From Anaeramoeba ignava BMAN (Eukaryota; Protista; Anaeramoebae): a DNA stretch of 64,000 bases. The stretch lies in assembly GCA_028826165.1 (NCBI GenBank), contig JAPDFW010000119.1:62001-126000 (forward strand). Reading direction: 5' to 3'. The position numbers and the translations under genes were made by a program. Shown here piece after piece: positions 1 through 64,000 of this stretch (the first letter of the stretch is position 1; each line of letters opens with the position of its first letter). The notes below the pieces were generated by a model, which searched no databases, was not told the origin of the DNA, and saw nothing but the letters and a program-made list of their open reading frames with translations.

Positions 1-1
1 T

Positions 2-112
2 GAAATTACACAAGAAATAATTAATGAAATTGAAATTGGAATTGATTATTTTCAATTAAATCAAACAAATCCAAATTTATTTGATTTATTAATTAACAAA
101 TTTAAAAATTAA
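2..112 (+). CDS. 3' end of a BTB-domain protein, tandem paralog of the RCC1-BTB gene at 358-2151 (partial, runs off the left edge)
   Basis: Translates as EITQEIINEIEIGIDYFQLNQTNPNLFDLLINKFKN*; DNA nearly identical to 2034-2140. Confidence 0.9.
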   Translation, partial: EITQEIINEIEIGIDYFQLNQTNPNLFDLLINKFKN

Positions 113-320
113 ATTTAAATTTAAAATTCATTTTGAGATTAAAATTAAAATCAAAATCAAAATTAAAATTAAAATTAAAATTAAAATTAAAATCAAAATT
201 TAAAATTAAAATTAAAAATTAAAATAAAAATAAAATTAAAAACAAAATTAAAATTAAAATTAAAATTAAAATCAAAATTAAAATTAAAATCAAAATTAAA
301 ATTAAAATTAAAATTAAAGT
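113..320 (+). repeat. (AAAATT/AAAATC)n hexamer satellite, intergenic
   Basis: Read directly from the sequence. Confidence 0.9.
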
Positions 321-357
321 TCCAAAAATTATTTTTTCATTTTTTTTCTTTTCAAAA

Positions 358-2151
358 ATGAATGAAATTTTATTTTTTGGTTGGAATCAAAACCCAAAAC
401 TTATCAAAAATGAACCAAAAAAAATAATAAAACCAATTCAATTTAAATTTGAAAATGAAAATGAAAATGAAAATGAAAATGAAAATGAAAATGAAAGTGA
501 AAAACAAATTAAACAAATTTCAACAGGAGGTTTTGGAACAATTTTCCTTTTTAAAAATGGAAAAGCAATAGAATACTTATCTGTAAATTATTCAAAACAA
601 AATCCTGAAAAAATCCAAATTGAAAATATTCAAAAAGTAACTGTTGGTGGTCTAAATGAAGCTATTTTAACAAAAGAAGGAAATGTATTTGCCAAAGGAT
701 GGAATATTAATTCAAATAATCCAAAAGAAATTATCAATATTTCATCATTAATTGAAGATACAAATGATAGAATAATTGAAGATATTGTTTCTGGATCTGA
801 TTCAATTTACTTATTAACTTCAAATCATAATGCTTATGGATTTGCTGATAATTATAATGGACAACTTGGTTTTGATTATATAACACTTAAAGAAACAGAA
901 AAACCAATTTTAATGATGAAAAATGTTTCTAAAATATTTTCAGGAAATTCTTCAAAATCTGTTTTCTTTTTAAATTCAAATCAAGAATTATTTGGATGTG
1001 GTGATAATTCATTTGGTCAACTTGGATTAGGAGAATCAAGAATAGAAATAAGAATCCAAAAATTAACCAAAATCCAAAATATTCCTAAAGGCAAAATAAT
1101 TGATATTCAATCTGGATATGCTCATTCAATAATGTTGATTGAAGATGAAAATGAAAATCCAAAAAGAAAACTTTATTCATGTGGAAATTGGCAATATAAT
1201 GGACTTGGCAAAATGTTTCAAAATACTTATGAATTTACTGAAATCAAATCATCTTTATTTTAAAATGGTGATGATATTCTTAATTTTTCTGTTGGAGATC
1301 ATAATTTGATTTTAACTTCCAATTCAAAATTGATAGGATTTGGAGATAATCAATTTGGTCAATTAGGAACTGAAGATACAAAATCTCAATCAATTCCAAT
1401 TCTAATTTTACTTCCTAAATTAAGATTTAATGAAGATATTTCCAATTATCATATTTCTTGTGGTAATCACAGATCATTTCTTTATTATTCTCCTCCTTCT
1501 TTTTCCAATCTTGAAGAAGATTTGATAAAACTATTTGGAAGAAAAGAATTTTGTAATATTTCATTTAAAACAGAAAATGGAGAAAAGATTGAAGCTCATA
1601 AATTAATATTGAAATATAGATTAAATCAAAATGAAAATGAAATTGAAAAACTTCAAGAAATTATTTCAAATAAATCAATTAAAGAATCAAATCAAATATT
1701 TGAAATGATTTATTCAAATAATTCCAAAATAAATCCAAAATTATATTCTGAAATTAAAGAAATTATAAATTCCAATGAAAAAATTGAAGAAACAATGAAA
1801 AGAATTTATTTAAATGAAAATGAAAATGAAAAAGATTTTATAATTGAAAGAAAAGAAAAACAATATAAATTTCCTAAATTAATATTAATAATGAGAAGTG
1901 AATTATATCGAGGAATGTTTTTATCTGTAACTGAAGATAAATCTAATAAAGTTACAGATTATAGTGAATTAAGTAATAAATCATTTCAAATATTTGAATA
2001 TTGGATTTATTCAAATCAAATTAAAGATGGAATTGAAATTACACAAGAAATAATTAATGAAATTGAAATTGGAATTGATTATTTTCAATTAAATCAAACA
2101 AATCCAAATTTATTTGATTTATTAATTAACAAATTTAATAATCAAAATTAA
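358..2151 (+). pseudogene. RCC1-repeat + tandem BTB/POZ protein with one in-frame TAA at 1261-1263 (pseudogene or base error)
   Basis: RCC1 blades (GCGDNSFGQLGLG, SGYAHS, GFGDNQFGQLG) and BTB motifs (IEAHKLIL, RSELYRGMF). ORFs 358-1263 and 1306-2151 share a frame and the bases after the TAA keep reading as RCC1 sequence (NGDDILNFSVGDHNLILTS). Confidence 0.8.
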
Positions 2152-2480
2152 AATTAAAATCAAAATCAAAATTTAAATTAAAATTAAAATTAAAATTAAA
2201 ATTAAAATTAAAATTAAAATTAAAATTAAAATTAAAATTGATAATCAAAATTAAAATTAAAATTAAAATTAAAATTAAAATTAAAATTGATAATCAAAAT
2301 TAAAATTAAAATTAAAATTAAAATCAAAATTAAAATTAAAATTAAAATTAAAATTAAAATCAAAATTAAAATTAAATTTAAATTTAAAATTAAAATCAAA
2401 ATTAAAATCAAAATCAAAATCAAAATCAAAATCAAAATTAAAATTAAAATTAAAATTAAAATTAAAATTAAAATCAAACA
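2150..2480 (+). repeat. (AAAATT/AAAATC)n hexamer satellite starting at the stop codon
   Basis: Read directly; source of the spurious IKIK/ILIL/FNFN ORFs. Confidence 0.9.
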
Positions 2481-2524
2481 AATTTTTTTATTTTTCATTT
2501 TTTTCATTTTTCAATTTTTTTCTT

Positions 2525-4111
2525 ATGAATTATCTAAGTTCAATTCCTCTTAAAATTGAAGATTGGCAATATATGAATGAAGGAAATGGAAATATTGTTC
2601 TTGAATATTGTGGTTTATTTCATGAAGATTTAAATGGAACAGTTTTAAGACTTAAAAAACAAAAAATTACAAATAAAATAATAAAAACGGAAAAAGAAAA
2701 TGAAAGTTTAATTGAAAAAGAATTAACAAATTATAAATTTTATTCAAATGTTCTTTCTCCTTTATTTAATAATAAATTTATTTATCCAGGAGTATAAATT
2801 CAATTCAAAATTAAAATCCATTTATTAAATTGATATTCATTTATAAAATTAATATTGAAATTAATATTAAAAAAGTTATTATTAGCAATGAATGAAAACT
2901 TTCTTACCCAAATAGAAAAAAAAATCAGCAAACAAAGACCTAAATTTAGAAGAGAAACAACACAAATTAATCTCAAAACAAATTATAATATTGTTCAACC
3001 AAATCATTCAATTTTTCCAAAAATTTCAGAAGAAAATTATAAATCTTGTCTTTCAATTGAATTAAAAGTTTGTTTTAAAATGAAAAACAATTTTTGAAAA
3101 AAATCAAATTATTGATTGATTTATTGATTTATTTAGCCAAAATGTGGTTTTATCCCAAATAGTCCTTTCATTGATAAAAACAATCAATTTAAGAAACAAT
3201 TTTCAAGATATTTTCTTCATCAAAGATTGAAGAAGAAAAAAGGAGAAATTGAAGAAATTTCTCTTTATGATCCTATTGATTTATTTTCAAATGATAAAAA
3301 TCAAATTTTTCATGCAATGGATTGTTTATTAAATAATCCCCAAAACAATTTGAAGATATTTTTAGATTCTCAGTTAATTTTTGGAGGAATTCGAGTAATT
3401 TAATCAAAAAAAAAAAAAACAAATACAAAAACAAAACAAAAATATTCAACAAAAATTTCTTTTTAAATTTAGTCACAAGAACAAGAAGGAGATGAAAAAA
3501 CAGAATTGAGGAAACTTTTGATGGATCAAAATCACTTACAAACACAACTTAAAAATATTTTTAATAAGGAAAAACAAAACATCCAAAGTTTGAAAGAAAT
3601 TATCACTCAAATCATTTTAAAAACAAAAGTTCTTGATAATATTTTGAATTTACAAAAACTAGACAATTTAGATATTGAAGGAATTTATCAAATTTATCAA
3701 AATTTAAACAACTCGAAAATCGAAATTCCTTCTTGGAAAAAGATTTGCGATAATCAACCGTTTTTGGAATCAATTCTGCAAAACATCAAAAAACCAAAAA
3801 TCGAAAATGAAGAGAATTTGCTTAAATTTAAACTAGAAGATTTGAGTAAAGAAGAATCAATTATGAAAATTATTGAATTTTTAATCTCTTCTTCTGTTAA
3901 AGATTGCTCTGTTATGATTACAATCCAAGAAGTTGAAAAAAAAGACAAAATTGAAGAAAATTCAATTATTAAAGATGAGAATTCAGGAAAATTTTTTCAA
4001 TTCAAAATTGCTATAATTGATTTAGATCCAAGATCAGCAGAAAGTATTAAAAGATTTATGGGAATTGATCAAGAAATTATTGAATATTTTAAGGAATTAA
4101 AAGAATTTTAA
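2525..4111 (+). CDS. IPK1: Inositol-pentakisphosphate 2-kinase; 4 exons (2525-2791, 2876-3067, 3137-3394, 3473-4111)
   Basis: Spliced product has WQYMNEGNGNIV, VLRLKK, IELK|PKCGF, YDPIDLFS, PQNNLKIF, DCSVMIT, IIDLDP motifs; three phase-0 GT-AG introns keep the frame. Confidence 0.9.
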
Positions 4112-4245
4112 ATTTAACAAGACAATTAGAAAAATAAAAAGGGGATAATTTCCAATTACAAGACAGTTTTAAAATTAAAAAAATTTTTTATTTTTCATTT
4201 TCATTTTCATTTTTTCATTTTTTTCTTCTCAAATTTTTTATTCAA

Positions 4246-4602
4246 ATGAAAAAGTTTTATTTTTGCATTTTAATTTTATTAATTATAACAGAAATTATAA
4301 CAGCAGTTGAAGAAACAAAAGAACAAGGAAAAAAACAAAAACTTGACAGACAAGCAAGAAAAGAGAGATTTGAAAAAAGAAAACAAATGCATCAAGAAAA
4401 AAACCCAAAAATTTTAGAACAAAATCCTCCAGACCCAAGAAACCCAACAAATCCAAGACGTCCTCATCCTAATCCTCAAAACCCAGATTTAAGTCGAATT
4501 CCTGAAGATAAACTTCGTGAAATTCAAGCTGAACTTCAAGAAAGAATGAAACATGAAAAATTTAATCCTCAAAGAAGAAGAAAAGAAAAAAACGATTTAT
4601 AA
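4246..4602 (+). CDS. Small signal-peptide protein, charged and Pro-rich, C-terminal KNDL
   Basis: Hydrophobic N-terminus MKKFYFCILILLIITEIITA, 118-aa intronless ORF, TCATTTT motifs upstream. Confidence 0.7.
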   Translation: MKKFYFCILILLIITEIITAVEETKEQGKKQKLDRQARKERFEKRKQMHQEKNPKILEQNPPDPRNPTNPRRPHPNPQNPDLSRIPEDKLREIQAELQERMKHEKFNPQRRRKEKNDL

Positions 4603-4759
4603 TTTGAATTTGAATTTGAAATCAAATCAAAAAAAAAAGGAAAATAATGATTCAAAAATTTATCAAAATTACTCATTTTTAATTTTTTTTTTCATTTTTT
4701 TTCTTTTCATTTTTTCTTTTCAAAATAATAAAAAAAAAATCAATCAATTTAATTAAATA

Positions 4760-7700
4760 ATGTTTAAATTTTCTCGACAAGTTTTTTCAAGAGATTTATC
4801 AAGATTTCAAGCTGATGGTTTTGATTTAGATCTTTCTTATATTACACCTAATATAATTGGTAATTTAAAATTTATATATAAAAAAAAAATAACGAAAAAA
4901 AAAAAATAATAATAATGATAAGAAAATTGGGAAAATTTTAGCAATGGGTTTCCCTTCAAAAGGAATGGAAAAAACTTATAGAAATAATATAGAAGAAGTT
5001 TCAAAGTTTTTTAAAAAAAGACATAATGAACATTTTTTAATTTTAAATTTAACTGAAAGAAAATATGATTATGAAAAATTTGATAATCAAGTGCTTGAAT
5101 TTCCTTGGAAAGATCATTATCCTCCTCCTCTTAAAGTGAAAAAAATTATTGAATCAACAAATAATTAATAAAATAATTTATAAAATAATAAAATAATTAA
5201 TAAAATAATTTATAAATTAATAAAATAATTAATAAAATAATTAATAAAATAATTTATAAATTAATAAAATAATTAATAAAATAATTAATAAAATAATTTA
5301 TAAATTAATAAAATAATTAATAAAATAATTAATAAAATAATTTATAAAATAATTAATAAAATAATTAATAAAATAATTAATAAATAATAAATAAAATAAT
5401 TAATAAAATAATTTATAAAATAATAAATAAAATAATTTATGAAATAATTAATAAAATAATTAATAAAATAATTAATAAAATAATTAATAAAATAATTAAT
5501 AAAATATTAAATAAAATAATTAATAAAATAATTTATAAAATATTTAAATAAAATAATAAATAAAATAATTAATAAAATAATTAATAAAATAATTAATAAA
5601 ATAATTAATAAAAATAATTAATAAAATAATTAATAAAATAATTAATAAAATAATTAATAAAACAATTAATAAAACAATTAATAAAATAATTAATAAAATA
5701 ATTAATAAAATAATTAATAAAATAATTTATAAAATAATTAATAAAATAATTAATAAAATAATTAATAAAATAATTAATAAAATAATTAATAAATTAATTA
5801 ATAAAATAATTAATAAAATAATTAATAAAATAATTAATAAAATAATAAATAAAATAATTAATAAAAATAATTAATAAAATAATTTATAAAATAATTAATA
5901 AAATAATTTATAAAATAATTAATATAATAATTAATAAAATAATTAATAAAAATAATAAATAAAATAATTAATAAAATAATTAATAAAATAATTAATAAAA
6001 TATTTAATAAAATATTTAATAAAATAATTAATAAAATAATTAATAAAATAATTAAAAAAATAATAAATAAAATAATAATAAAAAATAATAAAAAAATAAT
6101 AAATAAAATAATTAATAAAATAATAAATAAAATAATTAATAAAATAATTAATAAAATATTTAATAAAATATTTAATAAAATATTTAATAAAATAATTAAT
6201 AAAATAATTAATAAATTAATTAATAAAATAATTTATAAAATAATTAATAAAATAATTTATAAAAAATAATAAAAAATTAATAAAATAATTAATAAAATAA
6301 TTAATAAAATAAATAATAAAATAATTTATAAAATAATTAATAAAATAATTAATAAAATAATTAATAAAATAATTAATAAAATAATTAATAAAATAATTAA
6401 TAAAATAATTAATAAAATAATTAATAAAATAATTAATAAAATAATTAATAAAATAATTAATAAAATAATTAATAAAATAATTAATAAAATTATTAATAAA
6501 ATAATTAATAAAATAATAAATAAAATAATTAATAAAATAATAAATAAAATAATTTATAAAATAATTAATAAAATAATTAATAAAATAATTAATAAAATAA
6601 TTAATAAAATAATTAATAAAATAATTAATAAAATAATTAATAAAATAATTAATAAAATAATTAATAAAATTATTAATAAAATAATTAATAAAATAATAAA
6701 TAAAATTATTAATAAAATAATTAATAAAATAATAAATAAAATAATTAATAAAATAATTAATAAAATAATTAATAAAATAATAAATAAAATAAATAATAGT
6801 TATTATTCCAAATATGTCAAATTATTGACAAATGGATAAAAAGTGATCAAGAAAATGTAGTAGCAGTACATTGCTTAGCAGGAAGGGGTCGAACTGGGAC
6901 AGTAATATCATCATATTTAAGATTTTCAGGGATGTTCAATTCAACAGAACAAGCAATACAATATTTTGCGAAAAAACGGTCACAAAAATTAATTGGAGTA
7001 ACAAATCCATCACAACTTAGATATGTTATTTATTTTGACAAAATTCTTCGAGAAAACAACGAAAACAAATTTCGAATCAAGACAATCTCACTCCAAAAAA
7101 TCATATTTAATCATGCAATTAATGTTCATGATGGAGGATTTCATCCTGAAATTTGTATTTATAATGATAGCAATCTTGTTTATTCTTCAAAAACAAGAAA
7201 ACCTCAATCACCTTCTATTAGTTCAAATTCTTTAGCAGAAAAAACTCATGATTCTATGGAAAAATTTCCTTTTTTTTCAGCTAAAAGTGATGATTTTATT
7301 ATTTTTCCTATTCCAAATTTAAAAATTACTGGTGAAATTTTGATCATGATTTTTAATCATAAAACTTGTAAAGCGGATAAAAATCCGAAATTGTTATGCA
7401 GAGTTAATTTGTTTACTTCTTTTTTGGATTCTCCTGGTGTTACTCTTACTAGAAAAGATTTGGATGGTGCTCATAAAAAGAATTCAAAATTGTAGTTTTC
7501 TGAAATTACGATTAAAATTAAAATTAAAATTCATTTATAAAATAATTTACAAAATTAAAATTAAAATTAAAATTAAAATTTAAAATTAAAATTAAAATTC
7601 ATTTATAAAATTAAAATTAAAATTAAAATTAAATTTAAGAGATAAAAGATTTGGTCAAAATTTTCGTATGGATTTAATTTTTGAAGATTTTCAAGATTCA

Positions 7701-9184
7701 GAAAATATTAAATCAAATGATCAAGAAGATCATATATTTCTTCGATTAAGTCAAAGAGATTCAACTTTAAATTTTGAATCCGAAAATAATCGAAATCGAA
7801 ATCGAAATCAAAAATCAATTCAAAATAATCAAAATCAAAATAATCAAAATAATCAAAATCAAAATAATCAAAATCAAAATAATCAAAATCAAAATAATCA
7901 AAATCAAAATAATCAAAATCAAAACCAAAATAATCAAAATCAAATTAAAAAGCAACATCATCATCATCACCATCGTCATCATAAAAAGAAAAAGAAAAAT
8001 AAGAATAAAAATATTTCCGTTCTCAATCAAATTCTAAATCAAATTGATAGTTTAACTCAAAATTTAAATCAAAATTATTCCAAAAGTTATAATCAAAAAG
8101 AAAAAGAAAATGAAAATGAAAATGAAAATGAAAATCATTATTTTAGAAATGATTATTTTCAAAATGATTTTTTAGATCAAAATCAAAATATAAATCAAAA
8201 TCAAAATCAAAATCAAATTGAAAATAAAAATCAAAATGAAAATCAAAATGAAAATGAAAATGAAAGTGAAAGTGAAAGTGGAAGTGGAAGTGAAGATTCA
8301 AATTCTAATTCAAATCTAAATTCTAACTCTAATGAAATTTCGAACGAAAATGAAAATCAAAATCAAATTGAAAATCAAAATCAAAATCAAAATGAAAATC
8401 AAATTCAAAAATCAAAATCAAAATGAAAATGAAAATCAAAATCAAATTGAAAATCAAAATCAAAATCAAAATATAAATCAAATTCAAAAATGAAAATCAA
8501 AATAAAAATCAAAATAAAAATCAAAATCAAAATCAAAATCAAAATCAAAATCAAAATCAAAATCAAAATCAAAATGAAAATGAAAATCAAAATCAAAATC
8601 AAAATCAAAATCAAAATCAAAATCAAATTCAAAATCAAAATCAAATTGAAAATCAAAATCAAAATCAAAATCAAAATCAAAATGAAAATGAAAATAAAAA
8701 TCAAAATCAAAATCAAAATCAAAATCAAAATCAAAATCAAAATGAAAATGAAAATCAAAATATAAATCAAAATGAAAATGAAAATGAAAATCAAAATCAA
8801 AATAAAAATCAAAATATAAATCAAAATCAAAATCAAAATCAAAATATAAATCAAAATATAAATCAAAATGAAAATCAAAACGAAAATCAAAATGAAAATC
8901 AAAATATAAATCAAAATCAAAATGAAAATCAAAATCAAAATCAAAATAAAAATGAAAATGAAAATCAAATTGAAAATAAAAATAAAAATGAAAATGAAAA
9001 TCAAAATGAAAATATAAATCAAAATCAAAATAACGAAAATATAAATCAAAATCAAAATAAAAATCAAAATCAAAATCAAAATCAAATTCAAAATATAAAT
9101 GATATTGAAATGGAAAATTTAAATGAAAATCAAATTCAAATTGGAAATGAAACTTATTTTGCAATTGAAAAAGATTTTGATTAA
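4760..9184 (+). CDS. PTEN/tensin-type phosphatase with C2 domain and long N/Q/E-rich tail; exons 4760-4859, 4942-5135, 6800-7491, 7640-~9184 (tail frameshifted inside a hexamer repeat)
   Basis: RFQADGFDLDLSYITPNII|AMGFP, YRNNIEEV, NLTERKYD, WKDHYPP, P-loop HCLAGRGRTG, GVTNPSQLRY, C2 end DLDGAHK..DKRFGQNF; three GT-AG introns join in frame. Confidence 0.9.
5160..6795 (+). repeat. 12-bp satellite (AATTAATAAAAT)n filling PTEN-like intron 2 (5136-6799)
   Basis: About 1.6 kb of almost pure A/T tandem units. Confidence 0.95.
8350..9095 (+). repeat. (CAAAAT/GAAAAT)n hexamer repeat encoding QN/EN tracts of the PTEN-like tail
   Basis: Read directly; non-repetitive coding resumes near 9098 (NDIEMENL...EKDFD*). 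Confidence 0.85.
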
Positions 9185-9289
9185 GAAAAATTTAAAAAAG
9201 GAAAATTTGTTTTTTGGTTTTTTTTTTTTAATATTTCTTTTCTAAATCAAAATTATAAATTCATTTTAAATTGTTTTTATAAATTGTTT

Positions 9290-12200
9290 TTATAAATTGA
9301 AATCAATATCAATAATTCTTGACCATTTTGGACATAATTCTTTCCATTCATCAGCACTAAGTAAATCTTTATTCATTTTCAAAATACGATGAAAATTAAT
9401 TTTGGAAGGAGACCAAATAACAAAATCATCTTTATCAAGAGATTTAATTTTATCTGCAATCAATTTAATTCCTCTAAATTGACCGGTTGTTAACATTTTG
9501 AATTTTTCAACAAAAAGAGGACATTTTTCATCTTGAAGTTGACGAATATAATAATCAAAATTCGATCCTTGATAAGCACCCAATAGAATACCAGCAGCCT
9601 CATAGATATTATGAGTCGCGCCCCAATTTCCTGCTTGAAAACCTAGTTTTTGGCGTTGCAAACTTTGGAGATATTCATTTTCAAGTGAGCGTCTTTTCTT
9701 TTGAACCAAGTCGACAAATGTTTTCTTAATAAAATCCATTGATTCCTTTTCAGAAAAAGGATCCACAATCGCCTGATTTGAAATGGCTTCACGTCGATCG
9801 GAATTTTTCCCGTGTTTTAAACATTGGATGAGCAAAGTTACTTTTTGTTGAGTTGTTTTTATTCCCAAATTGGCTAAAAGTGTCGAATTTTCCTTTTGGA
9901 TTGTTGGATCAATCAAACTTATTGAATTCATTAGAGGTTTGATTTTGAATTGGAAAACGGGAACGTATTGCTTGAAAAGAGTGTCGAGATGCTGTGTTGA
10001 TTTGATGTCTCCATTGAATTCTTCAGGATTTTGGATCGAATATTTTTGATTTTCTTTTTCTCCTGAATTCTCACTGTTTTTGGGCTTTTCATCATCTTCT
10101 TGGTTTGTTTGCGGATGGATATTGTGGAGTTTGTTATAGAGATCCAGGTCTTGTTGGGTCCAGTTTTTCCTGGATTTGAGCACGGAAATGATTTGGTTCT
10201 CTTCAAACGAAGTTGAAATTTCCTTTTCGGGATTTTTTGGCTTGTTTTTTTCTTTGAAATCAAGAATGTGGTTATTGATATATAAGTCCTCATCAATATC
10301 CAGGATTTTCCACATCAAATCATCAATTTGCGACGAATCAAGTTCTCGGAATTGGAAAGGTTTGTGTCGGCGAATTTCCTCCTCGGAAACGTATTGAGTG
10401 AATTTAAACAAGTTATCAAGTAGTTCCTGTTTAAGATCGCCGTTTTGTTTTGCGCAATAGGCGTGCATAAGGAAAATAAAGTTGTTTGGAACGGAATCAA
10501 TTGTTCGTGCGAAGGGATCAAGAGTGTATTTTTGGAAAACGGGGAGAAAATCCTGGAAAATCGAAGCCGTTGATTTGTAGATAGCAAGACAAGTATCGAG
10601 AATCATTTTGAACTGTTTCTGTTCAAATTGTGTGTTTAAAGACTCTGCCGATTTGGCAAGAACAAGAAAGGGGATTGATTTAACTTGTGCAAAAGTGTAT
10701 CCCATGACATCCAAAGTGGCAGTCCATCCGAGAATGCCTTTCATCCGCAATTGGGCGATGCGCCAATGCTCTGGGGAGATGAACAACGGCAACGCGCCTG
10801 TGATGCTTTCGCGCGATTGCCCCGAGATGACCTTGGCCGCCACGCTTTTGTCGAAGCCTCCATGAACAGTCTCTGCATTTGGTACACTTAATCCTCGAAT
10901 TTGCTTTTTTTCTTCTCCGTCCACTTTTTCTTCTTTGCCTCCAGTTGTTGAAAATAGTGAATACTCCACGCTCTGCAGAAACGATTCCGCGGAGATCATC
11001 GAGCTGTAGATCTTCTTGATAACAACCTGCGTCGGATCCGCAATCGATGATTCAGATCGTCCGACATCGAGCGATAAACACAAGCAATCCCCGTCTTCAA
11101 GACATTCGATCCAATTCCGGCAGGAGAGAAAACATGTCCCGAATTCCTCAATTTGCTCCTTGTATTTTTCCTTCATCTCTTCGAAATCGTAATTGTCCGT
11201 TATTTGTTCCACTTTTTTTTCAATGTCTTCAAATAGCTTCACATTCGCTTCCATCCGCTTGTCTAGCTTTTTTCGCAATCCCTGCTTCGTGATTCTTCGG
11301 TACGCCATCGCGTTCAATCGCGCGATAATGTCGTTATTGAGTGTTCGGTTAAACGCGCTTGAAAGAACCTCGTGGAAATCCGCAATGTGTTTTTTAACGG
11401 CCGCAATTTCCGGCATCATTTTCTTTTTTTGGAAATTCCGCAATTTCATCACGAGAAGCGATAATTCGTTTGTCTTCTCGTCAAAAGTGAACACTGTCGC
11501 GCGTATTTTTTCAAGCTCATCGCGAGACGTTTTTGGATCGATTATTGTGGCGGTTAGCTTCGAAAGCTGGTCCGAAATGAACCGCAAGGAATGGATGATT
11601 TGCTTTTTATCCGAGACATTCGCTTGCAAAATTGGATTGAGTTCGAATATTTCCGTTTGTTTTCCCGAAGTGAGCGATAATCTAGTCGAATTGATTTGCG
11701 CCATCGGAAGAAAGAACACCGATGTGTACCGTTTCTTGATCTCCCTTGGTCTTTTTCGTCCTGTTTTTCTTGCTCGTTGTCAATCACCATGTCTGTGTTC
11801 TGATTTTCTTTGATTTCAATCAGATCGTTTTGATCCTCAATTTCAAGGAACACTTTTTGGATCTCGACGTTTTGAGAATCTAGCAATTTCGCGGAGACAA
11901 AAACCGCATCAGCAACAAGGGAAGTGACGATCTCCATTGTATTCGGGATGTCCTTTGCCTCCTTGACGTACTGGAACGTTCCCTGAGTTTTCCCTGCAAG
12001 CGTGATTTCCGACAGCAATCGCGCATCGTGCTCTTCAGTAAATCCAATAGTGTGAATTGAACTAGTCAAAGTTTTGCTGTCAAGAACCTTTTTGAGATTT
12101 GCCAGTTCAGATCTGACTTTTGTTTGGTTTCGTGTGTTATCATGAGTATCTTGTCCATCGGTGAAAAAAATAATTCGAATGTCCCGAATTTCCGTTTGAT

Positions 12201-12558
12201 TGATAATGTCTTCAAGCTCTTGGAACGCAATTACAAAGTTGGTTGAGCCAAATGCCTTCAAACTTCCAATATACTCCACTGCGTTTTCTAGACCCATTCC
12301 TAACGGTATTGCCGTCGCCTCGTGATTGTACGTGATTAAAATAAGCTCGTTTTCTTCGTAAATATTTCGCACTAAACTTTGTACCGCGCTTACTGCGTTT
12401 CTCAATGCTGCTCCGCTCATAGATCCGCTTATATCCAGCATTATTATACTCAGTGGCTTCTTGGTCGCAATTTTGCTCGCTTTTGTTTCGTGTGTAACTG
12501 TCAATGTTATACAGGCTGTATTGTCAATAATGTGATAATTGCTTGTTATGTCAAACAT
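9290..12558 (-). CDS. Large intronless VWA-domain protein (~1090 aa), split by a 1-nt frameshift at ~11752-11756
   Basis: MIDAS LDISGSM, GSTNF, FFTDGQD, IHTIGF. Adding one A to the A5 run in GAC GAA AAA (A)GA CCA AGG GAG ATC joins ORF 11554-12558 to 9290-11719. Confidence 0.85.
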
Positions 12559-12914
12559 TTTTGTTGTTTTTGATAAGATTTTAACTTATAAATAAATTAA
12601 AAATCGAAAATGAAAAATGAAAAAAATTTTTTTTGAAATTTCTCTTTTCTTTTTATGTTTGTAATTCAGACAAGAACGTCATATTTTTTTTGATAAAGAA
12701 ATTCTATTAAAAATTCCTTATTTTCTTTTTATTTTCTTTTCTTTTCATAAAGTTGACTCATTCGATCGTTTTTTTTTTATTTTTATTAAAGATGTCCAAA
12801 AAAAACAACAACAACAAAACAACAACAAAATTTTAAACAAGATTAAAAAATAATTGACAGATTTTTGAATAATCTTCACTAAATTCAAAATTATTCTTTT
12901 CTTCTTCTTTTCCA

Positions 12915-13310
12915 TTTTAAGATTGATTTTAAGATTGATTTTAAGATTGATTTTTAAGATTGATTTTAAGATTTATTTTAAGATTGATTTTAAGATTGAT
13001 TTTAAGATTTATTTTAAGATTTATTTTAAGATTTATTTTAAGATTTATTTTAAGATTGATTTTAAGATTGATTTTAAGATTGATTTTAAGATTGATTTTA
13101 AGATTGATTGATTGATTGATTTTAAGATTGATTTTAAGATTTATTTTAATATTTTTTTTAAGATTTATTTTAAGATTGATTTTAAGATTGATTTTAAGAT
13201 TGATTTTAAGATTGATTTTAAGATTGATTTTTAAGATTGATTTTTAAGATTTTGATTTTAAGATTGATTTTAAGATTGATTTTAAGCATTTATTTTAAGA
13301 TTGATTTTAA
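12915..13310. repeat. 12-bp tandem repeat (GATTTTAAGATT)n
   Basis: About 30 units read directly. Confidence 0.9.
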
Positions 13311-14459
13311 AGCAAATTTTTAATTTTAATTTTAATTTTTATTTTTATTTTTGATTTTAAATTTTTAAATTTTAATTTTAATTTTTTTATTTTAATTTTA
13401 AAATTTAATTGATTAATTGATTGATTAATTTAATTGATTGGTGATTAATTATTTGATTTATTGACATTGATTGATTAATTATTGATTTGATTGATTATTG
13501 ATTTAATTGATTGATTGATTGGATTTGCATTGGTGATCGATTGGTGATTGATTGATTGTTAATTGGAAATTGGATGGATTTCATGGAAATTTATTGATTT
13601 ATTGGTATTTATTGATTGATTATTGATTATTATTAATTTATTTTAATTTAAGTGATTGATTTATTTATTTTGATTTAATTTTAATTTATTTTATTTAATT
13701 TATTGATTAATTTTAAAATTTATTTAAAATTTATTTAATTTTGGCATTAATTTATTTTAATTGATTAATTTAAAATTGATTTGGTTGATTTGGCATTTGA
13801 TTTTTGCATTGATTGCATTAATTTAAAATTTCCAAGCATTAATTTTAGGTAATTTTTTACTGACATTATTTTTAAAAATTAAAATTTGCATTTTTAATAA
13901 TCATTTAATTTAATTAAAATTAATTAATTATTTAATTATCAAATTTTAATTGATTATTTAATTTAATTTGGATTAATTAAAAAGCATTTTAAATTTTTAA
14001 TTTTAAAATTTTAGGTAATTGCATTTAAAATTTAATTTTGGTGGTGGTGGTAATTTTAATTTTGAATTTCAATTATTTAGTAATTAATTAATGCAAATGA
14101 GTGGTCGATTTTGAATTTCAAATTGGTAACCGGGTATTGATTAAATTTATTAAAAAATTATTGGATTATTGACATTTAATTTACAATTGGTATTTTTGGT
14201 AATTGGTAATTAATTGGACATTTTATTATTCGGTAATTAATTTTAATTTTAATGATTAATGGATTTGGTAATTAATAATTAATTGATTGATTGATTAATT
14301 AATTGATTGGTAATTGGTAATTAATAATTAATTGGTAATTTTATTGATTAATTGATTTAATTGATTGTAATTGGTAATTGGATTAATTTATGGATTATTG
14401 ATTGATTGATTATTTTGATTGATTGATTGGATTGGATTAATGGTGATTGGTTGATTAAT

Positions 14460-14460
<1 letters not shown>
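13310..14460. repeat. Degenerate (ATTG)/(AATTTT)-derived low-complexity tract, possibly low-quality consensus
   Basis: Irregular mix of the flanking repeat units; no ORF. Confidence 0.55.
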
Positions 14461-14732
<272 letters not shown>

Positions 14733-14939
14733 TGATTTTTCTTTTAAAAAAGGAGAAAAAAAAAGGAGAAGAAAAAAGGAAAAAAGCAAAAAATAAAAAA
14801 TTTAAATCAAAATTTTATTAATTTCCTTAAATTTAATCTTATTCGTTTTTTTCAAAGTTGATCCAAATGAATTAATTATAGATTTAATTAAAAAAAATTG
14901 TGAAAAAAAGTGTCCAAAAAAAATAATAAAAAACAAAAA

Positions 14940-14977
14940 AATTTTTTTTATTCATTTTTTTCATTTTTTTTTTAAAA
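14940..14977 (+). promoter_or_regulatory. Example of the tandem TCATTTT initiator-like motif found just upstream of most ATGs
   Basis: TTCATTTTTTTCATTTTTTT..AAAAATG; similar motifs precede the ATGs at 358, 2525, 4246, 26666, 28579, 31696, 53550 and several minus-strand starts. Confidence 0.55.
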
Positions 14978-17900
14978 ATGGAATTAAATAATTTAAAACA
15001 AAATTTAATTCAAATTTTCCTTTTAATTGATCCTAAAAAGAAAAAAGAAAAAGAAAAAGTTTTCATTGTTATTCCTCAAAAGCAAAAACAAAAGCAAAAA
15101 CAAAAACAAAAAGAAAAAGAAAAACAAAAAGAAAAAGAAAAAGAAATTGAAAAAGAAAATGAAATTCATGAAATGGATCAACTAAACAAACAAAATGAAT
15201 TCATTTGGTATTTGCAACTTGATTTAAACAAAATATTAGAAGTTCCTTTTTATTTTGTTATTACTGAAGATTCTTCCAATAAAAATATCCTTCAATTTGG
15301 TGATTTAATAGAAAGAAAAATCCATTCAAATTCACTTTGTTTTGCTTTTTTTGAATTTGGAAAAGAATCAAATCAAAATTATCCAGTTTTTATTCACTTT
15401 TGTGAAAAATTTGAATTAAAAGATAAAGAATTTGAAGAATTTAAATCAATTTTTGGAAAATCAACAGAAAATAAAAGTTTAGAAGATGTTGAATCATTTT
15501 ATAACCTTTATCAAAAATTTATTCAAAGTTTAAATCCAGAATTTTTTTCATTCCTTTCAGATATTTTCCCTATAAAAGAAGTAAGAGATGGTGTTCCAAT
15601 TTTTAATGATCAATTATTCAATTTTATGAAAGATAATACAGACGATTGGAGTAATGTAATGGAATTGATTGATGAAGAGTTTTTTATTTTTGAAGCACCT
15701 TTTGTTTATATTCAGAGTAGACTTGAAAAATTTTTATCAGAAGAAAAATCAAGAATTACAACTTTAAGCAATTTAATTAATTTAATCAAAGAAAATGAAA
15801 AAAATTGGAAAAAGAAATTATCACTTGGATTTAATCAAGATCAACAATCAAAAACTATTAAACAAATTTTCATTTCGTTACCAGAAATTATTAATTTAAT
15901 CAAACAAAAAATTGAAACACCTAAAAAAAAAGCATCCAAAAATTTAGAAAATATTTTATCTAACTCCAATAAAATATTTAAATTTGAAATTAAAGATGAA
16001 ATTGAATTTGAATGTGAAATTTTTAAATTAAAAGAGAAAAATGATCAAAATAAATTTTCTTTCAAGATTTTGTTGATATTAATATGCTATTACTTGAAAA
16101 TGAAGAAAAGGATAAAAAAGTACAAAGATTTACTCATTATATTCCACTTAATCAAGAAATGATTAATTTATTTGATTATTTCAAGAAATCAATTCATCCT
16201 AAATTCATTAAAGGCTATTCTATTAAATATGAAATTAAATCAAGAAACAGTTTGCAAAATATAATTGATGAAATGAGAAAATTGAAAGATAAATGGACAA
16301 AAATTGAAAAAGAAGTAATTAGAAAATATTTTTACAGTTTCTTTTATTCTTATGAACAAATCAAAATTATTTACAATTCTCTTAAATCAAATAATGGAGA
16401 TGAAATTAAAAAAATTAAACCAATTCTTAATTTATCAAAAATTAATTCAGAATTTAAATGGGAAAGAAATGAAAAGAAGAAGAAGAAGATTTTAAATTAT
16501 TTATTCAAGAATTACATCAAAAACTTGAAAATCAATTTGATCAAATTAAAGAAATTTATAATGCACTTAAATCAAAAAAATCAAAAGAAATTGAAAAAAT
16601 AAGACAATCTCTTTATTTATTAGGAATAGATGAAAATTTTAAATGGAAAAGAGATAAAAATAATGAATCAAAAGATTTCCGTTCTTTCAAAAGAAAATTA
16701 ACAGATATTCAAACAAAAAAAAAAGAATCAAAATCACAAAATGAACTTCAAAAATTATTTTCCACAAATTGGCCACCACAAAATCAAGAACCAATATTTG
16801 TTATTCGAATTCAAAAAGAAATGGAAATTTATGAATTTCTCACAACATTATATCTTAAATACACAAAAAAATTCCCAACAAAAGAACAAATTCTTTTTTG
16901 TAACAAAAACACAACTGAAGATGATATTTCCAGATTTATTATTTTATTTAAAAAATCACAAACATTAATTGATGATCAATTATTTTCAATAATTTTCCCT
17001 CATAAACTTTCTAAAACATTACAAAAAATTTTGATTTCAAAACTTAAAGCAACAAGAAGACATAATTCACAAAGCAAAACAAAAATCAATAATGTTGTTT
17101 TCATTAGAAAATTCAAATGAAACAAGAAATTATTTGAGTTCTTTCTTCACAAGTTTAAAACAAGATCAAATTCAAAATGAATTTAAATTGGAAAAAGCAA
17201 AAAAGAAGAATAAAGATTATCAAGAAACAAAAATATCAAAGCAAATAAGATTTATTCAAAAAGAATGGGAAGAGGAATTTCCAGAAAGATCTGACAAAAT
17301 GAAAGTATTCATTTCAGAATTAGCAGGTTCTGGTAAAACATTCCAAATTAGAAAAGAATTATTTGAAATCAATTCCAAAAAAAAAAATAAAAAAAATCCA
17401 TATAAATATTGCCATATTGATATTCTCAAAGATGATCCAAAATCATTAATACAAAAATTAATAGAAGAAGAACACAAATCACCAAATTCAAGAAAATGTT
17501 TCCATTTTGATTTAGCTTATTCTGTTGGAAATGAAACAGCTGAGTTAATTTGGTTATTATTAATATTTGGAAATATTGAAGATAAAAGATGTTCAAATCC
17601 TGATTCTACTTTCATTTTTGAACTAGATAAACACTTGTTTTATTTTGAAATTCCAAGCTCACGAGTTAAAGATTCTGAATTTGGATTAAAATATTTCCCA
17701 TCTCTTAAATTTATTGAACAAAAAGAATGCAAAACATATTCAGAAACTATTTGCAAATATAAATATGAAATTGATGAAAACCAAATTACTATTCAAAATA
17801 TTAATGAAAATATGATGATTTGTTCAAATTTTTTAAAACAAAAAAAAGAAAATTTTAATAATCTAAATTTTGCAAAAAGAGATGAAATTTTACTAAATTC

Positions 17901-20900
17901 ATATTATAATCCAAAAAAATTATTTGATAAAACTCTTAAAATTAATAGAATTAATGAAAATGAAGCAACTTTTATGCTATTAAACAATTTTTGGAATTTA
18001 TTTGGATTTTATATTAAATCAATTAAAGATTGGAATGATTTTTATCCAGAAACAACAAGATTATTTGCAAACAGAAGAGAAATGGCTCAAGAATTCAGAA
18101 ATTCAATTTCAAATTTAATAATTGAAACAATATTTACAATTAATAAAAGATCATTTTCTTCAACTGAAATTATTGAAAAAGAATCTCAATGTAATAAATT
18201 TACAACATCTTTATCATGGGATGAAAAAATGGAAGATTCACAAATTGTAACTTTTTCAAGAAATCAAAGAGAACAACCAATTGATTATTTTAAAGTTCTT
18301 TCTCAAAATGAAATCACAAACCCATTTTTTTCTGAAGAAATACAAAATATATTAAGATTAAGAAATATTACATTTGGACCTATTTCAACAGAAAATCAAT
18401 ATGCAATTCAAGAAAATTTAAATTTCCTTTTAAAAATTGGAGATACACAAAATAGATTACCTCTTTTACCAAATATTATCAATAATTTAAATTATAGATT
18501 AACAAACGATAATTTTATCAAATGTGTTTTAATTCAACAAAGATTATCTTCAGGATTACCAGTTATTATATTAGGAGAAACAGGATGTGGAAAAACAAGA
18601 TTAATCAAATTTCTATTTCAAGATTTACTTGGAAAACCTTTAAACATTTTAGATATTCATGGAGGAACAACAGAAGAAATGATAAGTGAAATAATTGAAG
18701 AAAAGTTAGCAAACAGAAGAGAAAATATTCCACAAATATTTATTTTTGATCAATTTAATACAGCTTCCAAAGAATGTATTTCATTAATGAAGAATTTAAT
18801 TATTGATAGAATTTATAAAGGAAAAACAGTTCCAAAAGAATTTCAATTTATTGCAATTGCAAATCCTTATAGAAAAGCAATTCAAATTCAAATTCAAAAT
18901 GAATTTGAATTTGAAAATCAAAAGAAATGAAAATGAAAATCAAAATCAAAATGAATTTGAATTAAGATCAAAAGAAGTTAAAAAATTACAAAAAGCTATT
19001 TATCAAGTTAGAGAAATTCCTGATTCATTTTTTGAGCATATTTTTGATTTTGGATCACTTGATGATGAAAGTGAAAAACTTTATTTAAATGAAATGATTA
19101 AACAAAAATTTAGGAATAATTGGGGATTTACTCAAAATGAAATTAATCAATCAATTGAACTTTTTAGGCATTTACTTTTAAAATCACATCTATTTGTAAA
19201 ATTAAAATCATTTGATACAAAAAGTTCAATTTCAATTAGAGATGCAATAAGAACAATTAAAATTTGGGAATATCTTTTGAATGATGATTTAACATTTAAC
19301 CTTTTTATTAAATCTGAAGAATTTGAAACAATGGAGCAATCTAGATTGCAACAAAAGAAAAGGAAAATGATGATTGGAATTATTTTATCAATTTTTATAA
19401 GTTATGGATGTAGATTTTCAGTTAATCTAAGATCAGATTATTATTCATACATTTTGCAAGATATTCAAATTACTCCATTTTTTAAAGACATTAGGCCAAA
19501 ATTCCCAAAAACAAAAAATGAATTTTTAAATGTTATAAATCAACTCAGAACACAATTCTTTAAGGATATTGATGATAATTTAGATTTAAAATCACAAGGA
19601 ATTGCAGCAAATGAAGCATTAACAGAAAATTTATTAGTTGAATTTATTTGTATTCAAACCAAAATTCCTTTATTCATAATTGGAAAACCAGGTAAATTAA
19701 AAATTAAAATTAAAATTAAAATTAAAAATTAAAATTAAAATTAAAATTAAAATTAAAATTAAAATTAAAATTAAAATTAAAATTAAAATTAAAATTAAAA
19801 TTAAAATTAAAATTTAAATTAAAATTAAAATTAAAATTTAAATTAAAATTAAAATTAAAATTAAAATTAAAATTAAAATCAAATTAAAATTAAAATTAAA
19901 ATTAAAATTAAAATTAAAATTAAAATTAAAATTAAAATTAAAATTAAAATTAAAATTAAAATTAAAATTAAAATAGGAACTTCAAAATCATTATCAATCG
20001 ATATTTTAAAGAATTGGTTAAGTAATTCATCAAATAATAAATATGTTAGAGAAGGAAAACTTAAAAGAATTCGAGTTTTCCCATTACAATGTTCACCTCA
20101 AACAACACCAAGAGATATAGAAAAAATATTTGAACAAGCAAGAAACTATAAACAACAACAAAGAGAATATTTAGAAAATCAAGAATATCAAGAAAATCAA
20201 GAAAATCAAGAATTTCAAGAATTTCAATATCAAAGAAGAGAAAATATTCCAGTTGTTTTGTTAGATAAAGTTGAACTTGCAGAAATGAATTCAGAATTCC
20301 CATTAAAAGTATTACATAAAGAACTTGAATTATCTAATCAAGATGCAAGAAGAGATGAAGACAAATTCCCAATTATTGCAATTTCAAATTGGAGGCTTGA
20401 TGCAAGTAAAACAAATCGAGGAATATTCCTTCAAAGAAATGATCCAGATAAAGAAGAATTAAAAGAAACAGGAAAAACAATTTTTGAATCAATTTTCATT
20501 GAATCAATTTATAAACCAAGTAAAAAGAAATTCAAAATACCAGAAAATTTTGCAGAAATTTATCTTGAAATATTTCAAACACAACAAAAAAAAATCAAAG
20601 AAACTGAAGAAAGTGAAGAAAGAATAATTAGGGAAAATTTCTTTGGATTAAGAGATTTTTATTATTTAATTAAAATGATTGGATATGATTTGAAAGATAA
20701 AAAAGAGAAAGATAGAAAAAAGAAATGTTCAAAACAAGAAATTTTAGAAATTGTTTTTCAATCATTTCTCAGAAATTTTGGAGGAGCACCTAAACAATTT
20801 TTTGATGAGATTATAAAACCATTATTAGAAAAATATGGTTATTGGAATGATGATATAATGGAAAAAAAATCAACAATGAACCTAATTACTGATAATTTAG

Positions 20901-23900
20901 AAATCAATCCAAATGAACGAAAAATAAAATCAAGACACATAATGATAATTTGTGAAGAAATGGCAATTCTTCCATTAATTATTGAAAAATTGAAAAAAGA
21001 TGTTAAAGAAAGAAACATTAAACTTTTATATGGATCATATTTCAATGAAGATAAAGAAATTCAAACTTATTATGATTTGAAAAATGTTGCCAATTCAATT
21101 GCTGATACAAATATTATTGTTTTATGTAATCAAGAACAATTATTTGAACCATTATATGATGTATTAAATCAAAAATATACATTTATTGGGAATAAATATA
21201 TTTCAAATGTAAGTTTTGGAGCATCAACAACAAGAGTATTTATTAATCCAACATCAAGAATTGTTGTTATTATGCCTAAAGAAAGAGCTTATACAGATTT
21301 ATCACCAGCAATTTTAAATCAATTTGAAAAGCAACTTGTTACTTCAAATGATATTCTTAATGAGATAGGGAAAAATTATCAACAAGAAATACAAAATTAT
21401 TTTGGAAGAATCAAAAAAATAACATCAACAAAAACATCACAATTATTAGCAGGTTTCCATCCTGATTTAATTTCTTCTCTTTCATTCAAATTACAAGAAA
21501 AAGAATCAAAATTAACAAAACATAAAGCAATTCCTCATCAAAATTATTGGCACAAAATTGCTAAATTAGGAACAATGATTCATCTTAAAAAATATTTACA
21601 ACAAAAGCAAGAACATTATTATCGTTTAAATGAATTTGGAGAAATACTTCAAAAAGATTTGGATAATTATAGTCAAAATACAGCATCAGATTTAAAAGAT
21701 TTACTTAATAAAATATCAAAAAAGGAAAATGAAAATAATTTGATTATTTTAACAAATTCACCACCATTTGATTTAGAGAAATTTTGTAAAAAGGAAACCA
21801 AAAATTACACATTAATCAATGTTACAAATTTTGAGAAAACAGATGATTTTAATAACTCAATTAATTATCATTTAAAAAAAGAAAATAAAAAAGCAATTTT
21901 CATTCAATTTGAAGTATCTTCAGATAAAAACATTATGAAATCATTTCAACATATTAAAAGTTTAATTGAATCTAATGAAAATTTTGAGAAAAAAGAAAGA
22001 CAAACTATTATTCTTTTTGTTCATCTTTCATCAAGTGAAAACCAAACATTCCGAATTTGTTTTGAAGAAAAATGGGAAATATATTATTTAGATGATTTAA
22101 ATCCAGATTTTAAAACAATTGATACATTTCTTCTTCCTTTTGATCAAATTTATGAAGAAAAAGAAAAACAAGAAAAACAAGAAGAATCAAATTTATTTCA
22201 TAAAATTTATCAATTATCCTTACAAAAATTAAACAAAAACATTGATGAATTTGATAAAATTTTTGAAGAATTATTAAAAGAAAAATTTAATGAAAGTTTG
22301 AAAAGCAACAAAATAAAAAATGAATGGGATAAAATAACAGAATCAATTTATCTTAACAAAGAATCACAAATTTCATTTGAATCAATTAATTCAAGTTTCA
22401 ATAGGCATATTCATAATTTTTCAGTTCAAATTTTAGTAAATATTATTAAAGAAATTGATCAATTTAATAATTTAAAAACATTAACTAAAGAAAACAAAAA
22501 AATATGGGAAATATGTATGAAATATTTTGAACCATTTAAATTTAATTACGCTAAATTAAATATAATCCAAAATATTCAATTCCCATTTAGTTTTTATTTT
22601 TATTCATCAAAAAGAAAATCTAATGAAAAAGAAAATCTAAATCTAAATCAAAATCAAAATCAAAATCAAACATTCCAAGAAATTGATCAAGAAATGAAGA
22701 AAAAGAAAAATAACAAACAATTCATTGAAAAATTAATTATCAATTATTTCACAGATTTTGTGAAATATTCATTATCTCCAAAATATTTACAAACTTATCA
22801 AGAATTAGAAAAATTTGGAAAATTTAATCCATATGATATATTATTTCCAAATGAAGAAGAAAAACCAAAAAGTTTAATTGAATTAGAAACAAAAACAATA
22901 GAAATCAAAAAGAAGAAAGAATGGAAAGATTTCATTTCAATTATTGAACTTGGAGAATTATTGAAAGAATTTGGTCTTAATTTAGAAATTTTGGAAAAAG
23001 CTGAATTTAATAAAAAGAAACTTATTGAAAAGATTATTTCACAATTAAAATCACTTTCAGAATCTAATTTAGATATAAGATACAAATTTATCCAAAAATC
23101 AAAAAATGCCAAGAAAATAATTGAAGAATTAGAAGATGAATATGAAAAAGAAGATTTATTACAAAAATGGGAAGATATTGAATTTAATACTTTATTAATA
23201 ATTTGCAAACTTCCATATAAATCACGAGAAAAATTTAAATCAAAAGAATTTACAAATCCAAACTTTTTAATTCAAATTATTTCTGAATGTTATTCAAATG
23301 AAGAAAGTAAAAAAGTGATAACAGAAGTATATAAATTAATTACAAGATTTATTTTGGATTCTTTATTTTTAAGATTTGTAACAAGTGAAGATAATGAAAA
23401 TGAAAGTGATGATGAAAATTATGATGAAAGTGATGATGAAAGTGATGAAAATGAAAGTGATGAAAGTGATGAAAGTGATGAAATTGATGAAAATGATGAA
23501 AATGATGAAAATAATGAAAATGATGAAAGTGATGAAAGTGATGAAAGTGATGAAAGTGATGAAAATGATGAAAATGATGAAAATAATGAAGATAATGAAA
23601 GTGATGAAAATGATGAAAATGATGAAAATGATGAAAATGATGAAAATGATAAAAATAATGAAAGTGACGAAAGTGATGAAAATGATGAAAATGATAAAAA
23701 TAATGAAAGTGGTGAAAGTGGTGAAAGTGATGAAAGTGATGAAAGTGATGAAAGTGATGAAAATGATGAAAATGATGAAAATGATGAAAATGATGAAAAT
23801 GATGAAAATAATGAAAGTGATGAAAGTGATGAAAGTGATGAAAATGAATATAATGAAACAAAGAAAAACTTATTGGATTATCTAAAAGCATTCACAGAAG

Positions 23901-26077
23901 AAATTATAAAAGAACCAAAATTATCTAAAAATATTCGAGATTTACCTCTTAAAATTATTAGATTTATGATATTTTATTTCGAGAATAAATTCCCAAATAT
24001 TTTACAAGGAATGAAATTTGGAAAAATAGAATTAAATCAGAAAGAAACATATCATAATTTATTAGCTGAAAAATATCTTGAATATTTAATTAATACTTCA
24101 AATCAAAAATCAAATTCAAAAAGAAAAAGAAAATCAAAAAGAATTATTAAATGAAATTAAGAATATTGTTACAAATTCAACTAATTTTAATCAAGAAAAA
24201 TTTGAAGAAATTTCAAAATTCCATTTAAAATTAAATTCGAATGCAATATTATTAGAAAAGAAAATTGAAATAAGAAAAATAATATTATCATTGGAACAAA
24301 ATCTTAGAAAAGAAATTAAAAATTAAAAAAAAATGCAAAAGAACCAAATTCAATGAAATCATTTTTTGAATTATTAGAGAAAATCATTTTAAATCAAAAA
24401 ATTGAAAATGAAGAAGAATTTAAAAACATTTCCAAATCATTTTATAAAGAATTACCAAAAGATGAATATTTAAAATTAACATTCAAAAAGAATATTAATC
24501 AATTATTATCCAATTTTCTCAAATGTCAAGAAATATCAATCAAAATGAAAAAGAATAAAACAAAAACATTTGATCAAATTATAAAAGAAATTATTCAAAC
24601 AAGTCAAAAAGAAAAACAATTTATTATATCTAATTTACCTAAAGAAAACAAAATTTGGTGTTGGTATTCTTTCCCTAAAATTGGAATTGAAAAACTTATT
24701 TCATTATTCAATCAAAATCAAAATCAAATTGAAAAGGAAAATCCAATTTCTCATTTTTATTTTGAAAATTATGAAAAATTTGAAATTATAAGTAAATTCC
24801 CATCATTTTTCCAATATTCCAAAGCAATATTAAATTCAAATCAAAGATTCAAGAAAAAATCAAAAATTAAAGATTTATTAAAAGAAAATCAAGAAAATTT
24901 TGAAGAATTTTGTCAAGTTTGGAATTATGAACAATTACAAAAAGAAATTAAGAAAAACAAAATGATTTCAACAGAAAAATTTATCAAAGAAATTCCAAAT
25001 TTTGAATTAGAATTAGAATTAGAAAGAATATTTGAAAAGTGTATTGAAATTTACAACAATCTTATTTCTAAAATTTCAACACAATTATTAATTAATCCCA
25101 AAGATTTTATTACTCAACAAATTGATTTAGAATCAAAAAAGAGAATAGATTTCCCAAATATTTTACAATTAACAACAAAAACAACTGAAGAATTTATTAT
25201 TAAAAATTTAATTGAAGAAACACAAAGTCTTCATTTATTAGAGGATTATTTAGAATCACAATTTATTTCAATTCAAGTTCATAAATTAGAACTCTCAGAA
25301 ATCAGAACACCTCCAATTCCAGATATTAGAAAAGAAATATTGGAAAAAGTAGAAAACAAAATCGGAAATGAAAAAATCATTATATTAATTAAAAGATAAT
25401 CTTGTTAAAAATTAGATTCATTCAGAATATTAGAAAATTTTGGATATTTTGCTTATGTTTTGATTAATTATTTTGCAGAAGAAGATGAAGAAGACAAAGA
25501 AAAAGAAAAAGAAAAAGAAAAAGAAAACAAGAACGAGAACTTAATAAGATTAAAGAATTTAGTATTATTGATTTTATTATTAAACCTGAAAATCAACAAA
25601 AAAAACAAAAAGAAAATCCCATTTATAAAGAATTATTTCAATTAAATCAAATTAGATTATTTCAAGGAGTAAGAGAAAATATTGATAAATGTTTAAGTTT
25701 TAAGAAAATTAAAATTTCTCAATTAGTTCATTTATTTCAAGAAATTGTTAAAGAATTAAATCATCCTTCTCGAGTTTTACCTGAAGAATATCAAGAACAA
25801 TTATCATATCAAGAAAAACAAAATTAAAGCAGAATTCCAAAAATTGGAAACTAAAATTAAAAACAAATTATTTGAAGGTTTAAATAAATTAGTTAAATAT
25901 TTAAAAGAAAAACCAAAAAAACCTTCAATTAAAGAAGATGAAATTTTTGATGAATTATTTGCTAATGATTTCATTGGTTTTGAAGATATAAAAAAGTTTG
26001 AAAACTTTCCAAAATTAAAATTATCAAAATTAGTTCATTTTTACAGATTTTGCGAAGATAATTTAGAATCAAACTAA
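14978..26077 (+). CDS. RNF213/mysterin-like giant dynein-type AAA+ protein (~3600 aa); one intron (19692-19976) and about ten apparent frameshifts, possibly a pseudogene
   Basis: Ordered RNF213-type motifs: SELAGSGKT, SGLPVIILGETGCGKT, FIAIANPYR, YQVREIP, FDFGSL, SISIRD, IAANEALTEN, IPLFIIGKPG|TSKSLS, LQCSP, PLKVLH, ISNWRLDASKTNRG, FFGLRDFYYLIK, RNFGG, LYDVLNQ. Confidence 0.9.
19692..19976 (+). other. Phase-1 GT-AG intron of (AAAATT)n splitting the Walker A motif GKPG|TSKS
   Basis: CCA G|GTAAAT ... AAATAG|GA ACT TCA AAA TCA. Confidence 0.9.
23385..23850 (+). repeat. Coding 9-bp repeat (GATGAAAGT/GATGAAAAT)n giving an ~155-aa acidic DES/DEN tract
   Basis: In frame within ORF 20258-24154. Confidence 0.95.
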
Positions 26078-26302
26078 ATCAATTCAAAAGAAACAAAAGA
26101 AAATCAAAACAGAAAACAAGCAAAATAATTCAAATTCCAAATTCCACTTTTTTTTTCAATTCTTTTTTTTCAATTCTTTTTTTTCAATTCCATTTTTTTC
26201 AATTCAATTTTTTTCAATTCAATTTTTTTCAATTCAATTCAAATCAAAAATAAAAAGAAAAAAAAGAATTCATTTTAATTTTATTGATTGAATTGTTTTT
26301 AA

Positions 26303-26594
<292 letters not shown>

Positions 26595-26665
26595 TTTTAG
26601 AATAATTGAAAAAAGTTTTTTTCATTTTTCATTTTTTCATTTTTCATTTTTTTTCATTTTTTTTC

Positions 26666-28441
26666 ATGGAAGAACAAAAAACAGAAAACAAAGAAAACAA
26701 AGAAGATAAAACAGAAAACAAAAGAAAGATAAAACAGAAAACAAAGAAAATAAAACAGAAAACAAAACAGAAGAAAATAAAACAGAAAATAAAACAGAAA
26801 ATAAAACAGAAAATAAAACAGAAAATAAAACAGAAAATAAAACAGAAGATAAAACAGAAAATAAAACAGAAAATAAAACAGAAAATAAAACAGAAAATAA
26901 AACAGAAAATAAAACAGAAAAATAAAACAGAAAATAAAGAAAATAAAGAAAATAAAGAAAATAAAGAAAACAAAACAAATGACAATAACTCAAAACAAAA
27001 CACAATTCCTCATATTAAAATTGAAAAGGAACAAATTGTCAAAAAAATTCAAGAAAAAAAAATGAAAGAAACAACAAAAACAAAAACAAAAACAACATCA
27101 ACAACAAAAAAAACAACAGAAGAAAAAAAATCAGGATTTTCAAAAATTAAAGGATTTTTTTCAGATGTTGGAACAAAAATAAAAAGTACTTTTCAATCAG
27201 AAGAAAAAGATGAAGAAAAAGATGAAGAAAAAGATAAAGAAAAAGAAAAAAAAGTTATTCGAATGGCTAAAAGTTCTCCTCCTTGGGTTGTTTTTGCAAG
27301 AGACCAAGAACAACGTGAAGAACTTCAAGCTCAAATTATTTTTTTATCTAAAGTGAACTTCATTTATTTAATATTATAATTAAAATTAAAATCAAAATTA
27401 AAATTAAAATTAAATTAAAATTAAAATTAAAATTAAAATTAAAATTAAAATTAAAATTAAAATTAAAATTAAAATTAAAATTAAAATTAAAATTAAAACT
27501 AAAATTAAAATTAAAATTCATTTATAAAATTAAAATTAAAATTAATTAAAATTAAAATTAAAATTAAAATTAAAATTAAAATTAAAATTAAAATTAAAAT
27601 TAAAATTAATATTCATTTATAAAATTAAAATTATAAAATTAAAATTCATTTATAAAATTGTTTTTGAAATTGTAATTAAAAAATGTTTTAGAGAACAAGT
27701 AATTTTACAACAAATTGTCCTTCTAATTTTTATTTTGATCTTGATGCACATATTCCAATGGCAAGAGCAGCTTTAAAAGCAGATAGAAGATTACAAAAAG
27801 TTAGATATTATTTAGTTCCAAATCGGTATTTATTATTACAAACAAAAAAAAAAAGAATTAAATATTGAAATAATTTTATTAAAATTTTTTTTTAAAAAGA
27901 ATTGATGAATTAAGTTTTTGGAAAAATTATTTTTGGAGAGTTTATACAATTACAAGAAATTCAGAAAAACTTAGACAAGAAATGACAAAAGACAAGAAAG
28001 AAGAAGTTGAACAAAAAAAAGAAGAAGTTGAACAAAATAATGTAAAATTTTAAAATAATTTAAAAATTTAATTTAAAAAATTAAAATTTGGATAAAAAAT
28101 TTATTCAAAAAAAGGAAAATAATGATGAACAAAAAAAACAAGATCCTCTTCAAGAAAATAAACCTTCAATTCAAACAGAATTTGTTAGTGAAGAAAACAT
28201 AAATCAAAATTTAAGTGAAAATCAAAAAGAAAAAGAAAAAGAAAATTTAAAAGAAAAAGAAAAAGAAAATGAAAAAGAAAATTTAAATGTAAATGAAAAT
28301 GAAAATTTAAATGAAAATTTAAATGAAAATTTAAATGAAAATAAAGATGGTGATGATGAAGATTGGCTTAAATCTTTAGAACAAGAATTAGGTTTCGATC
28401 AAAATGAAACTGAAAAAAAAGAAAATGAAGATAATAATTAA
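26666..28441 (+). CDS. BSD-domain protein (SYAP1/Sap47-like); exons ~26666-27352, 27692-27825, 27900-28041, ~28115-28441
   Basis: PPW..EELQAQIIFLSK|RTSNF..FYFDLD..MARAALKADRRLQKVRYYLVPNR|IDELSFWKNYFWRV; acidic tail DWLKSLEQEL; 12-bp coding repeat near the N-terminus. Confidence 0.88.
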
Positions 28442-28578
28442 TTAAAAAAAAATATTTTTTTTTCAAATCCACAAAAAAAAAAACAAGACGTTCCACTTTT
28501 TTTTTTTTTCAAAATCAAAATCAAAATTAAAATCAAAATTTATTTTTTTCATTTTTTTTCATTTTTTTTATTTTTTAA

Positions 28579-29460
28579 ATGCAAAAAACTTTTCAATTTA
28601 ATTTTTCAAATAAAAAATACATTTTCAATTATCAAATTATTCAAAATGAAAATTCAAATAATTTTATATTATTTTTACATGGACTTGGATGTTCTTCAAA
28701 GTATTATTTACAAGAGGAAATTGTTTTGAATTCATTCCCAAATTCTAATTTAATTTTTTATGATTTTATTGGACATGGAATTAATTGCAAAAATGAAGAA
28801 ATAATAAATGAAAAAGAATCAAAATTATTCGAAATGGAAAATCAAGCATATATTGTTGAAAATTTGCTAAGTATTTATTCTTCAAAACTTGAGAAACTAA
28901 CAATAATTGCTCACAGTATGGGAGGAGCAATTGCCATTTTAGCTATAAATCAAATGATCCAAAAGCAATCCAAAAAGTTCCCAATTTTTTCAAAAGGAGT
29001 TTTTTTCAATATTGAAGGAAATTTAATTGCTGAAGATTGCGGAATTATCACAGAACAAACGATAGATCTTTTCTCACAAAATCCAGAAAAATTTTCTGAA
29101 GAAAACATTAATAATTTAATCAAAAATGCTTGTGATTCTGAAATTTCGAAAAAATGGATCGAAATGGCAAAACTTGTTCAAAAAGATTTTTGGGTTAATT
29201 CTGTTAAATCTTTAGAATATTGGTCAAAAAATGGAGATTTATTCTCAAAATTTATTGAAATTAATGAGAGTTCTTTATGGAAAGTTTATTATGTTTATGG
29301 AGAAAAATCTTCAGGAAATTTAACAAAATTAAAAGAATTATTATTAAATTCTGAAATTTCTTTAATTGTAATTCCTGAATCTGGACATTTTCCAATGTTT
29401 GAAAATGGGAAATATTTCTATGAAAAAATAAGAGGAAAAATAAAAGAAAATTTGAACTAA
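28579..29460 (+). CDS. Alpha/beta hydrolase, intronless
   Basis: FLHGLG oxyanion loop, AHSMGG nucleophile elbow, NIEGNL, SGHFPMFE catalytic His. Confidence 0.9.
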   Translation: MQKTFQFNFSNKKYIFNYQIIQNENSNNFILFLHGLGCSSKYYLQEEIVLNSFPNSNLIFYDFIGHGINCKNEEIINEKESKLFEMENQAYIVENLLSIYSSKLEKLTIIAHSMGGAIAILAINQMIQKQSKKFPIFSKGVFFNIEGNLIAEDCGIITEQTIDLFSQNPEKFSEENINNLIKNACDSEISKKWIEMAKLVQKDFWVNSVKSLEYWSKNGDLFSKFIEINESSLWKVYYVYGEKSSGNLTKLKELLLNSEISLIVIPESGHFPMFENGKYFYEKIRGKIKENLN

Positions 29461-29553
29461 TCAAAAAAAAATATTTTTATTTATTTGGAATTTGGAATTT
29501 TAAATTTGAACTAATCAAAAAAAAAATATTTTTTTTATTGATTTGATTTGATT

Positions 29554-31581
29554 TTAAATTTTTTCATAAAATAGCATATAAGCGTTGCAACCAAGAACTT
29601 CAGCCATACTTACTGGTTGACTGAATCTGTCAGAAATGTGAATCCATTGATCAATTAAATATTGTTTGTTTAGGGATTCAATTGTCATTTTTTTATAAGC
29701 AGTAAAATGACCAGAAGATTCTGGACCATGATGAACAATAACAGATTTCAATTCGTATAATCCATCTTTTTCTTTTGAATCAATATCGGAAATTTCTGCG
29801 ATATATTCCAATCCTTTTTTCTGTTGTTTTCTACGTATATATGATTTGGAAAGATCCAAAAAAGGTGAAGAATTTTCTGAATTTTCTGAATTTTCGAAAT
29901 TTCCTTTAAATTCATTAATATTCAATCTTCAAAACAAATGAATAAACAAAAAAACAAATGATTTAGAATTTTGTTTTGTGTTTTTTTTTTGTTGTTTTTG
30001 CTTACAAAAATGGGAAAGAAACAAAATTCTCAAGTTTTCTAATTTTTTGGATTTTTGGATCGTAAATTTTTCTTTGTAAATGAATACATAATATTTTTGG
30101 TAAAATAGTGAATTTTGTTAGTTTTATCATTGTTGATTTTGTTTTGATTAAGTTATCATAAAAAGTGTCAGAATCCCAAGAATTAGTTTCTCCCTCAAGA
30201 AGTAGATTTTCAAAGTTGTTTATTTTTTTTTGTAAAAATTGAGTTGATTTTTGAGATAAATTTTTTGATTCGTGATTCAATGAATATTTAGTCAACATAT
30301 TTGTTTTAATCAAAGAACAATTTGGACAATCAACTTCGTCCACAAATTCATTTGAAAAGAAATTCTGAAGTAAATTTTCAAGTGTAAATGATTGATTTTT
30401 TTGAGGTGCTTCTTGTGGAAAACTTAATGAAATTTCGTGATTAATAAAATATTTAATTCCAGAATTTCTTGAACATTTTTTGCAAATTAATTGAGTTTGT
30501 CTTATTCCTGTAAATGGATTAATTGAATCCTTAAATTTTTGTGTTTCCTCTAGATTTTGTAATTGATATGAATGTTTTGAAAATAAATTTGCTTTTTTTT
30601 CACTGAAAATGTTTTTCTTGTTTAAAATGGAATTTATTTTTGTTAATGAATTTTTTTGAGAATGATTTTTTTTTGTTGAATTTTGTGTTTCAATTGAATC
30701 AAGAATTTTGATTAATAATTCATGAGAATCTTGAGTTTGTAAATCGAAGTAATTTTCGTGAATATAATTAACTAGAACAAGAGGTGAAACAACTTTTTTT
30801 TCGAAAGAAATGGATTGAATTTCTAAATTTTAATTTTAATTTTTTAATTTTAATATTAATTTTAATTTTATAAATGAATTTTAATTTTAAATTTAATTTT
30901 AAATTTAAATTTTAATTTTAATTTTAATTTGGATTTTAATTTTAATTTTAATTTTATAAATGAATTTTAATTTTAATTTTATAAATGAATTTTAATTTTA
31001 ATTTTAATTTTAATTTTATAAATGAATTTTAATTTTAAATTTAATTTTAAATTTAAAATTAATTTTAATTTTATAAATGAATTTTAATTTTAATTTTATA
31101 AATGAATTTTTATAAGTGAATTTTAATATTAATTTTAATTTTATAAATGAATTTTAATTTTAAATTTATAAATGAATTTTAATTTTAATTTTAATTTTAA
31201 TTTTGATTTTAATTTTAATATTAATTTTAATTTTATAAATGAATTTTAATTTTAATTTTATAAATGAATTTTAATTTTAATTTTATAAATGAATTTAATT
31301 TTTTAAATTTAATTTATTTTTAATTTTATAAATGAATTTTAATTTTAATATTATAAAAATAATATACCATTTAAAAATGGTAATAATAAATGACCAATAG
31401 TTCCTTCAGAAGGATTTAATAATAATAAACTTTGATAAAAACTTGTACAACTTGATAAAGATTGTAATAATGCATTAAGATAACAAGATCCTCTAATATT
31501 TACTAATCCTGTTGCATAAATTCTTACACTTTTTCCTTTTTCTTGTGTTTTTGATGATTTTAAAGAAGAAATTTCACTCAT
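29554..31581 (-). CDS. Ubiquitin-specific protease (peptidase C19, USP30/Ubp16-like); exons 31581-31368, 30822-30006, 29926-29554
   Basis: Cys box GLVNIRGSCYLNALLQSL, QDSHELL, LPKILCIHLQR, His box VHHGPESSGHFTAY, WIHISD, AYMLFYE. Confidence 0.92.
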
Positions 31582-31695
31582 TTATTATTAAATATTAATA
31601 AATAATAATTATATTATTTAATTAAAAAAAAAATGAAAAATTTTTTTGAAATTTTTTTTTTCATTTTTTTTCATTTTTTTTTTTACTCTTTTGAA

Positions 31696-34600
31696 ATGTC
31701 AGATTTAGATGATTTAATTAATGAAGAAATTAACAGTAATATAAGGAAATTTAAAACAATTGGTAAATCAAATAAAAAAAGCAAATTTTCAAAATAAAAA
31801 TAAAAAAATAAAAAAATAAATCCAAAAAAAAAATATTCATTTTTAAATTAATTTTTATTATGTAAAAGATAATAAAATTTATTCAGGACCAGATATAAAA
31901 CCATTAAATAAAGAAAATAAAGAAAATAAAGAAAATAAATTAAATAAAGAAAATAAAGAAAATAAATTAAATAAAGAAAATAAAGAAAAAATAAAAAATA
32001 AAATAAAAATAAAGAAAAAAAGAAAATCAATTAAATAAAGAAAAATAAAGAAAATAAAGAAAATAAAGAAAATAAAGAAAATAATTAAATTAAATTTAAA
32101 GAAAATAAAAAAATTATGAATTTTCTTTAAATAAACAAAAGAAAATTTAAATAAAATAAATTCAAATTAAATAAAAATAAAATCAGAAAATGATTATAAA
32201 GAAAATCAAGAAAATAAAGAAAATGAAGAAAATAAAGAAAATAAAGAAAATCCAATTAAATTAATTCCATTTTTTGTCGGATTCAATAAAAAATATTATG
32301 ATATTTTCTTTAATGAACAAAATCAAGATTTAAATAATTCAAATTCAAATTCAAATTCAAATGAATCAGAAAATGATTATCAACAAAATTTAAAAAAATA
32401 TTCACCAAAAAAATTAAATGAATTACCTGAATTTCCCCAAATTGATAAATTTAAAACATTTGTTGAATTTGAACAAGCAGTTCTTGAATGGAAAACATTA
32501 TCAAAAAAATATATTGGTTTTGGTAAATTACCACAACCAATATAAATAATTTTAAATTAATAAATATTTAAATTTAAAATATATTTAAATTAATATTTAA
32601 TAAATATTTAAATTAATAAATAATATTATTTAAATTAATAAATAATATTTAAATTTAATAAATAATATTTAAATTAATCAATAATATTTAAATTAATAAA
32701 TAATATTTAAATTAATAAATATTATCTAAATTAATAAATATTTAAATTAATAAATATTTAAATTAATAAATATCTAAATTAATAAATATCTAAATTAATA
32801 AATAATATTTAAATTAATAAATATTATTTAAATTAATAATAAATATTTAAATTAATAAATATTTAAATTTATAAATAATAATTAAATTAATAAATATTTA
32901 AATCAATAAAAATATTTAAATTAATAAATAATATTTAAATCAATAAATATTTAAATTAATAAATAATATTTAAATTAATAAATATTATCTAAATTAATAA
33001 ATATTTAAATTAATAATAATATTTAAATTAATAAATATTTAAATTAATAAATATTTAAATTAATAAATAATATTTAAATTAATAAATATTATTTAAATTA
33101 ATAAATATTATTATTTAAATTAATTTTAAATTAATATTTTAAATTTAACAAATATTTAAATTAATAAATATTTAAATTAATAAATAATATTTAAATTAAT
33201 AAATATTTAAATTAATAAATAAATTAATTAATAAATATTTAAATTAATAAAAAATATTTAAATTAATAAATATTTAAATTAATGAAATAATATTTAAAAA
33301 TAATAAAAAAATTTTAAATTAATAAATATTTAAATTAATAAATATTTAAATTAATAAATATTTAAATTAATAAAATAAAATTAATAAAATTTTAAATTTA
33401 AAATTTAAATTAATAAATATTTAAATTAATAAATATTTAAATTAATAAATATTTAAATTAATAAATATTTTAAATTAATAAATAATATTTAAATTAATTA
33501 AATTAAAATATTTAAATTAATAAATATTTAAATTAATAAATATTTAAATTAATAAATAATATTTAAATTAATAAAATATTTAAATTTAAATATTTAAAAT
33601 TAATAAATATTTAAATTAATAAAATATTTAAATTAATAAATATTTTATTAATAAATATTTAAATTAATAAATATTTAAATTAATAAATATTATTTAAAAT
33701 AAATAATATTTAAATTAATAAATATTTAAATTAATAAATATTTAAATTAATAAATATTTAAATTAATAAATATTTAAATTAATAAATATTTAAATTAATA
33801 AATATTATCTAAATTTAAATTTAAATTTAAATTTAAATATTTAGTCAAGCATTGAAGATGAAATCACAGCAAAATCTTCAGAAATTGAATCTGATAGAAA
33901 AATATCTTTTGATCATCGAAAATCTTCAGATTCTTCATTCAAATATACAGACAAAATTATGAACGTATTAGATAATCCAGAAAAAAACTCAGAAATGATT
34001 AATCTTTCATCTGATCAAGAATTTTCAGAAGTAAAAAAATAAATAAAAAGAAAATAAAAAGAAAAAAAGAAAGTTAATTCAAAAAAAATAAATAGCCTTT
34101 ACCTCAATTTTTAACAAAGAAAACCTCCATTTTGGATGAAAATGATATTTGGAAACACCAATTATTTATTCCACCTCCAGAAGAAGAATTTTATTCAAGT
34201 TATGAAGGTTATTAAGGTTATTATTATTATTGTTATTATTTTTTGAATATTTTTTGAATATTTAGTATCCAAAAAAATCAAAAACGAAAAAAATCAATTT
34301 ATAGAATTTGAAAATGCTTATTTAAATTGGGCTAATTTAATGAATAATGAATTAAAAATAATTCCTCCTCATCCTAAACAAATTAGTGAACTTTATGGAA
34401 TTAAAATCCAAGAAAAAAAGAAAAAACAAAAAAAAGAACAAACGGAAAACGAAAAAAGTTCAGATCCTCAAGTATTTTTCATAAAAATAAATCACAAAAA
34501 TAAAAACATGCCAATTTTTCATGTTCAAAATTGTTATTAAATCCAAATTTAGAAGGAAGAAAAGAAATTACTTGAAAATCTTGATAATCAAGTTTCAAAA

Positions 34601-36766
34601 CATTGGATTTGGATCAAAAATTTTGAAAAATACATTTTAGAATTTTCTTATATCACAGAAATGAATTCACTGAAGAATATCCAATTATTTTATCGAGAAG
34701 AAATCATAACAAATGAAAATGAAAATGAAAATGAAAATGAAAAAAATGGAAAAAATGAAAAATTATCAATTGGAATTTCATCAAATTTTTTTCAAGAACA
34801 AAATAAAGATTTGGATGTTCAAAAATGGAAGGACCATAAAATGTTTCAATTAACAAACTATCGAATCCAAGAATTCTTTTCGCAAATTTTACTTAAAACA
34901 CAGTCAAATATCAGAGATTTTCGTTTAAATTCAAAACCATTAGTTGGGGTTGTTAATGGAATTATTCCAGTTGGTGGAATTCAGAAAAAACCAGAAAGTG
35001 TTGAGACTAATAATATTCATTTCGATATAATTAGTTCTTCCATTTTAATCAGGGATGATATCAATGAAAGACTCAGAAATCGATCTTTTTTACTTCCCAA
35101 AAAAGTCAATGTAGAAAATGAAAAAAAAAAGAAAGAAAATCAAAATTAAAATTAAAATTAAAATCAAAATTAAAATTAAAATTAAATTCAAAATTTAAAA
35201 TTTAAATCAAAATTAAAATTAAAATCAAATTCAAAATCAAAATCAAAATTTAAAATCAAAATTAAAATTAAAATTAAAATTAAAATTAAAATTAAAATTA
35301 AAATCAAAATTAAAATTAAACTTAAAATCAAAATTAAAATTAAAATTAAACTTAAAATTAAAATCAAAATTAAAATCAAAATTAAAATTAAAATTAAAAT
35401 TAAAATTAAAATTAAAATTAAAATTAAAATTAAAATTCAAAATCAAAATCAAAATCAAAATCAAAATCAAAATCAAAATCAAAATCAAATTTAAAATTAA
35501 AATTAAAATTAAAATCAAATTTAAAATCAAAATCAAAATTAAAATCAAAATTAAAATTAAAATTAAAATTAAAATCAAAATTAAAAATTAAAATTAAAAT
35601 TAAAATTAAAATCAAAATTAAAATCAAAATTAAAATCAAAATTAAAATCAAATTTAAAATTAAAATCAAAATCAAATTCAAAATCAAAATCAAAATCAAA
35701 ATTCAAAATCAAAATCAAAATCAAAATTTAAAATTAAATCAGGGTAAAAATGTGTTGTTTGAAGTTCCAAAATATGATATTCAAGAAAAATTAGATTTAT
35801 CAAGAATTCAAAAAGATCCAGAATATGTGAAAAATCTTCAGAATCAATTAATAAGATTGGATCAATTACATCAAATCAATTCAATAAAATTTTCCAATAA
35901 CATCTTAAAATTTCAAAATCAAGTAAAACGAAAATTTATTTTGGAAATGATTATTTTTTCAAAAATTATTTATGAAATCATTTCATTTGCTTTTTTTTTA
36001 GGATATTTTGTTTCAAAAGCAAGAGATTCATGAAATGATTGAAGATTTACAAACTTTGGGTTCAGAAAGTTTTTATAAAATATTCAAAACATCCATTCCT
36101 TTAGATCGTTTTAGTGATTTTATTTCTGATTTTGCAGCTATTCAAATTCACGAAATTTCATATTCACAAATTATACAAAATTTCTTATTAGAAAAAAATT
36201 TTGAATATGTTTTCGAACTTTTTGAACAAACATGCAGTTTTATGTCACAAGCAAAAGTAGAAAACAATTAAAAATTTAAAATCAAAATTTATAAATTCAA
36301 AATTTAAAATTAAAAATTTTAAATCAAAATTCAAAATTCAAAATTTAAAATTCAAAATTCAAAATTCAAAATTTAAAATTTAAAATTCAAAATTTAAAAT
36401 TCAAAATTCAAAATCAAAAATTTAAAATCAAAATTTAAAATTCAAAATTTATAATTAAAAATTTAAAATTTAAAATTCAAAATTCATAATTAAAAATCAA
36501 ATTTTTAAATCAAAATTTAAAATTCAAAATTTAAAATTCAAAATTCAAAATAATTTAAAGATTTCCGAATTTCTTTCAACATTTTTGGAATCTCAAAATA
36601 CACTTGTTAAAATTGAAGAATTTGCAGAAAAAGGAAATGTTGAATTTATATACAGTTTTGCAAATGCAATGAATATTTTAGAAGAAATTCCAGCTTTAAT
36701 ATTTCCATTGAACAAAGAAATGCCTTTTTATGTTAAAAATGTTAATATTCAAAATTAATCCAAAAA

Positions 36767-36798
<32 letters not shown>

Positions 36799-38611
36799 CA
36801 ACTCAATTTTAATTGGAAATGATTTGATTTTATTTTATTTTAAATTTAATACGATTTAGTTGTTTAAAGAACCAACGTCAGAAATTGAAAATTATATTTT
36901 TATTCACTATTGTTTGTTTCTTATTATGAAGAAATTTAAAAACAGAACTCAAGCTTTTACTTTCGCCGGAAATATTGACATGTTTCTTCAATTTATCAAA
37001 CAATTCACAAAAAAATTTCATGAAATTCTTGCCTCAAAATTTACACAGCTTTATTCCAATTTTATAACAGCAATTTCTTCACGTTCATTTTCAATATCAT
37101 GTCATTACACATTTCTATTAAATCATTTACTCCAAGTTTTGGATCCAACAATATTTGTAAAAAAACAAATTAACAAGAAAATCAATTTGGAATTTGGAAT
37201 TCAAAAATATTTAAGGATAAAATTCTCTTGTTTTATTATTTTTTTTAGGAACTTTTCACAAAGAATAACATCAAAATTATTGATGACATTCGTATTTTAA
37301 CAAGAAGTAAATACTCTCATGTCCAGATTTTTTGCCAAAAAATTTGGGAAACAATGCTCAATAACTCAAATTGGATTGGATTTATTGTGAATTATTATTC
37401 GGATAATTTTTCAAACATAATTGGCGATTTATCTTTTGCTTTGAAATCAAAACAAAACACACAAAAAAATGTTGTTTCTCACAATCAAGAAAACCAAAAA
37501 CCACAAAAAGCATCATTGATGGCAATTTTGGTGGATAATTTATTCGAGAAATTATTTGATTCCAAAAAAACAAACCAACTTTTCGATATTTTATCATCGA
37601 AACTTTTAACACCAACCTTGTTTTCAAATTTGATTCTTGTTCTTGAAGGATTTATAGCAAGCAAATCGCAAAACGAATCATTGGTCCTATTTTCAAAATT
37701 TATTCGCATGATAATTCAATCATACAGTGAAAAATATCTGCAAAACATGCGAAAAGATCAGCAAATGCATTTGACAATAAATATTTCGAAAGGAAGCATC
37801 GAAAAAATACTATTCATCATATCATCAACACCCGCAATTCTTGATGAAGTGAAAATCAATTTGGTTGCGGCGTTAAATTCAATGATGAAAATTGACCATT
37901 TTTTCAATGATATTGTGAAACTCTCTGGTTTTTATTCAACCATAATCGATCTTTTCAGATCAACAACTACATTTGGATTAAGTTTTGAAATTTGGAACCT
38001 TTTTTTCGAAACAATTGTTTATCATCCTGGGTTTGTTGACGTTCTCGCTCAAAACAAACAATTGCAATTTATTCTTGAATCCATTTCAACTACTTCTTAT
38101 CTGCCTATTTTAATCATTGGTTTGAAACATTTGGATAAGATTTTTAATATGGCAAAAGATGAGGAAATTCGGATCAACAAATTTAATCAGCCAACAAGAA
38201 TTACAGAAAAAAACTCCTTGAAATCAATTGAGAAGGATTTGAAGAATTTTTGTGATTTTTTTTTGGATAACTCTTTGTTTGTCAAATTGCATATGATTTT
38301 GAAGAAAATTGAAGGAGTTTCTCAAGGTTTAATTTTTGTTGTAAGTGAAAAAAAGCAAAAAAAAGCAAAAAAAAGCAAAAAAAAAAATTCTCAAAAAAAA
38401 AAAATTTTTTTTTTCTTAGAATCTTTCTTCAGTTTATCATACAATCGCAAATAATGAAAGTTGCTTGAAAATTTATACTCAAGCTATTAAAGGTGAACAA
38501 TATTCTCTTGGTTTCAAGTTTATGAATTCTTTTTACAAATCTTCAAAAAACAAATCAGAAAAAAAAAATCCTAAAAATCGATGGAGAAGAACTTTTTCAA
38601 AACGCAAATGA
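31696..38611 (+). CDS. Multi-exon scaffold resembling Dictyostelium Sca1 complex scaffold ScaA
   Basis: Repeated FPQIDKFKTFVEFEQAVLEWK and PPPEEEFYSSYE|EFENAYLNW..IIPPHP motifs, VPKYD, helical C-terminus ending LFVKLHMI; more than ten short or satellite-filled introns. Family recognised from memory; exon boundaries only partly resolved. Confidence 0.65.
32550..33840 (+). repeat. ~16-bp satellite (AAATTAATAAATATTT)n filling a ScaA-like intron
   Basis: About 1.3 kb, almost pure A/T. Confidence 0.93.
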
Positions 38612-38806
38612 ATAATAAAAAAGAAAAAAACCAAAACTAAAAAACTAAAAAACTTTTTCATTTTTTTTTTAATTTAAAATTCATTATTATTTAATTCTTC
38701 ATAATTTGATTTTTGTTTTTGGAAAATTTGATCAAAAAGAAAAAAAGGAAAAAAAAGTGGAACAAAAGTAAAAAGAAAAAAAGAAAAAAAGAAAAAAGAA
38801 TTGTTT

Positions 38807-40127
38807 TTAATTATTTTGAGTTGGATTTTGTTGAGGATTATAAGTTGAAAAATCAGGGAAATTCATTCCAACAGGACCTTGATAATTATTATCAGGACCT
38901 TGATAATTAGGTTGAAAAGCTGGTTGATAACTTGGTTCATAATTTGGTTGTTGATAATTAGGTTGAAAAGCTGGTTGATAAGTTGGTTCTTGATAATTTG
39001 GTTGATAACTTGGTTGATAATTTGGTTGATAATTTGGTTGATAACTTGGTTCATAAATTGGTTGTTGAATTGTTGTTGTTATTGTAACTGGTTTTATGGA
39101 TATACTATTAGCTGATGAATTATAAGCTGCTAATCTTTTTTTTTGTGCCTTTTTTTTTTAAATTTTGATTTTAATTTTTGGATTAAATTTGATTTTAATT
39201 TTGATTTTGATTTTGATTTTAATTTTGATTTTAATTTTAATTTTAATTTTGATTTTAATTTTTTTAATTTTGATTTTAATTTTGATTTTGATTTTGATTT
39301 TAATTTTGATTTTGATTTTGATTTTAATTTTGATTTTGATTTTAATTTTAATTTTAAATTTGTTTTTAATTTAAATTTTGATTTTAATATTAATATTGAT
39401 TTTAATTTTAATTTTGATTTTAATTTTAATTTTAATTTATATTTTGATTTTGATTTTAATTTTAAATTTGTTTTTGATTTTAATTTTAATTTAAATTTTA
39501 ATTTTGATTTTGATTTTAATTTTAATTTTGATTTTTGATTTTGATTTTGATTTTAATTTTAATTTAAATTTTAATTTTGATTTTAATTTTAATTTATATT
39601 TACTCTTCTTGCTAAACAAACACAACAAATAGAAAGAATTATAACACCTGCTATTGCTCCAAAAATTGCTCCTAAAATCTAATTTAATTTTAATTTAATT
39701 TAATTTAATTTAATTAATAAAAATAAAAAAATTGGATTAAAATTGAATTATACTTTTGCTAAATATCCAGGACAATCACTTTTGAAATACTCCCAATTAT
39801 TGCAATTATCATTATCAAATCTTGTTTAAAAAGAGAAAAAAAAAAGAGAATTAAAATTATTTTAAAAAGATTTTTTTTATAAAATATAAAAATAATTTTA
39901 ATTACATGCTATCATAACATTGTTCATTATCTTTACACCAATCACAAGAGTAATCATCTAAACAAGAAGTACAAGATGTTTTTGAACTAAAAATAAACAA
40001 ATTTTGTTTATTCAGTTTTTTTTTGTTTATTTTATTTTATATTGTTTATTTTTTATTTTTTATTTTACGTGCAAGTTGAACTTAAAACATAACCAATAAT
40101 AACGAGAAAATAAAAGAAACCATACAT
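38807..40127 (-). CDS. PSI-domain single-pass membrane protein, copy A (5 exons)
   Basis: MYGFFYFLVIIGYVLSSTC | SKTSCTSCLDDYSCDWCKDNEQCYDS | FDNDNCNNWEYFKSDCPGYLAK | ILGAIFGAIAGVIILSICCVCLARR | AQKKRL..(YQPN)n..GMNFPDFSTYNPQQNPTQNN*; GT-AG junctions. Confidence 0.85.
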
Positions 40128-40319
40128 TTTTATTCTCAAAAGAAAGAAAGAAAAAGAAAGAAAAAGAAAGAAAAAGAAAGAAAAAGAAGAAAAATGATTT
40201 TTTTTCCCTAATTTTTTTATTTTGATCAGTTCAAATAATTTTTTAATAAATTTTTTAATTGAATAAAAAATTGAAAATAGAAAGTGGAATAAAAATGAAA
40301 TCAAAATAAATATTTGATT

Positions 40320-41178
40320 TTAATTATTTTGATATTGATTTTGTGGAGGATTATAAGTTGAAAAATCAGAGAAATTCATTCCAATAGGACCTTCATAATT
40401 AGGTTGATAATTATTATCAGGATCTTGATAATTTAATTGGAAATTTGGTTCTTGATAACCTAATTGGAAATTTGATTCTTGATAATTTGGTTCTTGATAA
40501 TTTGGTTCATAAATTGGTTGTTGATAATTTTGTTGTTGATAAGTTGGTGTTAAACTAATTGTATTATCTGATGTTTTATGTTCTTCTGATTTTAAATCCT
40601 ATATTTTTTAAATTTTGATTTTGATTTTGATTTTGATTTTGATTTTGATTTTAATTTTGATTTAGATTTTGATTTTGATTTTGATTTAGATTTTGATTTT
40701 AATTTTAATTTTGATTTAGATTTTGATTTTAATTTTAATTTTGATTTTGATTTTGATTTTGATTTTGATTTTGATTTTGATTTTTGATTTTTGGATTTAA
40801 TTTTAATTTTGATTTTGATTTTGATTTTGATTTAGATTATAATTTCATTTAAATTAAATTTTGTGAATCAATAAAAACTAACTTGTTTTTCGGATTGTTC
40901 TTCATGATAAATTAAACGCCATTTTTGTTGATCTGATAATAAACGCATAGCTTTTTTTTGTATATTGGGAATTTTGAGATCATTCTATTAAAAATTAAAT
41001 TTCCAAAAATTAAAAAAAATGAAATTTTAAATGAATAATAAAATTGCTTTTTCCGAACCAGAAAATTTTCAAATTTTTCATTCAATTCCTGTTTTGAAGG
41101 TAATGGTGGTAAATTATTTGATTGAATATTTGATGATTTTTCTATCTCGTATGTTGGCTTTACAATACAATTTCCCAT
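40320..41178 (-). CDS. Chimeric array member B: MGNC + formin GBD-like N-terminal segment spliced to the family tail exon; exons 41178-41059, 40984-40883, 40598-40320
   Basis: MGNCIVKP..PPLPSKQELNEKFENFL | NDLKIPNIQKKAMRLLSDQQKWRLIYHEEQSEKQ | DLKSEEHKTSDNTISLTPTYQQQNYQQP..GMNFSDFSTYNPPQNQYQNN*; both introns are phase-0 GT-AG. Confidence 0.65.
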
Positions 41179-41350
41179 TTTTTGTTTTAATTTGTAAATC
41201 AAATTTTAATTTTGATTTTGATTGAAGAATAAAATAAAATAAAAGGAGAAAATGAAAGAAAAAAAATGAAAAATATTTTGGAAATTTAATTGAATAAAAA
41301 ATTGAAAATTAAAAGTGGAATAAAAATGAAATCAAAATAAATATTTGATT

Positions 41351-42989
41351 TTAATTATTTTGATATTGATTTTGTGGAGGATTATAAGTTGAAAAATCAG
41401 AGAAATTCATTCCAATAGGACCTTCATAATTAGGTTGATAATTATTATCAGGACCTTGATAATTTAATTGGAAATTTGGTTCTTGATAACCTAATTCATA
41501 AGTTGGCTCTTTATATCCTAATTCCAAATTTGATTCTTGATAATTTGGTTCTTGATCAATTAATTTTTTGTAAGTTGGTTCTTCATTTGTTGTTGTTGGT
41601 TTTTTTGCAAGTGGTTTTAAAGCAATGGAAATATTGGATTTTCTATATCCTTTAGATTTTCTTTTCTTTCTCTCTCTCTTGATTTTAATTTTAATTTTAA
41701 TTTTAATTTTGATTTTAATTTTGATTTTGTAAATGAATTTTAATTTTAATTTTAATTTAGATTTTGATTTTAATTTTGATTTTGATTTTGATTTTGATTT
41801 TGATTTTGATTTTAATTTTAATTTTGATTTTGATTTTAATTTTGATTTATATTTTGATTTTAATTTTACTCTTATATAACAAAAAATACAACAACCAATT
41901 AGAAAGAGAGATCCTAGAACCGATCCAACAATTGTTCCCATAACCTAAATGATTTGAATTATTTTTTTCAAATGTTCAAATTTTAAAATAGAAAATTTGG
42001 AATAAAAAATCAATACTTTCTCAATTTCACCAGGGCAATGCGCTTTTCGGGATATAGAACCAGAACAATGTATATCATCACTTTTTAATTTTGATTTTGA
42101 TTTTGATATTGATTTTGATTTTGATTTTAATTTTGATTTTGATTTTGAATTTAATTTTAATTTTAATTTTAATTTTGATTTTAATTTTAATTTTAATTTT
42201 AATTTTAATTTTAATTTTAATTTTAATTTTGATTTTAATTTTGATTTTGATTTTGATTTTGATTTTAATTTTAATCTTGATTTTGATTTTGATTTTGATT
42301 TTGATTTTGATTTTAATTTTGATTTTGATTTTAATTTTGATTTTGATTTTGATTTTGATTTTGAATTTGATTTTGATTTTAATATTGATTTTGATTTTAA
42401 TTTTAATATTGATTTTGATTTTGATTTTGATTTTAATTTTGATTTTGATTTTGATTTTGATTTTGATTTTGAATTTAATTTTAATTTTGATTTTGATTTT
42501 GAATTTGATTTTGATTTTGATTTTAATTTTAATTTTGATTTTGATTTTAATTTTGATTTTGATTTTGATTTTGATTTTAATTTTAATTTTAATTTTGATT
42601 TTGATTTTAATTTTAATTTTGATTTTGATTTTAATTTTGATTTTGATTTTAATTTTAATTTTAAATTTGTTTTTGATTAAAGAAAAAGAGAAATCAATTT
42701 TTTACTCTTCACCATAACACAGATTAGAATCGGGGCACCAAAAACATTCAATAGTTTCTGCACAAGAGGTGCATTTTGAATAAGAACTTATCAAAAGAAA
42801 TTAATTAATTAATTTTTTTTTGTTTTAGGGAATTTTTATTATTTGGAATTGTTGGAATTGTTTTATAAAAAGCAAAACAAAAAATTAATTTTTCTTTTCT
42901 CTTTTTGCTTTTTTTTTTGTTTATTTTTACGAGCATGAAGTACTCAAAACCGAACCAATAATTAATAAAAAATAAAAGAAAGTGATCAT
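41351..42989 (-). CDS. PSI-domain membrane protein, copy C (divergent ectodomain)
   Basis: MITFFYFLLIIGSVLSTSC | SYSKCTSCAETIECFWCPDSNLCYGE | DDIHCSGSISRKAHCPGEIEK | VMGTIVGSVLGSLFLIGCCIFCYIR | tail ending NQYQNN*. Confidence 0.83.
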
Positions 42990-43184
42990 TTAAGAAAAAA
43001 TTGAAAGAAAAAAAATGAAACAATTTTTTGGTTATTTCAAAAAAAATTATTAAAAAATCCTTTTATAAATTTGATTGAAGATTTTTTTCTCTTTTGTTTT
43101 TATTTAATTGAATAATTGAATAATTGAATAAAAAAAATTGAGAATGAAAAGTGGAATAAAAATGAAAAAGAAAAAGAATTGTTT

Positions 43185-44945
43185 TTAATTATTTTGATAT
43201 TGATTTTGTTGAGGATTATAAGTTGAAAAATCAGGGAAATTCATTCCAACAGGATTTTGATAATTATTATCAGGACCTTGATAATTAGGTTCTTGATAAC
43301 CTAATTGTAAATTTGATTCTTGATAATTTTGTTGTTGATAATTTTGTTCTTGATAAGTTGGTTGTTGATAACTTGGTTGATAAGTTGGTTGTTGATAGCT
43401 TGGTTCTTGATAAGTTGGTTCTTGATAAGTTGGTTGATAAGTTGGTTCTTGATAAGTTGGTTGTTGATAACTTGGTTGTTGATAACTTGGTTGTTGAATT
43501 GTAACTGGTTGTAAACCGATTGTATTACCTGATTTTCTATATTCTTCTAATCTTCTTTTTTGTGCCTTTTTTAATTTTGATTTTAATTTTGATTTTAATT
43601 TTTGGATTAAATTTTGATTTTAATTTTGATTTTGATTTTGATTTTGATTTTGATTTTTATTTTTAATTTTAATTTTGATTTTAATTTTGATTTTAATATT
43701 GATATTGATTTTAATTTTAATTTTAATTTTAATTTTAATTTTAATTTTAATTTTAATATTGATATTGATATTGATTTTAATTTTAATTTTGATTTTAATT
43801 TTTGGATTTAATTTTAATTTTAATTTTAATTTTGATTTTAATTTTGATTTTAATTTTAATTTTAATTTTAATTTTGATTTTGATTTTGATTTTGATTTCG
43901 ATTTTGAATTTGATTTTGATTTTGATTTTAATTTTGATTTTAATTTTGATTTTGATTTTGATTTTGATTTTAATTTTGATTTTAATTTTAATTTTGATTT
44001 TAATTTTTGGATTTTGATTTTGATTTTAATTTTGATTTTTGGATTAAATTCATTTTGATTTTTAATTTTATTACTTTTTTAGAGCAATAAACACAACAAG
44101 CTATCAGAATTATCAAACCAGCTAATCCTCCAAAAACTGCTCCAAAAATCTAATTTAATTTAATTTAATTTAATTTTAAGAATAAAGATAAGAATAAATA
44201 TAAGAATACTGTTGCCATATATCCAGGACAACTACTTGTTAGATGTTTCCAATCGCTGCAATAATCATAATCAGATCTTTTGTTTTCAAATTTAATATTA
44301 ATTTTAATTTTAATTTTAATTTTAATTTTGATTTTAATTTTAATTTTAATTTTAATTTTAATTTTAATTTTGATTTTGATATTAATTTTAATTTTAATTT
44401 TTAATTTTAATTTTGATTTTTGGTTTAATTTTAATTTTATTTTTGATTTTTGATTTTAATTTTAATTTTAATTTTAATTTTAATTTTTGGATTAGATTTT
44501 AATTTTAATTTTATTTTTGATTTTTATTTTAATTTTGATTTTAATTTTAATTTTGATTTTAATTTTGATTTTGATTTTGATTTTAATTTTAATTTTGATT
44601 TTGATTTTAATTTTGATTTTAATTTTATTTTTAATTTTAATTTTTGGATTAAATTTTAATTTTAAAAAGATTAAAAAAAAGAAGAAGAACTTACACACTA
44701 TCATAACAATGCTTATTAGTTTCACACCATTCACAATCAAAATCATCTAAACAAGAAGTACATTTTGTATAAGAACTGATCTCAAAATATTAATTTAATT
44801 GTTTATTTGTTTTAAAAAAGCAAAAGAGTTAATTTTTGTTTCTTTTTTTTTTATTTTTATTTTTATTATTTTTATTTTATTTTTACGTGCAAATTGTGCT
44901 AAAAACCGAACCAATAATTAATAAAAAATAAAAGAAAGTGATCAT
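43185..44945 (-). CDS. PSI-domain membrane protein, copy D
   Basis: MITFFYFLLIIGSVFSTIC | SYTKCTSCLDDFDCEWCETNKHCYDS | SDYDYCSDWKHLTSSCPGYMAT | ILGAVFGGLAGLIILIACCVYCSKK | AQKRRLEEY..(YQQP)n tail. Confidence 0.85.
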
Positions 44946-45157
44946 AATAAAAAAAAAAGAAAGAAAAAAAATGAAAATAAATTGATCGAAATAAATTTTT
45001 ATTTTGATTGATTTTTTTTTAAATATTTTTTTATTTTCGTTTTATTATTTTTTTTTTGGAAGAAAAAAATTGAAAGAAAAAAAAAGAAGAATAAAAAAAA
45101 TCAATCAAAAAAAAGAAGAATAAAAAAAAAATCAAATCAAATCAAAAATAATTGATT

Positions 45158-47043
45158 TTAATTATTTTGAGTTGGATTTTGTTGAGGATTATAAGTTGAA
45201 AAATCAGGGAAATTCATTCCAACAGGACCTTGATAATTAGGAGGTTGAAAATTATTATCAGGTTGAGAGAAATTCATTCCAGTTGGTCCTTGATAATTTG
45301 GTTCTTGATAATTTAATTGGAAATTTGGTTGTTGATAATTTGGTTGATAACTTGGTTCTTGATAAGTTGGTTGATAACTTGGTTGATAAGGTGGTTCTTG
45401 ATAAGTTGGTTCTTGATAAGTTGGTTGATAACTTGGTTGTTGAATTGTTGTTGTTATTGTAACTGGTTTTAAATCAAGTTTATTAGCTGATTTTCTGTAT
45501 TCTTCTAATCTGTTGTTTTGTGCCTTTTTTATATTTTGATTTTAATTATGATTTTAATTTTATAAATGAATTTAAATTTTAATTTTAATTTTAATTATGA
45601 TTTTAATTTTAATTTTAATTTTAATTTTAATTTTAATTTTAATTTTAATTTTAATTTTAATTTTAATTTTAATTTTAATTTTAATTTTAATTTTAATTTT
45701 AATTTTAATTTTAATTTTAATTTTAATTTTAATTTTAATTTTATAAATGAATTTTAATTTTAATTTTAATTATGATTTTGATTTTAATTTTATAAATGAA
45801 TTTAAATTTTAATTTTAATTTTAATTTTAATTATGATTTTAATTTTAATTTTAATTTTAATTTTAATTTTAATTTTAATTTTAATATTAATTTTAATTTT
45901 AATTTTAATTTTAATTTTAATTTTAATTTTAATTTTAATTTTAATTTTATAAATGAATTTTAATTTTAATTTTAATTTTAATTTTAATTTTATAAATGAA
46001 TTTTAATTTTAATTTACTCTTCTGGCGCAATAAACACAACAACATATAAGAATTATCAAACCTGCTATTGCTCCAAAAACTGCTCCTAAAATCTAATTTA
46101 ATTTAATTTAATTTAATTTAATTTCAATATAAAAAAGTGGAATTTAAATTAAATAAAAATAAGAATGTACTGTTGCTAAATATCCCGGACAATTACTTTT
46201 GATATATTTCCAATCATTGCAATAATCATAATCAGATCTTTTGTTTTCAAATTTGATTTTAATTTTAATTTTTAATTTTAATTTTAATTTTAATTTTAAT
46301 TTTAATTTTAATTTTAATTTTAATTTTAATTTTAATTTTGATTTTGATTTTGATTTTAATTTTGATTTTAATTTTAATTTTAATTTTTAATTTTAATTTA
46401 TAATTTTGATTTTATAAATGAATTTTAATTTTATTTTTGATTTTGATTTTAATTTTAATTTTAATTTTAATTTTAATTTTAATTTTAATTTTAATTTTAA
46501 TTTTAATTTTAATTTTAATTTTAATTTTAATTTTAATTTTAATTTTAATTTTAATTTTAATTTTAATTTTAATTTTAATTTTAATTTTAATTTTAATTTT
46601 AATTTTTATTTTAATTTTAATTTTTAATTTTAATTTTTAATTTTGATTTTAATTTTAATTTTGATTTTTATTTTAATTTTGATTTTAATTTTAATTTTAA
46701 TTTTAAATTTAATTTTAAATTTAATTTTAATTTTTATTTTTAAATTTAATTTTAATTTTAATTTTAATTCTTATTTTAATTTTAAAAAAAAGAAAAGAAA
46801 AATACTTACGTGCTATCATAACAATGTTTATTAGTTTCACACCATTCACAAAATATATCATCTAAACAAGAAGTGCATTTTGTTTTTGAACTAATAAAAA
46901 AAAAATTGTTTATTTAAATTTTTTTTGTTTATTTAAATTTTTTTTTTTTATTTTTATTTTTATTAGTTCATTATTATTTTTTACGTGCAAGTTGTGCTAA
47001 AAACTGAACCAATAATTAATAAAAAATAAAAGAAAGTGATCAT
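45158..47043 (-). CDS. PSI-domain membrane protein, copy E
   Basis: MITFFYFLLIIGSVFSTTC | SKTKCTSCLDDIFCEWCETNKHCYDS | SDYDYCNDWKYIKSNCPGYLAT | ILGAVFGAIAGLIILICCCVYCARR | tail containing QPPNY. Confidence 0.85.
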
Positions 47044-47176
47044 AATAAAAAAAAGAAAGAAAAAAGAAAGAAAAAAAATGAAAAAAAATTTTTTTAAAAC
47101 AAAAAACAAAAAAAAAAGGGAAATTAAATTAAATTTAAATTAAGAATTGATTTGAATTTTGTGAGAAATAATAAAT

Positions 47177-48750
47177 TTAAAGATCATGATGACTCATTTC
47201 GACTTTATTTTCTAAATTATTATTTTGGAATTCTTGATAATTTGTTTCTTGATAACTTAATATTGGATTTAATTCTTGATTATTTGATTCATAATTTAAT
47301 TCAGAATTTTGTTCTTTATTGTTTGGATCTGATATTATTGTTGGATTTGGAGAATCTTCTAATTTGAGATTATCGACAGAATTATGTTGTTTTTTTTTCG
47401 AAAAGGCTTTTTTCCTTGACTTATTTTTTTTTGGATTTTATTTTAATTTTCATTTTGATTTTGATTTTGATTTTAATTTTAATTTTAATTTTAATTTTAA
47501 TTTTGATTTTAATTTTAATTTTAATTTTGATTTTGATTTTAATTTTAATTTTAATTTTAATTTTAATTTTAATTTAAATTTTGGTTTTAATTTTGATTTT
47601 AATTTTTGGATTTAATTTTAATTTTGATTTTAATTTTAATTTTAATTTTGATTTTAATTTTGATTTTAATTTTGATTTTAATTTTGATTTTGATTTTGAT
47701 TTTAATTTTGATTTTAATTTTAAATTTTAATTTTGATTTTAATTTTGATTTTGATTTTGATTTTGATTTTAATTTTGATTTTGATTTTTGGATTTGATTT
47801 TGATTTTAATTTTGATTTTGATTTTGATTTTGATTTTGATTTTAATTTTAATTTTAATTTTAATTTTGATTTTGATTTTGATTTTGATTTTAATTTTGAT
47901 TTTAATTTTAAATTTTAAATTTTATTTTGATTTTGATTTTGATTTTGATTTTGATTTTGATTTTGATTTTGATTTTGATTTTAATTTTGATTTTGATTTT
48001 TATTTTTAATTTTAATTTTAATTTTGATTTTGATTTTGATTTTGATTTTGATTTTGATTTTGATTTTAATTTTAATTTTGATTTTAATTTTGATTTTGAT
48101 TTTGATTTTGATTTTAAATTTTAAATTTTGATTTTAATTTTGATTTTAATTTTGATTTTAATTTTGATTTTAATTTTGATTTTGATTTTGATTTTGATTT
48201 TGATTTTGATTTTAAAAATACTTTTTGAATCCAAAACAAAGAACAAATAATAATTAAAATAACAGCTGCTAATCCACCTAAATATGCTCCTAAAACCTAA
48301 ATAAAAATAATTAAAATAAATAAAAATAATTAAAATAATTAAAATAATTAAAATAATTAAAATAATTAAAATAATTAAAATAAATAAATACTGTTGGTAA
48401 AGATTCAGTGCATTGACTTGAATTTTCTTTCCATTCATCGCAAGAATTATAAAAAGATCTTTTAATTTTCAGTTTAAATTGGGATAGAAAATGTGATTTT
48501 GATTTGGATTTTTTGGAATTAAAATAAAAAAGAAAAATAATTTACTTATTTTCATAACATTCATGATTAGTTTGACACCAATAACAATTAATTTCATTTG
48601 TACAAGAAGAACAAGTTTCTGAACTATCCAAAGTATAAAATATAAAATATAAAATAAAAGAAAAGAAATTATTTTTATTTTTATTTATTTTTACATGCAA
48701 TTTTGGTTCAAAACTGAATTAATAAATAAGAATAAAAGAATAATTTTCAT
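47177..48750 (-). CDS. PSI-domain membrane protein, copy F (most divergent tail)
   Basis: MKIILLFLFINSV..NC | SSETCSSCTNEINCYWCQTNHECYEN | SFYNSCDEWKENSSQCTESLPT | VLGAYLGGLAAVILIIICSLFWIQK | SRKKAF..EMSHHDL*. Confidence 0.8.
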
Positions 48751-48894
48751 TTTAAAAAAAAAATGAAATTAAAATTTGTTTTTTTTTTCTTTTTCATTCA
48801 ATAAAAAAAGCAAAAAAAAAAGAAAGTGGAACAAAAGAGGGCAAAATAAAGGAAAAAAAGAAAAATGAAAAGAGAAAAAAAGCAAATAGACTTT

Positions 48895-51067
48895 TTAATT
48901 ATTTTGAGAAGGATTATAATTAGGAGGTTGAAAATTATTATCAGGATGAGGGAAATTCATTTGAAGAGGAGGTTGGAAATTATTATCAGGACCTTGATAA
49001 TTTGGAGGTTGAAAATTTGGTTCTTGATAATTTGGTTGAAAATTGGTTGTTGGAAATTTGGTTCTTGATAATTTGGTTGAAAATTTGGTTCTTGATAATT
49101 TGGTTGATAATTTGGTTGATAACTTGGTTGAAAGTTTGGTTCATAATTTGGTTTGTAATTTGGTTCATAATTGGGTTCCTGTAATGTTGTGGGTGTAGTT
49201 ACAGTTACTGGTTTGAGACTAATATTATTGTTTGATGATGTATAAGATTGTAATTTTTTTTTCTGTGCCTTTTTTTTAAAATAAATTAATTTTTTAATTT
49301 TAATTTTGATTTTAATTTTGATTTTAATTTTAATTTTAATTTTGATTTTAATTTTGATTTTAATTTTGATTTTGAATTTTAATTTTAATTTTGATTTTGA
49401 TTTTGATTTTGATTTTGATTTTAATTTTGATTTTGATTTTGATTTTGATTTTGATTTTAATTTTGATTTTAATTTTGATTTTGATTTTTGATTTTGATTT
49501 TGATTTTGATTTTAATTTTAATTTTAATTTATATTTACTCTTCTAACTAAACAAACACAACAAATAGAAAGGATTATAACACCTGCTATTGCTCCAAAAA
49601 CTGCTCCTAAAATCTAATTTAATTTAATTAAATTTAATTTAATTAATAAAAATAAAAAAATTGGATTAAAATTGAATTATACTTTTGCTAAATATCCAGG
49701 ACAATCACTTTTGAAATATTTCCAATCGCTACAATTTTCATTATCCAATCTGTGAATTTATTTCAATTAAATTGAATTGAATATTGAATTGAATTAAATA
49801 TTGAATTGAATTAAATATTGAATTAAATTGAATATTGAATTAAATTAAATTGAATATTGAATTGAATTAAATATTAAATTAAATATTGAATTAAATTGAA
49901 TATTAAATTGAATATTGAATTAAATTAAATATTGAATTAAATATTGAAAATTGAATTAAATATTGAATTGAATATTGAATTAAATATTGAATTGAATATT
50001 AAATTGAATATTGAATTAAATTAAATATTGAATTGAATTGAATATTGAATTAAATATTGAATTGAATTAAATATTGAATTAAATATTGAATTGAATTAAA
50101 TATTGAATTGAATTAAATATTGAAATGAAATTGAATTAAATATTAAATTGAATTGAATATTGAATTAAATATTGAATTGAATTAAATATTGAATTAAATT
50201 GTTGAATTAAATATTAAATTGAATATTTGAATTAAATATTGGTTGAATATTGAAAATTGAATATTGAAATAAAAATAAAAATAAAAATGAATTGAATATT
50301 GTCATAAATTTTGAATCCTGAATATTAAATTCAAAAATATTGAATTGAATATTGAAATTTAAATTAAATAAGGGAAAAATAAAAATTAAATATTAAATTG
50401 AATTAAAAAGAAAATTAAAAGAAAAAAAAAGGAAAAATTTTGAATTGAATTGAATATTGAATTAAATATTGAATATTGAATAAATATTGATTTAAATATA
50501 AAAATGAATATTAAATTAAATATTGAATTGAATATTAAATTAAATATTGAATTAAATATTAAATTAAATATTGAATTAAATATTGAATTGAAAATTGAAT
50601 TAAATATTGAATTAAATTGAATATTGAATTAAATATTGAATTAAATTGAATATTAAATTAAATATTGAATTAAATATTGAATTGAATTGAATATTGTATT
50701 AAATTAAATTGAATTGAAAATTAAAGATGATCTGGAATTGATTTGAATTGAATTGAGTTGAATTATTGAATGTTGAATTGAATACTAAATTAAAAAAATA
50801 AAATAAAAAATGATTTACGTGCTGTCATAACATTTTTTATTATCCTCACACCAATCACATAAATAACTTGTCAAACAACTTTCACAAGAAGTTTGTGAAC
50901 TATTTACAAAACAAAAAAAAAGGGAAAAATAAAAAAAATTGATAATTTGATGAAATTAATTAAAAAGAAAATGAAAAGAAAACAAAAAGGAAAAAAAAAT
51001 TTTTTTCTTACGTGCAACTTGTAAAAACAGAACCAATAATTAATAAAAAAGTCAAGAAAATAAACAT
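48895..51067 (-). CDS. PSI-domain membrane protein, copy G
   Basis: MFIFLTFLLIIGSVFTSC | SQTSCESCLTSYLCDWCEDNKKCYDS | LDNENCSDWKYFKSDCPGYLAK | ILGAVFGAIAGVIILSICCVCLVRR | tail with two QPPNY; ~1 kb satellite in intron 2. Confidence 0.85.
49760..50810. repeat. (AATATTGAATT[AA])n satellite in intron 2 of copy G; same type at ~52610-53030 in copy H
   Basis: Read directly. Confidence 0.88.
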
Positions 51068-51364
51068 CTTTAATTTAGAAAATAAAAAAATGAATTTCCA
51101 ATTTTTATTTCATTTTTTTTATTTAAAATTTTTTTAATAAGAAAAAAGGAAAAAGAAAAAAGAGAGAATAAAAAGAAAATGAAATCAAAAGTGGCAAAAA
51201 TGATAAAAAAAATTTAATTTTGTGATCGTTTTTGTAAAAATTTTCTTCTTTATTAAAATGAAATCAACCAAACAAACAAAGAAAAGAATTGAAAAGAAAG
51301 AAAAGAAAAGAAAAGATTGAAAAGAAAAATAAATTCCAAAAACAAAAATGAATGAAAAATTTTT

Positions 51365-53373
51365 TCAGTTGAAATTTGAATTAAAATTTTGATTTTGAAA
51401 ATCATTTTGGAAATTAGATTGAGAAAAATCCATTCCGATTGGACCTTGATAATTTGGATCTTGGTAACTTGGACCTTGATAATTTGGTTGAAAATTTGGA
51501 TCTTGAAAATTCTTTGAAGGTTCTTGATAATTTGGTTGAAAATTTGGATCTTGGAAATTCTTTGAAGGTTCTTGATAATTTGATTGAAAATTTGGATCTT
51601 GATAATTTGGTTGGAAATTTGGTTGATAAGTTGGTTGAAAAGTTGGTTGGTAATTTGGTTGGAAAGTTGGTTCTTGATAATTTGATTGATAATTTGGTTG
51701 ATAATTTGAATCTTGATAAGTTGGTTGAAAATTTGGTTCTTGAATTGGTTGTGTTCCTACTTGTACTTTTTCAAGAGTAACTGAATTTCCAGCTGCTTGT
51801 CTTTGATTAGCAATATTTCTTGCTCTCTTTCATTTTTGATATTAAATTGAATATTAAATTGAATTGATTTAATGTAATTTGATTTGATTTGATTTGATTT
51901 AATTTGATTTGATTTGATTTAATTTGATTTGATTTGATTTAATTTAATTTAATTTAATTTGATTTAATGTAATTTGATTTAATGTAATTTTGATTTTGAT
52001 TTGATTTAATGTAATTTGATTTAATTTTGATTTTGATTTGATGTAATTTGATTTAATGTAATTTGATTTGATTTGATTTAATTTGATTTAATTTGATTTG
52101 ATTTGATTTGATTTAATTTAATTTGATTTAATTTAATTTGATTTAATTTGATTTGATTTGATTTTGATTTGATTTAATTTGATTTAATTTTGATTTGATT
52201 TGATTTAATTTTGATTTGATTTGATTTGATTTGATTTGATTTGATTTAATTTTGATTTGATTTGATTTGATTTAATTTGATTTAATGTAATTTGATTTGA
52301 TTTGATTTAATTTAATTTAATTTAATTTGATTAAAATTTAATTGCAAAAAAATTACTCTTTGAGCAAAGCAAATACAACAAATCATTAGAATGATGCAAC
52401 CTGCTACTGATCCAAGAACTGCTCCAATAATCTAAATGAATTAAAAAGTAAAAAAAATGAGAATTTCAAAATTTATCAAATCAATCCAAAAAAAAAATAA
52501 AGGAAAAATGAAAATAAAAAGATAATTACAACTGCTACATTTTCTGGACATGAACTTTGATCAAAATACCAATCACTACAACTTGGATCATCAGACCTTT
52601 TAGAAGGAAATTGAATATTGAATATTAAATATTAAATTGAATTGAATTAAATATTAAATATTGAATTAAATTAAATATTAAATTAAATATTAAATTGAAT
52701 ATTCAATATTGAATATTAAATATTAAATTGAATTAAATATTGAATATTAAATTGAATATTAAATTGAATTAAATATTGAATTGAATATTGAATTAAATAT
52801 TGAATTGAATTGAATTAAATATTAAATTGAATTAAATATTAAAAATTAAATATTAAATTAAATATTAAATTGAATATTAAATATTAAATTGAATTGAATT
52901 AAATATTAAATTGAATTGAATTAAATATTGAATATTAAATATTAAATTGAATTGAATATTAAATATTAAATTGAATTGAATTAAATATTAAATTAAATAT
53001 TGAATTAAATATTAAATATTAAATTAAAATGGTTAAAAAGAATTAATGACTCACATTAGATAATAACAATGTTTATCACTTTGACACCAATTACAACTAT
53101 AACCTGAAACACAACTCTTACAAGAACTTTCTGAACTAAATAGGAAAAATTTTTTTAATAAAATATTAAATTAATTTAATTTATTTTATTAAATTTTTTT
53201 TTTTGATGAAACAAAAAAGGAAAAAAATTTTTTTTGTTATTTCAAAATAATCAAAATCAAAATCAATAAAATAAAATAAAATGATCAAAAGAAATTTAAA
53301 TAATTTACCTGCAAGTACTAAAAACAGAATTAATCAAAAAAAATCCAATAAAGAAATAAATCAAAAATTGCAT
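51365..53373 (-). CDS. PSI-domain membrane protein, copy H
   Basis: MQFLIYFFIGFFLINSVFSTC | SESSCKSCVSGYSCNWCQSDKHCYYL | SDDPSCSDWYFDQSSCPENVAV | IIGAVLGSVAGCIILMICCICFAQR | ARNIANQRQ..(NFQPNYQ)n tail; (GATTT/AATTT)n in intron 4. Confidence 0.85.
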
Positions 53374-53549
53374 AAAAAATAAATGAAAATGAATGAAAAA
53401 AAAATGATTTTTAAAAAAGATTAAATTTTTAAATTTAATTTAAATTGAAATTTTGATTTTTAAAAAATTATTTGGAAAAAAAATATGGAAAAAATGAAAA
53501 ATTTGTTTTTATTTTTTCTCATTTTTTTTCTCATTTAAATAAAAACAAA

Positions 53550-56500
53550 ATGAATATTTGGCAAATATTAGAAAAAAATGATATCAAATTATTAAATCAA
53601 ATAGAATTCATTCCAAAAGCAAATTTAGTAAAAAAAGACAAAACATGTTTACATTTTGCTTGTAAAAAGAATTCTATTGAAATTATTCAATTCTTAATTA
53701 ATAAAGGAATTGATATAAATGCAAAAACAAAAAATAATGAAAATTGTTTACATTTTGCTTGTAAAAAGAATTCTATTGAAGTTATTAAATTCTTAATTAA
53801 TAAAGGAGCTGATATAAATGCAAAAACAAAAAATAATTCAACATGTTTACATTTTGCTTGCCAAAATAATTCTATTGAAGTTATTCAATTTTTAATCAAT
53901 AAAGGACTTGATTTAAATGCAAAAACAAAAGATAATGAAAATTGTTTACATTTTGCTTGTAAAAAGAATTCTATTGAAGTTATTCAATTCTTAATTAATA
54001 AAGGACTTGATTTAAATACAAAAACAAAAAATAATTCAACATGTTTACATTTTGCTTGTAAAAAGAATTCTATTGAAATTATTCAATTCTTGATTAATAA
54101 AGGAATTGATATAAATGCAAAAACAAAAAATAATTTGAATTGTTTACATTTTGCTTGTCAAAATAATTCTATTGAAATTATTCAATTCTTGATTAATAAA
54201 GGACTTGATATAAATACAAAAACAAAAGAAGATGAAAATTGTTTACATTTTGCTTGTAAAAAGAATTCTATTGAAATTATTCAATTCTTGATTAATAAAG
54301 GACTTGATTTAAATGCAAAGAACAAAAGATAATGAAAATTGTTTACATTTTGCTTGTCAAAATAATTCTATTGAAATTATTCAATTCTTAATCAATAAAG
54401 GAATTGATTTAAATACAAAAACAAAAAATAATGAAAATTGTTTACATTCTGCTTGTAAAAATAATTCTATTGAAATTATTCAATTCTTGATTAATAAAGG
54501 AATTGATTTAAATGCAAAAACAAAAAATAATTCAACATGTTTACATTTTGCTTGTCAATTTAATTCTATTGAAGTTATTCAATTTTTAATCAATAAAGGA
54601 ATTGATTTAAATGCAAAAACAAAAGAAGATGAAAATTGTTTACATTTTGCTTGTCAATTTAATTCTATTGAAATTATTCAATTTTTAATCAATAAAGGAC
54701 TTGATATAAATGCAAAAACGCATTACAATTTGTCAGCATTACATTACTCTTCTTTCAATAACTCAAAAGAAGTTATTAAATTCTTGATTGATAAAGGAAT
54801 CGATATAAATACAAAAACAAAAGAAGATGAAAATTGTTTACATTTTGCTTGTCAAAATAATTCTATTGAAATTATTCAATTCTTAATTAATAAAGGAATC
54901 GATTTAAATGCAAGAACAAAAGATAATGAAAATTGTTTACATTTTGCTTGTCAAAATAATTCTATTGAAGTTATTAAATTCTTAATTGATAAAGGACTTG
55001 ATATAAATGAAAAAATAAAAAATAATTCAACATGTTTACATTTTGCTTGTCAATATAATTCTATTGAAGTTATTAAATTCTTGATTGATAAAGGACTTGA
55101 TATAAATGCAAAAACAAAAAATAATTCAACATGTTTACATTCTGCTTGTCAATTTAATTCTATTGAAGTTATTCAATTCTTAATTGATAAAGGACTTGAC
55201 ATAAATGCAAAAACAAAAAATAATTTGAATTGTTTACATTCTGCTTGTCAATTTAATTCTATTGAAGTTATTCAATTCTTAATTGACAAAGGACTTGATA
55301 TAAATGAAAAAACAAAAAATAATTCAACATGTTTACGTTTTGCTTGTGAATATAATTCTATTGAAGTTATTAAATTCTTGATTGATAAAGGAGCTGATAT
55401 AAATTCAAAAACAAAAAACAATGAAAATTGTTTACATTCTGCTTGTAAAAATAATTCTATTGAAATTATTAAATTCCTAATTGAAAAAGGACTTGATATA
55501 AATGAAAAAACAAAATTTGATACATCACCTTTTCATCTTGTCTGCCAATATAATTCTATTGAAGTTATTAAATATTTAGTTGAGAAAGGAGCTGATATAA
55601 ATGCATATACTTATTGGAAAGAAACACCTTTATATTTTGCTTGCCAATATAATTCTATTGAAGTTATCGAATATTTGGTTAATAAAGGAGCTGATATAAA
55701 TGAAAAAACAAAATTTGATACATCACCTTTGCATCTTGTCTGCCAATATAATTCTATTGAAGTTATTAAGTATTTAGTTGAGAAAGGAGCTGATATAAAT
55801 GCGAAAAAAAAACATAATTTAAATTGCTTACATTTAGCTTGCCAATATAATTCACAACTTGAAATTATAAAATATTTAGTTGATAAAGGGATTGATATAA
55901 ATGAAAAAACAGAAAATGATTTGAATTGCTTACATTTAGTTTGTCAATATAATCCACAACTTGAAATTATCAAGTATTTATTTGAGAAAGGGATTGATAT
56001 AAATGCAAAAACAACCCAAAACAAAACAGCCATTTCAATACTTATTGAATTGAAAAATCAAAATGGCATCAAGTTTTTATTAATGAATGGCGCAGATATT
56101 ACAGACTTGGAAAAAGAAAAATTTACAAATGAATTTACTGAAATGCTTATGAAAGTTTATTCAATTAACCAAGATTTGAATAACTTGCTAAATTCACAAG
56201 AAGATTTCTTCGATTTCCAAATCAAATGCAAAGATTCTTTCCATTTTCATCTCCATAAATTGATTTTATTATTAAGATTTGATAGCAATAACACAATTTT
56301 ACAAAAATTTATCAACATTTGCCAACAAAAACCAAAAGAAGATGTTCAACTTGCTTTGAATTTTATTTACACTGGGTTTTTTGATTTGGATCAATTCCAA
56401 AAATTAATCAACGAAAATGAAATCATTTCAACATTTTTCAAAGAAATTGGATTGGATTCAAATTGGATTGAATCAAAAAAAGGAAGAAAAGGAATAATAA

Positions 56501-56811
56501 AAGATTTATCCAATTTATATCAACAAAACGAAACAAAAGATTTTACAATCATTTGCGAAGAAAAAGAAATCAAGGCTCATAAACTCATTTTATTCGCAAG
56601 AAGTGAATTATTTAAGGGAATGTTTTTAAATGTTCAAGATCCATCCAATAAAGTTCATGATTATTCAGGAAAATCATTTGAAACAATTCAACAATTGGTT
56701 TATTTTCTTTATCATGATCAATTTGATGAAACAAAAGAAATCAAAGAAGAATTTGAAGATTTGAAAGATTATTATCAATTAAATCAAAATTCAATAATTG
56801 ATTTAATTTGA
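53550..56811 (+). CDS. Ankyrin-repeat (~25 x 33 aa) + tandem BTB protein; 1-nt frameshift at ~54318
   Basis: Near-identical 99-bp units (CLHFACxxNSIEIIQFLINKGxDxNAKTK); BTB motifs HLHKLIL and KAHKLILFARSELFKGMF. AATGCAAAGAACA has one extra A compared with AATGCAAGAACA at 54907. Confidence 0.93.
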
Positions 56812-56870
56812 AAATTTATAAAGAAAAAAAGAAATGTTTGATTTTTTTGTTTCATTTTCGTTTTATTGGT

Positions 56871-59800
56871 TCATTTTTTTGAAGCTTTTAATTGATTTTG
56901 GAAATTCTCAATATTCAATAAAGATTTGAATTGGAAATAAACTTCTTCTTTTTCATTTAATTTAAGTTTCAAAAGAGGTTTTAAATTTGAAAAACGAAAA
57001 ACAAGATTTTCAATTAAAAAAGTGGATTCTTCTTTAGGAGTTGCAATAACAAGAGAAATATCATCAACAAGCAAGAAAACCTTGTTTAAAATTTTGTTGC
57101 AAGAAGAACGCAAAACGCGAGCCAAAAAAAAGTTGCTTCGAATTTGGTTGAAAAAATGAATAAATTGAGTCAAAATTTGAGGATCAATCAATTCAAATGC
57201 AATTTTTGTAGCTTCAGAACGCAGAATAATCATCTCCTCCTTTTGAATCAGATACAAAGATGGATCGGAGAATCGGAATTGCTTGACAATTTTGTTTTGC
57301 ACTTTGCAGATGATGATTTTATGCTGATGGAAAATAACATGTCCTTTGATTTGATATTTTTTAGTAATAAAATTTGATTTGAATATTTTATTTTGAGAAT
57401 CGTTTTGATATTCATCATTTTTTTGCGAGGAATCCTGCTCAGCTTCAACCTCTTCCATTTCAATTCCAAATGTCTCTGATTGAGTATTTGTGTTGTGAGT
57501 ATTTTCTTGATTTTTGTTCTCAATTTCATTGATTTCGATCAAATTATCTTCCATTTCTTGATATTTATGCGCATTTTTTTCAAAACTTGAAACGAGATTT
57601 TTGGATCGAATAATTTCTGCAAAAGATTGAATAAATTTATCTTTTTGTGCTTCTTCTGGAAAAGATATTTTGAATAACCGAGAAAATTTGGATAATTTTG
57701 TTCGAATTAAAAACAAATTTGGTTTTTTTGGATGAATAAAAAGAAGGCAATTGGAAGAGTATAAAAACTCGAAATAGGAATGTGGGAATTTCTCAAATGA
57801 AATGGAGAAGAAGGTGTCATTCAATTCAATTGATGCATTTTGTTTTTCAGAATTTGCAATGTTTGCGAAAATTTGGATCGAAAAAGAACTTGGAATTGTG
57901 ATTTTTGGTTTTGGATCACGAAATTCAATAAAATGAACCAAAACTAGTTTGAATTGGCTTGAAAACTCGTCTTTTGGCTCCAGATATGATTTGGATCGCT
58001 TATTTTTTTGGTCGAGAATCTTTTGGATCAACAAATTTTTTTGCGTTGAATTTTGACATTCAATGTTCATTTCGTGTTGATATTTTGAAGAGAAAAATTT
58101 GAGAGTTAAAGAGCGTTTTTCAAGAGGCGAAAAGAAGATCTCCAGCGCTTGATATGAAACCTTTCTTTGATTGCGACGGAAATGATAATGCAAATATGCT
58201 GGTTCTAGTCTTAGTTTTGTGGGTAAAACGACCTGCGTTTTTGTTACTAAATTCACATGAAATTCTTTTAATTGAAGCATTTGCCTTGAGTTTTTTAAGC
58301 AGAGCATAAACGCTTTTTTGTCCTCAATTTCAAAGAACTCGAAATAATAGCGTTGGCTTGAGTTGATCCATTCCAAAACATTTAAATTCTCAACAAAATA
58401 TTCAGAATGCAAAATGCAATCTTTTTCAACTTCAATAAAACTTCTTTTTTTTGTATCGAGATCATCCACTTCAATAATGGTTCCCGAGTGGATGATTTGG
58501 AATACTTTTGGAAGTGGCTTCTTTTCGTTGGGGTCAAACATTCTGATCCTGAAAAATTTTCTGGGAAGATCCAGACCAGGAATTTGTTGGAACGCGAGTT
58601 GCTGACTTTTTTCTTCAGACAAATTAGGCAATTTTGATTGGATTGAGAAATCAACCAATTTGTCACCAGCTTCTTTTGGTGGCATACTTACTGAATCCAT
58701 GAGAGAAAATATCTTTTTGAGCTTCCCAAATCTCTTCATAAACAAAATTCTGTTTTCTTCTGAGTCAAAACGAATAAAGATTTTTTCTTCATCAAATACA
58801 AAGAAAACCTCGCAATTTCGAGTGTAATCAACAAGCGGTTTAATTTGCGTGAGATTGAAGTCTCTTTCCATGTTTCCTTTTGTGATTAAAATTACGACTT
58901 TTCTTTGTTGCGGTTTAATTTTGAGAATTCCTTTTACAAATTTTGTGTGATGTTGAAGTGTGACTTGTATTGGATAGCTTGATCCATACTTGATAATCTG
59001 AGGAAACGCTGCGAGAATTTGCTGAATGCTTTTTTCCGAATCAAATACTTTCATTGTCTGAACAAAATTATTTTTTATAGATGAATTTTCAAACTGAAAA
59101 TGAAGTTCGGAAAAATTCCCCAATTTTTGGAATCTAATTTTAACATCTGAATCTGTGTTTTTGTGAGGCAATTCCTCACGATTCGGCAAGTGATATTTCG
59201 CAAATATCCCAAATTGGTTCAAAACAAGAAGTGAGTCGAGCTTGAAAACAAGTGTTTGATTTTCCATTATTATTCCTTCTTGTGATATTGTTGATATAAA
59301 CTTATTTTCCTTTTCTTCAATTTTGGAGAAGAAATAATCCTCTGCATCCAAATATAAAAGAAACTGCCTTTGATTGAACTCTAACATTTGCCGCGTATCC
59401 TCTGCCTTTTTGCTGCTAGAAAAAACAAGGGCGATAGAAAAGTCTTTTGAAATTTTAATCATCAATTCATTTGATTCATTTCCTTTGTTTTTATCATCAA
59501 TATAAAACTCCATTAATTGCGTGTATTGCAAAGGAAAAACACAAGGTTTTGCATTCTTCTCCTTCGGATTTTCATCTTCATTTTGCATTTGATTATAGGA
59601 GTCATAAGTGATGATGTAAATAAGATCTGGCGAAACAACAATTGATCCACTTTCGATTTTTGATTCATTTGTTTTGATTAAGCACTTCTTTGTTTCGTAC
59701 AGATTTTCATTGCTAAACCAATTCTTGATAAATTGGTTCGAACGTTTCCGCAAAATTTCCAATTGCAATCCAAAAGAAACCGTTTCTTCAAAACTTGAGA

Positions 59801-61212
59801 AACGAAGTGAAACAAAATACTTTTCATCAATTTGGAATATTATATCTTTTCCTCCAAAAAAAGGGTATTCTATATGTGAATATATCGAGTATTTCCTTGA
59901 AATGCTGATATTTTTATTGAAAATATTGAAATGATTTCTATTGAAAACAACTTCAACTTTCCCTTGTTCAGATCCAATTGAATTGAGCAGAATTGGGTTG
60001 AAATGTGGATTTTGGATTCCAGAACATTCTAACTGATAAGTTAATATTAGAGGGATAAAACTTGTTTCATTCTGTAAAGTTTCTCTTTTAAGTTTGTGAT
60101 CAAATATACTTTGATATTTATTCGTTTTTAAATTTGGATTGGAAATTGAATTACTTGCCATTTTTGAATGTATTTCTGGCATACTTGAATGAATTGAGCT
60201 TCGAACAAGTGAAATATTATTTTCTTGATTTGATTTCTTTCCGTGTTTTTCCTTTTCAACAGATTTTTGTTGATAAAAAATTAGATAAAGATTGACAAGG
60301 ATATCTCTTTGTCTTGAATTTTTCATTTCAATTAAAAATGATAAATCAGAATCAATTCTTATCATCAAATTCGATAAATTTGTTTTATCAAGAAAGAAAT
60401 GAATGGCTTTTTCGTAATTAAATTGGTGCTTTTCATTTCGGGTTTTGTTTTGGATTGTGAATTGATTTGGTGATATTTGGATATTTCCTTGATTTTTATT
60501 TTTTTTGTGATTTTTTTGATATGAAATGATTCTGATAGAAAATTTCTTTTTTTTCTTCAATAAAATTTGGGAAATCTTGTTCTGCAAATACATTTTTTGC
60601 TGAATGTTTGATTCCTGCATGATTTGTGATTTGATCATAAAATCATGCAAATTGGAAAGTGAAGATTCAAGTGATTGAATGACTTCAATTTCTTTATCAC
60701 TTGCGAATTGAGTAAAAGTGAAAAAGTGGTTTAAATTGTTTTGATTTTCTTTTTTCAATTGATCCCTGTTTGTTTTTGCTTTGTTTATTTTTGATCATTG
60801 GAATAAACTGTTCGTTTCCTGTTTCTTTTCTTTGTTTTTTGGAAATTTCTCTTATTCTTGTTATTAATTCCAAAAAAATTCTCATTTGATCTTCTTTATC
60901 AATTTTTTTTGAATCAATTAAATATTCATTTTCAATTCCAAATGAAATACAAGCTTTATTAAGAAGATCTATTAATTCTTCAATATTTTTTTTATGACTT
61001 ATTTGTTTTTTTTTTGTTAAATCAAAAAGGAAAAAAAAAGGATTTGAATAAAATGAATAAAGTTACTTTTTAATTTCTTGAATTGAAATTAATTTTGAAA
61101 TTTTATTCATTGCTAAACATAAATTTTGAATAATTTTTGCTGTATTTTGTTGAGGAGTGACAAGTTTTTTTGTTATATTACTTAGCCATTCAAAAGCAAA
61201 TAAAATTTCCAT
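56871..61212 (-). CDS. Large protein with a degenerate calponin-homology-like N-terminus and ~10 tandem PH-like modules; intron 61066-60998, frameshift near 60750-60790
   Basis: Exons 1-2 read MEILFAFEWLSNITKK..NLCLAMNKISK..|..KNIEELIDLLNKACISFGIENEYLID..; the 1295-aa ORF has recurring ~85-100 aa beta-rich units ending in F-x-S/D-x3-R/K-x2-F helices. Confidence 0.65.
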
Positions 61213-61360
61213 TATTTAAAAAAGGAAAAAAATGAAAAGGAAAAAAAAAATCAATTTTCGCAAAATTTGGGAAAATTGAAATCAGTAAAACAAAGCAAAA
61301 CAAAATAAAATAAAATAAAACAAAACAAAACAAAGCAAAACAAAACAAAATTGATTTGCC

Positions 61361-62795
61361 ATTTTTTATATTTATTTGTTAAATATTTAAATAATAAAAT
61401 ATTTAAATCTAAAACATTAAATTATTATTTTAATAATAAAATTAAATATTAAATTATATTTTTAAATTAATTTATAAATTAAATATTAAATTAAATCTAT
61501 TCTTATTTTTTATATTTATATGTTAAATATTTAAATAATAAAATATTTAAATCTAAAACAACAAATTATTATTTTAATAATAAAATTAAATATTAAATTA
61601 TATTTTTAAATTAATTTATAAATTAAATATTAAATTAAACCTATTCTTATTTTTTATATTTATATGTTAAATAATTAAATAATAAAATATTTAAATCTAA
61701 AACATTAAATTAATATTTTAATAATGAAATTAAATATTAAATTATATTTTTAAATTAATTTATAAATTAAATATTAAATCAAATTTATTCTTATTTTTAT
61801 ATTTATTTGTTAAATATTTTAAATAATAAAATATTTAAATCTAAAACAATAAATTATTATTTTAATAATGAAATTAAATATTAAATTATATTTTTTAAAT
61901 TAATTTTATAAATTAAATATTAAATCAAATCTATTCTTATTTTTTATATTTATATGTTAAATATTTTAAACAATAAAATTATTTAAATCTAAAACATTAA
62001 ATTATTATTTTAATAATAAAATTGAATATTAAATTATATTTTTAAATTGATTTATAAATTAAATATTAAATTAAATCTATTCTCATTTTTTATATTTTTA
62101 TGTTAAATATTTAAATAATAAAATATTTAAATCTAAAACAATAAATTAATATTTTAATAATGAAATTAAATATTAAATTATATTTTTAAATTAATTTATA
62201 AATTAAATATTAAATTAAATCTATTCTCATTTTTTATATTTATTTGTTAAATATTTAAATAATAAAATATTTAAATTTAAAACAATAAAATTATTTTCAA
62301 TAATAAAATTAAACATTAAATTATATTTTTAAATTGATTTATAAATTAATATTAAATTAAACCTATTCTTATTTTATGTTAAATAAAATATTTAAATCTA
62401 AAACATTAAATTAATATTTTAAAATAAAATTAAACATTAAATTATATTTTTAAATTGATTTATAAATTAAATATTAAATTAAATCTATTTTCATTTTTTA
62501 TATTTATTTGTTAAATATTTAAATAATAAAATATTTAAATCTAAAACATTAAATTAATATTTTAATAATAAAATTAAATATTAAATTATATTTTTAAATT
62601 AATTTATAAATTAAATATTAAATTAAATCTATTCTTATTTTTTATATTTATATGTTAAATAATTAAATAATAAAATATTTAAATCTAAAACATTAAATTA
62701 TTATTTTAAACATAGAATTAAATATTAAATTATATTTTTAAATTATTTTATAAATTAAATATTAAATTAAATCTTATTCTTATTTTTTATATTTT
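61361..62795. repeat. 144-bp unit AT-rich tandem satellite, about 10 copies, intergenic
   Basis: Unit starts at 61361, 61505, 61649, 61793 and onward; landmarks TGTTAAATA, AAATCTAAAAC, CTATTCT; one shortened unit near 62370. Confidence 0.93.
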
Positions 62796-62879
62796 TAAAA
62801 TTATTAAAAATTAAATTGTGAATTAAGAGATTTAATGCTTCTTTTTATTGATTTGCTTTGACTTGTTTTATTTATTGAA

Positions 62880-64000
62880 TTATTTTTCAAAAATTTCATC
62901 AAAAACTTGTTGAAAAGTCTGAACAAAAACAGGAGAAATTCCTTGTTTTATAATAGGATTAATACGGTCCCACTCATTAATATTATCTCTTGGCAAGATG
63001 ACGAAAAAGATACCAGCACGTTTTGCAGCAATAACCTTTTCCTGCAAGCCACCAATTGGCAAAACTAAACCTGTCAAAGTGACTTCACCTGTCATAGCAT
63101 AACCAGGTTTAACAGGTTTTTGCATAGCAAGGGATAAAAGGGAAGTAACCATTGTGATGCCAGCAGAAGGGCCGTCTTTTGGAGCAGCGCCATGAGGGAT
63201 ATGCATATGAAGAGAACGTTCAAAATTTTTATTTTTTGGATCCAATTTATTCAAAAACTGTTTTGCAAAAGAAAAGGCAATTTGGGTGCTTTCTTTCATA
63301 ACATTGCCTAAGCGTCCTGTGATCTTCAGACTTCCTTGTTTGTGGTACATTGAGTCTTTCTTATCAGACTTTCCTTTGTTAATGATATTTGACTGAAGAT
63401 CGGAAAAAATTGTTTCGATGAAAATGACCGACCCACCATAAGGTGTCCAACTGAGACCAGGAACCACACCTGGGCCTGGATGGGGATATATGTTCTCATC
63501 CTGGAACTCTGGTTTTCCGAGGTAGTCCATAATTTTCTGTTCATCGAGTCTTACTTGAAAATCCATTCTTTTTTTTTGATCTAAATCAACATATTGAAGT
63601 GCTATTTTTCTAAATATTTTTTCAATTTGTTTTTCCAAGTTTCGAACACCTGCTTCTCGACAGTATTTGTCGATTATAAACTTGAGAATTTTGTCATCAA
63701 AAATTATTTTTGATTCTGGAATTGCAGTTTGAGTTGCAATTTTTGGAATTAAATATCGACTTGCAATTGCTTTTTTTTCATCTAAAACATAACCAGAAAG
63801 TAACATGATTTCGAGTCTATCTAATAAAGCTGGTGGAATTGTATTTGTTTGATTTGCTGTTACTATAAAGAGTATTTTGGATAAATCAAATGGGATATCA
63901 AGATAATGATCAAGAAATGAACTATTTTGAAGTGGATCCAAAACTTCAAGAAGTGCTGATGCTGGATCTCCTTTATAATTTGATCCAATTTTATCGATTT
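62880..64000 (-). CDS. LON: Lon protease (S16), C-terminal AAA part and protease domain, partial; probably the mitochondrion-related organelle type
   Basis: GDPASALLEVLDP.QN..F.DHYLD, LLDRLE, YCREAGVRNLEK, PKDGPSAG (catalytic Ser), TGEVTLTG..LPIGGLQEK (catalytic Lys); no C-terminal SKL. Confidence 0.96.
   Translation of the reverse strand, partial: IDKIGSNYKGDPASALLEVLDPLQNSSFLDHYLDIPFDLSKILFIVTANQTNTIPPALLDRLEIMLLSGYVLDEKKAIASRYLIPKIATQTAIPESKIIFDDKILKFIIDKYCREAGVRNLEKQIEKIFRKIALQYVDLDQKKRMDFQVRLDEQKIMDYLGKPEFQDENIYPHPGPGVVPGLSWTPYGGSVIFIETIFSDLQSNIINKGKSDKKDSMYHKQGSLKITGRLGNVMKESTQIAFSFAKQFLNKLDPKNKNFERSLHMHIPHGAAPKDGPSAGITMVTSLLSLAMQKPVKPGYAMTGEVTLTGLVLPIGGLQEKVIAAKRAGIFFVILPRDNINEWDRINPIIKQGISPVFVQTFQQVFDEIFEK

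Follow-up and report, generated by a model that had tools for sequence, protein, structure and literature searches.

The minus strand of this stretch carries an array of neighboring, related genes whose closest relatives within the array change along their length, which raises the question of how such a patchwork came about. The earlier note had proposed that copies are exon-by-exon mosaics, assembled by recombination in satellite-filled introns. We examined whether the copies have exchanged sequence, where the exchanged tracts begin and end, and whether the satellites mark these junctions. All coordinates are positions in the window, i.e., the whole 64,000-nt stretch of DNA analyzed, and exons were set by coordinates and splice rules. 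The sample is one genome of one strain, and the events are not seen segregating.

Gene Array and Predicted Products

The array comprises eight neighboring copies, namely seven five-exon genes (A and C to H) and a chimera, B (Table 1). In the gene models, the introns run from GT to AG in phases 2, 2, 0, and 0, and the spliced frame is open. The agreement in intron phase among copies that had been pointed out before is found in all seven canonical genes; it is expected of paralogues in any case. An RNA contig joins exons 2, 3, and 4 of copy G at the predicted splice junctions, and the tail of copy C is transcribed, as seen in a read-derived RNA contig. The original tail frame of copy G is open down to 48895.

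Table 1. Array genes, satellite, and shared tracts (positions in the window).
Feature	Position	Strand	Counterpart	Remarks
Copy A	38807-40127	(-)		Exons 40127-40069, 39986-39906, 39820-39754, 39678-39604, 39148-38807; 207 aa
Copy B (chimera)	40320-41178	(-)		Formin-GBD-like exons 41178-41059 and 40984-40883; satellite intron; tail exon 40598-40320
Copy C	41351-42989	(-)		Exons 2-4 divergent; 5' end D-like, 3' end B-identical
Copy D	43185-44945	(-)		Collinear with E, 83-86% identity including satellites
Copy E	45158-47043	(-)		Canonical five-exon model
Copy F	47177-48750	(-)		Gene structure as in other copies; tail unrelated
Copy G	48895-51067	(-)		Tail frame broken by 1-nt homopolymer difference near 49041-49047
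Copy H	51365-53373	(-)		Past 51067, the end of the stretch in the earlier note
Hexamer satellite, A intron 4	39157-39595	(-)		Similar arrays in C-G (intron 4) and C-E (intron 2)
A-G tract	A 39580-39789	(-)	G 49515-49718	From within exon 3 through intron 3 and exon 4 to nt 24 of intron 4
A-E tail-end tract	A 38805-38888	(-)	E 45156-45239	84 nt, 0 mismatches
B-C tract	B 40254-40465	(-)	C 41285-41496	212 nt, 3 mismatches (98.6%), edges abrupt
C-D tract	C 42946-42989	(-)	D 44902-44945	First 44 nt of exon 1 identical
E-G tail stretch	E 45233-45278	(-)	G 48916-48961	46 nt, 96% alike

The array genes are predicted from their sequence to encode small type I membrane proteins, each with a signal peptide, a PSI-like cysteine domain, a transmembrane (TM) helix, and a tail of Q/P/N/Y repeats, an architecture that we take to be PTTG1IP-like. 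Exon-2 peptides alone score 18.5–22.8 bits against the Pfam PSI profile (PF01437), whose cut-off is 23.1 (E 1e-4 to 3e-3; 2e-4 for copy A), and the matches span positions 5–29 of the 52 in the profile; a Pfam profile search with the exon-3 peptide alone gave no match. The predicted products would share with known PSI-domain single-pass proteins the signal peptide, the single Cys-rich PSI-like module, the TM helix, and a cytoplasmic tail that is short and contains Tyr motifs, but the array tail differs in consisting of Q/P/N/Y repeats with a conserved C-terminal motif of its own. At least 12 loci of this small, apparently lineage-specific family are present in the genome. Surface recognition, in an organism that keeps bacterial symbionts, is one context in which this uncharacterized family may prove interesting. 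Estimates of dN/dS were 0.3–1.0 for the ectodomain and 0.3–1.4 for the ectodomain plus TM, on just 18–25 synonymous sites, and diversifying selection was dropped as a reading of such noisy values.

A Tract Shared by Copies A and G

The best-documented tract joins copies A and G, which stand 10 kb apart. Their reported near-identity from exon 3 through intron 3 to exon 4 was borne out, at ~97% compared with 73–77% in other parts of the genes. All eight mismatches in exon 3 lie at or above position 39790, placing the start of the tract 31 nt into this exon; an exact run of 88 nt (39702–39789) then crosses the border of exon 3 and intron 3, followed by four mismatches in the 75 nt of exon 4 and an exact match over the initial 24 nt of intron 4. 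Introns 1 and 2 of the two copies are only 41–60% alike, and the synonymous divergence of their ectodomain exons is 0.58. The path length between A and G is 0.033 within the tract and 0.37 from exon 1 to the 5' part of exon 3 (exon 3a), i.e., roughly tenfold lower in the tract.

The tract also stood apart from other parts of the gene in a MaxChi triplet permutation test (p ≤ 0.002), a Fisher test with exon 5 left out (34:3 vs. 17:26, p = 7e-7), and a GENECONV-like test (global p = 0.0005). The tree of the tract unites A and G with support of 88/97 and rejects A+E (AU p = 0.013), while the exon-5 tree pairs G with H (93/97) and puts A together with C, D, and E. The tree-based conflict is modest: with segments this short, the AU test does not reject A+G for exons 1 to 3a (p = 0.06) or for exon 5 (p = 0.125). 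Unrooted quartets of A, G, D, and E were also tried and rejected: they gave AG|DE nearly everywhere and cannot separate a sister relationship of A and G from a position of G outside A+D+E. Outgroup-polarized counts, which replaced them, gave clear results for the A-G tract and for the tail. The resemblance of A exon 2 to D and E, also part of the original description, holds as a matter of identity (81% with E, 77% with D, and 73% with G), but its placement is ambiguous once outgroups are included.

Toward its 3' end, the A-G tract stops somewhere within intron 4, the last 30 nt of which are E/D-like in copy A at eight of nine informative sites. Satellites are 75–96% identical for any pair of copies, and tracts are therefore not traceable through intron 4, in which the exact end is lost.

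Further Tracts Along the Array

Direct comparison confirmed the exact match of A and E at the tail end. Copy D differs from A by 5 nt in 121 of the tail, and the statement that A is like E rather than D comes down to two small clusters. The near-identity of B and C at their 3' ends, described earlier as some 230 bases, also stands, though at 212 nt, the B end having been set 20 nt too far at 40485; the tract covers the final 146 nt of the coding sequence and 66 nt of 3' flank. Exon 1 of C was said to be almost identical to D and E, which applies to its first 44 nt in comparison with D and less to the exon overall (88%, with seven mismatches at the 3' end), while the strong divergence of C exons 2–4 was reproduced, at 39–64% identity to every other copy. 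Genome searches found no closer copy of the B-C tract and no closer donor elsewhere for the array tracts.

It is worth noting that the exon-5 signals rest on the alignment of an internally repetitive exon. GENECONV-like matches of exon 5 with F or H were set aside as confounded, these tails being barely homologous.

Exchange Between Copies and Its Rivals

Overall, three permutation tests in our own implementations (MaxChi, GENECONV-like, and PHI, the last with p = 0.0008 and 0.0002) reject a single history of the array. Site patterns, neutral sites, and read-derived contigs agree in indicating sequence exchange by gene conversion or recombination, as originally supposed. In three pairs of non-allelic copies (A-G, B-C, and A-E), identity in the tract is well above that of the flanks. 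The mosaic is thus real, but its exon-by-exon pattern is not, as the junctions lie mostly within exons.

If there had been no exchange, the patchiness would have to reflect regional selective constraint combined with an extreme A+T codon bias. The tail-end motif is indeed conserved even among distant family members, and residues of the TM and the Cys framework are constrained. However, constraint would purge non-synonymous changes, and the tail end shows the opposite, with no synonymous and up to nine non-synonymous differences over the last 27 codons in all 10 pairs of copies A to E. Constraint also accounts poorly for intron 3, in which A and G share 94% identity and the remaining pairs 45–84%, or for the B-C identity that continues into the 3' flank, and the PHI and GENECONV-like tests already condition on polymorphic sites. 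Since the tracts include neutral sequence (intron 3, synonymous sites, and, in addition, the 3' flank), selection was ruled out as their cause, and we regard an explanation by constraint as highly improbable.

An assembly or polishing artefact, in which collapsed repeats or cross-polishing of paralogues create false identical patches, appears barely credible. The genome is repeat-rich, short-read contigs differ from the assembly by 1 nt in a homopolymer at 39870, and the frameshift in the G tail also lies in a homopolymer. Against this, read-derived contigs were compared with the repeat-free part of the region (39596–40611), and in two DNA runs De Bruijn contigs start in the G-like part of A (39733 or 39760) and continue into the A-specific exon 3a, intron 2, exon 2, and upstream spacer. 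The B and C loci likewise appear as separate short-read contigs, each with its own flanks, the RNA contig joins G's own exon 3a to the shared block, and the A-G tract retains 3% differences.

We therefore favor, with a probability of about 0.8, ordinary interlocus gene conversion among tandem paralogues as the source of the patchwork. The array would have expanded by tandem duplication of a five-exon gene, after which interlocus (ectopic) gene conversion copied short stretches from one paralogue to another; the repetitive tail exon may also have undergone some unequal exchange. A single event would have overwritten ~50–225 bp regardless of exon borders: one between A and G that begins in the middle of exon 3 and reaches the margin of intron 4, one of 212 nt joining B and C, and one at the 5' end joining C to D, while the final ~85 nt of the tail exon may have been homogenized repeatedly among A to E. 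The mechanism that we infer is homology-directed repair with a paralogue as the template, and direction and timing are likewise inferred. Some tracts, such as B-C, could instead derive from partial re-duplication or unequal crossing-over, which gives an identical end state.

Comparison with Known Systems

Mosaic genes arise by segmental conversion among clustered paralogues for surface proteins in trypanosome VSG and Plasmodium var genes. The array is similar in this respect, but it gives no evidence of switching, whether programmed or tied to expression, of an archive of silent copies, or of diversifying selection, and its clearest tracts homogenize the TM and tail and not the ectodomain. A combinatorial diversity of receptors is speculation, and in the best-resolved tracts copies are made more alike rather than newly combined. 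Because signal peptide, TM, and tail ends of neighboring genes are partly homogenized, paralogue trees in this genome should not be taken for simple duplication histories.

The tracts of 46–225 bp, which cut through exon borders, fit the sizes of 50 to several hundred bp published for interlocus conversion tracts (review PMC3924818), and this was counted in favor of gene conversion. Interlocus conversion and concerted evolution are documented in other tandem families, including Caenorhabditis paralogues (PMC3966223) and Arabidopsis RPP8 (bioRxiv 10.1101/694240). As in those systems, short near-identical tracts link diverged neighbors, ignore exon borders, and include introns and flanks. By contrast, the family and the organism are new, and intronic microsatellites take up about half of each gene, so that tracts cannot be traced across introns. 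The array would indicate that Anaeramoeba, an anaerobic protist that has been little studied, undergoes interlocus gene conversion.

Satellite Introns and the Position of Junctions

According to the satellite-based model, the satellites of introns 2 and 4 break or misalign, and recombination there reassorts whole cassettes (exons 1-2, 3-4, and 5) into new receptor combinations. Hexamer satellites occur all over the window, in introns and spacers as well as in the introns of an unrelated formin gene, while G intron 2 and both H introns have other repeat units and A intron 2 is without a satellite. The tract ends do not follow these repeats. Introns 2 and 4 were thought to be the usual place of the switches, yet about nine in 10 of the mapped ends are within exons 1, 3, or 5 or in flanks, although the two introns make up ~53% of gene length. 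The A-E, B-C, and E-G tracts start within exon 5, the C-D tract ends within exon 1, and the 3' end of the A-G tract, with 24 nt exact and then E/D-like sites at the end of intron 4, is the only one of ~10 that may lie in a satellite intron.

Reassortment of cassettes by recombination in intronic satellites is also unsupported in that the tracts are short and run through exons, and identity is lowest beside the satellites (59–81% at the start of exon 5 and 29–72% at the edges of intron 2, except in D-E). In the mapped tracts, the exchanged units are not whole exons or exon groups, and the exon 3-4 block, with phase 2 on one side and phase 0 on the other, lacks the symmetry of a cassette. In addition, a tandem pair of related family members on another contig (C128) carries long satellites and yet has an even identity of 78–81%, with no high-identity patches. 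Satellite introns as shuffling platforms thus lose support, and we consider this model unlikely as an account of the array, with chimera B as the one concrete remaining case.

Chimera B

Only in copy B does the structure agree with exon shuffling in, or close to, a satellite intron. Its two formin-like exons and its tail exon, which stand on either side of the satellite intron, are all in phase 0 and in frame, and the frame is open. These are phase-compatible cassettes as in exon shuffling elsewhere, unlike the exchange among the seven canonical copies, which disregards exons. At the same time, the tail homology of B begins ~5 codons within the canonical exon 5, which counts against the satellite-based model. 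The match to Drf_GBD is weak (E 0.011), and no B-specific RNA contig was seen among the read-derived RNA contigs. It is distinctly unlikely that the intronic microsatellites of this extremely A+T-rich genome are frequent sites of breaks that seed tracts into adjacent exons and now and then join exons of unrelated genes, as in B, forming a genome-wide engine of shuffling and receptor diversification; if so, it might be relevant to symbiont recognition. Exon 1 of B has a paralogue in a formin gene on contig C64, and this parental-type gene likewise has satellite introns.

Organization of the Gene Family

Seven five-exon genes of this membrane-protein family (copies A, C, D, E, F, G, and H) occupy 38807-53373, all on the minus strand, and their introns are all GT..AG with phases 2,2,0,0; spliced models were translated to check the reading frames, and searches were made with single exons. 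The exon-2 peptides alone score 18.5-22.8 bits against Pfam PSI, vs. a threshold of 23.1. Outside the array, the 42.8-Mb assembly holds four distant members, namely a tandem pair on contig C128 and members on contigs C116 and C78. The A+T content of the window is ~80%; 80.65% is given for A. ignava BMAN, whose genome is about one-sixth the size of that of A. flamelloides (Anaeramoeba genome paper). Within the C-terminal ~27 residues, a motif around G-M-N-F is conserved in A (38807-38890) and at the equivalent positions in B-E, and is partly present in the C78 family members; it may act in sorting or interaction.

Features of the gene family and placed ends of shared tracts (window coordinates unless a contig is named)
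Feature	Position	Strand	Description
Exon 1			signal peptide
Exons 2-3			Cys-rich module; exon-2 half matches Pfam PSI slightly below threshold
Exon 4			TM helix
Exon 5			Q/P/N/Y repeat tail
Copy H	51365-53373	minus	eighth family member, past the end of the region in the earlier note
C128 tandem pair	C128:27500-33500		long satellite in intron 3; 78-81% alike throughout
Tract end inside exon 3 (1)	~39790		A-G 5' end
Tract ends inside exon 5 (4)			A-E, B-C, both ends of 46-nt E-G stretch
Tract end inside exon 1 (1)			C-D
Tract ends in 3' flank (2)
Tract end upstream (1)			without exact position
Tract end somewhere in intron 4 (1)			A-G 3' end

Shared Tracts among the Copies

The patchwork among these tandem paralogues is genuine, and statistical tests support it. 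Copies were compared segment by segment and by exact base comparison. The near-identity of A and G that the earlier note had claimed for exon 3, intron 3, and exon 4 holds, but it begins 31 nt into exon 3: all eight exon-3 differences lie within those first 31 nt, differences are absent from 39789 to 39702 (a run that continues from exon 3 into intron 3), 4 of the 75 positions of exon 4 differ, and intron 4 begins with 24 nt shared exactly. Outside this tract, identity between the two copies is 77% in exon 1, 73% in exon 2, and 71-74% in exon 5, and introns 1 and 2 could not be aligned. The end of the A tail is indeed identical to that of E (38805-38888 and 45156-45239), with D only five bases from A in 121, in two clusters. 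The proposed B-C tail and flank tract was also recovered as 212 nt with 3 mismatches and abrupt edges (B 40254-40465, C 41285-41496), although its B end had been placed 20 nt too far. Tract lengths range from 46 bp, the E-G stretch in exon 5, to 225 bp.

An assembly artefact was considered and rejected, as read-derived contigs carry the junctions and a search of the genome found no closer donor copy for the tracts. Two of the organism's DNA runs gave contigs that start at 39733 or 39760 in the G-like block of A and continue through A-specific exon 3a (the 5' part of exon 3), intron 2, and exon 2 into the spacer, and the B and C versions of their shared tract lie on separate contigs together with their respective flanks. 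A run that behaves as RNA yielded a contig of the G mRNA, spliced exon 4-3-2 exactly at the predicted junctions, and another of the C tail. At 39870, in intron 2 of A, short-read contigs of two runs have one T more than the assembly, which suggests a homopolymer-length error in the latter.

Exchange versus Chance or Constraint

In a triplet comparison of A with G and E, A sides with G at 37 of the 41 informative sites between mid-exon 3 and the beginning of intron 4, vs. 57 of 150 in the remainder (MaxChi permutation p<=0.002); with the repetitive exon 5 left out, the ratios become 34:3 and 17:26 (Fisher p=7e-7). The GENECONV-type test proposed for exchange was significant for the A-G fragment (global p=0.0005), and PHI gave p=0.0008 for exon 1 through intron 4, falling to p=0.0002 when exon 5 was added. 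Exon trees, which the earlier note proposed to compare, place A with G within the tract (support 88/97; path length 0.033, compared with 0.37 from exon 1 through exon 3a) and reject A+E there (AU p=0.013); the exon-5 tree joins G to its neighbor H (93/97) and A to C, D, and E. Outside the tract, A+G survives the AU test (p=0.06 and 0.125). By topology alone, incongruence among the exon trees, built on short segments, is only weak.

Neutral sites provide the decisive argument that the patchwork exceeds chance or constraint. A-G synonymous divergence is ~0.58 in the ectodomain exons and introns 1-2 are saturated; the only differences between the two copies in the ~110 nt of intron 3 and exon 3b (the 3' part of exon 3) are a single substitution and a 6-nt indel. 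Purifying selection could be proposed as the source of the tail-end identity in A-E, but it would leave the reverse of what is found in the last 27 codons, where all 10 pairs have zero synonymous and up to nine non-synonymous differences. Judged from these codons, the pattern is that expected of recent homogenization.

Position of the Switches and Role of the Satellites

The switches do not follow exons, as "exon-by-exon" mosaics would imply; tract ends fall inside exons 1, 3, and 5. Nor do they concentrate in introns 2 and 4, which make up ~53% of gene length and yet hold just one of the ~10 ends placed; this end can be placed no closer than intron 4 because the satellite is 75-96% identical between any two copies. 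The tail exon is a tandem repeat of 12-51-nt units, which may explain the many ends within it.

The related idea that intronic satellites direct the exchanges, as a platform for shuffling, is not supported, and combinatorial receptor diversity, its suggested outcome, is speculative. Identity is low beside the satellites (59-81% at the start of exon 5) and reaches its maximum at the distal end of that exon; intron 2 of A and F lacks a satellite, and G and H have different repeat units; hexamer satellites occur throughout the window and also within introns of a formin gene unrelated to the family; and the C128 pair, despite its satellite, is uniformly alike and free of patches. The satellites are therefore generic intron filler, with no sign in these data of directing exchanges.

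Equivalent introns show turnover of their repeat units from copy to copy. Intron 2 of G (49766-50783) is a 1-kb intron with a different satellite (units of 12, 17, and 29 nt), other copies having hexamers or no repeat, and the introns of H carry a pentamer satellite, (TTGAT)n (intron 4), and a 7/12-nt repeat (intron 2). All (AAAATY)n arrays within 38800-49600 are A-rich on the sense (minus) strand.

Probable History of the Array

The most likely history is that tandem duplication built the array and that recurrent short-tract ectopic conversion among the copies followed, in which the tail end would have been a favored target; we infer the direction and timing of these conversions. The tracts are in the size range of interlocus gene conversion, for which mean tract length is mostly estimated at 50 to several hundred bp (PMC3924818). 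Such a patchwork is an ordinary kind of event, here in a family and an organism that are new for it.

Copy C looks like an old copy with both ends overwritten, given that its ends match other copies and that its exons 2-4, correctly described as very divergent, are only 39-64% identical to every other copy, about as distant as the members outside the array. Its exon 1, claimed to be almost identical to D/E, matches D in the first 44 nt but is 88% alike overall. Copy B (40320-41178) opens with two phase-0 exons similar to the beginning of a formin GBD, followed by a satellite intron and the family's tail exon, all in frame; its tail homology starts ~5 codons inside the canonical exon 5. It is the one structure that would fit exon shuffling in or close to a satellite intron; no B-specific RNA was seen among the assembled contigs of the RNA-like run. 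Copy G is transcribed and spliced, and a homopolymer in its exon 5 (49041-49047) is 1 nt short, shifting the tail frame to a stop at 48957, while the original frame stays open ~50 codons further, as far as 48895. Either G is a very young pseudogene or the assembly is wrong at this site.

Elsewhere in the window, the G+C content of the minus-strand segment 9290-12558 is 42%, vs. 20% for the genome. This segment contains long reading frames without introns (809 and 334 aa), the shorter of which looks by eye like a von Willebrand A domain; it may be a foreign gene, laterally acquired or viral.
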